A stretch of DNA of 45,142 nucleotides from contig JBFRWI010000214.1 of assembly GCA_051439505.1 (NCBI GenBank), positions 1 through 45,142 on the forward strand, written 5' to 3'. Made by a program: the position numbers and the translations under genes. Below, piece after piece: positions 1 through 45,142 of this stretch. The notes beneath the pieces were generated by a model. That model did no database searches and was not told where the DNA came from. It saw only the letters and a list, made by a program, of their open reading frames with translations. The stretch comes from Hormoscilla sp. Lineage in GTDB: Bacteria > Cyanobacteriota > Cyanobacteriia > Cyanobacteriales > Desertifilaceae. How positions within the stretch are numbered: the first letter of the stretch is position 1; each line of letters opens with the position of its first letter.

Positions 1-125
1 CGGCGCAATGGTTACAGGCGGCGGCGCAATGGTTACAGGCGGCGGCGCAATGGTTACAGGCGGCGGCGCAATGGTTACAGGCGGCGGCGCAATGGTTACA
101 GGCGGCGGCGCAATGGTTACAGGCA
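1..125. repeat. 21-bp tandem repeat (GGCGGCGCAATGGTTACAGGC) x~6, runs off the window start
   Basis: Exact 21-bp periodicity read directly. The minus strand is open from ATG at 147 (MHDSLVQL-[PVTIAPP]n). Confidence 0.95.
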
Positions 126-220
126 GCTGCACTAGGCTGTCGTGCATTTACAGCCTTTTTCCCGACCCAGAGCCTCGGGGCGATCGCACGCTTTTTTTGT
201 TATCCTGAAAGTGATTTCTA

Positions 221-333
221 TACTCGTTCCCTGTGTCTCGCTCTTAACGCACTCTTGAGGCTCTGCCTCCAGGAAGATTACTCCCGAGGCAGAGCCTCTC
301 AATGGACGTTCCCTGCCAGAGTCAGGGAACGAG
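221..333. repeat. REP-like composite palindrome, CTCGTTCCC...GAGGCTCTGCCTC...GAGGCAGAGCCTC...GGGAACGAG family
   Basis: Nested inverted repeats. Related copies at ~2072-2099, 14478-14527 and 25999-26119. Confidence 0.8.
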
Positions 334-426
334 GGAAAAGGGGCGATCGCCTGCTTTTTAAATTATCCTAAAAATCATTTGCTAGAGCGTCATTACAGTA
401 GAAATTATAGCTAAAATGAAATTTTT

Positions 427-485
427 TTTAGTCGGTTTTCAACCGACTTTAGCTATTAGCCGGGGGTTTGAACCCCCGGCGGGCT
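427..485. repeat. Double-hairpin REP-like element (TAGTCGGTTTTCAACCGACT / CCGGGGGTTTGAACCCCCGG)
   Basis: Near-identical reverse-complement copy at 39151-39210. Variants at 13202-13259 and ~35147-35180. Confidence 0.85.
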
Positions 486-518
486 AACAACGAAGCCAGA
501 TCCGTCCTTTGACCTCAC

Positions 519-1710
519 CTATTTTTCAACAACATCGTCATCTGCTTCCGCAGAGATTTCTATAGTTTTTGGTTCTTCTCCTTCCTCTTGCATCGTTTTT
601 CGACCTGACTTGACATAATATTTGTACTGTTCCAGCAGAATCTTTGACAAATCAGACGATGACATTTCTTTTCCTTGTAATTTCGCTTTCATATACCTTT
701 TGAGGGCCTCTATATAAGCTAAACCCAGTGCCAATGTCAATGCCGATGCTGTGGCCCCAGAAATTACTCCACCCGCGATCGTCCCCACTCCTGGTATCAT
801 TTTTAGTAAATTGGAGACAATTGCTCGACCGAGTAAGGACGCACCTCCTACCCCCGCAATGCTGGATATCATCGTACCAATAAACCCGGCATCAAAGGGC
901 AATCCAAAGATTGTGGTAATATGTGTCAGCATCACCAGCTGTTCCGTAGCTAAAATTAGCGTAGCGTGCATCGGAAAAGGGAATGGGCGTCGCGCCAGTT
1001 GCTGCTGCTGCTGTGGCATAACTGGTAACATAATTGAACGATCTGCGGGCTTTCAGATTAATGTCCTTGGTAGCATTCACAAATGCTTTTTGTGCTACTT
1101 CCGGAAGCAGATCGAAGGTCGTCTGCACTATCTGGTCTAGACCATACTCTTGGATAATATGTTCGTCATCAATTTCTTTGGGTCTGGCCAAAACTGGAAT
1201 GATTTGACGGACTGGCAGATTTTGCCCTTCCGACCAAGCCGTGAATTCACTCCGCTTGCGGGTTAGGGTCTGGGTGAGAATCAGAATAATTGGTACTTCC
1301 AGGTCCAGAGATTTCAGCCACTCTTTCTCTATCTCTTCCAGCCTGTTAGCATTATGATTAATGCAGTACCAGACTACATGTACCTGTTCCTTGACATTTT
1401 CCCGCTTTTTGCTCTCAATCAGTTCTGCAACGTCTTTTGTTACCCTCTGCAACTGCTTGGCGTCCAGTTCCAGTCCGGGAGTATCGTAAACCGTTAGCGG
1501 AAAACCTTTTTTTCGGTACTGTCGGATATCTTGGGTGACTGGATACCCTTCTCCCGTTTCTGCCAGAGGTTCTCTAAATACTGCATTGATCAACGTGCTT
1601 TTTCCTACACCGGTTTTGCCGATTATCAGAATGTTGCACTGTCCTATTTCCGCTTGGGCTTTTTGATATGACTCGATAATTGTTTCGATCAGATCGTCAT
1701 AGGTTTCCAT
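519..1710 (-). pseudogene. Frameshifted small GTPase with a C-terminal DUF697/YcjF-like membrane region
   Basis: ORF 892-1710 has GKTGVGKS and DTPG motifs and reads to ...GATPIPFSDA. The continuation LILATEQLVMLTHITTIFG...KMIPGVGTIAGGVISG lies in another frame (ORF 519-1031). The shift is at ~960-968 and could be a sequencing error. Confidence 0.8.
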
Positions 1711-1841
1711 TTTTATTGACTCTTTCTCGGTATGGTCGATCGGACATTCTCACTATAGCACTCTCCCACCCGTTCGGGTCAAATTTTAAGATTTCTTAAT
1801 AATCCTCAAAAAGGAACCGGAGGGCCCCAGCCTCCAGTGCG

Positions 1842-1885
1842 GGGTGTGGTCAAAAGTCGTTGGGTAGGGTGGGCCGCACCCACTG
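1842..1885 (+). mobile_element. Solo left end of the GGGTGTGGTCAAAA MITE family followed by a GTAGGGTGGGC-type REP hairpin
   Basis: Same 14-bp terminus as the elements at 11609, 17999, 30524 and 43879. No partner end is seen nearby. Confidence 0.55.
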
Positions 1886-1937
1886 TCAGAAGCGGGCTTG
1901 GGGAAAAAGCGGGCTTGGGGAAAATTTAAACACACAG

Positions 1938-1965
1938 TTGACAATAGCAGATGATGTGCTATGAT
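1938..1965 (+). promoter_or_regulatory. Putative sigma70-type promoter (TTGACA-16 nt-TATGAT, extended -10 TG) upstream of murF
   Basis: Consensus -35 at 1938-1943, TG at 1957-1958 and -10 at 1960-1965. Confidence 0.5.
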
Positions 1966-2148
1966 GGTTATCAACCTAGCATCAAGGTATTTTCAACCAT
2001 GAATACAGCTCAACGGAAAAAGTTTTGAGAGTCTTGGTGGGAATGTTTAAGTTGTTTCTCTCGAAAGATATGCGTTCCCAGGCGGAGCCAGGGAACGAGT
2101 AAAATATAAAGTGTTGTCAAGGTTTCAAATATTAAGCCCCTCTAATTT

Positions 2149-3501
2149 ATGCAAGCTAACCTATCTCAAATTACCAAACTTGTCAATGCCGTTCCTCACC
2201 ACTTCCAGGATGAGGCAATAAACCCATTAGTCACTGGCATTACTACCGATAGCCGCAGTCTCCAGCATAGCAAATCCTCCGGCGAGTTGTTCCTGGCCTT
2301 GCGGGGAGAAAAGTTTGACGGACATGAATTTGTCTCGGAGGCGATCGCCCGGGGCGCGATCGGGGCCATCACGGACAAACTCCTGCCCCTACCCGTACCG
2401 CAGCTTGTGGTAGAAGATACCCTAGCAGCATACCAGCAAATTGCCAGTTGGTGGCGTCAGCAGTTCGACATTCCCATCATTGCGGTCACCGGTTCAGTGG
2501 GCAAAACTACAACCAAGGAATTAATTGCCGCCCTGTTAGCAACCCATGGTAAAGTGCTCAAAAGTAAAGCCAATTTTAATAATGAAATTGGCGTCCCCAA
2601 AACCATTTTTGAACTCTCTTTCGACCATAGCTTTGCTGTCATCGAAATGGCAATGCGCGGTGTCGGCCAAATTGCCCTCTTGACCGAAATAGCCCGGCCC
2701 ACGATCGGGGTAATTACCAATGTGGGAACGGCCCATATAGGTTTGCTGGGTTCCGAAGAGGCGATCGCCCGTGCCAAGTGCGAGTTACTAGCAGAAATGC
2801 CCCCGACTGGGGTGGCAATTCTCAACCAGGACGATCGCCGACTGATGTCAACGGCGGCCACAGTTTGGCAAGGAGAAACTCTCACCTACGGTTTAGGATC
2901 GGGGGACTTGCAAGGGCGACTTATCGATTCAAATACCCTAGAATTATCAGGAGTGCGGTTGCCTTTGCCTTTACCCGGACGTCACAATGCTGCTAATTAT
3001 CTGGCAGCATTAGCAGTGGCCCAGCTGCTGAACATTGACTGGAAGGTATTTGCGAAAGGTTTGTCAGTGACATTACCTCAAGGACGCGCCCAGCGCCACG
3101 AATTACCCAATGATATTGTCATTTTAGATGAAACTTACAATGCCGGGCTAGAATCCATGCAAGCGGCCTTACATCTATTAGCAGAAACCCCCGGAAAGCG
3201 TCACATTGCTGTCCTCGGAACCATGAAAGAATTGGGGATCCGATCGCCCGAATTTCATCAACAAGTAGGGGAAACGGCCCGGGAACTGCATTTAGATGCC
3301 GTACTGGTTTTGGTGGACGATCCCCAAGCAGAGGCGATCGCTTTCGGATCGGCAGGAATAGCTACAGAAACCTTTCCCACTCACGAGACCTTGATTAACC
3401 GATTGCAAGAGACGATCCAACCGGGCGATCGCCTGTTGTTTAAGGCGTCCCATTCCGTCCGATTAGACCGAGTTGTCAGTCAGCTTATGGCCGATCCCTA
3501 G
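2149..3501 (+). CDS. murF: UDP-N-acetylmuramoyl-tripeptide--D-alanyl-D-alanine ligase
   Basis: TDSR, ALRGEKFDGHEF, VTGSVGKTTTKE, NFNNEIGVP, DETYNA and LFKASH motifs; 450 aa. Confidence 0.97.
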   Translation: MQANLSQITKLVNAVPHHFQDEAINPLVTGITTDSRSLQHSKSSGELFLALRGEKFDGHEFVSEAIARGAIGAITDKLLPLPVPQLVVEDTLAAYQQIASWWRQQFDIPIIAVTGSVGKTTTKELIAALLATHGKVLKSKANFNNEIGVPKTIFELSFDHSFAVIEMAMRGVGQIALLTEIARPTIGVITNVGTAHIGLLGSEEAIARAKCELLAEMPPTGVAILNQDDRRLMSTAATVWQGETLTYGLGSGDLQGRLIDSNTLELSGVRLPLPLPGRHNAANYLAALAVAQLLNIDWKVFAKGLSVTLPQGRAQRHELPNDIVILDETYNAGLESMQAALHLLAETPGKRHIAVLGTMKELGIRSPEFHQQVGETARELHLDAVLVLVDDPQAEAIAFGSAGIATETFPTHETLINRLQETIQPGDRLLFKASHSVRLDRVVSQLMADP

Positions 3502-3540
3502 CACTACCAGGATCTTCTCATTTGTGTGAGTCAGAAGTCA

Positions 3541-3569
3541 AGAAACCCGGTTTCTCAAACCGGGTTTCT
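3541..3569. repeat. AGAAACCCGGTTTCT / AAACCGGGTTTCT REP-like palindrome between convergent genes
   Basis: The same motif recurs at 43927-43992 and 45012-45065. Confidence 0.7.
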
Positions 3570-3647
3570 CGGCACTCTCAATCAACAAAGTTATCTTTCA
3601 AATATAACTAAAAGCAGCTCTGCGCAAATAGTTCAGCCAAATTTAAC

Positions 3648-3920
3648 CTACTTGAATTGCGGTACAACTAAGCTATCGCTGTATTGTCCGAGCAGTAGTT
3701 GTGCTATTTCCAGATAATTCTTAGAAACTCGAGAAAAGCTAATAGCAGTGTTCACAATCGTTGGTAAACTTGGACTGGGCATTTGTGTGGTCAAGAATGT
3801 GGTAATCATCGCACAAAACACTACCATCGATAACATTACCACTGCTGGGACTAAGAGCAAATCAAACCATGTAGTTTCTCCAAGAATCGCCGGAGGGCAA
3901 ATATTTAGTTTTCTTTTCAT
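3648..3920 (-). CDS. Hypothetical small membrane protein (~90 aa, one hydrophobic segment)
   Basis: ATG at 3920, hydrophobic stretch LLLVPAVVMLSMVVFCAMITTFL. It is the first sizeable ORF downstream of the riboswitch. Confidence 0.5.
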   Translation of the reverse strand: MKRKLNICPPAILGETTWFDLLLVPAVVMLSMVVFCAMITTFLTTQMPSPSLPTIVNTAISFSRVSKNYLEIAQLLLGQYSDSLVVPQFK

Positions 3921-4227
3921 TGTCAACTATTGAGGGTTAAGGAAAGTAAATGCAACAATAAATCAGACCTACTTACGGACATCGACAAACCTAGTTTTCG
4001 GGTTGACACGCGCTACCATCCGGCTAGGGTTATGTCGGCCTAATCCTGGTCTCATTTATGTCAATAAATTACCTAGTGGATGCTGGTTTCCACGAGCCCA
4101 TGTTCACCCGCATTTTCTGGGTAAAACCTCGCCTAATGTCGCTCTCACAAGAGACAACAGGCTCATCAAGGGGGCTATTTTTTTCCAGCAAACCTCCTGT
4201 CCCGAGCGTGGGGTTGGGTAATTTATG

Positions 4228-4412
4228 TTCTCTCTATGCCTACGGAGTTAGCTGACGGGCTAGGGCTGAGAGATGCCCCTCTCTGGAGTCTTTGATTCTC
4301 CAAGACAACCAGTCCGAGATAAGCCCCTGTAGGGGGGGGGTTGGTTCCTCCACTCCAGCTGCACTTTCACTCACTCACTCACTAAATGGGATGCCTCGCT
4401 GGATTAGGCAGA
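4228..4412 (-). promoter_or_regulatory. c-di-AMP riboswitch (ydaO/yuaA family)
   Basis: The minus strand reads GCCTAATCCAGC...GCTGGAGTGGAGGAACCA...GGGGCTTATC...GAGGGGCATCTCTCAGCCCTAGCCCGTCAGCTAACTCCGTAGGC-ATAGAGAGA. The CCCGTCAGCTAACTCCGTAGGC 3' block and the TCTCTC/GAGAGA pseudoknot pair are hallmarks of this family. Confidence 0.9.
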
Positions 4413-4433
4413 CTCTGTTATCGTTCTATTTTG

Positions 4434-4462
4434 AGTCTAACTCACACTTATGAAATCGTCAA
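4434..4462 (-). promoter_or_regulatory. Putative promoter of the riboswitch transcript (TTGACG-17 nt-TAGACT)
   Basis: -35 at 4462-4457 and -10 at 4439-4434 with a 17-nt spacer. The predicted start near 4427 lies just upstream of the aptamer. Confidence 0.6.
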
Positions 4463-4765
4463 GCTCTTTTGCCATTTTTTTTGACTAATTTATCAAATTT
4501 AGTACCTGCCTTCTTAGCAAAAGACATCAATTATATCATAAATTTATGATTTGTACTAGCGGTAGCTGGATTTTTTGGCTTTTTCTTGCTCACACAGAAC
4601 TCATATGACAGAGAATTTCGCGTGAGCGATCGCCTGGGATCGTCATAGGCACGGGGGCCTGACGCGATCGGGCTTTCTCACAAGGACAATCCTGTTTGAG
4701 TATCGGTTCCCGCCGATCGAAAATCTTCTTCCCATGAGTGAGCCAAGCCCGATCGCCGGTGGTAG

Positions 4766-5551
4766 CTACCGCAGATCCTGCTCTCGTAACAGTCGATCTG
4801 CCCAAGATTTGTCGTCTTTCTTCAGTGGTGGTACGGGTTCAAGAGAGTAATCCACGGACAGATCGAATCTCGCTTGCTCATACACCTGAGCTAACAAACT
4901 CTGTAAATCCACTAATGGTTCGGGATCTCTTGACCGCAAAGGCAGCAGAAACTGGGGAATCTCTTGGCGGACATTAAATCCATACAACTGAGCCCGGGGA
5001 CGGTTATTTCTGCGAGCGACTAAGATGCGGTAATCTGTGCGTGGGGTTTCGCCGAGAATAGGCATGGGTTTACCTCCCCGAAGGAAATCAATCTCTACTA
5101 GATGCGTCGGACTAGCGAGCACTTGAGACCGCTTGTCTTCATAGGCTTCTCGCCCTTTTCCAGCTCGTTTATTGGTAGGAGAGAGAATTTCAATTACTGT
5201 CACTACATGGGAGGTTGCCACATCTCGGATTTCTAAATAACTTTCTCGGATTTCTTCTGGTATGGGCAGGGTTACCGTTACCGATTCAGATTTTGCTGGC
5301 AGGGTTGCAATCGTCGATCTTATTTGGGTTGGGATCGATCTGTGGGATGTTACAGCTACATCGGGAATCCCAATTAAGACTGAATCAGAAATATCACTCA
5401 AATAGGTTCGCTTTTCGATCGCCACCCGATATTGGGGAGGCAGTGAGGGCCCGAGGGCGATCGCGATCGCGGTTATCAGGCGATGATGCACCTCCGGCCA
5501 CAATTCTGGATGTTCTAAATAAGGATTCATTCCCGGGAATGGATAAGGCAT
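4766..5551 (-). CDS. DUF4058 family protein (Uma2/PD-(D/E)XK-like)
   Basis: Typical N-terminus MPYPFPGMNPYLEHPELWPEVHHRLI, plus VTVIEILSPTNK and HLVEIDFLRGG. Confidence 0.9.
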   Translation of the reverse strand: MPYPFPGMNPYLEHPELWPEVHHRLITAIAIALGPSLPPQYRVAIEKRTYLSDISDSVLIGIPDVAVTSHRSIPTQIRSTIATLPAKSESVTVTLPIPEEIRESYLEIRDVATSHVVTVIEILSPTNKRAGKGREAYEDKRSQVLASPTHLVEIDFLRGGKPMPILGETPRTDYRILVARRNNRPRAQLYGFNVRQEIPQFLLPLRSRDPEPLVDLQSLLAQVYEQARFDLSVDYSLEPVPPLKKDDKSWADRLLREQDLR

Positions 5552-5661
5552 TTTCCTCACCTCGCGCTCTGGTTATTTCTATTATATCAAGTCCCGATGA
5601 TTAGTTATAATACTCTCATGTTGGGCTTAGGGTGAGCAAACCCAACATGAGCATGGTAGCC

Positions 5662-5710
5662 TAGCCTGTAGCCTGTAGCCTGTAGCCTGTAGCCTGTAGC
5701 CTGTAGCCTG
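5662..5710. repeat. Heptamer tandem repeat (TAGCCTG)x7 flanked by GTTGGG...CCCAAC hairpins
   Basis: Read directly. STRR-like 7-bp repeats are typical of filamentous cyanobacteria. Confidence 0.9.
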
Positions 5711-5867
5711 TTGGGTTTCCAAACTAAACCCAACCTACGCTTCTAACTGCGCGACTTACCACGTTTCGATCGAATACTCCTAACTGTCATCGCGAAAGAG
5801 GATTAGCAGCGGTTAACTTCTGCTGTATAGTTATATGAAGTGCAGTATCAAGTGAGCCATAGAAATT

Positions 5868-6842
5868 TTAACTTCCAGAATCAACTTTACTCAGAATAAT
5901 CTCAATGGCTTCTAAAATCGCATCAGGTCGATCTATCCAGACAAAATGACCGCTCGATGCCGCTGGAATTTGAATGCAATCTGTAGATAATTTGAGAATT
6001 TCACTATGCATCTTTTTCCGGAGCTTATTTGCCGCTTTTATTGGCACGCATACAGTCCAAATCGAAGGGATAAAAAAAGAACTAGCTGTAATGAGAGCGA
6101 TCGGTAGCCTATCGAAATGATTAGCAGCCTGAAGCTGATATCCACTTGCGTTCAACCCATGCATTTCTCGGAGCATTGTCAGCCAGTGCTTGGGGCGACA
6201 AAATGAGCGTTTGACTGAGTTAAGGACGCCAGGATCTAACTGGCGTAATTCTGGCTTAAGCAGCTCGAATACCCCAATTTTATTGAGCAACCGGATTATG
6301 CCGAGAGTAGATCCTAAGGTTGACATCACAAAGCCAGACATGAAGAACAACTTCAAGGCTTGCAACTGAAGTGGCATCTGGAGCATACCAACCTCATGAA
6401 GTCCGTCAGTGAGGACCATCCCTACTACTTTTTCAGGAAAACGGTGTGCGTATAATCTGACATTATAACTGCCAAAAGAATCTCCTACCAAAATATATGG
6501 CGGGTCGATTTCTGCCCGTGTTAGAAGATTATCTAGTTCTGACACAATTTCTTCGCTAGTTCGCGGCTTTGAATTGCAATCGCTCCAACCGTATCCAGCG
6601 CGATCGTAGATACAGACTCTGGTCATTTTGGCAATTTCTTGAATGAGGAAATAACCTTCAATTCCCCCCAAGCTATGCTCCAGAACTACAGTGGGACTGC
6701 CTTCTCCCATAACGCACATATGTAACTTATAACCACCCACATCAATGAGTTTGCCTGGCGGGGACTGTCGATCCTCAGTCCAGCTAGCAATGGCCTGGTA
6801 CGCCGTTGTGATAATTAGTAGTAGAAGTTGAATGGGAATCAT
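5868..6842 (-). CDS. Alpha/beta fold hydrolase
   Basis: YDRAGYGWS, nucleophile elbow GDSFG, C-terminal SGHFVW. Confidence 0.9.
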   Translation of the reverse strand: MIPIQLLLLIITTAYQAIASWTEDRQSPPGKLIDVGGYKLHMCVMGEGSPTVVLEHSLGGIEGYFLIQEIAKMTRVCIYDRAGYGWSDCNSKPRTSEEIVSELDNLLTRAEIDPPYILVGDSFGSYNVRLYAHRFPEKVVGMVLTDGLHEVGMLQMPLQLQALKLFFMSGFVMSTLGSTLGIIRLLNKIGVFELLKPELRQLDPGVLNSVKRSFCRPKHWLTMLREMHGLNASGYQLQAANHFDRLPIALITASSFFIPSIWTVCVPIKAANKLRKKMHSEILKLSTDCIQIPAASSGHFVWIDRPDAILEAIEIILSKVDSGS

Positions 6843-7137
6843 GTTTTTCGCTAATACTCAAGCATTAAAAGTACAGTTGACCTCTCCCGACTCTCAAGAG
6901 ACGAGGATTCAAAACTCGCAAACTAATCTGATTATAGCATCTAGCCAAGTTTTGTCGCCAGACTACTTGGCGATATCCCCACTTTATCCCTCATCCTGCT
7001 GCTTACCTTCCAGCCGATCGAAGATGCGGCTATTTTCATCATACAAGGGTCTGTTCTCAGCTGCGATCTCCCGGTTCTCTTCGACTCGCCCGTTCCTCGT
7101 GCTATGATAATAGTTGTCCCAGGGTCTGCTCGTTAAT

Positions 7138-7767
7138 ATGGTTGAAACAGTTCCCGCTCAAAATATAGACCTGCGCTACGCGATCGCCACTTTTGGGATT
7201 CAACTTGTCGAAGATGACCAATTTTTCCGGGAGTGGCAAGATAATTTACCAGCAGTTACCGAGATCGACAAATAGATTTTAGATAAAGTCAAAGCTGGTT
7301 ATCTCAATCTTATCAATTACCCGCCTATGCTAGAAGATGTGGTGAAAATGGCGGTGCTAGATCCGATGCTGTTTATCGCTGATTTTTATCTGGCTCCCTT
7401 TTTCGTTAAATTGGAACAATCGATTGATATTGCCTCTGAAGATGAAGGCATTATTATCAAAGGTAGGATTGACACATTGGTATTAAAAGATAAATTATGG
7501 GTGATGGCGATCGAGTCTAAGAAAGCTGCCTTTTCCATCGAAGAAGGACTGGCACAAATTATCACCTATATGCTGGGGAGTCCTCAGCCAGAACAACCTA
7601 GCTATGGTATGATTACAACTGGAGGTAGTTTTGTCTTTCTGAAATTGGTTAAGGGAGAACCTCCCCAGTACGCGACTTCTAAAGTGTTTATTACCCGAAA
7701 TCCTGGAAATGAGTTATATGACGTTCTCCGGATTTTACAGCGTTTGCGCCAAATCGCAATGATATAG
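7138..7767 (+). pseudogene. Short HsdR-N-like (type I restriction subunit R-like) nuclease gene with an in-frame stop
   Basis: From ATG 7138 it reads MVETVPAQNIDL...EWQDNLPAVTEIDK*ILDKVK..., with TAG at 7273-7275 in frame with ORF 7327-7767. It is collinear with the intact paralog at 12527-13156, which has Q at this position. Confidence 0.85.
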
Positions 7768-7912
7768 CAGTTTTCTTAGTGTGATGTGCTGTAGGCGAGA
7801 TTGCTTCGGGGGGGTTAATTCTATGAAAGCATAAGTCGATCGCTACATACCCCCCCTCGCAATGACAAATAGGCTATCAAAGCCGTACCACATCAATTTT
7901 ATAAACGCTATA
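7763..7912. mobile_element. MITE-like element with TATAGC...GCTATA ends carrying a GAGATTGCTTC...CTCGCAATGACA REP core
   Basis: Imperfect terminal inverted repeats. A homologous full copy lies at 37010-37160. Confidence 0.65.
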
Positions 7913-7913
7913 A

Positions 7914-9590
7914 TTAAATTCCATGACTCTTGCCAATCACCCAATGACGCCGGAAAAAACGGGCCAAAGCAGTTTCTTCTAATGATAGGTAAATCGGACG
8001 TCCGTGGGGACAGGTGCGCGGGTTGCGCGTGCATTTCCATTGATCTAAAATGCTTTGCATTTCTGGTAAAGTTAGAGGAGTTCCATTGCGGATGGCACTC
8101 CGACAAGCGGTCGCAACTTGCGCTGCTTGTAAGTCCCCTCCTAAACTCAGTTCCACGATCGCATCTGCAATATCTTCTCGTTGGTGCAGCATTTTGGGGG
8201 CGCTGCGGACTGCCCAAAGTTGCTCCCCAAAGGGTTCTACTTCCATCTCTAAACGCCCTAGTTGTTCTAGTTGGGCAGTTGTTAATTGAGAGAGAATTAC
8301 CGGCGGTTCTAAGGGCACTATCTGCCACCGATCGCGCAATTGTTCGTACAGAACTCGTTCGTGGGCAATATGCTGTTCTACTAACCACAGGCCCCCGGGA
8401 TGTTCTGCTACAATATAGGTATTGCGAACCTGGGCGATCGCTTGCAATTCCAGCAGCGCAGTATCGGCAGGGTTATCCGTTGCCAGGGGATAATCTATTT
8501 CAGGGGCGGAATATTTCAGCAGTTTTCCGACCCGTTCTTGATGGAATGCTACGGGTAAATTCTCCGGAGTCAGGCGCAACGCTTGTGCGATCGCCCCTTG
8601 AATTTGTGCTTGCCAGTATTCCAGTTCCTGTAAGTAGATTTGGTTTTTGGCAGGATGGCGGTTCCAGTCGATGAATTTGGGGGAAATTAACAGATGCAGG
8701 AAGCAGACCGGGTAGCGATCGCGGGGCAAGGTGCGTCCGAAAGCTGCTAATATAGTTTGCTCTAACTCTGGCGCTTTGACAATTCTACCATTGGTGGCCA
8801 CCTTCACCCAATCCGGACGCCGCCGATGGCACCTGTCTGGCAATCCCATGACTAACTGAATTTTGCCCGGGTTCTCCTGTGTCTCGCTTTCTGGCGGCGG
8901 CACTTCTACTAGCAACTGTTGCAAGTCATGCCAGTGGACGTTCCGCAACAACTGGGGCATAACTGCTTTCGCCGTGGCACCCGGACTGATGGTCAACAAA
9001 CATTTTTCTGACCGCTTCACCTGCCAGGTGACGTGGGGATGGCACAGGGCGATTTGATGGATCGTATTTTGCACTTGCTTTAACTGTTGTGCCGGAGATA
9101 GCAATCCTTGGCGACCGATCGCCCGCGTCCCAAACAGGTTGTCCACGTATACTATCGTCCCGGGGGCGATCGCCACCCTTTCTTCTTGCACCGGTTCTCC
9201 CAAAGCATTGTAGGAGATCCGCCACCCCTCAGTTCCCGATGCCGGGCGACTGCATATCTCTAACTCTGCCAACTGCGCTATACTATGCAATGCTTCCCCG
9301 CGAAACCCCAAACTGGTTATTTTCCACAGGTCATCGCAGTGATGGATTTTACTCGTGCTGTGGGCCGTTGCCGCTTGTCGCAAGTTATCCTTGTCCATCC
9401 CCGAACCATTATCCGCCACCGTCACTCCCCAGCTGTCGGGTTCTAGGGCGATCGCGATCCGGGTCGCCCCCGCATCCAGGGCATTTTCGACCAATTCTCG
9501 CACCACTGCTGCCATGGAGTCTATCACCTCACTGGCGGCAATGAGATGCACTACTTCTGGGGGTAGGGGTTCGATCTCTGACGCTATCAT
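7914..9590 (-). CDS. mutL: DNA mismatch repair endonuclease MutL
   Basis: VVRELVENALDAGA, HSTSKI, SLGFRGEALHSI, EQHIAHERVLYE, ACRSAI and CPHGRP motifs. Confidence 0.97.
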   Translation of the reverse strand: MIASEIEPLPPEVVHLIAASEVIDSMAAVVRELVENALDAGATRIAIALEPDSWGVTVADNGSGMDKDNLRQAATAHSTSKIHHCDDLWKITSLGFRGEALHSIAQLAELEICSRPASGTEGWRISYNALGEPVQEERVAIAPGTIVYVDNLFGTRAIGRQGLLSPAQQLKQVQNTIHQIALCHPHVTWQVKRSEKCLLTISPGATAKAVMPQLLRNVHWHDLQQLLVEVPPPESETQENPGKIQLVMGLPDRCHRRRPDWVKVATNGRIVKAPELEQTILAAFGRTLPRDRYPVCFLHLLISPKFIDWNRHPAKNQIYLQELEYWQAQIQGAIAQALRLTPENLPVAFHQERVGKLLKYSAPEIDYPLATDNPADTALLELQAIAQVRNTYIVAEHPGGLWLVEQHIAHERVLYEQLRDRWQIVPLEPPVILSQLTTAQLEQLGRLEMEVEPFGEQLWAVRSAPKMLHQREDIADAIVELSLGGDLQAAQVATACRSAIRNGTPLTLPEMQSILDQWKCTRNPRTCPHGRPIYLSLEETALARFFRRHWVIGKSHGI

Positions 9591-9755
9591 TTCTGGTTGA
9601 CGATCGCCAATCTAGTTAGGACATTTGTATCTAACAATACTTCTCATTCCCCGACGGGAGCCTGGGAAAGTCATTCGACCTTATCCATTATCCTACAGAT
9701 GGGATACTTGAGCGACATGGGTAGAAGTCAATACTTCTCGGTTGAGCATATAGGT

Positions 9756-9941
9756 TGTCATTGCGAGGGGGGGGGACATCGCGATTAACTTATGCTCAAT
9801 TGAGTTAACCCCCCCGAAGCAATCCCCCTCGCCCTGTATGAGATGATCTTCATCTCTAGGCGTCGTCGGTGAGATTGCTTCGGGGGGATCATCGCTTGGA
9901 TCCCTAAAATGTCGGTTTTGGTTTCCCCCCTCGCAATGACA
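9756..9941. repeat. Inverted doublet (REPIN-like) of the TGTCATTGCGAG...GAAGCAATC REP
   Basis: Two inverted copies of the core also found inside 7763-7912 and 37010-37160. Confidence 0.75.
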
Positions 9942-10065
9942 GATTGTATCCCTTGAAGTATTGGGAGTGGCATAATTGGCGTGAGAGCCCGATCCAGCAA
10001 ATCCTGCTATACTCAGACTACCAGCCACGATAAAGATAAAAAGATAAGTTTAACGAGCTAACGCC

Positions 10066-11604
10066 ATGTCTCTCTGCATTAACCCCAGATGCCGAAATCC
10101 CCAAAATCCTGACAATTCCCGGTTTTGCCAAGCCTGCGGATCGGAATTGCTGCTAGCAGGGCGCTACCGGGTAATTCGGTTGCTCAGTGGCAAAGGTGGC
10201 TTTGGCAATACCTATGAAGTGACTCGCGACGATACCCCCAAAGTTCTCAAGGTATTGACGAATCCTATCCCCAAGGCTGTAGAGTTATTTCAGCAAGAGG
10301 CGCGAGTCCTAAGTCAGTTGAATCATCCAGGGATACCTAAAGGAGAGCTGGACTTTACTTTCTTTCCCAGAGACAGCCAAGAACCGCTGCACTGCTTGGT
10401 GATGGAGAAAATCGAAGGACTGGATTTGCAAGAGTATCTCGAAGGTCGGCAAAATAGCCCCATAGATGAAAGATTAGCACTTGAATGGCTGACCGAGCTG
10501 GTGGAAGTTTTGCATGAGGTGCATCAGCGGCAGTTTTTTCATCGGGATATTAAGCCATCCAATATCATGCTCGGGGCAAATGGGCATCTGGTGTTGATTG
10601 ATTTTGGTGCGGTGCGGCAAGTCACGGGCACGATCGTGAGTGGAGGCAGAAGCACGAGTATCTATACTGTTGGCTACGCTCCACCGGAGCAAGAACAGGG
10701 TTATGCCGTGCCGGAATCGGATTTCTTTGCCTTGGGGCGCACCTTTGTATATCTGCTGACTGGCAAGCAACCGACTGACAAAGCTATTTACGACCATTAC
10801 AACAATGAGTTACGTTGGCGCGATCGGGCTTCTAACATTTCGCCTCAGCTTGCAGATTTAATCGATCGGATGATGTCGGCTAAAGCCAGTCAGCGTCCTG
10901 CCAATACTCAGGTGATTCTGCAACGGTTGCAGGAGATTGATCGGGAGTTGCATCAGCCAGGTTATGCTACTTCCCAAAACCCAAAAACTCTAAAGGTGGT
11001 TCCTTCTACATCATTTTCAACAGTAGTTAGCCCCGAGTATGCCGGATTTTGGCGTCGTTTTGCAGCTTATCTCCTAGATACGGTAATTTTGGGGATCTCG
11101 GGATTTATGATAGGTGGCGTATTAACTGTACTTTTGGGTATTTTTTCTATTCCTTCATTTATATTTTCACGATCTATATATTGGATCCTATTTTTAGGAG
11201 GAGGAATCTGGACATTATTAGTAACATTAAGCGGAATTTTATTATCGCTTATTTATTTAATACATGCAATATTTATTGATGAGAATCATCCTGACATATA
11301 CTCGTGGGAAGGAATAATAAGTATAGCTATATTTGCTATACTACCTGTGGTTTTGAAGTGGCTTTACTTTACTTTGCTGGAGAGTTCTACTCGGAGAGGA
11401 ACTTTTGGCAAAAGGATTATGAGACTAGCAGTGACTGACTTAAAAGGCGATCGCATTTCGTTTGGTCGAGCAAATGGCAGGTTTTGGGGTAAAACTATTT
11501 CTGTAATAACTATCTTTATTGGTTTCCTCATGGCGGTAAAGACCAAAAATAAGCAAGCCCTTCACGATAAGATGGCTCGTTGTTTAGTCGTCAAGAAACG
11601 GTGA
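10066..11604 (+). CDS. Ser/Thr protein kinase with an N-terminal 4-Cys motif and a C-terminal RDD membrane domain
   Basis: CINPRC...FCQACG, GKGGFG, HRDIKPSN, DFG; RDD motifs YAGFWRRFAAYLLD...QALHDKMA. Confidence 0.93.
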   Translation: MSLCINPRCRNPQNPDNSRFCQACGSELLLAGRYRVIRLLSGKGGFGNTYEVTRDDTPKVLKVLTNPIPKAVELFQQEARVLSQLNHPGIPKGELDFTFFPRDSQEPLHCLVMEKIEGLDLQEYLEGRQNSPIDERLALEWLTELVEVLHEVHQRQFFHRDIKPSNIMLGANGHLVLIDFGAVRQVTGTIVSGGRSTSIYTVGYAPPEQEQGYAVPESDFFALGRTFVYLLTGKQPTDKAIYDHYNNELRWRDRASNISPQLADLIDRMMSAKASQRPANTQVILQRLQEIDRELHQPGYATSQNPKTLKVVPSTSFSTVVSPEYAGFWRRFAAYLLDTVILGISGFMIGGVLTVLLGIFSIPSFIFSRSIYWILFLGGGIWTLLVTLSGILLSLIYLIHAIFIDENHPDIYSWEGIISIAIFAILPVVLKWLYFTLLESSTRRGTFGKRIMRLAVTDLKGDRISFGRANGRFWGKTISVITIFIGFLMAVKTKNKQALHDKMARCLVVKKR

Positions 11605-11608
11605 GGAA

Positions 11609-11779
11609 GGGTGTGGTCAAAAACAGTTGGTACGGGGAGATCCTCGCGGGGGCAGGGCGAAGCATTCGGGTATAAGATCTGTCTTTTTATATCATAATTT
11701 GTCGCCCGAATGCTTCGCCCCTACAGGGATCCGACAGATGGGAGGTCCCATAAACGATCAACGGATTTTGACCACACCC
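11609..11779. mobile_element. MITE (171 bp) with 14-bp TIR GGGTGTGGTCAAAA and a perfect 9-bp target duplication GGTGAGGAA
   Basis: TIRs at 11609-11622 and 11766-11779; TSD at 11600-11608 and 11780-11788. Internal GGGCGAAGCATTCGGG...CCCGAATGCTTCGCCC hairpin. Confidence 0.9.
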
Positions 11780-11878
11780 GGTGAGGAAGGCGAACATATT
11801 TATTCGCCATATCTTTTATTCGCCATATCTAGAGCGATCGTTCTCAGACAATTACTTCAACAGCTAGGAGAATAGTAA

Positions 11879-12253
11879 ATGCCAGAACCCATGTCCCTGA
11901 TTTCTAGTGTTAACATTCAACCAGAAGAGTTCTCCGCTTTTCTGCAACAATGTGGAGCAGTCCTGCATCCAGATCGGGTATATGACGGGCGTCTAGACAA
12001 TGGCAACCTCCATGTCTGGATCGCCTTAGATAACAGCGAACTGAAAAACTTCGACGCCGATGAAATTGAACTGATGTCTCAGCATCTGGGAGATAAACCC
12101 AAAACTCATATCTTGCTGGATATCAGCAAAACACCAGGTTCTCAGCAGCTAGCGACTGACTTTGCCAGGAAGTTTGCCGCCAAATGGTCTTGCGTTGTCT
12201 ATGACTCACTCCATATCTCGTTCCATTTTTTAATAAATTTAATAAGGTATTAG
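11879..12253 (+). CDS. Hypothetical protein (possibly an orphan immunity-type protein)
   Basis: AGGAG ribosome-binding site upstream and a globular-looking 124-aa sequence. No family recognised. Confidence 0.6.
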   Translation: MPEPMSLISSVNIQPEEFSAFLQQCGAVLHPDRVYDGRLDNGNLHVWIALDNSELKNFDADEIELMSQHLGDKPKTHILLDISKTPGSQQLATDFARKFAAKWSCVVYDSLHISFHFLINLIRY

Positions 12254-12332
12254 CGATAAATCATAGGTTAGTTTAGATGGTTTAGCAATTTTACCTTATC
12301 CGATATAAAGACAATAAAATGCCTGCCAATTA

Positions 12333-12396
12333 GTAGGGGCACGGCATCGGTAAATTAACAGGAAAGTCCGAGAATTAGCTAGCGCCGTGCCCCTGC
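12333..12396 (+). repeat. GTAGGGGCACGGCA...GCCGTGCCCC REP hairpin (same stem as the TA-array repeat, different loop)
   Basis: The stem is identical to that of the copies at 40178-44945. Confidence 0.8.
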
Positions 12397-12526
12397 GGCC
12401 AGGCGATCGGGATCTAACTGCCGGGGTGCGACAAGTTAATATTGTTATGTTGATGATGCCGACAGTATCCAACATGTGATACAATATAGGAGATGAGATT
12501 GTAGATGCGATCGGAGTTATCTTACT

Positions 12527-13156
12527 ATGGTAGAAATAATCCCAGCCCAAAAACTGAACATCATCGATGTGGAAAGCAAATTTGGCCTCACCGAGACTGA
12601 AGATGACGAATTCTTTCCCGAGTGGAAGGAGAACCTGCCGGACATCACTGAGTTGGAAAAACAAGCGCTAGACCGAGTCAAACTCAACTATCTCAGCTTG
12701 GTCAAGCGCCGCGAAATCTCGGAAAATATGGTGAAAATGACCGTACTTGGTCCCCTGCTAGTTTGGACTGATTTCTATCAACTGCCCTTTGATATCCTAG
12801 ATGAACAGGCAGTTGAACTTGCTGTGGCAGACGAAGATGAAATCGTGCGGGGTCGCCTTGATATCGTCGTGTTGCAAGACCATTTATGGTTACTGACGAT
12901 CGAATCAAAAAACGCCGGGTTATCCTTGCTCAACGGCATCCCCCAAGCCTTATTCTATATGATAGCAAACCCCAATCCAACTCCGACAGTTTATGGTTTG
13001 GTGACCAATGGCAATAATTTCTTGTTTATCAAGTTATCCAAACAAGACAACCCCCAGTATGCTTTGTCCGATGAGTTCACACTCTCCCATCGTCGTGAGA
13101 ATGGATTGTATACTGTTCTGAAAATCTTGAAAAAAATCGGTCAACTGGTCAGCTAA
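12527..13156 (+). CDS. Short HsdR-N-like (type I restriction subunit R-like) PD-(D/E)XK protein
   Basis: GRLDIVVL...IESK...PQALFYM...YGLVTNG pattern of this abundant cyanobacterial family. Confidence 0.85.
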   Translation: MVEIIPAQKLNIIDVESKFGLTETEDDEFFPEWKENLPDITELEKQALDRVKLNYLSLVKRREISENMVKMTVLGPLLVWTDFYQLPFDILDEQAVELAVADEDEIVRGRLDIVVLQDHLWLLTIESKNAGLSLLNGIPQALFYMIANPNPTPTVYGLVTNGNNFLFIKLSKQDNPQYALSDEFTLSHRRENGLYTVLKILKKIGQLVS

Positions 13157-13201
13157 AATCCCCATGCTTGACATTAAGAGCGTCCTTACCGCATTATGTT
13201 A

Positions 13202-13259
13202 TTAGTCGGTTTCAACCGACTTTAGCTTTTAGCCAGGGGTGGGATACCCCCGGCGGGCT
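13202..13259. repeat. Variant of the 427-485 double-hairpin REP
   Basis: TTAGTCGGTTTCAACCGACTTTAGC...CCCCGGCGGGC. Confidence 0.75.
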
Positions 13260-13302
13260 GACATCATTTTTTAATTGTGAACTTTGAATTTTGAATTGCC
13301 TT

Positions 13303-14490
13303 ATGTCTAATCGTCCCATCTATCTGGACTGCCACGCCACTACCCCCCTAGACGATCGCGTGCTAGGGGCCATGCTACCCTATTTCACAGAACATTTTGG
13401 CAACCCCGCCAGCATTACCCATGCTTACGGTTGGGAAGCAGAAGCAGCGGTGAAGAAGTCTCGCCAAACCATCGCCGACGCCATTAACGCCGCCCCAGAA
13501 GAAATCGTCTTCACTAGCGGGGCCACGGAAGCCAACAATTTGGCCATTAAAGGAGTGGCTGAAGCCTATTTTAGCAAAGGACGTCACATTATTACTCTGG
13601 AAACAGAACATAACGCCGTTCTCGACCCCTGCCAATACCTGGAGTCCCTGGGGTTTGATGTTACTTATCTCCCCGTTCGCAACGATGGTTTAATTGACCT
13701 CTCTCAACTGGAAAAAGCTTTCCGTTCCGATACTATTCTAGTTTCCGTCATGGCCGCTAATAATGAAATTGGCGTTCTCCAACCTTTGGCAGAAATTGGC
13801 GCACTCTGTCATCATCGTGAAGTGCTTTTTCATACTGACGCCGCCCAGGCGATCGGGAAAATTCCTCTGGACGTGCAAAGCATGAACATTGATATCATGT
13901 CCTTAACCGCCCACAAGCTTTACGGACCCAAAGGCATAGGCGCCTTATACGTCCGTCGCCGCCACCCCAGAGTCAAAATTGCTGCCCAACTTCATGGGGG
14001 CGGACACGAACGGGGCATGCGTTCCGGTACTCTTTATACACCCCAAATAGTCGGGTTCGCCAAAGCAGTAGAATTAGGACTTGCGGAAATGCCATCGGAG
14101 ACGAAACGCCTCACCGAACTGCGACAGAGATTATGGCAGCATTTGAGTGAGTTAGAGGGAATTTATCTGAACGGACATCCCGAAACCCGACTCCCGGGAA
14201 ACCTGAATGTCAGCATCGCCGGAGTGGATGGTTCCGCCCTATTATTGGGATTGCAACCCACAGTCGCAGTGTCCTCTGGTGCCGCTTGTACCTCCACCAA
14301 AATTGCTCCCTCCCATGTCATCACCGCCTTGGGTAGAGATGAAAAATTGGCTTTTGCTTCCCTGCGCTTTGGTATCGGACGCTTTAATACAATAGCACAA
14401 ATTGACATCGTGGCCCAGCAGGCGATCGCCACCATCCAATCTCTCCGCCAATCTCAGACCATGCCTTCTGTTGCTTCTCTGGTTCCCTGA
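13303..14490 (+). CDS. iscS: Cysteine desulfurase (IscS/NifS class V PLP enzyme)
   Basis: IYLDCHATTP, FTSGATEANN, HTDAAQ, TAHKLYGPKG, RSGT and SSGAACTS motifs. Confidence 0.93.
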   Translation: MSNRPIYLDCHATTPLDDRVLGAMLPYFTEHFGNPASITHAYGWEAEAAVKKSRQTIADAINAAPEEIVFTSGATEANNLAIKGVAEAYFSKGRHIITLETEHNAVLDPCQYLESLGFDVTYLPVRNDGLIDLSQLEKAFRSDTILVSVMAANNEIGVLQPLAEIGALCHHREVLFHTDAAQAIGKIPLDVQSMNIDIMSLTAHKLYGPKGIGALYVRRRHPRVKIAAQLHGGGHERGMRSGTLYTPQIVGFAKAVELGLAEMPSETKRLTELRQRLWQHLSELEGIYLNGHPETRLPGNLNVSIAGVDGSALLLGLQPTVAVSSGAACTSTKIAPSHVITALGRDEKLAFASLRFGIGRFNTIAQIDIVAQQAIATIQSLRQSQTMPSVASLVP

Positions 14491-14636
14491 CTCTGGCAGG
14501 GAACCCCCTACAGGAGGCTCTGCCTCTTGGGTAATCTTTGGGAGGAGGCACTCCTAACGCAAGTAGGGGAACAACGATATCGCCGTTCCCCTACTCACCC
14601 GAACTGCATTACTTCCTCAATGCCGTCATTGAGAGA

Positions 14637-16364
14637 TTACATTTTCTTCTGTTTCTTGCCGACTCCGAGAACGCCAGCTACTGCCAACAGACCTAAAGCT
14701 GCGATCGCGCTGGGTTCGGGAATTTTTGTAGGTCCATCGTTACCACCACCCGGTCCCGTTGGCGGTAGTATCACAACTGGAGGTGTGTCACCTGGAGGTG
14801 TGTCACCTGGAGGTGTGTCACCTGAAGGTGTGTCACCTGGAGGTGTGTCTACTGGAGGTGTAGTGTCTACTGGAGGTGTGTCTACTGGAGGTGTGTCTAC
14901 TGGAGGTGTGTCTACTGGAGGTGTAGTGTCTACTGGAGGTGTAGTGTCTACTGGAGGTGTAGTGTCTACTGGAGGTGTAGTGTCTACTGGAGGTGTAGTG
15001 TCTACTGGAGGTGTAGTGTCTACTGGAGGTGTAGTGTCTACTGGTGCCTGGGCGAGGTCGAATGAACAACGATCAAAGCGAACGTCGTTCAGGTTAATCT
15101 TATCTGCAACAAGCTGGGTACAACCTTGGGCATTATTGATGACAATCTCACCGCCCACTTGTGCCGTTGTCCAGAAAGCCACACCGTTAATAACGGTATT
15201 GTCGAAGTTGAAGTTCTGCTGCTTCTCTTTTGTCGAGTCGGAGTAGAAGAGAACATTATTCAAACCCAGGTTCTCACTCGCCAGAATGTTGGAGTTGCTG
15301 ATCAGCATATTCTGCTGATCCGGCACGCGGAAGATAGCCTTCGCATCCTCGTGACCATCAATCAAAAAGTTGATGTTATTAAAGGAGGCATCATTATCGT
15401 CAGTGAGCAAATCGATAACGTGCAAACCGGGCGCATCTAGCGTTACAGTAAAGGTTGCGTTGTCTTCTGTTTTAATCTTGCTAAGATCGTCAGGATCTTC
15501 GCCATAGTAAGCAGGGCCGCGCGAAAAGCTACCCAATGAAGAATCGCCACTGAATGCCACATCATAATCTTTCTCAATCTTCCCACTCTCCATAGTGAGA
15601 GTACCGGTAGCCGCTAATGTTGAGAGGATTTCGTTGAAGCTAGCTTCGCCTTCAAAAACTTCATTTTTCAAATCGGAGAAATCTACTCCACCCGTAACCC
15701 CTTTGTCCGTGCCTGGGTCGATGCGCCGGTCCTGCTCGGCATCGCCCGGACCGACTCCCTGAGAATTACTAGGATCGTTGGCATCGAAGGTATTGGGAAA
15801 TAAATTTCCATCATTGAAGAAGGAATTTTGCGTACCATCGTTACAATTTCCAACTCCTTGGGCGCATTGGATCCCAATATCTGGGTCAGCGTAAACACCC
15901 ACATCTTGCAGGTTAAAAACACCGTCTGGGCTAGTAATGGCGATATTACCGTCACCCCCTACACCGCTAAAAACATCATAACCATCAGGAATATTGGGAA
16001 CATTCCCGAACAAACCTGGACCGCCTGCATTGTTTCCAAAGCCTGAAGGAGAAGGGGTCGGGGCCTTGTTAGCTCCCAGTTCAAAGTTGTTCATGTTGAC
16101 GGCATCATCTATCCCGAGCTGACCCTGGTAGTCATTCTCCGGACCGTTACCTATCAAGAGGTAGTCGCTACTGTAGGTGGTGGTTAGTGAATTCCATGTA
16201 TCGCTGTTGATATCGTAGACATTGTTGAGCTTAAGAGTAGCCAAACCACCAGCATTGGCACTGCCAGCGCCAGATAGCGCCATCCCACCTGCCACCAATA
16301 CAGAAGTGATTATGGAAGTGGTCCTTCTGGCTGGCTGGAACCTTTGTATTATGTTGTTAACCAT
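14637..16364 (-). CDS. PEP-CTERM sorting-domain surface protein with a Pro/Thr-rich repeat linker
   Basis: AGGAG upstream of ATG 16364, a signal peptide-like N-terminus, (VDTTPP)n/(GDTPP)n repeats and C-terminal IPEPSAIAALGLLAVAGVLGVGKKQKK. Confidence 0.92.
   Translation of the reverse strand: MVNNIIQRFQPARRTTSIITSVLVAGGMALSGAGSANAGGLATLKLNNVYDINSDTWNSLTTTYSSDYLLIGNGPENDYQGQLGIDDAVNMNNFELGANKAPTPSPSGFGNNAGGPGLFGNVPNIPDGYDVFSGVGGDGNIAITSPDGVFNLQDVGVYADPDIGIQCAQGVGNCNDGTQNSFFNDGNLFPNTFDANDPSNSQGVGPGDAEQDRRIDPGTDKGVTGGVDFSDLKNEVFEGEASFNEILSTLAATGTLTMESGKIEKDYDVAFSGDSSLGSFSRGPAYYGEDPDDLSKIKTEDNATFTVTLDAPGLHVIDLLTDDNDASFNNINFLIDGHEDAKAIFRVPDQQNMLISNSNILASENLGLNNVLFYSDSTKEKQQNFNFDNTVINGVAFWTTAQVGGEIVINNAQGCTQLVADKINLNDVRFDRCSFDLAQAPVDTTPPVDTTPPVDTTPPVDTTPPVDTTPPVDTTPPVDTTPPVDTPPVDTPPVDTPPVDTTPPVDTPPGDTPSGDTPPGDTPPGDTPPVVILPPTGPGGGNDGPTKIPEPSAIAALGLLAVAGVLGVGKKQKKM
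14778..15045 (-). repeat. Coding 18-bp and 15-bp tandem repeats (VDTTPP, VDTPP, GDTPP)
   Basis: ACTGGAGGTGTAGTGTCT and CCTGGAGGTGTGTCA units read directly. Confidence 0.95.
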
Positions 16365-16692
16365 TATTCGATTCTCCTGTTTGCCTTTTCGGTCACTCAA
16401 CTAGGAGGAATGAGGTCTTTATCGCTTAGCTTTATCTATATTGACCGGTTGTCCTAGTCGGACTCTCTATTATATTTATAGGTACACCCTGTTTCCGCAT
16501 CCGCACCTTGGCTGATTTGGCTTTTCTGTAAGACCTGCGTCTGTCTGGCCGCTCTTCTGTAACCCTTGTCCCCTCGCTGGTTTGGCCTTTTAGCAACTCC
16601 TCAGCTTGGAGCCGTTCATCAACCTGAGCTGATATTTCTAATGTAGCTCACCTGACTCGGAGGTGTCTAGGGTATCTGGCTAACTTTACAGA

Positions 16693-16724
16693 AACTTCAT
16701 AAAAAACTGGGGTTTTATGAAGTT
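16693..16724. promoter_or_regulatory. Perfect 12-bp inverted repeat AACTTCATAAAA-8 nt-TTTTATGAAGTT, candidate operator or hairpin
   Basis: Seen directly ~330 bp upstream of the PEP-CTERM start. The function is inferred. Confidence 0.45.
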
Positions 16725-16782
16725 GGCGTGCAGTTCGCACTTCTTTTCCCAGTATCAAAGGCTATTGTTTGCCTTCACCTAT

Positions 16783-16931
16783 GCGATCGGGTAATTCTTC
16801 TGTATAACTTTACGATTAGCGACGCATCTTCACGGTAGTTTTACCAAATAATTGGCCACCAGGTCCGAGAAACAACTGGTCACAATACCTCAAAGATAGC
16901 AGAAAGCAGGGAGCAACGTGAGGGAAGGAGT
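16783..16931 (+). repeat. ~145-bp imperfect direct repeat, copy 1
   Basis: Shares GCGATCGGGTAATTCTTCTGTATAACTTTACGATTAGCGAC, AATAATTGGCCACCARGTCCGAGAAACA and ACGTGAGGGAAGGAGT with 17429-17571. Confidence 0.9.
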
Positions 16932-17034
16932 TCGGAGTTGGGGATCTCTAGTCAACGCAATCATCAGGGTTTGAGGCATTTTGTTGCTTCCGACAAATAA
17001 GGATTTGAGCAACTGTCGAACTCACGTCCGCCCT

Positions 17035-17304
17035 GGTCGGATCGTCTGAGAGCCTTGGTCAGATGGTCTGAGAGCCTTGGTCGGATCGTCTGAGAGCCTT
17101 GGTCGGATCGTCTGAGAGCCTTGGTCGGATCGTCTGAGAGCCTTGGTCGGATCGTCTGAGAGCCTTGGTCGGATGATCTCCCCGCCCGGGTCGGATGATC
17201 TCCCCGCCCGGGTCTGATGATCTCCCCGCCCGGGTCTGATCGTCTCCCCGCCTTGGTCGGATGGTCTGAGAGCCTTGGTCGGATGATCTGACTGCCCGGG
17301 TCGG
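17035..17304. repeat. Array of 12 complete 22-bp units (GGTCGGATCGTCTGAGAGCCTT and GGTCGGATGATCTCCCCGCCCG variants)
   Basis: Units start every 22 bp from 17035 to 17277. There are no unique spacers. Confidence 0.95.
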
Positions 17305-17428
17305 AATGATTGCATTCTTAAATCCCCAACTCCGAACGGAGAACTCGCGTTAGCCCCGTTCCGCTTTTTTTCACAGAGCAAGTTTCTCCGCATAAGCAGT
17401 AAAAGCAAAGGCGATCGCGTTCTTGAGA

Positions 17429-17571
17429 GCGATCGGGTAATTCTTCTGTATAACTTTACGATTAGCGACCCATAGCATAAGTATTGTTACTCAATAATTG
17501 GCCACCAAGTCCGAGAAACAGCCGGTCATAGCCCTCGCCGTTGGAAGCCGCCCGGACGTGAGGGAAGGAGT
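17429..17571 (+). repeat. ~145-bp imperfect direct repeat, copy 2
   Basis: See 16783-16931. Confidence 0.9.
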
Positions 17572-17575
17572 AATG

Positions 17576-17905
17576 TAGTTCGTAGTTCGTAGTTCGTAGT
17601 TCGTAGTTATCAGACTTCCAAAAATATCAGCCTCTCATCAACCATCTCAGGGCAATACTTTCACGGTCATATTTGTAGCAATAGTTTTTGATAAAATGGT
17701 GCATCTCACTTTGGCACAGGCGAAGACCAGCACCGAACCCAAATCACCGGCTGTACCCCAAACTGAGTGGGGGAGTAGGGAGTGGGGAGTGGGGAGTGGG
17801 GAGTGGAAAAAAATACCCAAGCCGCGTAACTCCCCCCAACTCCACCACCCCTTTTCAAGTACCCCAGTAAGCACCCAGTAAGCACCCAGTAAGCACTCAG
17901 TAAGT
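17576..17905. repeat. Cluster of short tandem repeats: (GTAGTTC)n, (GAGTGGG)n, (CCCAGTAAGCA)n
   Basis: At ~17576-17608, ~17765-17806 and ~17862-17905. GTAGTTC recurs inverted at 37160-37192. Confidence 0.85.
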
Positions 17906-17998
17906 TCTAAAAACGCGGATCCCCCTACCAGATTATACAGTCAAATAAATCACATACTGAGATCGGCAAATTTTCAACAAGCATCGGTCATCTATACC

Positions 17999-18063
17999 GG
18001 GTGTAGTCAAAATTATCCCGTCGTTGGGTGGCCAACAACAATCAACGGGTTTTGACCACACCC
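17999..18063. mobile_element. Minimal 65-bp member of the GGGTGTGGTCAAAA MITE family (no internal cargo)
   Basis: GGGTGTAGTCAAAA...ATCAACGGGTTTTGACCACACCC. No clear TSD. Confidence 0.7.
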
Positions 18064-18071
18064 GATCGCTG

Positions 18072-19748
18072 TTAACCGTCTGTCACCGCGCCGATACTGC
18101 TAGAAGATACTAATTTGGCATATTTGGCTAGCACTCCCTTAGTGTAACGAGGTGGTTTTGCTTGCCAGTTAGCACGGCGTCGTGCTAATTCTTCATCAGA
18201 TACTTCCAGTTGCAATAACCGTCCTGGGGCGTCAATGGTGATGGTATCTCCTTCTTCCACAAGGGCGATCGCCCCTCCGACTGCTGCTTCTGGTGCCACG
18301 TGACCCACGACCATACCGTAAGTCCCGCCAGAGAAACGTCCATCGGTAATCAATCCCACAGAATCACCCAATCCAGCTCCAATAATAGCGGAAGTAGGAG
18401 CCAGCATTTCCCGCATTCCCGGACCCCCCTTGGGCCCTTCATAGCGGATCACAATCACGTCCCCTGCTTGAATCTTCTTTGCTAGAATTGCTTCTAAACA
18501 AGCTTCCTCCGATTCAAATACCCGCGCGGGACCAGTAATTTTAGGCTTCTTGACCCCACTGATTTTCGCCACCCCACCTTCAGTAGCTAAATTTCCTCGC
18601 AGAACCACCAAATGTCCTTGAGTATACATCGGATTATCCCAGGGACGAATCACATCTTGGTCAGCAGGAGGTTCTGTAGGTACATCTGCTAAAACTTCGG
18701 CAATAGTCTTCCCTGTAATAGTCAGGGCGTCACCATGTAACAGGTCATGTGCCAGCAGCATTTTCATTACCTGGGGAATGCCGCCTGCTTTGTGCAAGTT
18801 AACAGTCACATATCGACCAGAAGGTTTTAAGTCGCAGAGTACGGGGACTCGATCGCGAATAGTTTCAAAGTCCGACAGGGTTAAGTCTACCCCTGCTGCT
18901 GAGGCGATCGCCAGCAGGTGCAGCACCGCATTCGTCGATCCGCCCACGGCCATGATCACCGAAATAGCATTCTCAAAAGCCTTGCGGGTGAGAATCTGAC
19001 TTGGTAGAATCTGATTGCGAATCGCTTCGACCAGGGCAACGGCAGATTTTTCCGTACTATCAGCTTTTTCCGCATCCTCAGCGGACATTGTCGAGGAATA
19101 GGGCAAACTCATCCCCATTACTTCAAAGGCCGAAGACATGGTATTAGCTGTAAACATGCCCCCACAGGCCCCGGCACCGGGACAAGCATTTTGTTCGACT
19201 CCCGTCAGTTCCTGAAGATCGATCTTACCACCGCTGTATGCTCCCACAGCTTCAAAGGCGCTGACCACAGTCAAGTCCCGTCCCTCGTAATTTCCCGGTT
19301 TGATCGTGCCGCCGTAAACAAAGATCCCCGGTATATTCATGCGGGCCATCGCGATCATCGCCCCCGGCATATTCTTATCGCAACCCCCGATCGCCAGTAC
19401 CCCATCCATACTCTGGCCATTGCAGGCCGTTTCGATCGCATCTGCGATCACCTCCCGGGACACCAGGGAATATTTCATCCCCTCAGTCCCCATCGAGATC
19501 CCGTCGCTAACGGTGATCGTACCGAACATCTGTGGCATAGCACCGGCAGCTCGCGCACCCGCTTCCGCCCGGACTGCCAGATCGTTGAGCCCCATATTGC
19601 AAGGCGTAATTGTGCTATAACCATTGGCAATACCCACGATCGGCTTAGTGAAATCTTCATCCCCAAACCCCACTGCCCGTAGCATGGCCCGGTTGGGCGA
19701 TCGCTGCACTCCCTGGGTAACAACTTTGCTTCTTTTGTTCAACTCCAT
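18072..19748 (-). CDS. ilvD: Dihydroxy-acid dehydratase
   Basis: [42 protein letters not shown] and TDGRFSGG motifs. Confidence 0.98.
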
Positions 19749-20004
19749 CTACGATATCCTTTAAGTGTCATCAAATGTTAGTCTAGTTCCGACTCCAGCC
19801 TTGCCATTCTATCACTATAATTATTAGATGTCAAACAAGAGTCATTTAATGACTTCTGTCATTAAATTTACACCCGAACCCCGGTCGGGCCCAAATTAAA
19901 AAAAGAAAACATTGACACATCGCGACAGGGGTGGAGCCTGTCGGCAGCAATTGACAACTGACACCCATTAGGAAAGTGCATCTATGATTATGACACAGAT
20001 GATT

Positions 20005-20844
20005 ATGAACGTTAATGAACTAAAGAAGCGATATGTAGCAGGGGAAAGAGATTTTCGCGGGGTGAAACTTTCTGGGGCATTTCTGGGGGGCATTGAGCTA
20101 GTGGAGGCCAACCTGCGGGAAGCGGAAATGATGGAAGTCAACCTGACTGGTGCTAACCTGAAAGGAGTGAACCTGCGGGAAGCTAACCTGAGTGGTGCTA
20201 ACCTGTCTGAGGCGATCTTGCCAGATGCTAACCTAATTGGCGCCAACTTGAGTAAAGCCAAGTTGATAGCAGCGGATCTCGCGGGCAGCAACTTACGTGG
20301 GGTTAATTTCAGTGAAGCTGACTTCTCAAAGGCTGACCTCTCTCATACTAACATGAGCGAAACTAACCTGGGCGGGATCGAACTGTGCGATGCACGTCTG
20401 CGTTACGCTAGCCTGATCAGATCGCGACTGCTTCAGACATCCCTAATGCGGGCTAACTTAGAGGGGGCGAACCTGACTTACAGTTTCGTGAGTCTGGCCA
20501 ACTTAGAAGGGGCGAACCTGACGAATGCGATATTGAGTGGGGCATCTCTGGAGTCCGCTAACCTCAGTCGGGCGGACTTGAGCTTTGCTAACCTGAGTGG
20601 CTCGAACATGAAAGGGACGATATTCTATAAGGCGAACATGCGGCGGGTCAATGCCAGCTGGACAGTGCTGCGGGAAGCAGACATGCGATCGGCCAACTTG
20701 TATCAGGCCAAACTGAGCTGGTCAAACCTAACTGATGCTATGCTGAATGGGGCGATATTGATTGATGCTAACTTGAGTAGAGCCAACCTGCGGAATGCCA
20801 AAATGAAAGGGGCAATCATGCCCAATGGTAGCACCCATAATTAG
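20005..20844 (+). CDS. Pentapeptide repeat protein
   Basis: ELKKRYVAGERDF N-cap, A(N/D)LxG repeats, GAIMPNG C-cap. The start could lie up to 19984. Confidence 0.93.
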   Translation: MNVNELKKRYVAGERDFRGVKLSGAFLGGIELVEANLREAEMMEVNLTGANLKGVNLREANLSGANLSEAILPDANLIGANLSKAKLIAADLAGSNLRGVNFSEADFSKADLSHTNMSETNLGGIELCDARLRYASLIRSRLLQTSLMRANLEGANLTYSFVSLANLEGANLTNAILSGASLESANLSRADLSFANLSGSNMKGTIFYKANMRRVNASWTVLREADMRSANLYQAKLSWSNLTDAMLNGAILIDANLSRANLRNAKMKGAIMPNGSTHN

Positions 20845-20928
20845 ATGATAATAAGGGTTGCCTCCTTTAGTATATTTGCCTGAGGGAGGCTCACTTTCGG
20901 GGAGGGTACTTTCGGGGAGAGTAATGAG

Positions 20929-21933
20929 ATGAATGCTGATGAACTGAGCAAGCTATATACAGAGGGCCAGAGAAGTTTTCCGGGGGCGGAAATGCCAAGG
21001 ACAAACTTAATAGGGGCGACGCTGAAAGGAATTAACCTGAATGAGGCTAATTTGAGCGGGGCATCTCTGGCAAGATCTGACCTGAGCAGAGCTATGCTGG
21101 AAGGGGCAAACTTAACTGGGGCTTTTCTCTATGCAGCTAACCTGAGTTATGTCAAGCTCAAAGGTGCTAATCTTCAGAAAGCTGACTTGACGAAAGCGAA
21201 CCTGAAAGGGGCAAACCTGGCCAGAGTAGACTTGAGTGGAGCTAAACTTAGTGGTGCGATTCTTACCTGGGTAAGTCTGTCTGGGGCCTGTTTGCAAGGT
21301 GTTAATCTTTGCGGTGCTAACTTGAGTGGAATTAATCTGCGGAATGCCGATCTGAGAGGGGCAAACTTGAGCTGGACAAATTTGTCGGAAGCGAGGTTGA
21401 GTGGGGCGTTGCTTCAGGGGACACAGCTAAATGGCGCCAACCTGTCGTCCGCATACATGAATGGGGTTGACATGAATGGTATTGACCTGGATGGAGTGGA
21501 CTTGTCTGAGGCGAAACTTAGTGGTGCTAACCTGATGGGGACGAACCTGACGGCGGCAAACTTGAGTGGAAGTCAGATGCGTCTGGTATTATGCGATCGG
21601 GCGAATCTGCGAGCTGCTAATCTCATGGGGGCATCCCTTGCGAGAGCGAGTTTTTGCCAGGCAAACCTGTCTAAGGTAGACTTAACTGCCGCAGATTTGA
21701 CAAAGGCAGATTTGACTGGGGCTAACCTGAATTTGGCCAAGCTGTGCGAGGCAAATCTGAGGGGTGCCAGTCTCAGGGAAGCATATTTGTGGGGGAGTGA
21801 TTTACAAGGGACGATTCTGACGGAGGCTAACCTCAGCTATGCTAGTCTGAGAAATGCGAATATATCCCCAGCTGACAATCGCCAGGCGATTCTGACTGGG
21901 GCAACTATGCCTGATGGTACAATTCACAATTAG
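20929..21933 (+). CDS. Pentapeptide repeat protein
   Basis: MNADEL..Y..GQRSF N-cap, ANLSG repeats, GATMPDG C-cap. Confidence 0.93.
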   Translation: MNADELSKLYTEGQRSFPGAEMPRTNLIGATLKGINLNEANLSGASLARSDLSRAMLEGANLTGAFLYAANLSYVKLKGANLQKADLTKANLKGANLARVDLSGAKLSGAILTWVSLSGACLQGVNLCGANLSGINLRNADLRGANLSWTNLSEARLSGALLQGTQLNGANLSSAYMNGVDMNGIDLDGVDLSEAKLSGANLMGTNLTAANLSGSQMRLVLCDRANLRAANLMGASLARASFCQANLSKVDLTAADLTKADLTGANLNLAKLCEANLRGASLREAYLWGSDLQGTILTEANLSYASLRNANISPADNRQAILTGATMPDGTIHN

Positions 21934-21936
21934 CTA

Positions 21937-24738
21937 ATGTCAGCGAGCAATCAGCAATCAGTCAGGGTGTTAAAAATGTTAAGCCAAAAAGTAGGGTTAA
22001 AGCAAGTACCGCTGCGCCTGATCTTAGTGGTGCCTTTCCTCGTGCAAATATTTGCAGCAGTAGGACTGGTGGGGTATCTTTCATTACAGAACGGACAAAA
22101 AGCGGTTAACGACCTCGCTAGGCAACTGCGCAGTGAAATTACTGCCCGCATCCAAGAACGCCTCCAAAGTTATGTGGCCAACCCCCATTTGGTGAATCAG
22201 TTGAATGCTAATGCGATAGAGAACGGTCAGTTAGACTTGCAAGATGTCCAAGTGCGTGATCGCCATTTTTGGCAGCAGGTGCAATCATTTCCATCAATCA
22301 GTAACAGTTATATAATTAGCCCGGAAGGATATTTTTATGGGACGGGACGGCGGCCCGATGGCAGATTAGAGATGATCCTGGGAGATAATTCAACGGATAA
22401 TAACAAAACTTATCATTACTATGGCACAAATCGCTACGGAGATCGGACGCAGTTAATGGGAGTCCGGACCAAAGAAGACCCGCGCCTGCAACCCTGGTAC
22501 ATTGCTGCGGTGGCAGCTGAAAAACCCATCTGGAGTGAAATTTACACCGAAATTAGGTTCAGCACTCTAGAAATTACTGCGGCCCAACCAGTTTACGATC
22601 GGGTGGGCAATCTCCAGGGAGTGTTAGGTAGCAGTTTACTATTAAACAAAATTAATGATTTTCTGGATAGCTTAAAAATCGGCAATTCGGGAGAGACTTT
22701 TATTATCGAGCGATCGGGGATGTTGGTGAGTACGTCAACCACTACCCCATTATTTACGATCAATGGCGATCGGGCGGAACGGATTAAAGCATTAGATAGC
22801 CAGACTCTGTTAATTAGAGAAACAGCCAACCATTTAGCAAGTATATTTGACGATCTCCAGCAAATCAAGACAAGCAAACAGCTTAATTTTGACCTAGATG
22901 GAGCGCGGCATTTCCTGCAAGTAACGCCTCTCAAAGATTCCCATGGTTTGGACTGGTTGATTGTGGTGGTGGTTCCAGAAGCTGACTTTATGAAGCAAAT
23001 TAATGCTAACACCCGTATAACAGTCGGTTTGTGTATATTAGCATTAATAATAGCTACAGGATTGGGAATATTTACCTCCCGCTGGATCGCGCAACCAATG
23101 CTGAAATTAAGTGCCGCCAGTCAGGCGATCGCCAATGGAGAACTGAACCAAGAGGTAGAAGAAATTCCGATCGACGAACTGGCAGTGCTGGCCAACTCAT
23201 TTAACCAAATGGCATCACAGTTGCAAGAGTCATTTACTGCCCTAGAAGAGGCAAATAGCGCCCTTATTAATACCAACGAGCAATTAGAAATGCGAGTAGA
23301 AGAACGGACAGCGGAACTGCAAGAAGCGAAGAAAATAGCGGATGCTGCTAACCAAGCTAAAAGCGAATTTCTGGCGAACATGTCTCACGAACTGCGCACC
23401 CCCCTGAATGGCATTTTGGGTTATGCGCAAATCCTGGAACGAGACTCTGATGCAACGGACAAGCAAAAAGATGGCATTAGTATTATCCATCAATGCGGCA
23501 ATCACCTACTGACCCTGATTAATGATATTTTAGATCTATCTAAGATAGAAGCAGGTAAAATAGAACTTTACCCTAGGGATTTTAATTTTACCTTATTTCT
23601 CCAAGGGGTAGCGCAAATCTGTCGGGTTAAAGCCGAGCAAAAAGAAATCTCGTTTATTTACCAACCGGGGCCGGGACTCCCCACGGCCATCCATGCGGAT
23701 GAGAAACGCTTGCGACAAGTGCTGATTAACTTGCTGGGGAATGCCATTAAGTTTACTGACAAGGGCGGGGTGACTTTATCAGTCGAAATCCTAGCTATAG
23801 AAAATGATAAGATCGACAAAATTAGGTTTAAGATAGAAGATACGGGTGTGGGTATGATCCCCACAGAATTAGCAAAAATATTCTTGCCCTTTGAACAGGT
23901 GGGAGAAAACCAGCGCAAGTCAGAAGGGACGGGACTGGGATTAGCAATTAGTCAGAGAATTATTAGAATCATGGGGAGTAAATTAGAGGTGCGATCGCAA
24001 CCCGGAAAAGGGAGTGTTTTTTGGCTAGACTTGGACTTGCCGACGGCCACCAACTTTACTGTTACTCCCCCAGTAAATAGTGATAAAAAGATTATTGGCT
24101 TTACGGGGAACAAGAGGAAAATACTGATCGTAGATGACCGGTGGGAAAATAGGGCCGTGATCGTCAATCTGTTGAAGAGTATCGGGTTTGAAATGATGGA
24201 AGCGGACGATGGTCAGCAGGGTTTGGAGAGGGCAGCAAGCTTTAATCCTGACTTGATTATCACTGATTTAGCCATGCCCGTGATGGATGGCTATCAAATG
24301 ATGCGACGCCTGCGAGAATTACCTCAATTCCAAGATCTGTTAATCATTGTTTCCTCTGCTAGCGTGTTTGCAGCTGACAAGCAAAAAAGCTTGGATGCTG
24401 GTGGCAATGACTTTCTGCCCAAACCAGTCCAGGTCTCAGACCTCTTGGAAAAGTTACGGGTGCATTTGGGACCCGAATGGATTTATGCACCGCAGGATGA
24501 TACAGTCGAGGAAGTGAGGTCAGTGCAAGAAATTATCGCACCGCCACCCGAGGAACTAGAAGCCCTAGGGAAGGCGGCGAGGATCGGGTACATTGAAGGA
24601 GTGGAAGAAGAAGCCAACCGCATCAAACAGTTGGATGGCAAATATAGGCCCTTTGCTGACAAAGTTATACAATTAGCTAGGGAATTTGAAGTAGATGAAA
24701 TTAATGAGTTGGTCAAGCAATATCTCAAGCCATCTTAA
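21937..24738 (+). CDS. Hybrid sensor histidine kinase (Cache-HAMP-HisKA-HATPase-REC)
   Basis: Two TM segments, [33 protein letters not shown], and a receiver domain with ILIVDD and DLAMP. Confidence 0.95.
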
Positions 24739-24775
24739 TGTTATAAAGGGAATGAAACAGGATCTATAAATAAAA

Positions 24776-25636
24776 ATGCGAGCCAAAATTAGAGATACAG
24801 AGATTTACTTTGATATAGAAGGTGCGGGGTTAGTACCAGACGGTCCTCGGATGAAAGAGAAACCAGTTGCCTTCGTGATTCACGGCGGTCCCGGTGTAGA
24901 CCATACTGCCTATAAACCCACATTTTCTCGTCTCAGTCATAAGTTGCAATTGGTCTATTTCGACCATCGGGGACAGGGGCGATCGGGTCGGGGACCGAAG
25001 GAGACCTATACCTTAGAAAACAATGTGGAGGACGTGGAGGCACTGCGTCAATATCTGGGTCTAGAAAAAATAGTACTCATGGGAACTTCCTATGGTGGCA
25101 TGGTGGCCCTGAGTTATGCAGTACGCTATCCTGAAAATGTAGCATGTCTAATCGCGATCGCCACAGCGGCCAGTTCCCGGTTTTTGCAACTGGCCCAGCA
25201 GAACTTAGCTGCCAAGGGCACAGCAGCACAAAAGGCGATCGCCCAGCGTTTGTGGGAGGGTTCCTTTGAGAATGAAGCCCAACTGCGGGAATACTTTCAG
25301 GTAATGGGACCAATGTACTCCTTAACTTACGACCCCGACAGATCTGCTGAAGCTTGGGAAAGAACCATTTTTTCGGTCGATGCCATCAATGTTGCCTTTG
25401 GCGGGTTTCTGCGATCGTACAATATCCTCGACCAGTTACATAAAATCACAGCCCCCACCTTAGTAATAGCTGGCCGACATGACTGGATCTGTCCCCCAGA
25501 ATTATCAGTAGAAATTGCCAACAGAATTCCCAATGCCGACCTCAGAATCTTTGAAAACAGCGGCCATTCGGTGCGGGGCGACGAACCGGAAGCCCTGCTA
25601 GATGCCATTTCCGAGTTTTTAGTTTACAAGCATTAG
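24776..25636 (+). CDS. Alpha/beta hydrolase, proline iminopeptidase-like
   Basis: HGGPG, DHRGQGRS, GTSYGG, HDWICP and NSGH motifs. Confidence 0.9.
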   Translation: MRAKIRDTEIYFDIEGAGLVPDGPRMKEKPVAFVIHGGPGVDHTAYKPTFSRLSHKLQLVYFDHRGQGRSGRGPKETYTLENNVEDVEALRQYLGLEKIVLMGTSYGGMVALSYAVRYPENVACLIAIATAASSRFLQLAQQNLAAKGTAAQKAIAQRLWEGSFENEAQLREYFQVMGPMYSLTYDPDRSAEAWERTIFSVDAINVAFGGFLRSYNILDQLHKITAPTLVIAGRHDWICPPELSVEIANRIPNADLRIFENSGHSVRGDEPEALLDAISEFLVYKH

Positions 25637-25649
25637 GGGAACGAGAGCT

Positions 25650-25928
25650 TTATGTAGAACGCGCTCGCTTGGCGTTCAAATATATTTCGCGGCAATTACT
25701 CTCGTTGTATCCAACCACGACAGCACCTATAGTTGTGCCAATTTCAGGATACATTTCTTCACTCATCTCTCCCGAATCTAAAAAGTCAGGAATTTTAATC
25801 AGCCCCTTGACTAAAGATTCGCCAATATCGACAAAAACGCCAAAAGGCGCATGAAACTCTACCTTACCCTGAACGAACTTACCTAGTTCGTACTTGGATT
25901 TAATTTGCTGCCAACTCTTACTATCCAT
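25650..25928 (-). CDS. Small S1-like RNA-binding domain protein
   Basis: GKFVQGKVEFHAPFGVFVDIG...GLIKI S1-type pattern. Confidence 0.7.
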   Translation of the reverse strand: MDSKSWQQIKSKYELGKFVQGKVEFHAPFGVFVDIGESLVKGLIKIPDFLDSGEMSEEMYPEIGTTIGAVVVGYNESNCREIYLNAKRARST

Positions 25929-25998
25929 TTTATAATTAATGGTTGCTCGATCGGGTATGATGGTGGGCGGTGCCCACCCTACCAGCTATCCATTAAAC

Positions 25999-26119
25999 CT
26001 CGTTCCCTGACTCCGGCAGGGAACGTCTGGGTGAGGCTCTGCCTCCTGGGCATTGGCCTGTAGAAAGTGGAGGCTCTGCCTCCGAGGCTGGTTCCAAGGC
26101 AGAGCCTCGGAACCAGAGC
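25999..26119. repeat. CTCGTTCCC/GAGGCTCTGCCTC REP-like composite
   Basis: Homologous to 221-333. It is preceded by a GGTGGGC...GCCCACCCTAC hairpin at ~25962-25982. Confidence 0.75.
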
Positions 26120-26144
26120 ACTTAAAAAAAGCCGACCTATAGGC

Positions 26145-27389
26145 TTATGCTGCATCCGCCAACATCAGATCGGAAGTCAACAATTCTACAGCTGCCTGAT
26201 ATTGCTGGTCGGCTTCCGTCCCCAGTTGCTTCCGAGTAATTGGGTTACCAGGCACTATTTGATCTGGCCCGATTCCCAATTTGTTAATATCTGTACGATC
26301 GGGAGTCTCATACTTAGCAATCGTCACCACCAAACCAGAACCATCTGACAAGTCAAACAAAGACTGGATCAAACCTTTGCCAAAGGTTTTCTCTCCTACC
26401 AGCAGGGCCCGATGGTTATCATGCAAAGCACCAGCGAGAATTTCACTAGCACTAGCACTGCCTTGATTCACCAACACCACCAAGGGATCGTCAGTCAATG
26501 CCGAACCCACCGCATCAAAGCTATCCAACATGCCTTGGCGATTCACTGCATAGACGATCGTACCATCATCCAACCAGAGACGCGCAATCTCAATCCCGGC
26601 GGTCAACAAACCGCCCGGGTTATTCCGCAAGTCCAAAATGTAAGCCCCAGCACCCTCTTCCTCCAAGCGATCGATCGCATCTGATACCTCTTGGGTAGCA
26701 TAGGCGTTGAATTGGGATAGGCGAATATACCCAATATTCAAGCTATTGCCCTGCCCTTCTACTTCTCGCAATTCGGCAGTTACGGGGTTGAGAGTAATTA
26801 GATCGCGCACCAGTTCGACATCGAATATTGCCTCCCCCTCCCGTTCCACTGTCAGGGTCACCTTCGTTCCCGCCGGTCCTCGCATCCGGTTAGCCGCCTG
26901 TTCTAAACTCATGGAGGTGGTTAACACCCCATCAATCTTCAGGATCCGATCGAGTGGTTGCATCCCCGCTGCCTCCGCCGGCGAACCCGCGATCGGAGCG
27001 ATCGCCGTTAACACCCCCGTTTCCCCATCCATCGCTATCTGTAACCCCACCCCTGTCAGCTCTCCAGAAGTGCTAACCTGTAAGCTTTGATACTCATTAG
27101 GTGGCAAGAATCGGGTATAGGGATCCCCTAAACTATCGAGCATTTGGTCGATAGCCTCATAAGTCTGCTCCCTTGTGGCCAGAGGCCGCTTCAAAGCCCG
27201 CTCGCGGACTTTCCACCAGTTCTGATGATTGAAGCTGTCATCCAGATAGGCGCGATTGACAATGCGCCAGACTTCATTAAACAGCTTCTGGTTATCCGTC
27301 AGAGCCTCAGCAGCAGGCGAACACCCGGTCAGGGCGATCGCCAGTGGCAGTACGAGTAAAAATCCCATCCAGACAAATCGCTTATACAT
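26145..27389 (-). CDS. ctpA: Carboxyl-terminal processing protease (S41, PDZ)
   Basis: DPYTRF, GVGLQI, LDLRNNPGG, SASASEI and TFGKGLIQ motifs; divergent from petB as is common in cyanobacteria. Confidence 0.93.
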   Translation of the reverse strand: MYKRFVWMGFLLVLPLAIALTGCSPAAEALTDNQKLFNEVWRIVNRAYLDDSFNHQNWWKVRERALKRPLATREQTYEAIDQMLDSLGDPYTRFLPPNEYQSLQVSTSGELTGVGLQIAMDGETGVLTAIAPIAGSPAEAAGMQPLDRILKIDGVLTTSMSLEQAANRMRGPAGTKVTLTVEREGEAIFDVELVRDLITLNPVTAELREVEGQGNSLNIGYIRLSQFNAYATQEVSDAIDRLEEEGAGAYILDLRNNPGGLLTAGIEIARLWLDDGTIVYAVNRQGMLDSFDAVGSALTDDPLVVLVNQGSASASEILAGALHDNHRALLVGEKTFGKGLIQSLFDLSDGSGLVVTIAKYETPDRTDINKLGIGPDQIVPGNPITRKQLGTEADQQYQAAVELLTSDLMLADAA

Positions 27390-27461
27390 AATCTCCCCTT
27401 AAGCTTTCGTCTATGTTACAGTTGGAAAAGTGATCGATAGATATTTAGGACCCTTGGCTTC

Positions 27462-28130
27462 ATGTTTACCAAGCAGGTAACAGAATCGAAAATATATAAC
27501 TGGTTTCAAGAACGCCTGGAAATCGAGGCGATCTCCGAAGATATCAGCAGCAAGTACGTTCCACCCCACGTCAACATCTTCTACTGTCTGGGGGGGATCA
27601 CCCTGATGTGCTTCTTAATCCAGTTTGCTACTGGATTCGCAATGACCTTCTATTACAAGCCAACGGTGGCCGAAGCCTTCACCTCGGTACAATACCTGAT
27701 GAATGAAGTGAGCTTTGGCTGGCTGATCCGTTCCATCCACCGCTGGTCTGCCAGCATGATGGTGCTGATGATGATCCTGCATATCTTCCGGGTGTACCTC
27801 ACCGGTGGTTTCAAAAAGCCCCGGGAACTGACCTGGGTAACGGGGGTCGTTCTAGCCGTAATCACCGTTACCTTTGGTGTGACGGGCTACTCTCTGCCTT
27901 GGGATCAGGTGGGATACTGGGCCGTGAAGATTGTTAGCGGCGTGCCAGAAGCAATTCCAGTAGTGGGATCGACGATCGTAGAACTGATGCGCGGTGGTAC
28001 CGCCGTCGGTCAAGGGACTCTCACCCGTTTCTACAGTCTCCACACTTTCGTTCTGCCCTGGGCGATCGCTGTCTTCATGCTGTTGCACTTCTTAATGATT
28101 CGCAAGCAGGGCATCTCTGGTCCGTTGTAA
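27462..28130 (+). CDS. petB: Cytochrome b6
   Basis: [37 protein letters not shown]. Confidence 0.99.
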
Positions 28131-28189
28131 TCATATTGGCGTAAGGTGAGGTGAAAACTCGCCCACAAGAGAAAAGGAGAACAAAAACG

Positions 28190-28672
28190 ATGGCAACAGA
28201 AAAAAAGCCGGATCTCAGCGATCCGAAGCTACGGGCCAAATTGGCCCAAGGCATGGGTCATAATTACTATGGCGAACCCGCTTGGCCGAATGACCTGCTG
28301 TACGTCTTCCCGGTGGTGATGTTGGGAACCCTGACCTGTATCGTCGCCCTGGCAGTGTTAGATCCGGCAATAGTCGGCGAACCCGCAGACCCCTTTGCGA
28401 CGCCTCTGGAAATTCTGCCAGAATGGTACTTCTATCCAGTGTTCCAGATCTTGCGGACCGTTCCCAATAAACTCCTGGGAGTCGTGATGATGAGTTCAAT
28501 ACCCCTGGGTCTGATCCTGGTTCCGTTTATCGAGAATGTCAACAAGTTCCAAAATCCCTTCCGGCGTCCGGTGGCAACGACGGTGTTTTTGATTGGCACC
28601 CTCGTTACCCTCTGGTTGGGTATTGGCGCTGCTTTCCCGCTCGATAAATCCTTTACTTTCGGTCTGTTCTAA
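28190..28672 (+). CDS. petD: Cytochrome b6-f complex subunit IV
   Basis: [45 protein letters not shown]; 160 aa. Confidence 0.99.
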
Positions 28673-28725
28673 AAAAAACTGACTTGACGCCTACTTATGA
28701 AGCAGATTTACAGATGTAGCTCTGC

Positions 28726-30468
28726 TCAACATAAGCAGGCGTCATTATATTGATTGATGGTAGCCATCAAATCTATTACCCCTTGGCCATCGAGTGGTCG
28801 AGAGAAAAGATATCCCTGTCCGTATTCGCAGTCGAGCGATCGCAGGATATCCCGCTGCTGTGGTGTCTCGATCCCTTCGGCAATTACATCCAATCCCAGA
28901 GAGTGAGCTAGGGTAATAATCGTTTTGGCTATATCAAAGTCTTTGCCATTCCCCTCAATGTTGTCAACAAACGAACGGTCAAGCTTCAGAGTATCGATCG
29001 GCAGACGTTGCAGATAGGAAAAAGAAGAATAGCCAGTGCCAAAGTCATCCATAGACAACTGTATCTGTCTTTGTTTAAATTGCTCCAGCAAGGCGATCGC
29101 AGCGGAACCATTCTGCATCAGAATGCTTTCAGTAATCTCTAGCTTCAAATAGGACCCACTCAAAGAGAGCGTCTGCAGCAACTCGTCAAGGAACTGTAGT
29201 AAAAGGGGATGCCATAGCTGCATGCCAGAGAGATTGACACTGACCCGGAAATGGTCGGGCAAGCGATCGCGCCAGATACTCAACAGTCGGCAAGCTTCTG
29301 ACAATACCCATTCACCCAGAGGAATAATCAGTCCGGTTTCTTCTGCCAGAGGAATAAACTCAGTGGGGGAAACCAGTCCCCTGGTGGGATGCTGCCACCT
29401 CACCAGGGCTTCAAAACCCACAATCTCGTCAGTTTTCAGTGAGACAATCGGCTGATAGTTGAGATGCAACTGTTGCAATTTAATGGCCCGTTGCAGGTCC
29501 GCTTCCAAATGTAGGCGATCGATCGCCTTTGCCTGCATACTGAGATCGAATATAACTGTGCCAGGAGGGGACTGCATCTTCGCATAATGCATGGCCGTGT
29601 CAGCCGCCCGCAGAAATTGTTCGGGCTGGTGATAACCGATATTGCCGAGCACAATCCCAATACTGGTAGTCGATGACATTATAGTCCCTTTGAAGTTAAA
29701 AGGCAATTCCAGGGCCATATGAATATCCCGAGCGCATTGGACCGCCTGCTGTTCGTGGATATCCTTCAGCAAGATGGCGAATTCATTTTCTCCTACATGA
29801 GCTATGATATCTTGAGGTTCCACACAGGTCTTTAACCGATTAGCCACCTCCACCAATAAGCGTTCTGCTTGTTCGTGACCGAAGCTGTATTTAACCCTCG
29901 TGTAGCGGTCTAGGTCCAGAAATAAAACGGCGAATCTACAAGTAGGCGATTCTGATTCTAAACAATGACCAATCTCGGAGATCATCTGATAACGATTGGG
30001 CAAACCGGTCAGGATATCGTAAGTAGCCTGGTATTTTAGTTGAGACAAAGCCTGTTGCAGCTGGTAATGTTGTGCCTTCATTTCCCGCACCAACTTCAGG
30101 GTTTTTTTGATAGTAATTTCTAAATCATGAAAGTCGATCGGCTTGATCAGGAAGTCAAAAGCGCCAAAGTTCATCGCTGTCCTAATATTTGGGATATCCC
30201 CATAAGCTGACACCACCACCGTCTTTATATGAGGATCTATTTTGAGGACTTTTTCTAATAAAGTGAGACCATCCATCTCTGGCATATTGATATCAGTCAA
30301 GATCATATCAATATGCGGTTCAGTTTCCAGTTTTCGCAGTGCTTCTACCCCATTATGAACAAATAACAGCTCGAACTCTTTAGCTTTGATATTTTTCCGC
30401 AATCGCTGCTTGATTAAACGTTCTAACTCTAACTCGTCATCGACGACAAGTATTTTTGCTGGTTGCAT
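28726..30468 (-). CDS. Response regulator with degenerate GGDEF and EAL domains (probable c-di-GMP phosphodiesterase)
   Basis: REC domain; the GGDEF site reads VGENEF; FEALVRW and DDFGTGYSS are intact. Confidence 0.92.
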   Translation of the reverse strand: MQPAKILVVDDELELERLIKQRLRKNIKAKEFELLFVHNGVEALRKLETEPHIDMILTDINMPEMDGLTLLEKVLKIDPHIKTVVVSAYGDIPNIRTAMNFGAFDFLIKPIDFHDLEITIKKTLKLVREMKAQHYQLQQALSQLKYQATYDILTGLPNRYQMISEIGHCLESESPTCRFAVLFLDLDRYTRVKYSFGHEQAERLLVEVANRLKTCVEPQDIIAHVGENEFAILLKDIHEQQAVQCARDIHMALELPFNFKGTIMSSTTSIGIVLGNIGYHQPEQFLRAADTAMHYAKMQSPPGTVIFDLSMQAKAIDRLHLEADLQRAIKLQQLHLNYQPIVSLKTDEIVGFEALVRWQHPTRGLVSPTEFIPLAEETGLIIPLGEWVLSEACRLLSIWRDRLPDHFRVSVNLSGMQLWHPLLLQFLDELLQTLSLSGSYLKLEITESILMQNGSAAIALLEQFKQRQIQLSMDDFGTGYSSFSYLQRLPIDTLKLDRSFVDNIEGNGKDFDIAKTIITLAHSLGLDVIAEGIETPQQRDILRSLDCEYGQGYLFSRPLDGQGVIDLMATINQYNDACLC

Positions 30469-30523
30469 AGGCTTTTTCCTACTGAATTACGATTGACATT
30501 TTTAAGTATAAGCGCCATTGGAT

Positions 30524-30673
30524 GGGTGTGGTCAAAACCCGTTGATCGTTTGGGCGGCCATCCCAGTCGCCGGAGCCCCCCAAACCCCCCTTAAAAAGGG
30601 GGGCTACGGAAGCCCCCCTTTTTGGAAGGGGGGGTTTGGGGGGGATCCCTTACAACTACTTTTGACCACACCC
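30524..30673. mobile_element. MITE (150 bp) with GGGTGTGGTCAAAA TIRs and a 9-bp TSD CCATTGGAT/CCATGGGAT
   Basis: TIRs at 30524-30537 and 30660-30673; the TSD has one mismatch. Internal CCCCCCTTAAAAAGGGGGG-type hairpins. Confidence 0.88.
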
Positions 30674-31920
30674 CCATGGGATGGTATTGTGAGAATAAAT
30701 TCTGTCATTTCTCCCAGTTTACTTTCTACTTGAATACTGCCTCGGTGCTGTCCGACAATGATATCATGGGTCAAGGATAACCCCAAGCCCGTGCCTTCTC
30801 CTGCCGGTTTAGTGGTAAAGAAGGGATTGAAGATGCGATCGCATATATCTGGTGCGATGCCAATGCCGTTATCGCGAATGCGTATTTCTACCTCTTCCCC
30901 CTGGTTAATGGTTTTTATCCACAGATGGGGGGTAAATGCTGATAAGACTTGTTTTTGTTTGGCCTGAACAGCATAACAAGCATTTTCAATGATATTAATA
31001 AAGGCGCGGAGCAGATCGGCAGACACCAAGGATAATTGACCAATAGATTCATCATAGTCAGTAGAGATTTTGATCTTGAAGTTCTGTTGGGAGGCCCGTC
31101 GGCTGTGATAAGCTAACTGCAAAGCTTGGGCTAAGAGAGCATTCAGGTCAGTCGGTTGGGGTTGACCGCTATCAGTCCGGGCGTGCTGCATCATACTGCC
31201 AATAATATTGGAGGCTCTTTGACTTTGCTGATTAATTGCCACTGAATTTTCTCGGACTTCATTTAATAGATATTCGATCTCGGATGATATTTCGGCAGAC
31301 CAGGGTTGTGATTGCTGGTCATATAGAGCAATTACTTCTTCGATTAACTCTACAGAGCCTTCGGCATAGTTCTGGACAAAATTGAGAGGATTTCTCAGTT
31401 CATGAGCTACCCCAGCGGTTAAAGCGCCAAGGGAGGCTAGTTTCTCTTGGGCGATAATTTGCTTTTGCGCGGCTTTAAGCTGTTCTAGAGTAGCAGAAAG
31501 CTGCTGATTCTGTCGTTCCAGTGTCTTAGTCAAAGAATGCAGTTTTAAGTGTACCATTACCCGGGCTAATACTTCTTCTGACTCAAAGGGTTTGGTGATG
31601 TAATCTACCGCCCCGAGAGATAAACCTTTAACTTTATCGCTGGGATTAGACATACCAGTCATGAAAATTATCGGGATGTTTTGCGTATCGGGATTTGCCT
31701 TCAGTAAATGGCAAGTTTCAAATCCGTCAATTCCGGGCATCTGTACGTCCAACAAGATCATCACTGGCTGTTCGTGCTTGATTATCTCGATCGCATTTTC
31801 CCCATCAATTGCCACCCGGAACTTCAATCCAGCGCTTTTCAAAAGCTTGGATAGGACTAACAAATTAGTCGGGACGTCATCGACAATTAAAATAAATTCA
31901 CTTTCTTTACTCTCTGTCAT
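30604..31920 (-). CDS. Hybrid REC-histidine kinase (C-terminus extended into a MITE)
   Basis: ILIVDD, DVQMPG, AGVAHELRNPLNF, NPFFTTKP and GTGLGL motifs. Start taken at MTESKE (31920). Confidence 0.92.
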   Translation of the reverse strand: MTESKESEFILIVDDVPTNLLVLSKLLKSAGLKFRVAIDGENAIEIIKHEQPVMILLDVQMPGIDGFETCHLLKANPDTQNIPIIFMTGMSNPSDKVKGLSLGAVDYITKPFESEEVLARVMVHLKLHSLTKTLERQNQQLSATLEQLKAAQKQIIAQEKLASLGALTAGVAHELRNPLNFVQNYAEGSVELIEEVIALYDQQSQPWSAEISSEIEYLLNEVRENSVAINQQSQRASNIIGSMMQHARTDSGQPQPTDLNALLAQALQLAYHSRRASQQNFKIKISTDYDESIGQLSLVSADLLRAFINIIENACYAVQAKQKQVLSAFTPHLWIKTINQGEEVEIRIRDNGIGIAPDICDRIFNPFFTTKPAGEGTGLGLSLTHDIIVGQHRGSIQVESKLGEMTEFILTIPSHGGVVKSSCKGSPPNPPFQKGGLP

Positions 31921-32423
31921 TTTTTTACACCCTTTTTGAGTATGATGAGATGATCTCGGACCACCATTCCCCGAAGCGATCGGTTCCGGGTGTGGTTCAC
32001 TTCCGGTGTTGGTTGTTGTTGCCAAAACCCGCGAAGGACAGTGGGTGCGGCCCACCCTACTTCTAAAATCCTAGCAATATACTACATATCATCCAAAAAG
32101 GGTGGGGCATCCCCTTCGGTGTGTAAGTACTCCGATGGGAGTAGAGAAGATCGGTCTATCCGTTAGAGTAACCAAGTTTGTCACGGAATGGATGTAATAT
32201 CAGACACAAATCCAGGATTTTTGGTCTCACAGAGCTGCTGGTTCGATGGCTGAGTGGGATGGCTAGGGTTGAAGACAAGGTATTTATATCACAAAGGAGG
32301 CAATTAGTCAAGCAGAGGATATCGGAGAAAGGGCACAGATGGGTAGAGATCGGATAGAATGCAGGAATCAAAAGCCAAGTGCACGTAGCTACAGCTTAAG
32401 GAGAGCGGAAGATAAATCGAAGA

Positions 32424-33392
32424 ATGACGAAAACAGCACTGATCGCGGGAATAACAGGTCAAGATGGCTATTATCTGAGCGAATTACTGTTGTCGAAAGG
32501 CTACCGGGTACTGGGGTTGGTGCCACCGGAACGACAAAGTAGCGTGGTAAAACTAGGTGCCCTGGCGAACCAGGTAGAGATTTATGCGGTAGACTTGACT
32601 GACAGTGGGGCCCTCAAAGAGGTGGTCGAACAGCGACATCCTGCGGAAATTTACAATCTGGCCGCGCCCAGTTTCGTGCCGGACTCGTGGAATGACCCCT
32701 TGGGAACGCTAGACTTAGTCACGGGTACTGCTACCAGGCTATTGGCAGCAGTGCGGGAGGTGGGTCTGGATACCCGCTTCTATCAAGCTAGCAGTTCGGA
32801 GATGTTTGGGGAAGTGGACCGATCGCCCCAGGACGAGAATACCCCCTTTCGGCCAAAGAATCCCTATGCAGCGGCGAAGTTACACGCCCACTGGACGATG
32901 GTCCATCACCGACAGCGCTATGGTTTGTTTGCTTGTAGCGGCATTTTGTACAATCATGAATCTCCCAGAAGACCTCCTAGCTTTGTCACCCGCAAGGTGT
33001 CCATGGCGGCGGCATCAATTAAGCTAGGGTTAAGCGAGGTACTGGAAATGGGCAGCCTGGATGCGAAACGAGACTGGGGCTATGCTGGCGATCATGTGGA
33101 AGCGATGTGGCGGATGCTGCAAGCTGATGTTCCAGAAGAATACGTGATTGGGACTGGGAAACTGCATACCGTGCGAGAATTGGTAGCGGCAGCTTTTGAT
33201 TGCGTGGGACTGGACTGGCAGCGCTATGTGGTAGTTAACCCGAAATTTTTGCGTAAGGACGAACATTTTCAGCTAGTGGCGGACCCTGGAAAAGCTAAAG
33301 GCCAACTGGGTTGGGAACCGCAAGTCAGCTTTGAGCAGTTGGTAGAAAAAATGGTGTTGCATGACTTGGAATGCTTGCAAACAAACCTATAG
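32424..33392 (+). CDS. gmd: GDP-mannose 4,6-dehydratase family protein
   Basis: GITGQDG, YQASSSEMFG, PYAAAK, LYNHESPRR and RDWG motifs. Confidence 0.88.
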   Translation: MTKTALIAGITGQDGYYLSELLLSKGYRVLGLVPPERQSSVVKLGALANQVEIYAVDLTDSGALKEVVEQRHPAEIYNLAAPSFVPDSWNDPLGTLDLVTGTATRLLAAVREVGLDTRFYQASSSEMFGEVDRSPQDENTPFRPKNPYAAAKLHAHWTMVHHRQRYGLFACSGILYNHESPRRPPSFVTRKVSMAAASIKLGLSEVLEMGSLDAKRDWGYAGDHVEAMWRMLQADVPEEYVIGTGKLHTVRELVAAAFDCVGLDWQRYVVVNPKFLRKDEHFQLVADPGKAKGQLGWEPQVSFEQLVEKMVLHDLECLQTNL

Positions 33393-33446
33393 AATTGTTG
33401 AAAATTGTCAATTGTGAATGGGGATGGGGTAATAGCAATAGCAAAA

Positions 33447-34574
33447 ATGAAGGATATATTCGTTTTTATCGAAGTTTTTGCAGGGGAAGGTGGCATTCAA
33501 TCCTACGTCAAGGACATTCTCAGGGCTTATATTTCTTTAGCATCCCAAAGCGGTCTGACTGCGGAAGTGCTGATCTTACGGGATCCAGCTATGAGCCCAA
33601 ATCCTTTTGAGGGCAATGGATGTATGGACTTTCATTACTGCAAAACCGATCCGCGCTGGCTGAGTCGCATTCGGCTAGCGATCGCCTTGCTAGGAAGTAT
33701 ACTGTGGGAACGTCCCCGGCGGGTTTTCTGCGGTCATATCAACCTGGCACCCCTAGTAGAATTGTTCTGCAAGCCTCTGGGAATTCCCTACATCGTTCTG
33801 ACTTACGGTAAGGAGGTTTGGGAACCCCTGACTCCCAGATACCAAAGGGCGTTAAAGGATGCAGCCTCTGTATGGACTATTAGTCGTTATAGCCGCGATC
33901 GGGCACGTAAAGCAAATGGTCTTAACCCCTCAGTATTCCAATTTTTACCCTGCGCTGTGGATGGGGATGCATTTACCCCTGGTCCTAAATCCCAGGCTTT
34001 GGTAGAAAAGTATAATCTGGCAGGATCTCGGGTGTTAATGACTGTGGCGCGGCTGTGGTCCGGTGATATCTACAAGGGGGTGGATGTCACTATTCGTGCT
34101 TTACCAAAAGTAGTACAAGTATTTCCCGAAGTCAAGTATTTAGTCATCGGACGGGGGGACGATCGACCTCGGTTAGAAAAATTGGCTCGGGATTTGGGGG
34201 TGGGCGATCGGGTAATATTTGCGGGTTTTGTGCCCACAGAAGAGTTAGTAGACCATTACCGCTTAGCGGATGCCTACATAATGCCATCCCAGGAAGGATT
34301 TGGGATCGTGTACTTGGAGGCAATGGCTTGCAGGGTGCCGGTGCTAGCCGGTGATGGGGATGGTTCGGCTGACCCCTTGCAGGATGGACGCCTGGGCTGG
34401 CAGGTGCCTCACCGGGACCCGGAAGCGGTGGCGGCGGCTTGTATCCAAATCCTTAAAGGTGGGGATATCCGCTGCGATGGGGAATGGTTGCGACAAGAGG
34501 CGATCGGGGCCTTTGGGAAAGGGGCCTTCACCAAGGGATTAGCAGAACTACTCGATTTGAACAAATCTGGCTAG
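33447..34574 (+). CDS. Glycosyltransferase family 4
   Basis: GGIQSY, VARL...YKGVD and EGFGIVYLEAMAC motifs. Confidence 0.92.
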   Translation: MKDIFVFIEVFAGEGGIQSYVKDILRAYISLASQSGLTAEVLILRDPAMSPNPFEGNGCMDFHYCKTDPRWLSRIRLAIALLGSILWERPRRVFCGHINLAPLVELFCKPLGIPYIVLTYGKEVWEPLTPRYQRALKDAASVWTISRYSRDRARKANGLNPSVFQFLPCAVDGDAFTPGPKSQALVEKYNLAGSRVLMTVARLWSGDIYKGVDVTIRALPKVVQVFPEVKYLVIGRGDDRPRLEKLARDLGVGDRVIFAGFVPTEELVDHYRLADAYIMPSQEGFGIVYLEAMACRVPVLAGDGDGSADPLQDGRLGWQVPHRDPEAVAAACIQILKGGDIRCDGEWLRQEAIGAFGKGAFTKGLAELLDLNKSG

Positions 34575-34616
34575 GATAGAAATAGTTGAAGATGCATTAC
34601 CCCAAAGGAGAAGATC

Positions 34617-35000
34617 GTGAACCGAGACGGCTTCAAAAATATTCAATTCAATCTTTCTGGCCTTGGCTTTTGGCTTGCCGTCTTTGGGGTGTTTTGGTTA
34701 CTGAGTGCCGTTGGTCTGGGCTGGTTGGTCAACTCATTCTTGATTTTAATCGCCTTGGTTTCCATTTCCCCGATAATTTTGTTTCTGGGGGCCCGCTGGT
34801 GGCTGAAACGCAACCTGATATCGGATGGGTGCCCCGTTTGCGGCCATGAATTCATGGCGTTGAATCGGACTCAGTGCCAGTGCCCTAACTGTGGGGAACC
34901 TCTCCTGGTGGAAAAAGGCGGTTTTAGTCGCCTGACCCCTAGCGGCACAATAGATGTAGATGCTGTTGATGTCTCAGTTAAACGGCTGGAGGATTCGTAG
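34617..35000 (+). CDS. Hypothetical membrane protein with a CxxC-CxxC zinc ribbon
   Basis: GTG start after GGAG, two TM segments, CPVCG...CPNCGE, C-terminal TIDVDAVDV. Confidence 0.85.
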   Translation: MNRDGFKNIQFNLSGLGFWLAVFGVFWLLSAVGLGWLVNSFLILIALVSISPIILFLGARWWLKRNLISDGCPVCGHEFMALNRTQCQCPNCGEPLLVEKGGFSRLTPSGTIDVDAVDVSVKRLEDS

Positions 35001-35053
35001 GACGGGCGGATCGCCTGTCCGTCAGAGGCGTAGGACGGGCGTCTCGCCTGTCC
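34997..35053 (+). repeat. Two tandem GTAGGACGGGCG...CGCCTGTCC REP hairpins
   Basis: GTAG-headed short palindromes. The first overlaps the upstream TAG stop. Confidence 0.75.
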
Positions 35054-35069
35054 GGAGGTCCGGAGGTTG

Positions 35070-35253
35070 TCAGTTGTCAAATGCCAAGTCTGTCTCTACT
35101 TCGTAATATTGCTCGATCGCCTCTTGAATACGTTCGGAAAGTCAGACCGCCGGGGGTTCAAACCCCCGGTTAATAGTTAAAGGCGGTAATGTGCAACGCC
35201 AGATTTCGCTTGTGTATGAGATCCAGGCATACTCGGTACAGAAGCAACTAAGT
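35070..35253 (-). pseudogene. Degenerate second hicB copy interrupted by a REP element
   Basis: The minus strand gives LVASVPSMPGSHTQAKS, then the insert, then LSERIQEAIEQYYEVETDLA, matching the neighbouring HicB. Confidence 0.8.
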
Positions 35254-35264
35254 TCTGCTAATCT

Positions 35265-35489
35265 TCACAACAGCACCCTGAATTCCTCACGATTCATCTC
35301 GCAATCGCGCATGATCTGTGCAAGCAAACCAGCACCAATTGTTTCACCAGCGTGTACAGGAACAATAGTCCGACGCCCATCACTATGGATTAGAATATGG
35401 TGAGATCCGCGAACCCTTGCGACTTCAAAACCTACTTTACGAAGGGCTGCAATCACCTCGCGACCGGTCAAACTCGGTAGTTTAGTCAT
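35265..35489 (-). CDS. hicA: HicA family toxin
   Basis: LRKVGF..RVRGSHHIL.HSDGRRTIVPVH pattern. Confidence 0.92.
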   Translation of the reverse strand: MTKLPSLTGREVIAALRKVGFEVARVRGSHHILIHSDGRRTIVPVHAGETIGAGLLAQIMRDCEMNREEFRVLL

Positions 35490-35701
35490 ACTTCAACGGA
35501 AATTCTCTGAACGCCAACAAAGTCGAGAGACTCTGCTAAGTCTCCCTCTACTTCTAAATAAAGCTCGATCGCCTCTTGAATACGTTCCATAAGTTGATCT
35601 AAAGACTTTGCTTGTGTATGACATCCAGGCAGACTTGGCACAGAAGCAACTAAGTAGCCTTCAGAATCCTTCTCGATGATCACGTTAAATTTTCTGTTCA
35701 T
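35486..35701 (-). CDS. hicB: HicB family antitoxin (short form)
   Basis: FNVIIEKDSEGYLVASVPSLPGCHTQAKS; ATGA overlap with hicA. Confidence 0.92.
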   Translation of the reverse strand: MNRKFNVIIEKDSEGYLVASVPSLPGCHTQAKSLDQLMERIQEAIELYLEVEGDLAESLDFVGVQRISVEV

Positions 35702-35729
35702 CTTGACACTTGCTCCTTCACACTGAATT

Positions 35730-36152
35730 TTATTGGGAAGAGATGGACAGGGTATAGTCTTGAGGGCCGGACGCCCGATCGCCTATATAAATTGAGTAGG
35801 TCCCCTGGGGCCAATATCCGGGAACTTCTATCTTACCCCCAGAGAAACCGTCCGCCATCAGGCAGGGGATGCTATTGGGGCCGTCAATCTTGAGGATTGG
35901 TTGACCAGAACTTTGGACAATAAAACCCATTGAACTAATGTCTTGGGTAAGCTGGACGACAATATTAGGCTCTGAATTAAGGTTAGCACAGTTATTACTG
36001 CTCGATCCTGTAGATATCCCCCTAGTAAGTTCTAGTGGATCTGGTTGAAAATTGGGCAGGACTTGCACGACTTTTGGGTTCCCCCGGGCGGCAGTAACGA
36101 ACATCATTGCCGCTATTGTGGTTAAAATTATCCCAGAACGTATCTTCATCAT
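35730..36152 (-). CDS. Hypothetical secreted protein
   Basis: Signal peptide-like N-terminus and a beta-rich body with WPQGTYSIYIG. Confidence 0.75.
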   Translation of the reverse strand: MMKIRSGIILTTIAAMMFVTAARGNPKVVQVLPNFQPDPLELTRGISTGSSSNNCANLNSEPNIVVQLTQDISSMGFIVQSSGQPILKIDGPNSIPCLMADGFSGGKIEVPGYWPQGTYSIYIGDRASGPQDYTLSISSQ

Positions 36153-36368
36153 AGCTTTATTCCTCTTACTTGTCTAACGCACCCTGTTTGAGGTATCTTC
36201 TATATTCTCAGATGGATTCTAATTGCGGTTTGTTTCCTTGTTGGGTGCGTTAAGCAATTCAAAATTCAAAATTCATAATTCAAAATTGGGAAAATATTTG
36301 AGAGCAAAGGTTTCAGCATTTGGCTCTATGCAATTTAAATGCGCGACTGCTTAGTGCCAATGGGTTCT

Positions 36369-36905
36369 TTAACTGATTAGAGGTTCTAATGCTTGGGCGA
36401 TCGCCTGTCGCTGTTCGTCATCGTAACCCCAGCGTGACAAAAATTCTTGGTAACTGCCATTGCCTGTGGTGGCGCTGGCATATAACTGCTGCGATCGCTC
36501 TTGCACCTCCGGCAACTGTAATAGTTTAATTATCTTCGCACTGCGCGATCGCACTCTTTGGGAACTGGCGGCCATCTCCTCGTCTTGATTCCGTTGATGA
36601 GTAATGCTCATTGCTGTTGACATGGCGATATTTTTTACCATTAAATCGGATATGGTTCCCGTATTCTGACGTAAAGCCTCAATCACCGCAGGAGTCGGAT
36701 TATCTGCAAAAGGTCGCTCGTCTGTTAAATAAGTTACAAAGAAACCGCGAGCACCAGGTAAGGTGCTGACTAGAGATGCGATCGCATTTTGGATCTTTGG
36801 TTCTGATAATTTACCCTGTTCAAGCTGGGCAAGTAAAGTCTGGGTGAGGGCGATCGCATCTTCAAAGGTGACGTTGTCGGGGATGGTCAAAGTAGAATTA
36901 GACAT
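36369..36905 (-). CDS. Conserved hypothetical protein
   Basis: 178-aa ORF with GARGFFVTYLT and FLSRWGYD motifs. Confidence 0.8.
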   Translation of the reverse strand: MSNSTLTIPDNVTFEDAIALTQTLLAQLEQGKLSEPKIQNAIASLVSTLPGARGFFVTYLTDERPFADNPTPAVIEALRQNTGTISDLMVKNIAMSTAMSITHQRNQDEEMAASSQRVRSRSAKIIKLLQLPEVQERSQQLYASATTGNGSYQEFLSRWGYDDEQRQAIAQALEPLIS

Positions 36906-37009
36906 TGTAGTTTAAGCTAGATCTGGTATATTTGTATTGTAACCCAAGTTGCAACGAGATAGAATATCTGAATCTATCTAGCTGCTGGTCTGTAGATAGC
37001 AACTTAAAT

Positions 37010-37160
37010 TATAGCAGTTCTCAAATTACTGTGATATGCTGTTGGGGAGATTGCTTCGGGGGGGGGTTGACTCATAAAAGATAAGTTGAGGGCTACGTCC
37101 CCCCCCTCGCAATGACAAATGATAAGTTGGCTGTAACACATCAATTTGAGAAACGAGATA
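37010..37160. mobile_element. Second copy of the TATAGC-ended MITE-like element
   Basis: Collinear with 7763-7912 and followed by (ACTACGA)n heptamers up to ~37192. Confidence 0.65.
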
Positions 37161-37200
37161 ACTACGAACTACGAACTACGAACTACGAACTATTATAATC

Positions 37201-38319
37201 ATGGCAATCCAATCTTCTTACCAACAGTCTGGCAAACCGAAAGAGCGCAAGGGGAAGACGGATAAAAAGAAACCGCCCGGTAATGACGAATCACAGCTCT
37301 TACAGCCGGAAGCCCAGGTAGAGGAGACGGAAAAGCAGGAAGAAAAACTGCGCCCCCATCAACTAGCTGACTATATTGGCCAAACTGAACTTAAGGATAT
37401 TCTCAATATTGCCATGGAAGCAGCTAAAGGGAGAAAGGAAAGTCTGGATCACCTGCTGCTTTACGGTCCGCCGGGTTTGGGCAAAACTACTATGTCTTTG
37501 ATTATTGCTTCGGAAATGGGTGTGAATTGCAAAATTACGGCGGCACCCGCTTTGGAACGTCCCCGGGATATTGTAGGTTTGCTGGTGGGTTTGCAACCTG
37601 GTGACGTGCTGTTTGTGGATGAAATTCATCGCCTGTCCCGGGTAACTGAGGAACTGCTTTACCCGGCCATGGAGGATTTTCGCTTACAAATTACTATTGG
37701 TAAGGGGAAATCTGCGAAAACTCGTACTATTCCTCTGAAACCTTTTACTCTCGTGGGGGCGACGACTCGCGTGGGGGCCCTGACTTCTCCTTTGCGCGAT
37801 CGCTTCGGTTTGCTGCACCGACTGCGGTTCTACGATCTGGATGAACTGACTCAGATTGTACTGAGAACTGCTAATATTTTGCAAGCTGGGATTACCCCCG
37901 AGGGGGCTACGGAAATTGCCCGTCGCGCCCGGGGTACTCCCCGCATTGCTAACCGCCTCTTGAGACGAGTGCGAGATTATGTCCAGGTTAAAGCTAGTTT
38001 ACCTATTACTCGGGAACTGGCTGCTGAGGCTTTAGAAATGTACAATGTTGACTCTTGCGGTCTGGACTGGACGGACAGACTGATTCTGACGACGATGATT
38101 GAAAATTTTCATGGCGGACCCGTGGGTTTAGAAACTTTATCGGCGGCAATAGGAGAAGATGCCCATAATATAGAGGAGGTTTACGAACCTTATCTGTTGC
38201 AGATTGGCTTCTTGCAGCGGACTCACCGAGGACGTGTGGCAACTGCCGCTGCTTGGGCACATTTGGGTTACGATCGTCCAAATCAATTACCGTTATTCAC
38301 CATTAATTATTCGCAATGA
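37201..38319 (+). CDS. ruvB: Holliday junction branch migration helicase RuvB
   Basis: LRP...[26 protein letters not shown] and [16 protein letters not shown] motifs. Confidence 0.98.
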
Positions 38320-39113
38320 AACGTTTACTGCTGACAATTTTCACGATTTTTCTGGTCTGGGGATTGACCGGGCAAGTTACATTTGCTCAGTCTAGCATAT
38401 CTCCATCCCAATTTACCCAACTCAATGCCTTAAATGAAAAAGCTTTTGGGGCGATCGAACAGTCAGATTTGGCCCAGGCGGAGCTATATTTGACCCAGAT
38501 GCTGGAAATAGCCCCAGATAACCCAGCTATTTTGAGTAACCGTGGGAATATCCGCCTCAGTCAGAATAAGTTAGATGAGGCACTGGCTGATTATAACAAG
38601 GCTGTGGAATTAGCACCCAATGTTACGGACCCTTATCTGAATCGTGGGATCGCTTGGGAAGCTTTGGGTATGTGGCAAAAGGCGATCGGGGATTACGATC
38701 GGGTGCTGGAACTGGACCCTAAGGATGCGGAGGCATATAATAACCGGGGCAATGCGAAAAGCGGATTGGGTGATTGGCCCGGTGCAGTGGCCGATTTCCA
38801 AAAAGCCTTTGAGTTAGATCCTGATTATGCCTTTGCCCGGGCCAATTACGCCCTAGCATTGTATCAAGTCGGGAAACAAAAAGAGGCGACGCGCACCATG
38901 CGGAACATAGTGAGAAAATATCCGCAGTTTGCCGATCTCCGGGCCGCCTTAACAGCGGTACTTTGGGCAGAAGGTAAAGTAGGGGAAGCTGAAAGTAACT
39001 GGGTGGCAGTTATGGGGCTGGATAACCGCTATCAAGATATAGATTGGGTGCGCAATGTTCGGCGCTGGCCTCCTGCAATGGTGGATGCCCTGGAACAGTT
39101 CCTCAATTTGTGA
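38316..39113 (+). CDS. Tetratricopeptide repeat protein
   Basis: Signal-like N-terminus and several TPR units (YLNRG, YNNRG); overlaps the ruvB stop. Confidence 0.92.
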
Positions 39114-39150
39114 TAACTGAGATCTTGCACCATTCTCGATTAGCCTCATG

Positions 39151-39210
39151 GCCCGCCGGGGGTTCAAACCCCCGGCTAATAGCTAAAGTCGGTTGAAAAC
39201 CGACTAAAAA
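39151..39210. repeat. Double-hairpin REP (reverse complement of 427-485)
   Basis: GCCCGCCGGGGGTTCAAACCCCCGGCTAATAGCTAAAGTCGGTTGAAAACCGACTAAAA. Confidence 0.85.
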
Positions 39211-39267
39211 CGTAGAACCTGTGAACGAGATAAACGAGAGTTAGAGAGATTAAAATGGGATAAGTTG

Positions 39268-39520
39268 ATGAGCAATTTACAAACCCAAATACCCAGGCAT
39301 ACATGGGTGACAACTTCTTGGGAAGAATACATCCAGGTTATTGATTCAGAAGAGGTTGATGAAAAAACCAAGTGCTACTATCACCAAGGAGAACTGAGAA
39401 TTGAAATGTCACCTGTAGGTCATGACCATTCCTGCGCTCACGCGATTATCTCTTTGGCGGTCAATTTGTTTGGCATCATCAAAGGCATTCCGCTTAAAGG
39501 TTTAATTATCTGTAGTTACC
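39268..39520 (+). pseudogene. Truncated Uma2 family endonuclease (N-terminal part only)
   Basis: W...SWEEY...KCYYHQGELRIEMSPVGHDH pattern. Similarity ends at ~39520, where a CCCCGATCGC repeat block begins. Confidence 0.8.
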
Positions 39521-39543
39521 CCCCACCCCGATCGCATCGGACC

Positions 39544-39605
39544 GGTGTACAGCCTATTTGACATTTTCATCCTTTACCGAAACTTCTTTGATGCCGTACC
39601 GCTAC
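39544..39605 (-). repeat. Array repeat, inverted divergent copy
   Basis: The minus strand reads GTAGCGGTACGGCATCAAAGAAGTTTCGGT...AAATGTCA...GCTGTACACC. Confidence 0.75.
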
Positions 39606-39704
39606 AACCGGTATTCTATTATACCTGTTTTTTGGCCGCCGTCACCCCGATCGCCCCCTACACCGAGACTCTGTGGTGGCGCGATCGCTTGCATTTACCG
39701 TGCT

Positions 39705-39827
39705 TTATAATTGCGATATCAGCTTATCATAATCAGCGTGGGAACCTATCCAAAACAAAATCATGCAGTCTTCTTCTTTAACGCCAACCGCTCGCCACCC
39801 TAAAGCAACTCTGACTGAATAAGTAGT
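39705..39827 (-). pseudogene. C-terminal remnant of a RelE/ParE-like toxin
   Basis: Reads YSVRVALGWRAVGVKEEDCMILFWIGSHADYDKLISQL* with no start codon; the N-terminal half is missing. Confidence 0.75.
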
Positions 39828-40038
39828 CTAAAATTGTAATGCTTTGGTTTTGCCTTGTTTTAATTCTGCCAATGCTTCATCCGCTAGTTGCGCAAGTTGC
39901 GGTTGGGAATTGGCAAAGGCTTCACTCCACCGCTTTTCTGATGCAATTTCTTCTAAAATTAGGATGGCGATCGCCGGAATGTTCTTCTGGTGGTAGTCCA
40001 GACATGGCCGCGATCGCTTCTTCTAGTAATCTGGTCAT
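39828..40038 (-). pseudogene. Frameshifted small antitoxin-like gene
   Basis: MTRLLEEAIAAMSGLPPEE, then a shift near 39975, then AIAILILEEIASEKRWSEAFANSQPQLAQLADEALAELKQGKTKALQF*. Confidence 0.75.
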
Positions 40039-40177
40039 TGGTCACTCTCCGGAAATATTTGACTATCGCTTTCTTTATTTATTCTACTACACCGTCCGCC
40101 CCTTCACTCGCCTGCCCCCCTGATCGCCCCCCACCCCGATCGCCCCTTTGCCGCGTTAATCACCCTGTAAGACACCG

Positions 40178-40335
40178 GTAGGGGCACGGCATCCGAAAAT
40201 TATCGGTTTATTGCAAATGTTACTGTCGCCGTGCCCCCGATCGCATCCCCATGTTTGCCCGATCGCATCGGACCGGGGCACGGCAATTTTACATTTTTAT
40301 CGTCACCGAAACTTCGAGAAATGCCGTCGCACTTA
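40178..40335. repeat. Array repeat doublet: forward copy 40178-40237 plus inverted copy 40275-40335
   Basis: GTAGGGGCACGGCATCCGAAAATTATCGGTTTATTGCAAATGTTACTGTCGCCGTGCCCC followed by an inverted degenerate copy. Confidence 0.9.
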
Positions 40336-40575
40336 TACCGCTTCTTCCAGAACTCTAGCATGCAAAACCTGATTAGCATTTAACAGTTGAATTTGCGAGG
40401 AGGCTACCGTAACCACGGCAATAGTTTCTCCTATGGCATTAAACACCTCCAGACTGTAGCCATCTTCAGGAGATGCTGGGTGATGTTCTACAATTGTCGC
40501 TACATCTCCACGACGCAATTTATACTCAGGGATATCCTCTTGTAATGTTACCATCTTAAACATTTCTAAAGCCAT
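40333..40575 (-). CDS. DUF4926 domain protein (putative antitoxin/immunity)
   Basis: VTL.EDIPEYKLRRGDVATIVE...GYSLEVFNAIGETIAVVTV pattern. Confidence 0.85.
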   Translation of the reverse strand: MALEMFKMVTLQEDIPEYKLRRGDVATIVEHHPASPEDGYSLEVFNAIGETIAVVTVASSQIQLLNANQVLHARVLEEAV

Positions 40576-40915
40576 TGTTTGTAGCTCCTTTATCTGGAAA
40601 CAGGGTAATAAATTTCGTTTGTCCTAACTCTGACTCGATCATCCAAATAGTAATCACTTGCAGACTCATCCCATTGGGACCAGTTAAGGTTCCTCTGATT
40701 CTATACTTATCACCATAGCGCGTCTGTTCGATTAATGTCGCATCTAATGGCAAAATTTGCTCCCTCAAATCCCTTTCTAGTTGCTGCCAGTTCTCTTGAT
40801 AATAGCCTGCTCGTGCCAGAAACAGTGATTTATCATCCTTGGGAATGTATTTTAGCAGATACTGGGTAATTTTTGCTTCCGCAATTATGGTATTAGCAGA
40901 TAGTTTCACCTGCAT
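40556..40915 (-). CDS. DUF6883-like protein (putative toxin)
   Basis: KITQYLL...DKSLFL..AGY...YGDKY...LTGPNG...TIW...KFITLFP pattern; overlaps the DUF4926 gene. Confidence 0.8.
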   Translation of the reverse strand: MQVKLSANTIIAEAKITQYLLKYIPKDDKSLFLARAGYYQENWQQLERDLREQILPLDATLIEQTRYGDKYRIRGTLTGPNGMSLQVITIWMIESELGQTKFITLFPDKGATNNGFRNV

Positions 40916-41007
40916 CTTCCGATAACTTTAGCTTCCATCGCTAATTCTACCTTCACGTTGTTAAGGTGAACACCCCCTCACGCCCCCTCACGCGCTGTAG
41001 GACACCA

Positions 41008-41067
41008 GTAGGGGCACGGCATCCGAAAATTATCGGTTGATTGCAAATTTTCCTGTCGCCGTGCCCC
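41008..41067 (+). repeat. Array repeat, forward copy
   Basis: 57 of 60 bases identical to 40178-40237. Confidence 0.92.
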
Positions 41068-41120
41068 GGCTATTTATGAGCGATCGCATAAAGGATGAAA
41101 GTGCGATCGCGCCAGCATAG

Positions 41121-41477
41121 CTATTCGGAGTATTTGACGCCAACGGGTTCACCTTCTATCAATCTGAACAAAGACTCTTCGCTATCAACCTCTATCTGGG
41201 AATAAGTAATTTCTGTACCATCATCGGGTATCTCTTCTGGATCTGAGCAGGTAATTAGTTTTCTAATCCCCCCATATGCTAAACTTGCTGGGCGGTCTTC
41301 CCACTTAAAATCATCCGAATTTATTTCATCTTCTTTTGCCCGCTTTGCCGCCCGTTCAAATGCTTCTTCATCTGAGCTTCCTTTGATTAAAATTACATTT
41401 TCCCAAACTGGATATTTATCTTGCTCTCCCTCCTTGAATTTTACATACATTATTGCGTGTGCTGCATACCATACCAT
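41121..41477 (-). CDS. DUF4288-like protein (putative immunity protein)
   Basis: WYAAHAIMY...WENVILIKGSSDEEAFERA...DGTEIT pattern; acidic; GAGGAGG RBS. Confidence 0.8.
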   Translation of the reverse strand: MVWYAAHAIMYVKFKEGEQDKYPVWENVILIKGSSDEEAFERAAKRAKEDEINSDDFKWEDRPASLAYGGIRKLITCSDPEEIPDDGTEITYSQIEVDSEESLFRLIEGEPVGVKYSE

Positions 41478-41515
41478 GTTTCACCTCCTCTTTACTCTGT
41501 AGCATTTCCTAATAG

Positions 41516-41953
41516 CTAACTACTTGAGTCTCTATTGACTCTTTTTTGTTTGTTCCGGCAACCTAAAAACTTCTCTGCTTGTTGCATTGCTTTAATCAGT
41601 TCTCGATCGCGTTCATCTTTCGGTTTAGCTTTTTCTTGACTCAATCGTTCGGCAATTATCTCACAGGGTTCTCTTCCAGTTAACTGCGCTTCCTCTTTAA
41701 CTGACTCTGTAACAAAATTACTTCCCTTTTGTCTTGACTTGCTAAAGAAAATAAAACCTCCAATTGCTGCAACACCTATAACGCAAGCGCTAATAATATC
41801 GCCATTTGGTAAAGTCCGATCGGTTAATGAAGCACCAGCTGCAATTGGTAATACCTCACTTACGGCATCCTTATCTCTCGCTGCAACCAGAAGGTTTACC
41901 TCGTTCCATTCTAACTCGCCTACGGCACTTGTAGCTATCTCAGTCTTTGGCAT
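41516..41953 (-). CDS. Hypothetical protein resembling a polymorphic-toxin C-terminal domain
   Basis: A hydrophobic hairpin (IISACVIGVAAIGGFIFFSK) followed by a basic helical tail PCEII...AEKFLGCRNKQKR; lies upstream of an acidic partner. Confidence 0.65.
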   Translation of the reverse strand: MPKTEIATSAVGELEWNEVNLLVAARDKDAVSEVLPIAAGASLTDRTLPNGDIISACVIGVAAIGGFIFFSKSRQKGSNFVTESVKEEAQLTGREPCEIIAERLSQEKAKPKDERDRELIKAMQQAEKFLGCRNKQKRVNRDSSS

Positions 41954-42044
41954 AGTTCTTTACTCAGACTCCTTATTTCATTATCAAACAGTTTTCCTGC
42001 TGCCCGATCGCCCCCCCCGATCGCATCCCGATCGCATTTTTCCA

Positions 42045-42102
42045 GTGTACGGCAGAGCGTGACATTTTCCTATGAACCGAAACCTCTCGTGCTGCCGTAC
42101 AC
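42045..42102 (-). repeat. Array repeat, inverted copy with a compensated stem
   Basis: GTGTACGGCAG...CTGCCGTACAC stem. The flank ACAACCGGTATTCTATT is shared with the 39544 copy. Confidence 0.8.
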
Positions 42103-42144
42103 AACCGGTATTCTATTCTACCTTATTTTTGGCCACGGAGGCCA

Positions 42145-42345
42145 TTACGATCGTCCTAACCGCCGCTTTACCTCTTCTAATGTAACCGTTGGCAATTGAC
42201 TTTCTGACTGCTTAGCTTCTCGCAGATCTCTAAGGTCTTCTAGATCGGCAAGCAACTCTTCTATACGGACGAATTCCTCGTAGGGCAAGACCGCAAATTC
42301 TTTCTTACCATTCTTGCTTAAAAACTCTGGATGTAGTGAGATCAT
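42145..42345 (-). CDS. Putative type II antitoxin (Phd/YefM-like)
   Basis: KNGKKEFAVLPYEEF...LEDLRDLREAK...TLEEVK pattern; downstream of a RelE gene. Confidence 0.8.
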   Translation of the reverse strand: MISLHPEFLSKNGKKEFAVLPYEEFVRIEELLADLEDLRDLREAKQSESQLPTVTLEEVKRRLGRS

Positions 42346-42360
42346 CTTCTCTTCCTCTTC

Positions 42361-42609
42361 TCAAGAATAAGCTTGGCTGCGATGTTTGATGCGGTAAATT
42401 ACTACCACATCCTCTTCTATTTCAAATAATACGCAGTAGTCTCCTACTCTCAACCTATATTCAGGTGTAAAGTTTGTCAACCGCTTCACGTCCCCTGCTA
42501 AGTTATCCTTTAGCCCTTCTATTTTAGCCAAAACTCTGCTGATGTTCTCGGTGCTAAGAGACTCTAAATCTTTAATGGCCCTGGGTTTAAAATCAACTGT
42601 ATATTCCAC
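42361..42609 (-). CDS. RelE/ParE family toxin
   Basis: GTG start after GGAGG; RAIKDL...DVKRL...YRLRVGDYCVLFEI...IKHRSQAY. Confidence 0.9.
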   Translation of the reverse strand: MEYTVDFKPRAIKDLESLSTENISRVLAKIEGLKDNLAGDVKRLTNFTPEYRLRVGDYCVLFEIEEDVVVIYRIKHRSQAYS

Positions 42610-42771
42610 TTGCCCTCCAATAATTCAGCAGTATAATGCATTCTGTGTACGCTACCCTAAGATCATTTTATTCTACATTATAACTTAACCAGAGCTACTG
42701 AGCACCGTTATAAAATTATGCCCGATCGCCCGCCCGATCGCCCCTTTGCCGCCTTAATCACCCTGTAGGAC

Positions 42772-42830
42772 GTAGGGGCACGGCATCAGAAAATTGTCGG
42801 TTGATTGCAATGTTACTGTCGCCGTGCCCC
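42772..42830 (+). repeat. Array repeat, forward copy
   Basis: GTAGGGGCACGGCATCAGAAAATTGTCGG...GCCGTGCCCC. The upstream flank is shared with the 40178 copy. Confidence 0.9.
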
Positions 42831-43020
42831 GGCTGTTTATTCCCGATCGCATCCCCGATGACAGCCCGATCGCCTTCCCCCTCGCGCCTTCGGACCACGT
42901 CACCCAGGGCCCCGCAGTGGCCAGTTCCGCCACTACTTTTATCTTTTCGCTCCGGGATGCTATGGGAGATTTGTTATGCTATACTATCACACAGGTCACC
43001 TAGTTGCTGAAACTCACTCC

Positions 43021-43473
43021 ATGAAGATTTATTTAGATACTAGCGCATTGAATAGAATCTTTGATGACCAATCTCAGGGGAGAATCTATCTAGAGTCTGT
43101 GTCAATGGAGCTGATCTTCTTATTGATTGTCAATCAAACTGTGTCAATTGTATCCTCAGAGGCTCTCAATTTTGAAACTGATAATAATCCTTATAGCGAG
43201 CGGCGAATATTTATCGAAAAAGTGCTAAAAAATGCGAGTAATTTTCAAATCTTGAATGTCGAAATTTTAGCCAGGGCTGAGGAGATAGAAACCACGATGA
43301 ATATTAATGGAATGGACTCCCTGCATTTAGCCTGTGCGGAAAATATGAGGGTTGATTATTTTATTACTTGTGACGATCGCATGATAAAAAGGTATCGGGG
43401 AGATATGATTGTCATAAATCCCACTGCATTTGCTAATGATGCTATTAACACAGGAGGCGAAAATGACAAGTAA
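43021..43473 (+). CDS. PIN domain (VapC-like) toxin
   Basis: MKIYLDTS..NR.FDDQSQ, DSLHLACA and DYFITCDD motifs. Confidence 0.9.
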   Translation: MKIYLDTSALNRIFDDQSQGRIYLESVSMELIFLLIVNQTVSIVSSEALNFETDNNPYSERRIFIEKVLKNASNFQILNVEILARAEEIETTMNINGMDSLHLACAENMRVDYFITCDDRMIKRYRGDMIVINPTAFANDAINTGGENDK

Positions 43474-43675
43474 ATTGGTTGTTCCGAAAATGGAGTCTAT
43501 TAGGATTGAAGGTATGAAAGCAATTATCGATCGATTGGGAATTGCTCAAGCGGCTTTCTTTTTCCGTGCTAATCTTTCCCAAGAGGTGGATTATTTACAA
43601 GTAAAATCGGAGATGTTTGGCAATAAATCTGCTAGGGGACTTTATGGAGAGATTAAAAACCATAGTTCGGTGTAA
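43463..43675 (+). CDS. Small putative antitoxin partner of the PIN protein
   Basis: AGGAGG RBS, ATG 43463 overlapping the PIN gene end, 70 aa with ..LGIAQAAFF...DYL pattern. Confidence 0.75.
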   Translation: MTSKLVVPKMESIRIEGMKAIIDRLGIAQAAFFFRANLSQEVDYLQVKSEMFGNKSARGLYGEIKNHSSV

Positions 43676-43773
43676 TAGCAGCTTGAGAATGTGAGCGATC
43701 TCCCGTTATCGCCGCTGCACCCGCTCGCCCCCTCCCCCCCCGCTCGCCCCCCCGATCGCGCTGTGGGACACCG

Positions 43774-43833
43774 GTAGGGGCACGGCATCCGAAAATTATC
43801 GGTTTATTGCAAATGTTACTGTCGCCGTGCCCC
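43774..43833 (+). repeat. Array repeat, forward copy
   Basis: Identical 60-mer to 40178-40237. Confidence 0.92.
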
Positions 43834-43878
43834 GGCTGAAAATGAGCGATCGCATCCCCATGAAAGCCCGATCGCATG

Positions 43879-44027
43879 GGGTGTGGTCATGCATCAGTTG
43901 GTACGGTGAGACCTCCCGTGGGGGGCAGAAACCGGGTTTGGACGTCAATAGCTGGTTATTGCCTCTGTATCGATCAAAGAAACCCGGTTTCTTGTCTGTT
44001 GGCTATCAACCACTTGTGACCACACCC
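43879..44027. mobile_element. Divergent GGGTGTGGTCA MITE carrying an AGAAACCGGGTTT/AAACCCGGTTTCT REP
   Basis: 11-bp TIRs; subterminal CAGTTGGTACGG shared with the 11609 copy; flanks GATCGCATG/GATCGCCCG (7 of 9 match). Confidence 0.75.
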
Positions 44028-44169
44028 GATCGCCCGCCCGATCGCAGCTAGCACCGGCCCATGTAGCGGATGAAGATACTGGCGCCGCTGCATGTAGCCC
44101 GATCTCAGAAAATCGGTTATAATCATATTTGTAAGCAATAAATCATGGCGCTTTGTTGCGCTTTGACCT

Positions 44170-44424
44170 ATGGAAATAGCAAATAAAGACAATTGGGGCT
44201 CGCGCATTACCACCGACCCCCAAATTATGTCCGGACGCCCCTGCATTCGCGGCATGAGAATTACCGTATCCTTAGTTCTGAGTTTGGTGGCTTCGGAGAT
44301 GACAACCTCAGAGATTCTTGAGGCTTATCCCTATTTGGAAGCAGAGGATATTAAAGCCAGCCTTCAGTATGCTGCATTTTTGGCACAGTCGCCAATAAGT
44401 CCTTTTAGCGGGGTTAGTGCATGA
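44170..44424 (+). CDS. DUF433 domain antitoxin
   Basis: RITTDPQIMSGRPCIRGMRITV...EILEAYPYLEAEDI...YAA. Confidence 0.92.
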   Translation: MEIANKDNWGSRITTDPQIMSGRPCIRGMRITVSLVLSLVASEMTTSEILEAYPYLEAEDIKASLQYAAFLAQSPISPFSGVSA

Positions 44425-44783
44425 AGTTTCTTGCAGATATGGGTGTTTCTCCCTTGACTGTTCAAGCACTCAGACAAGAAGGATACGATGCAGTCCATCT
44501 ATACGAGCAAGGGTTGTATCGCCTTCCGGATCCGGAAATTATGGAGAAGGCTAGACTAGAGGAGCGAATTGTTTTAACCTTCGATCTAGATTTTGGCGAA
44601 CTATTGGCGATAAGTACTGCAAATCTACCCAGTGTGATTATTTTTAGATTATCCACTACTGTACCGGATTTTGTTACTGCGAGATTGCTGTCTATTATTT
44701 TAGAGTGCGGTGCTGATTTGGAGCGCGGGGCAATTGTGACAGTAGAAAATGCTCGATACCGACTGCGACAATTGCCAATATGA
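44421..44783 (+). CDS. DUF5615 PIN-like toxin
   Basis: MKFLADMGVS...GYDAVH...D.EI...RIVLTFDLDFGEL; ATGA overlap. Confidence 0.92.
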   Translation: MKFLADMGVSPLTVQALRQEGYDAVHLYEQGLYRLPDPEIMEKARLEERIVLTFDLDFGELLAISTANLPSVIIFRLSTTVPDFVTARLLSIILECGADLERGAIVTVENARYRLRQLPI

Positions 44784-44860
44784 AGGCGATCGCCCCCTCC
44801 CCGATCGCCCGATCGCCCCTTCCCCGATCGCCCCTTCCCCGATCGCGCCAGAGGACACCG

Positions 44861-44945
44861 GTAGGGGCACGGCATCCGAAAATTATCGGCGGTCCCTGAG
44901 CGTGAGCCGAAGGGTTTATTGCAAATCTTACTGTCGCCGTGCCCC
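44861..44945 (+). repeat. Array repeat, forward copy with a 25-bp insertion in the loop
   Basis: Insertion CGGTCCCTGAGCGTGAGCCGAAGGG at 44890-44914. Confidence 0.9.
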
Positions 44946-45085
44946 GGCTGAAAATGAGCGATCGCATCCCCATGAAAGCCCGATCGCATCCCCGGTCCTT
45001 AGTTGACCTGTGAAACCGGGTTTCTTTTAGGACAATACTAATGCCTGACGAGAAACCCGGTTTCTGAGAATACTTGACGGATGTC

Positions 45086-45142
45086 CTAGATCTCAACGAC
45101 AACGCCATCGATAATGGTCAGATTATCCGCCAAGATTGTACC
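45086..45142 (-). CDS. Possible 3' end of a gene continuing beyond the window
   Basis: The minus frame reads GTILADNLTIIDGVVVEI*, which is too short to identify. Confidence 0.35.
   Translation of the reverse strand, partial: GTILADNLTIIDGVVVEI

Follow-up and report, generated by a model that had tools for sequence, protein, structure and literature searches.

Toxin-antitoxin cassette arrays with polarised REP-derived and HIP1-core spacers are reshuffled among Hormoscilla genomes

In Hormoscilla genomes, small two-gene modules, many of them toxin-antitoxin (TA) pairs, are reshuffled between arrays whose spacers keep a strict polarity, whose repeats are mosaics and whose blocks recur nearly identical in different species. 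We think it probable (roughly 0.6) that the arrays form a genus-specific, integrase-free, homology-driven cassette pool. The spacers between modules would then be REP-derived direct repeats of two subtypes, A and B, together with one-strand runs of CCCGATCGC, and RecA-dependent recombination between spacers or modules would delete, duplicate and reorder modules and copy blocks across loci and species. Spacers and shared modules point in the same direction, so RecA recombination could rearrange them and could not invert them. The window referred to below is the whole stretch of DNA analysed, 45,142 nucleotides of contig JBFRWI010000214.1, from the genome here called G000; it is compared with four congeners, G001 to G004.

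Results

Positions 39520 to 44990 of the window hold six two-gene modules (M1 to M6): four type II TA-type pairs, one DUF6883/DUF4926 pair and one orphan RHS toxin tip with DUF4288. One or two hairpin copies lie in each gap that separates modules, and also at the right border. A first-pass annotation had located eight copies of one hairpin of about 60 bp; all eight were found in place, but they belong to two subtypes. It had also counted seven modules, of which the six pairs stand, but the seventh, Uma2, is the chromosomal gene that received the array. The 5' part of this gene (39268 to 39520, forward strand), 88% identical until 39520 to an intact 214-aa Uma2 of G002, forms the left border, and a few bases at the fusion are common to Uma2 and a HIP1-core run. 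That run leads into a B repeat on the reverse strand that has a conserved tail and keeps its GTAG foot (39521 to 39638; hairpin 39542 to 39606). M1 (39705 to 40038, reverse) is decayed, with a frameshifted antitoxin gene (39828 to 40038) and a ParE-like toxin remnant that has an internal deletion (39705 to 39822); its intact paralogue lies on contig C103 of G000. An A repeat (40178 to 40237, forward) and a B repeat with foot and tail deleted (40273 to 40327, reverse) form a BIME/REPIN-like doublet before the intact M2 (40333 to 40915, reverse), which pairs DUF6883 (119 aa) with DUF4926 (80 aa) and has six copies over five array stretches. Next come an A repeat followed by HIP1 sites (41008 to 41070, forward) and M3 (41121 to 41953, reverse), with a putative RHS-type toxin tip of 145 aa (41516 to 41953) and DUF4288 as its putative immunity protein (41121 to 41477). 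A triple CCCGATCGC run (42003 to 42035) and a B repeat without GTAG foot (42043 to 42101, reverse) separate M3 from the intact M4 (42145 to 42609, reverse), a ParE/RelE toxin (82 aa) with a Phd-like antitoxin (66 aa). Behind an A repeat (42772 to 42833, forward) lies the intact M5 (43021 to 43675, forward), a PIN toxin of about 150 aa with a small downstream partner; a second M5 variant is present at full depth in runs X1 and X2 and absent from the assembly. A further A repeat (43774 to 43836, forward) precedes the intact M6 (44170 to 44783, forward), in which DUF433 (84 aa) adjoins a PIN-like DUF5615 protein (120 aa). The array closes on the forward strand (44787 to 44989) with a HIP1-core run, an A repeat (44861 to 44948) split by a 25-bp dispersed palindromic element (44890 to 44914), and HIP1 sites; the contig, and with it the window, ends at 45142. 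At about 43880 to 44028, after the A repeat that follows M5, lies a member of another, unrelated family of dispersed repeats. The window also contains a partial duplication of hicAB without repeats.

Pfam matches above cut-off in the window were DUF4926, DUF6883, DUF4288, ParE, PIN, DUF433 and DUF5615, and the Uma2 fragment (E 0.0025), the ParE-like remnant of M1 and the Phd-like protein of M4 matched below it. Type II two-gene families have Pfam support for M4, M5 and M6, and YoeB, GNAT/TacA, PIN and UPF0175 occur among the congeners' modules. None of ten window proteins matched PADLOC models of known anti-phage defence.

Array stretches, 13 in all, occur in each of the five genomes, and those of the four congeners are related arrays at other loci. 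They draw on a pool of 17 modules, which recur at different loci within a genome, and their 52 joints comprise 43 distinct neighbour pairs. The graph of joints between intact modules contains 29 cycles, including both M3 to M10 and M10 to M3, so deletion from a single master order is insufficient; gain, loss and reordering of modules across strains, as foreseen in the first-pass annotation, are thus borne out. Among shared unique segments, 237 are on the same strand and none is inverted, nor is any module inverted anywhere, and within arrays all 25 A repeats run forward and all 30 B repeats reverse. Repeat spacers do mark the joints, as had been proposed: the motif CGATCG is present at 36 of 36 intact joints (control: 40.6% of 3186 intergenic regions) and A or B at 29 of 36, the content being A, B, AB, BB, ABA or, in seven cases, neither. 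At 16 of the 52 joints a module is cut. Crossovers within the repeats number at least 5 minimum intervals in A and 9 in B, spread along their length, and four-gamete incompatibility, for which recurrent mutation is an alternative source, grows with distance (A, 5/78 near against 113/300 far; B, 13/161 against 278/785). Overlaps at 23 junctions lie between -30 and +22 bases, and microhomology is therefore not a constant feature; HFIR, in the excerpted text of PMC3240628, leaves 3 to 10 bp of microhomology behind. G003 and G004 have common array blocks of 534, 868, 1671 and 1567 bp at 100, 99.8, 99.0 and 98.5% identity and are 93.9, 95.0 and 97.4% identical at three core loci; binning cross-talk may account for the near-identity of the blocks, and even core identity goes as high as 97.4%.

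The window array is the densest 5-kb stretch of one-strand CCCGATCGC in G000 (18:0), and the strand ratio of this motif is 144:3 in arrays against 1316:1244 genome-wide. Triple runs fall inside such arrays in 8 of 8 cases in G001, 1 of 1 in G003 and 9 of 11 in G000. A second G000 array (contigs C127 and C13) is free of REPs, its only punctuation being HIP1-core runs on one strand; it holds CdiA-CT RNase/CdiI, ParDE, HicAB and others, with a 2197-aa CARDB/S8/PPC gene in front. These features, the CGATCG at every intact joint and the combinations in which A and B appear, as if they were blocks, would suit an exchange directed by HIP1 itself, in which methylated CGATCG cores would be cut, or strand exchange begun there, by some host activity; the modules, A and B would each be a block bounded by HIP1, and the REP hairpins would merely travel along. 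Excerpts of PMC4390886 also link HIP1 to site-specific recombination. We nevertheless consider this reading doubtful. HIP1 accompanies homology ends, which are not independent events, in 26% against 11% and, at module edges, in 33% against 23%, a modest enrichment of 1.5- to 2.3-fold that may only reflect hypervariable runs; crossovers fall inside hairpins too; HIP1 runs have no genome-wide association with TA genes (1/96 against 58/1686); and just 5 of the 11 triple-run matches of G004 are in arrays.

The hairpin belongs to a genome-wide GTAG REP family, whose 192 copies in G000 group into 100 clusters and are distributed over 63 contigs. The family as a whole is not significantly associated with TA genes in that genome (9/96 against 98/1686, p=0.18), and the enrichment beside TA genes for which a test had been suggested is not supported for the repeat in general. 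Only subtypes A and B, set in one-strand HIP1-core runs, are array-linked: all 23 A-core matches are confined to arrays, and in G000 the top 7 A-profile and top 5 B-profile matches all lie within three array loci, with a small score gap after the top B matches (56 against 51 bits). The first-pass annotation had held that an evenly spread repeat, with order fixed or breakpoints outside it, would speak against its capture platform. By that yardstick the evidence goes half against the platform: a general TA link is not supported and many breakpoints lie outside repeats (168 of 254 homology ends), but order is not fixed. An ordinary TA hotspot, in which TA genes gather wherever a genome prone to rearrangement tolerates them, chance co-amplified a REP doublet, and module order merely follows from decay, duplication and translocation that favour no particular joint, would account for those off-repeat ends and the many truncated modules. 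It would also fit the 96 of 100 TA marker matches of G000 that lie outside the array, the TA clusters without A, B or HIP1 spacers in the congeners, the repeat-free hicAB duplication and the clustering and erosion of TA genes in Photorhabdus (excerpts of PMC13617665). Such a hotspot is unlikely, as it fails to predict the absence of inversions, the polarity shared by all 55 A and B copies, the repeat or HIP1 run found at every intact joint, the confinement of the A core and the recurrence of modules at different loci within one genome.

The family shows the traits of REP/BIME elements, namely the GTAG foot, the hairpin, high intergenic copy number and inverted doublets; its array hairpins are decaying. 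Likeness is 89 to 95% within A, 64 to 71% within B and 62 to 65% between the two. Two of three window B copies have lost the foot. In folding, two B copies do not surpass shuffled sequences (z -1.30 and -0.47), whereas five other copies reach z -2.2 to -4.0. A GTAG/GTGG foot is kept by 39 of 54 array copies against 158 of 166 dispersed ones, and a stem of at least 8 of 9 pairs by 22 of 54 against 143 of 166. Capture by a RAYT/TnpA-REP, an HUH transposase that would bind GTAG hairpins on single-stranded DNA and excise or insert modules, now or in the past, has in its favour that long GTAG-footed REPs in inverted doublets are the type described for subclass 2.4 and related TnpA-REP of cyanobacteria (excerpts of PMC6006769), that RAYT genes exist in all five genomes and that a subclass-2.4-like gene of G001 has a comparable family of long REPs on its flanks. 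It is nonetheless quite improbable. The two above-cut-off RAYTs of G000 have other REP families alongside, and none of the RAYT/Y1 loci of the five genomes is flanked by clusters of the array's family; the only copy nearby is a single one of dispersed type, at a distance of 323 bp from a RAYT that scores below cut-off. Feet and stems are lost in array hairpins, homology continues 30 to 45 bases beyond the feet with no fixed cut position, and homology ends are not enriched inside hairpins (7.5% against 6.1% expected). The RAYT or site-specific role suggested for the hairpin, and the flanking RAYT that was to be sought, thus found no support.

The arrays are integrase-less, as first described, in that PF00589 (tyrosine recombinase) has no match in G000, G001, G002 or G004 (genomes searched, 93 to 97% complete). 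G003 has two matches, on a small contig without A or B repeats, both partial and scoring 60 and 70 bits against an integron-integrase cut-off of 265. The attC boxes of integrons have the consensus RYYYAAC ... GTTRRRY; no such pair 30 to 150 bases apart was found on either strand between 39500 and 45000, and an Rfam search gave no match of note.

In run X2, one contig crosses the junction of Uma2 and array with the same depth as the flanks, and a second covers 41010 to 42000, although X2 may be the window's source and is thus not independent. No circular or low-frequency intermediate of the arrays was observed, which contigs would in any case be unable to reveal. That the differing orders are artefacts of assembling or binning repeat-rich metagenomes is hardly credible: six array stretches stop where their contig does, indels are present in part of the congener copies and X1 and X2 hold extra full-depth joints absent from G000, but the repeats are diverged and shorter than 100 bp, contigs bridge several window joints, G001 arrays sit inside contigs of 0.9 to 3.1 Mb and eight of the neighbour pairs are found in at least two stretches.

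All seven array stretches with an assembled right border adjoin, within about 2 kb, a giant surface-protein gene or fragment that reads toward the array. These genes are of Ig, cadherin, PPC and RHS types, with the array at their 3' end; no intact RHS gene was found ahead of any A/B array, and the window's right border is a contig end. M3 and a DUF4258 pair fit the polymorphic toxin pattern of a toxin tip with its immunity gene. The 145-aa M3 product matched nothing in Pfam, NCBIfam or PADLOC; elsewhere its domain is the C-terminus of RHS proteins of 580 to 3168 aa, and DUF4288 follows a similar domain at 3 of 5 metagenome loci. M3 thus points to an undescribed putative RHS toxin-tip family with DUF4288 as candidate immunity protein.

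Discussion

In the cassette pool that we favour, DNA would enter by natural transformation, and new DNA would be gained and old modules eroded by events of which one end is homologous and the other illegitimate, the Uma2 junction being an example. We infer RecA, competence and HIP1 as agents, and the arrays may benefit the host; recA and comEC are stop-free in all five genomes. In Synechococcus PCC 7002, integration is reported to rise with homologous HIP1 sites (abstract of 10.1101/2024.09.10.611283). Repeats of 60 to 90 bp at 62 to 95% likeness are short for efficient RecA exchange. Being short and diverged, A and B may leave the role of usual anchor to shared modules. The position of the arrays 3' of giant genes, and their orphan tip and immunity pairs, make it probable that they grew from the tails of giant RHS/adhesin loci, polymorphic-toxin tails that would later have been filled with type II TA pairs.

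Several known systems resemble these arrays in part. Integron arrays share the tandem, TA-rich small modules, the same-direction hairpin repeats and the variable content and order of same-polarity cassettes, and integron TA cassettes may have their own promoters (excerpts of PMC8876359). Unlike integrons, the present arrays have no IntI, no attC boxes and two repeat types in place of one site per cassette; a single fixed crossover at cassette ends was not seen, mid-gene fusions are many, and several arrays per genome exchange blocks. Polymorphic toxin (RHS/CDI) and polyimmunity loci also vary in content between strains (excerpts of PMC3482391), and the position behind giant genes and the orphan pairs recall them; here, however, type II TA pairs prevail over tips recombinable onto an RHS core, exchange appears to pass through intergenic repeats, and the adjacent XerC/D-type recombinase reported for some polyimmunity loci is absent. 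The rAID orphan-immunity arrays of Bacteroides are integron-like, with repeated intergenic sequences, immunity genes as cargo and an adjacent tyrosine recombinase, which the arrays described here lack. REP/BIME/REPIN systems with their RAYTs (excerpts of PMC6006769) match in GTAG foot, long hairpin, inverted doublets and intergenic-type copies (192 per genome), but no cognate RAYT was found here and the array subtypes are decaying and separate gene modules. In Photorhabdus hotspots, type II TA pairs likewise cluster, turn over fast and become pseudogenes, but those clusters are tied to transposases and integrases, and the excerpted account (PMC13617665) contains neither polarised repeat spacers nor reordering of a shared pool.

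We raise tentatively, as a possibility of lower standing than the cassette pool, that the arrays are a selected integron analogue without integrase, in which strand-polarised HIP1-core runs, whether or not joined by domesticated REP halves, serve as host-recognised exchange points through which competent cyanobacteria capture and reorder TA and toxin-immunity cassettes and trade them between loci and species. If so, HIP1 would gain a natural, visible job, and the C127/C13 array, which has no REPs, would be another candidate instance. Were the arrays an ordinary hotspot, they would merely be a striking case of repeat-driven instability. As a homology-driven cassette pool, they would represent integron-like cassette shuffling in marine cyanobacterial genomes of which most have no tyrosine recombinase at all, and their natural crossovers would bear on the function of HIP1, a question of long standing.

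Results

The array of the window (39520-44990) draws on a module pool shared across the genus, as a DNA search of the four congeners (G001 to G004) with the array showed its modules again in arrays elsewhere. In a comparison set of 13 array stretches from five genomes and several different chromosomal sites, six of which stop at contig ends, we defined 17 recurring modules. These are mostly type II toxin-antitoxin (TA) pairs (YoeB, GNAT/TacA, ParE, PIN, DUF433/DUF5615 and UPF0175), and the non-TA members are two toxin-tip/immunity-like pairs and small unknowns. The module reordering across strains that the first-pass annotation had proposed to look for is evident, with 43 different ordered pairs among 52 joints. 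One pair occurs in both orders (M10 before M3 in G004 and M3 before M10 in G001), and the 36 joints between intact modules yield a graph with 29 cycles. Because of these cycles, deletion from a single ancestral order cannot account for the observed module orders.

Array polarity is strict: 237 shared segments lie on the same strand and none is inverted, all 25 A repeats are forward and all 30 B repeats reverse, and CCCGATCGC has a strand ratio of 144:3 in arrays. CGATCG, the core of HIP1, is present in all 36 intact joints compared with 40.6% of 3186 control intergenic regions, and A and/or B is found in 29 of the 36. The other 16 of the 52 joints cut a module, nine of them as direct fusions, and A or B occurs in only one of the 16. 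Outside the genus, single modules were matched at 67-79% in 27 of 296 genomes; A/B repeats and HIP1-core runs were missing from all 20 such single-module loci examined in other genera, and one locus contained dispersed-type REPs. Triple HIP1-core-run sites lacking A/B arrays were found at two further places in G004 and at one in genome G022.

The positions of the eight hairpin copies and all modules in the first-pass annotation were confirmed. An iterated profile places the hairpin in a GTAG-footed REP family spread over the whole genome of the window, where it has 192 copies (100 clusters, 63 contigs), many as inverted doublets; one lone dispersed-type copy lies in the window outside the array (12333-12394). 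The array copies fall into two subtypes, A and B, which are 62-65% alike. In this genome, the best seven A and best five B profile matches are confined to three loci, namely the window array and contigs C103 and C228. All 23 matches to the A-core pattern across the five genus genomes lie within arrays, and there was no match in nine other genomes of the family. Array copies are poorer hairpins than dispersed copies, with a GTAG/GTGG foot in 39 of 54 against 158 of 166 and a stem of at least 8 of 9 pairs in 22 of 54 against 143 of 166. The last A repeat of the window carries an inserted 25-bp palindromic element (44890-44914) whose core has 19 copies in the genome, and which we take to resemble the small dispersed repeats of cyanobacteria.

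The window's genome (6.47 Mb in 232 contigs, the window being contig C214) contains 6450 HIP1 octamers and is thus that of a HIP1-rich cyanobacterium. One array protein has a homologue, 95% identical, that carries the label Hormoscilla. The ruvB-TPR neighborhood, which had been put forward for comparing the array between strains, is ruled out as a conserved array site, as none of the four congeners has an array there. In G002, ruvB-TPR is followed by an intact Uma2 gene whose homology to the window ends at 39520, where the window passes into a HIP1-core run and then a B repeat. The congeners' next gene at this site is found on a different contig in the window's genome. Uma2, previously counted as a module, is therefore a cut chromosomal gene, and the array copy of the window is placed at a rearrangement joint. 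One contig of a public sequencing run bridges the Uma2/array joint at flank depth, and the public runs, which probably derive from the source sample, contain additional joints at full depth and another variant of the PIN module that are absent from the assembly; this evidence consists of contigs only and is blind to circles and rare variants. Elsewhere in the window lies a hicAB pair (35080-35701). Its hicA is absent in G001, G002 and G004; in the window, hicA has a duplicated 3' part of hicB and a different REP family at its flanks.

A second array in the same genome lacks A/B and lies behind the gene for a 2197-aa secreted CARDB/S8/PPC/amidase protein (C127:23800-27892, L080, and C13:24900-28979, L081). 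Its modules (an unknown pair, a C39-like pair, ParE/ParD, a CdiA-CT RNase with CdiI, HicAB and a nucleotidyltransferase) are spaced by one-strand HIP1-core runs in the same layout as in the A/B arrays. The two contig ends have one module in common and probably join.

Discussion

The first-pass annotation read the array as an integrase-less, integron-analogous platform, and its first element is upheld. Recombinases of PF00589, XerC/D included, were found in none of G000 (the window's genome), G001, G002 and G004, which are 93-96% complete, compared with 14 of 14 control genomes, and the window array has no attC-type boxes. G003 has two PF00589 matches, on a contig without A/B repeats and far under the integron-integrase cut-off. 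Serine resolvases (PF00239) occur in all five genomes, where none adjoins an array. A RAYT flanked by the same REP, also suggested, did not emerge. The three RAYT-type genes of G000 (C230:12484-13059, C24:23539-24135 and C169:15688-16536) each have a different flanking repeat family, those above the cut-off being flanked by REP families other than the array's; a subclass-2.4-like RAYT gene in G001 (locus L154) is flanked by a long GTAG REP that is similar in build but distinct, and the genus-wide search found a single lone dispersed-type copy near any RAYT-like gene. The likeness to integron arrays lies in outcome, a variable and polarized cassette string. The array is neither an integron nor a REPtron, because the defining enzymes and sites of the former and the enzyme with cognate-REP arrangement of the latter were tested and not found.

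G-quadruplexes were considered and set aside as not specific: of the 60 G4-like motifs that contain a CGATCG core in the whole genome, 3 are in the window array and 8 in the array loci taken together. Neither the promoter scan (13 versus 10.4) nor the terminator scan (7 versus 4.8) stood out from shuffled sequence, and no usable match came from Rfam, PADLOC or the protein Atlas. No published account of such arrays was found in the literature searched, which leaves out most subscription journals, and the word "antitoxin" is absent from the main text of two genome papers on the genus.

An association of the repeats with TA genes across the genome was not borne out. Outside the array, the broad REP family lies within 800 bp of 9 of 96 TA markers and 98 of 1686 small control genes (p=0.18) and within 500 bp of 7 and 78 (p=0.22), with markers from five Pfam families only and control genes from simple gene calls; HIP1 runs show no significant TA enrichment beside them either. 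TA clusters without the repeats are also present in the genus, and erosion of clustered TA pairs has been described before (PMC13617665); both count against our reading, as do the six stretches that stop at contig ends.

The array repeats have a mosaic structure: the share of incompatible site pairs climbs from 6-8% for close sites to 35-38% for distant ones, and crossover intervals are spread along the repeats (at least five in A and at least nine in B). Homology ends, counted as non-independent events, are not enriched inside hairpins (19 of 254 versus 6.1% expected); they fall at CGATCG in 66 of 254 cases versus 11.4% and, for ends at module edges, in 57 of 172 versus 22.9%, a modest enrichment. 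The proposal that the repeats act as joints is supported at most intact joints but not at the module-cutting ones, and 168 of the 254 ends lie at neither hairpins nor CGATCG. Array blocks of 0.5-1.7 kb are 98.5-100% alike between G003 and G004, compared with 93.9-97.4% at three core loci, which suggests recent transfer, with the caveat that binning cross-talk could give the same pattern. Homologous recombination would be the simplest mechanism, acting between spacers that point the same way and between modules held in common; all five genomes have intact recA and comEC. A/B repeats are short for RecA, and the heterogeneous junction overlaps count against the proposed mechanism, as does the lack of any intermediate among the contigs. 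Added events may have had one homologous and one illegitimate end, as in HFIR (PMC3240628). HIP1 may also favor array recombination: homologous, methylated HIP1 sites increase integration in PCC 7002 (10.1101/2024.09.10.611283), and earlier links of HIP1 to site-specific recombination have been reviewed (PMC4390886). We consider the stronger reading of a selected, HIP1-jointed exchange platform unlikely.

The right borders point to where the arrays may have arisen. Seven stretches have an assembled right border, and in each a giant Ig/cadherin/PPC/LVIVD/RHS gene, or a piece of one, lies within about 2 kb and reads toward the array. In G002, the site that corresponds to the right-hand border of the largest array of G001 is a polymorphic RHS locus (C1:617001-637000, L071) with several different tips on RHS cores and repeated DUF6714/LRR immunity-like genes, interspersed with two TA modules common to the arrays. 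The 145-aa ORF of the window has only three close relatives; its domain forms the C-terminal end of proteins as long as 3168 aa, four of the five scanned being RHS proteins, and a domain like it stands ahead of DUF4288 in three of five metagenome loci. By this arrangement, DUF4288 is a candidate immunity protein for the 145-aa RHS-type tip. The domain of this tip (tip and DUF4288 at window 41121-41953) represents an unnamed family of RHS C-terminal domains with 49 matches, several at RHS protein ends. Given the giant-gene borders and the RHS tips and TA modules of the G002 locus, the arrays look, from gene content and order, like the tails of polymorphic-toxin loci (PMC3482391) that have been colonized by type II TA pairs.
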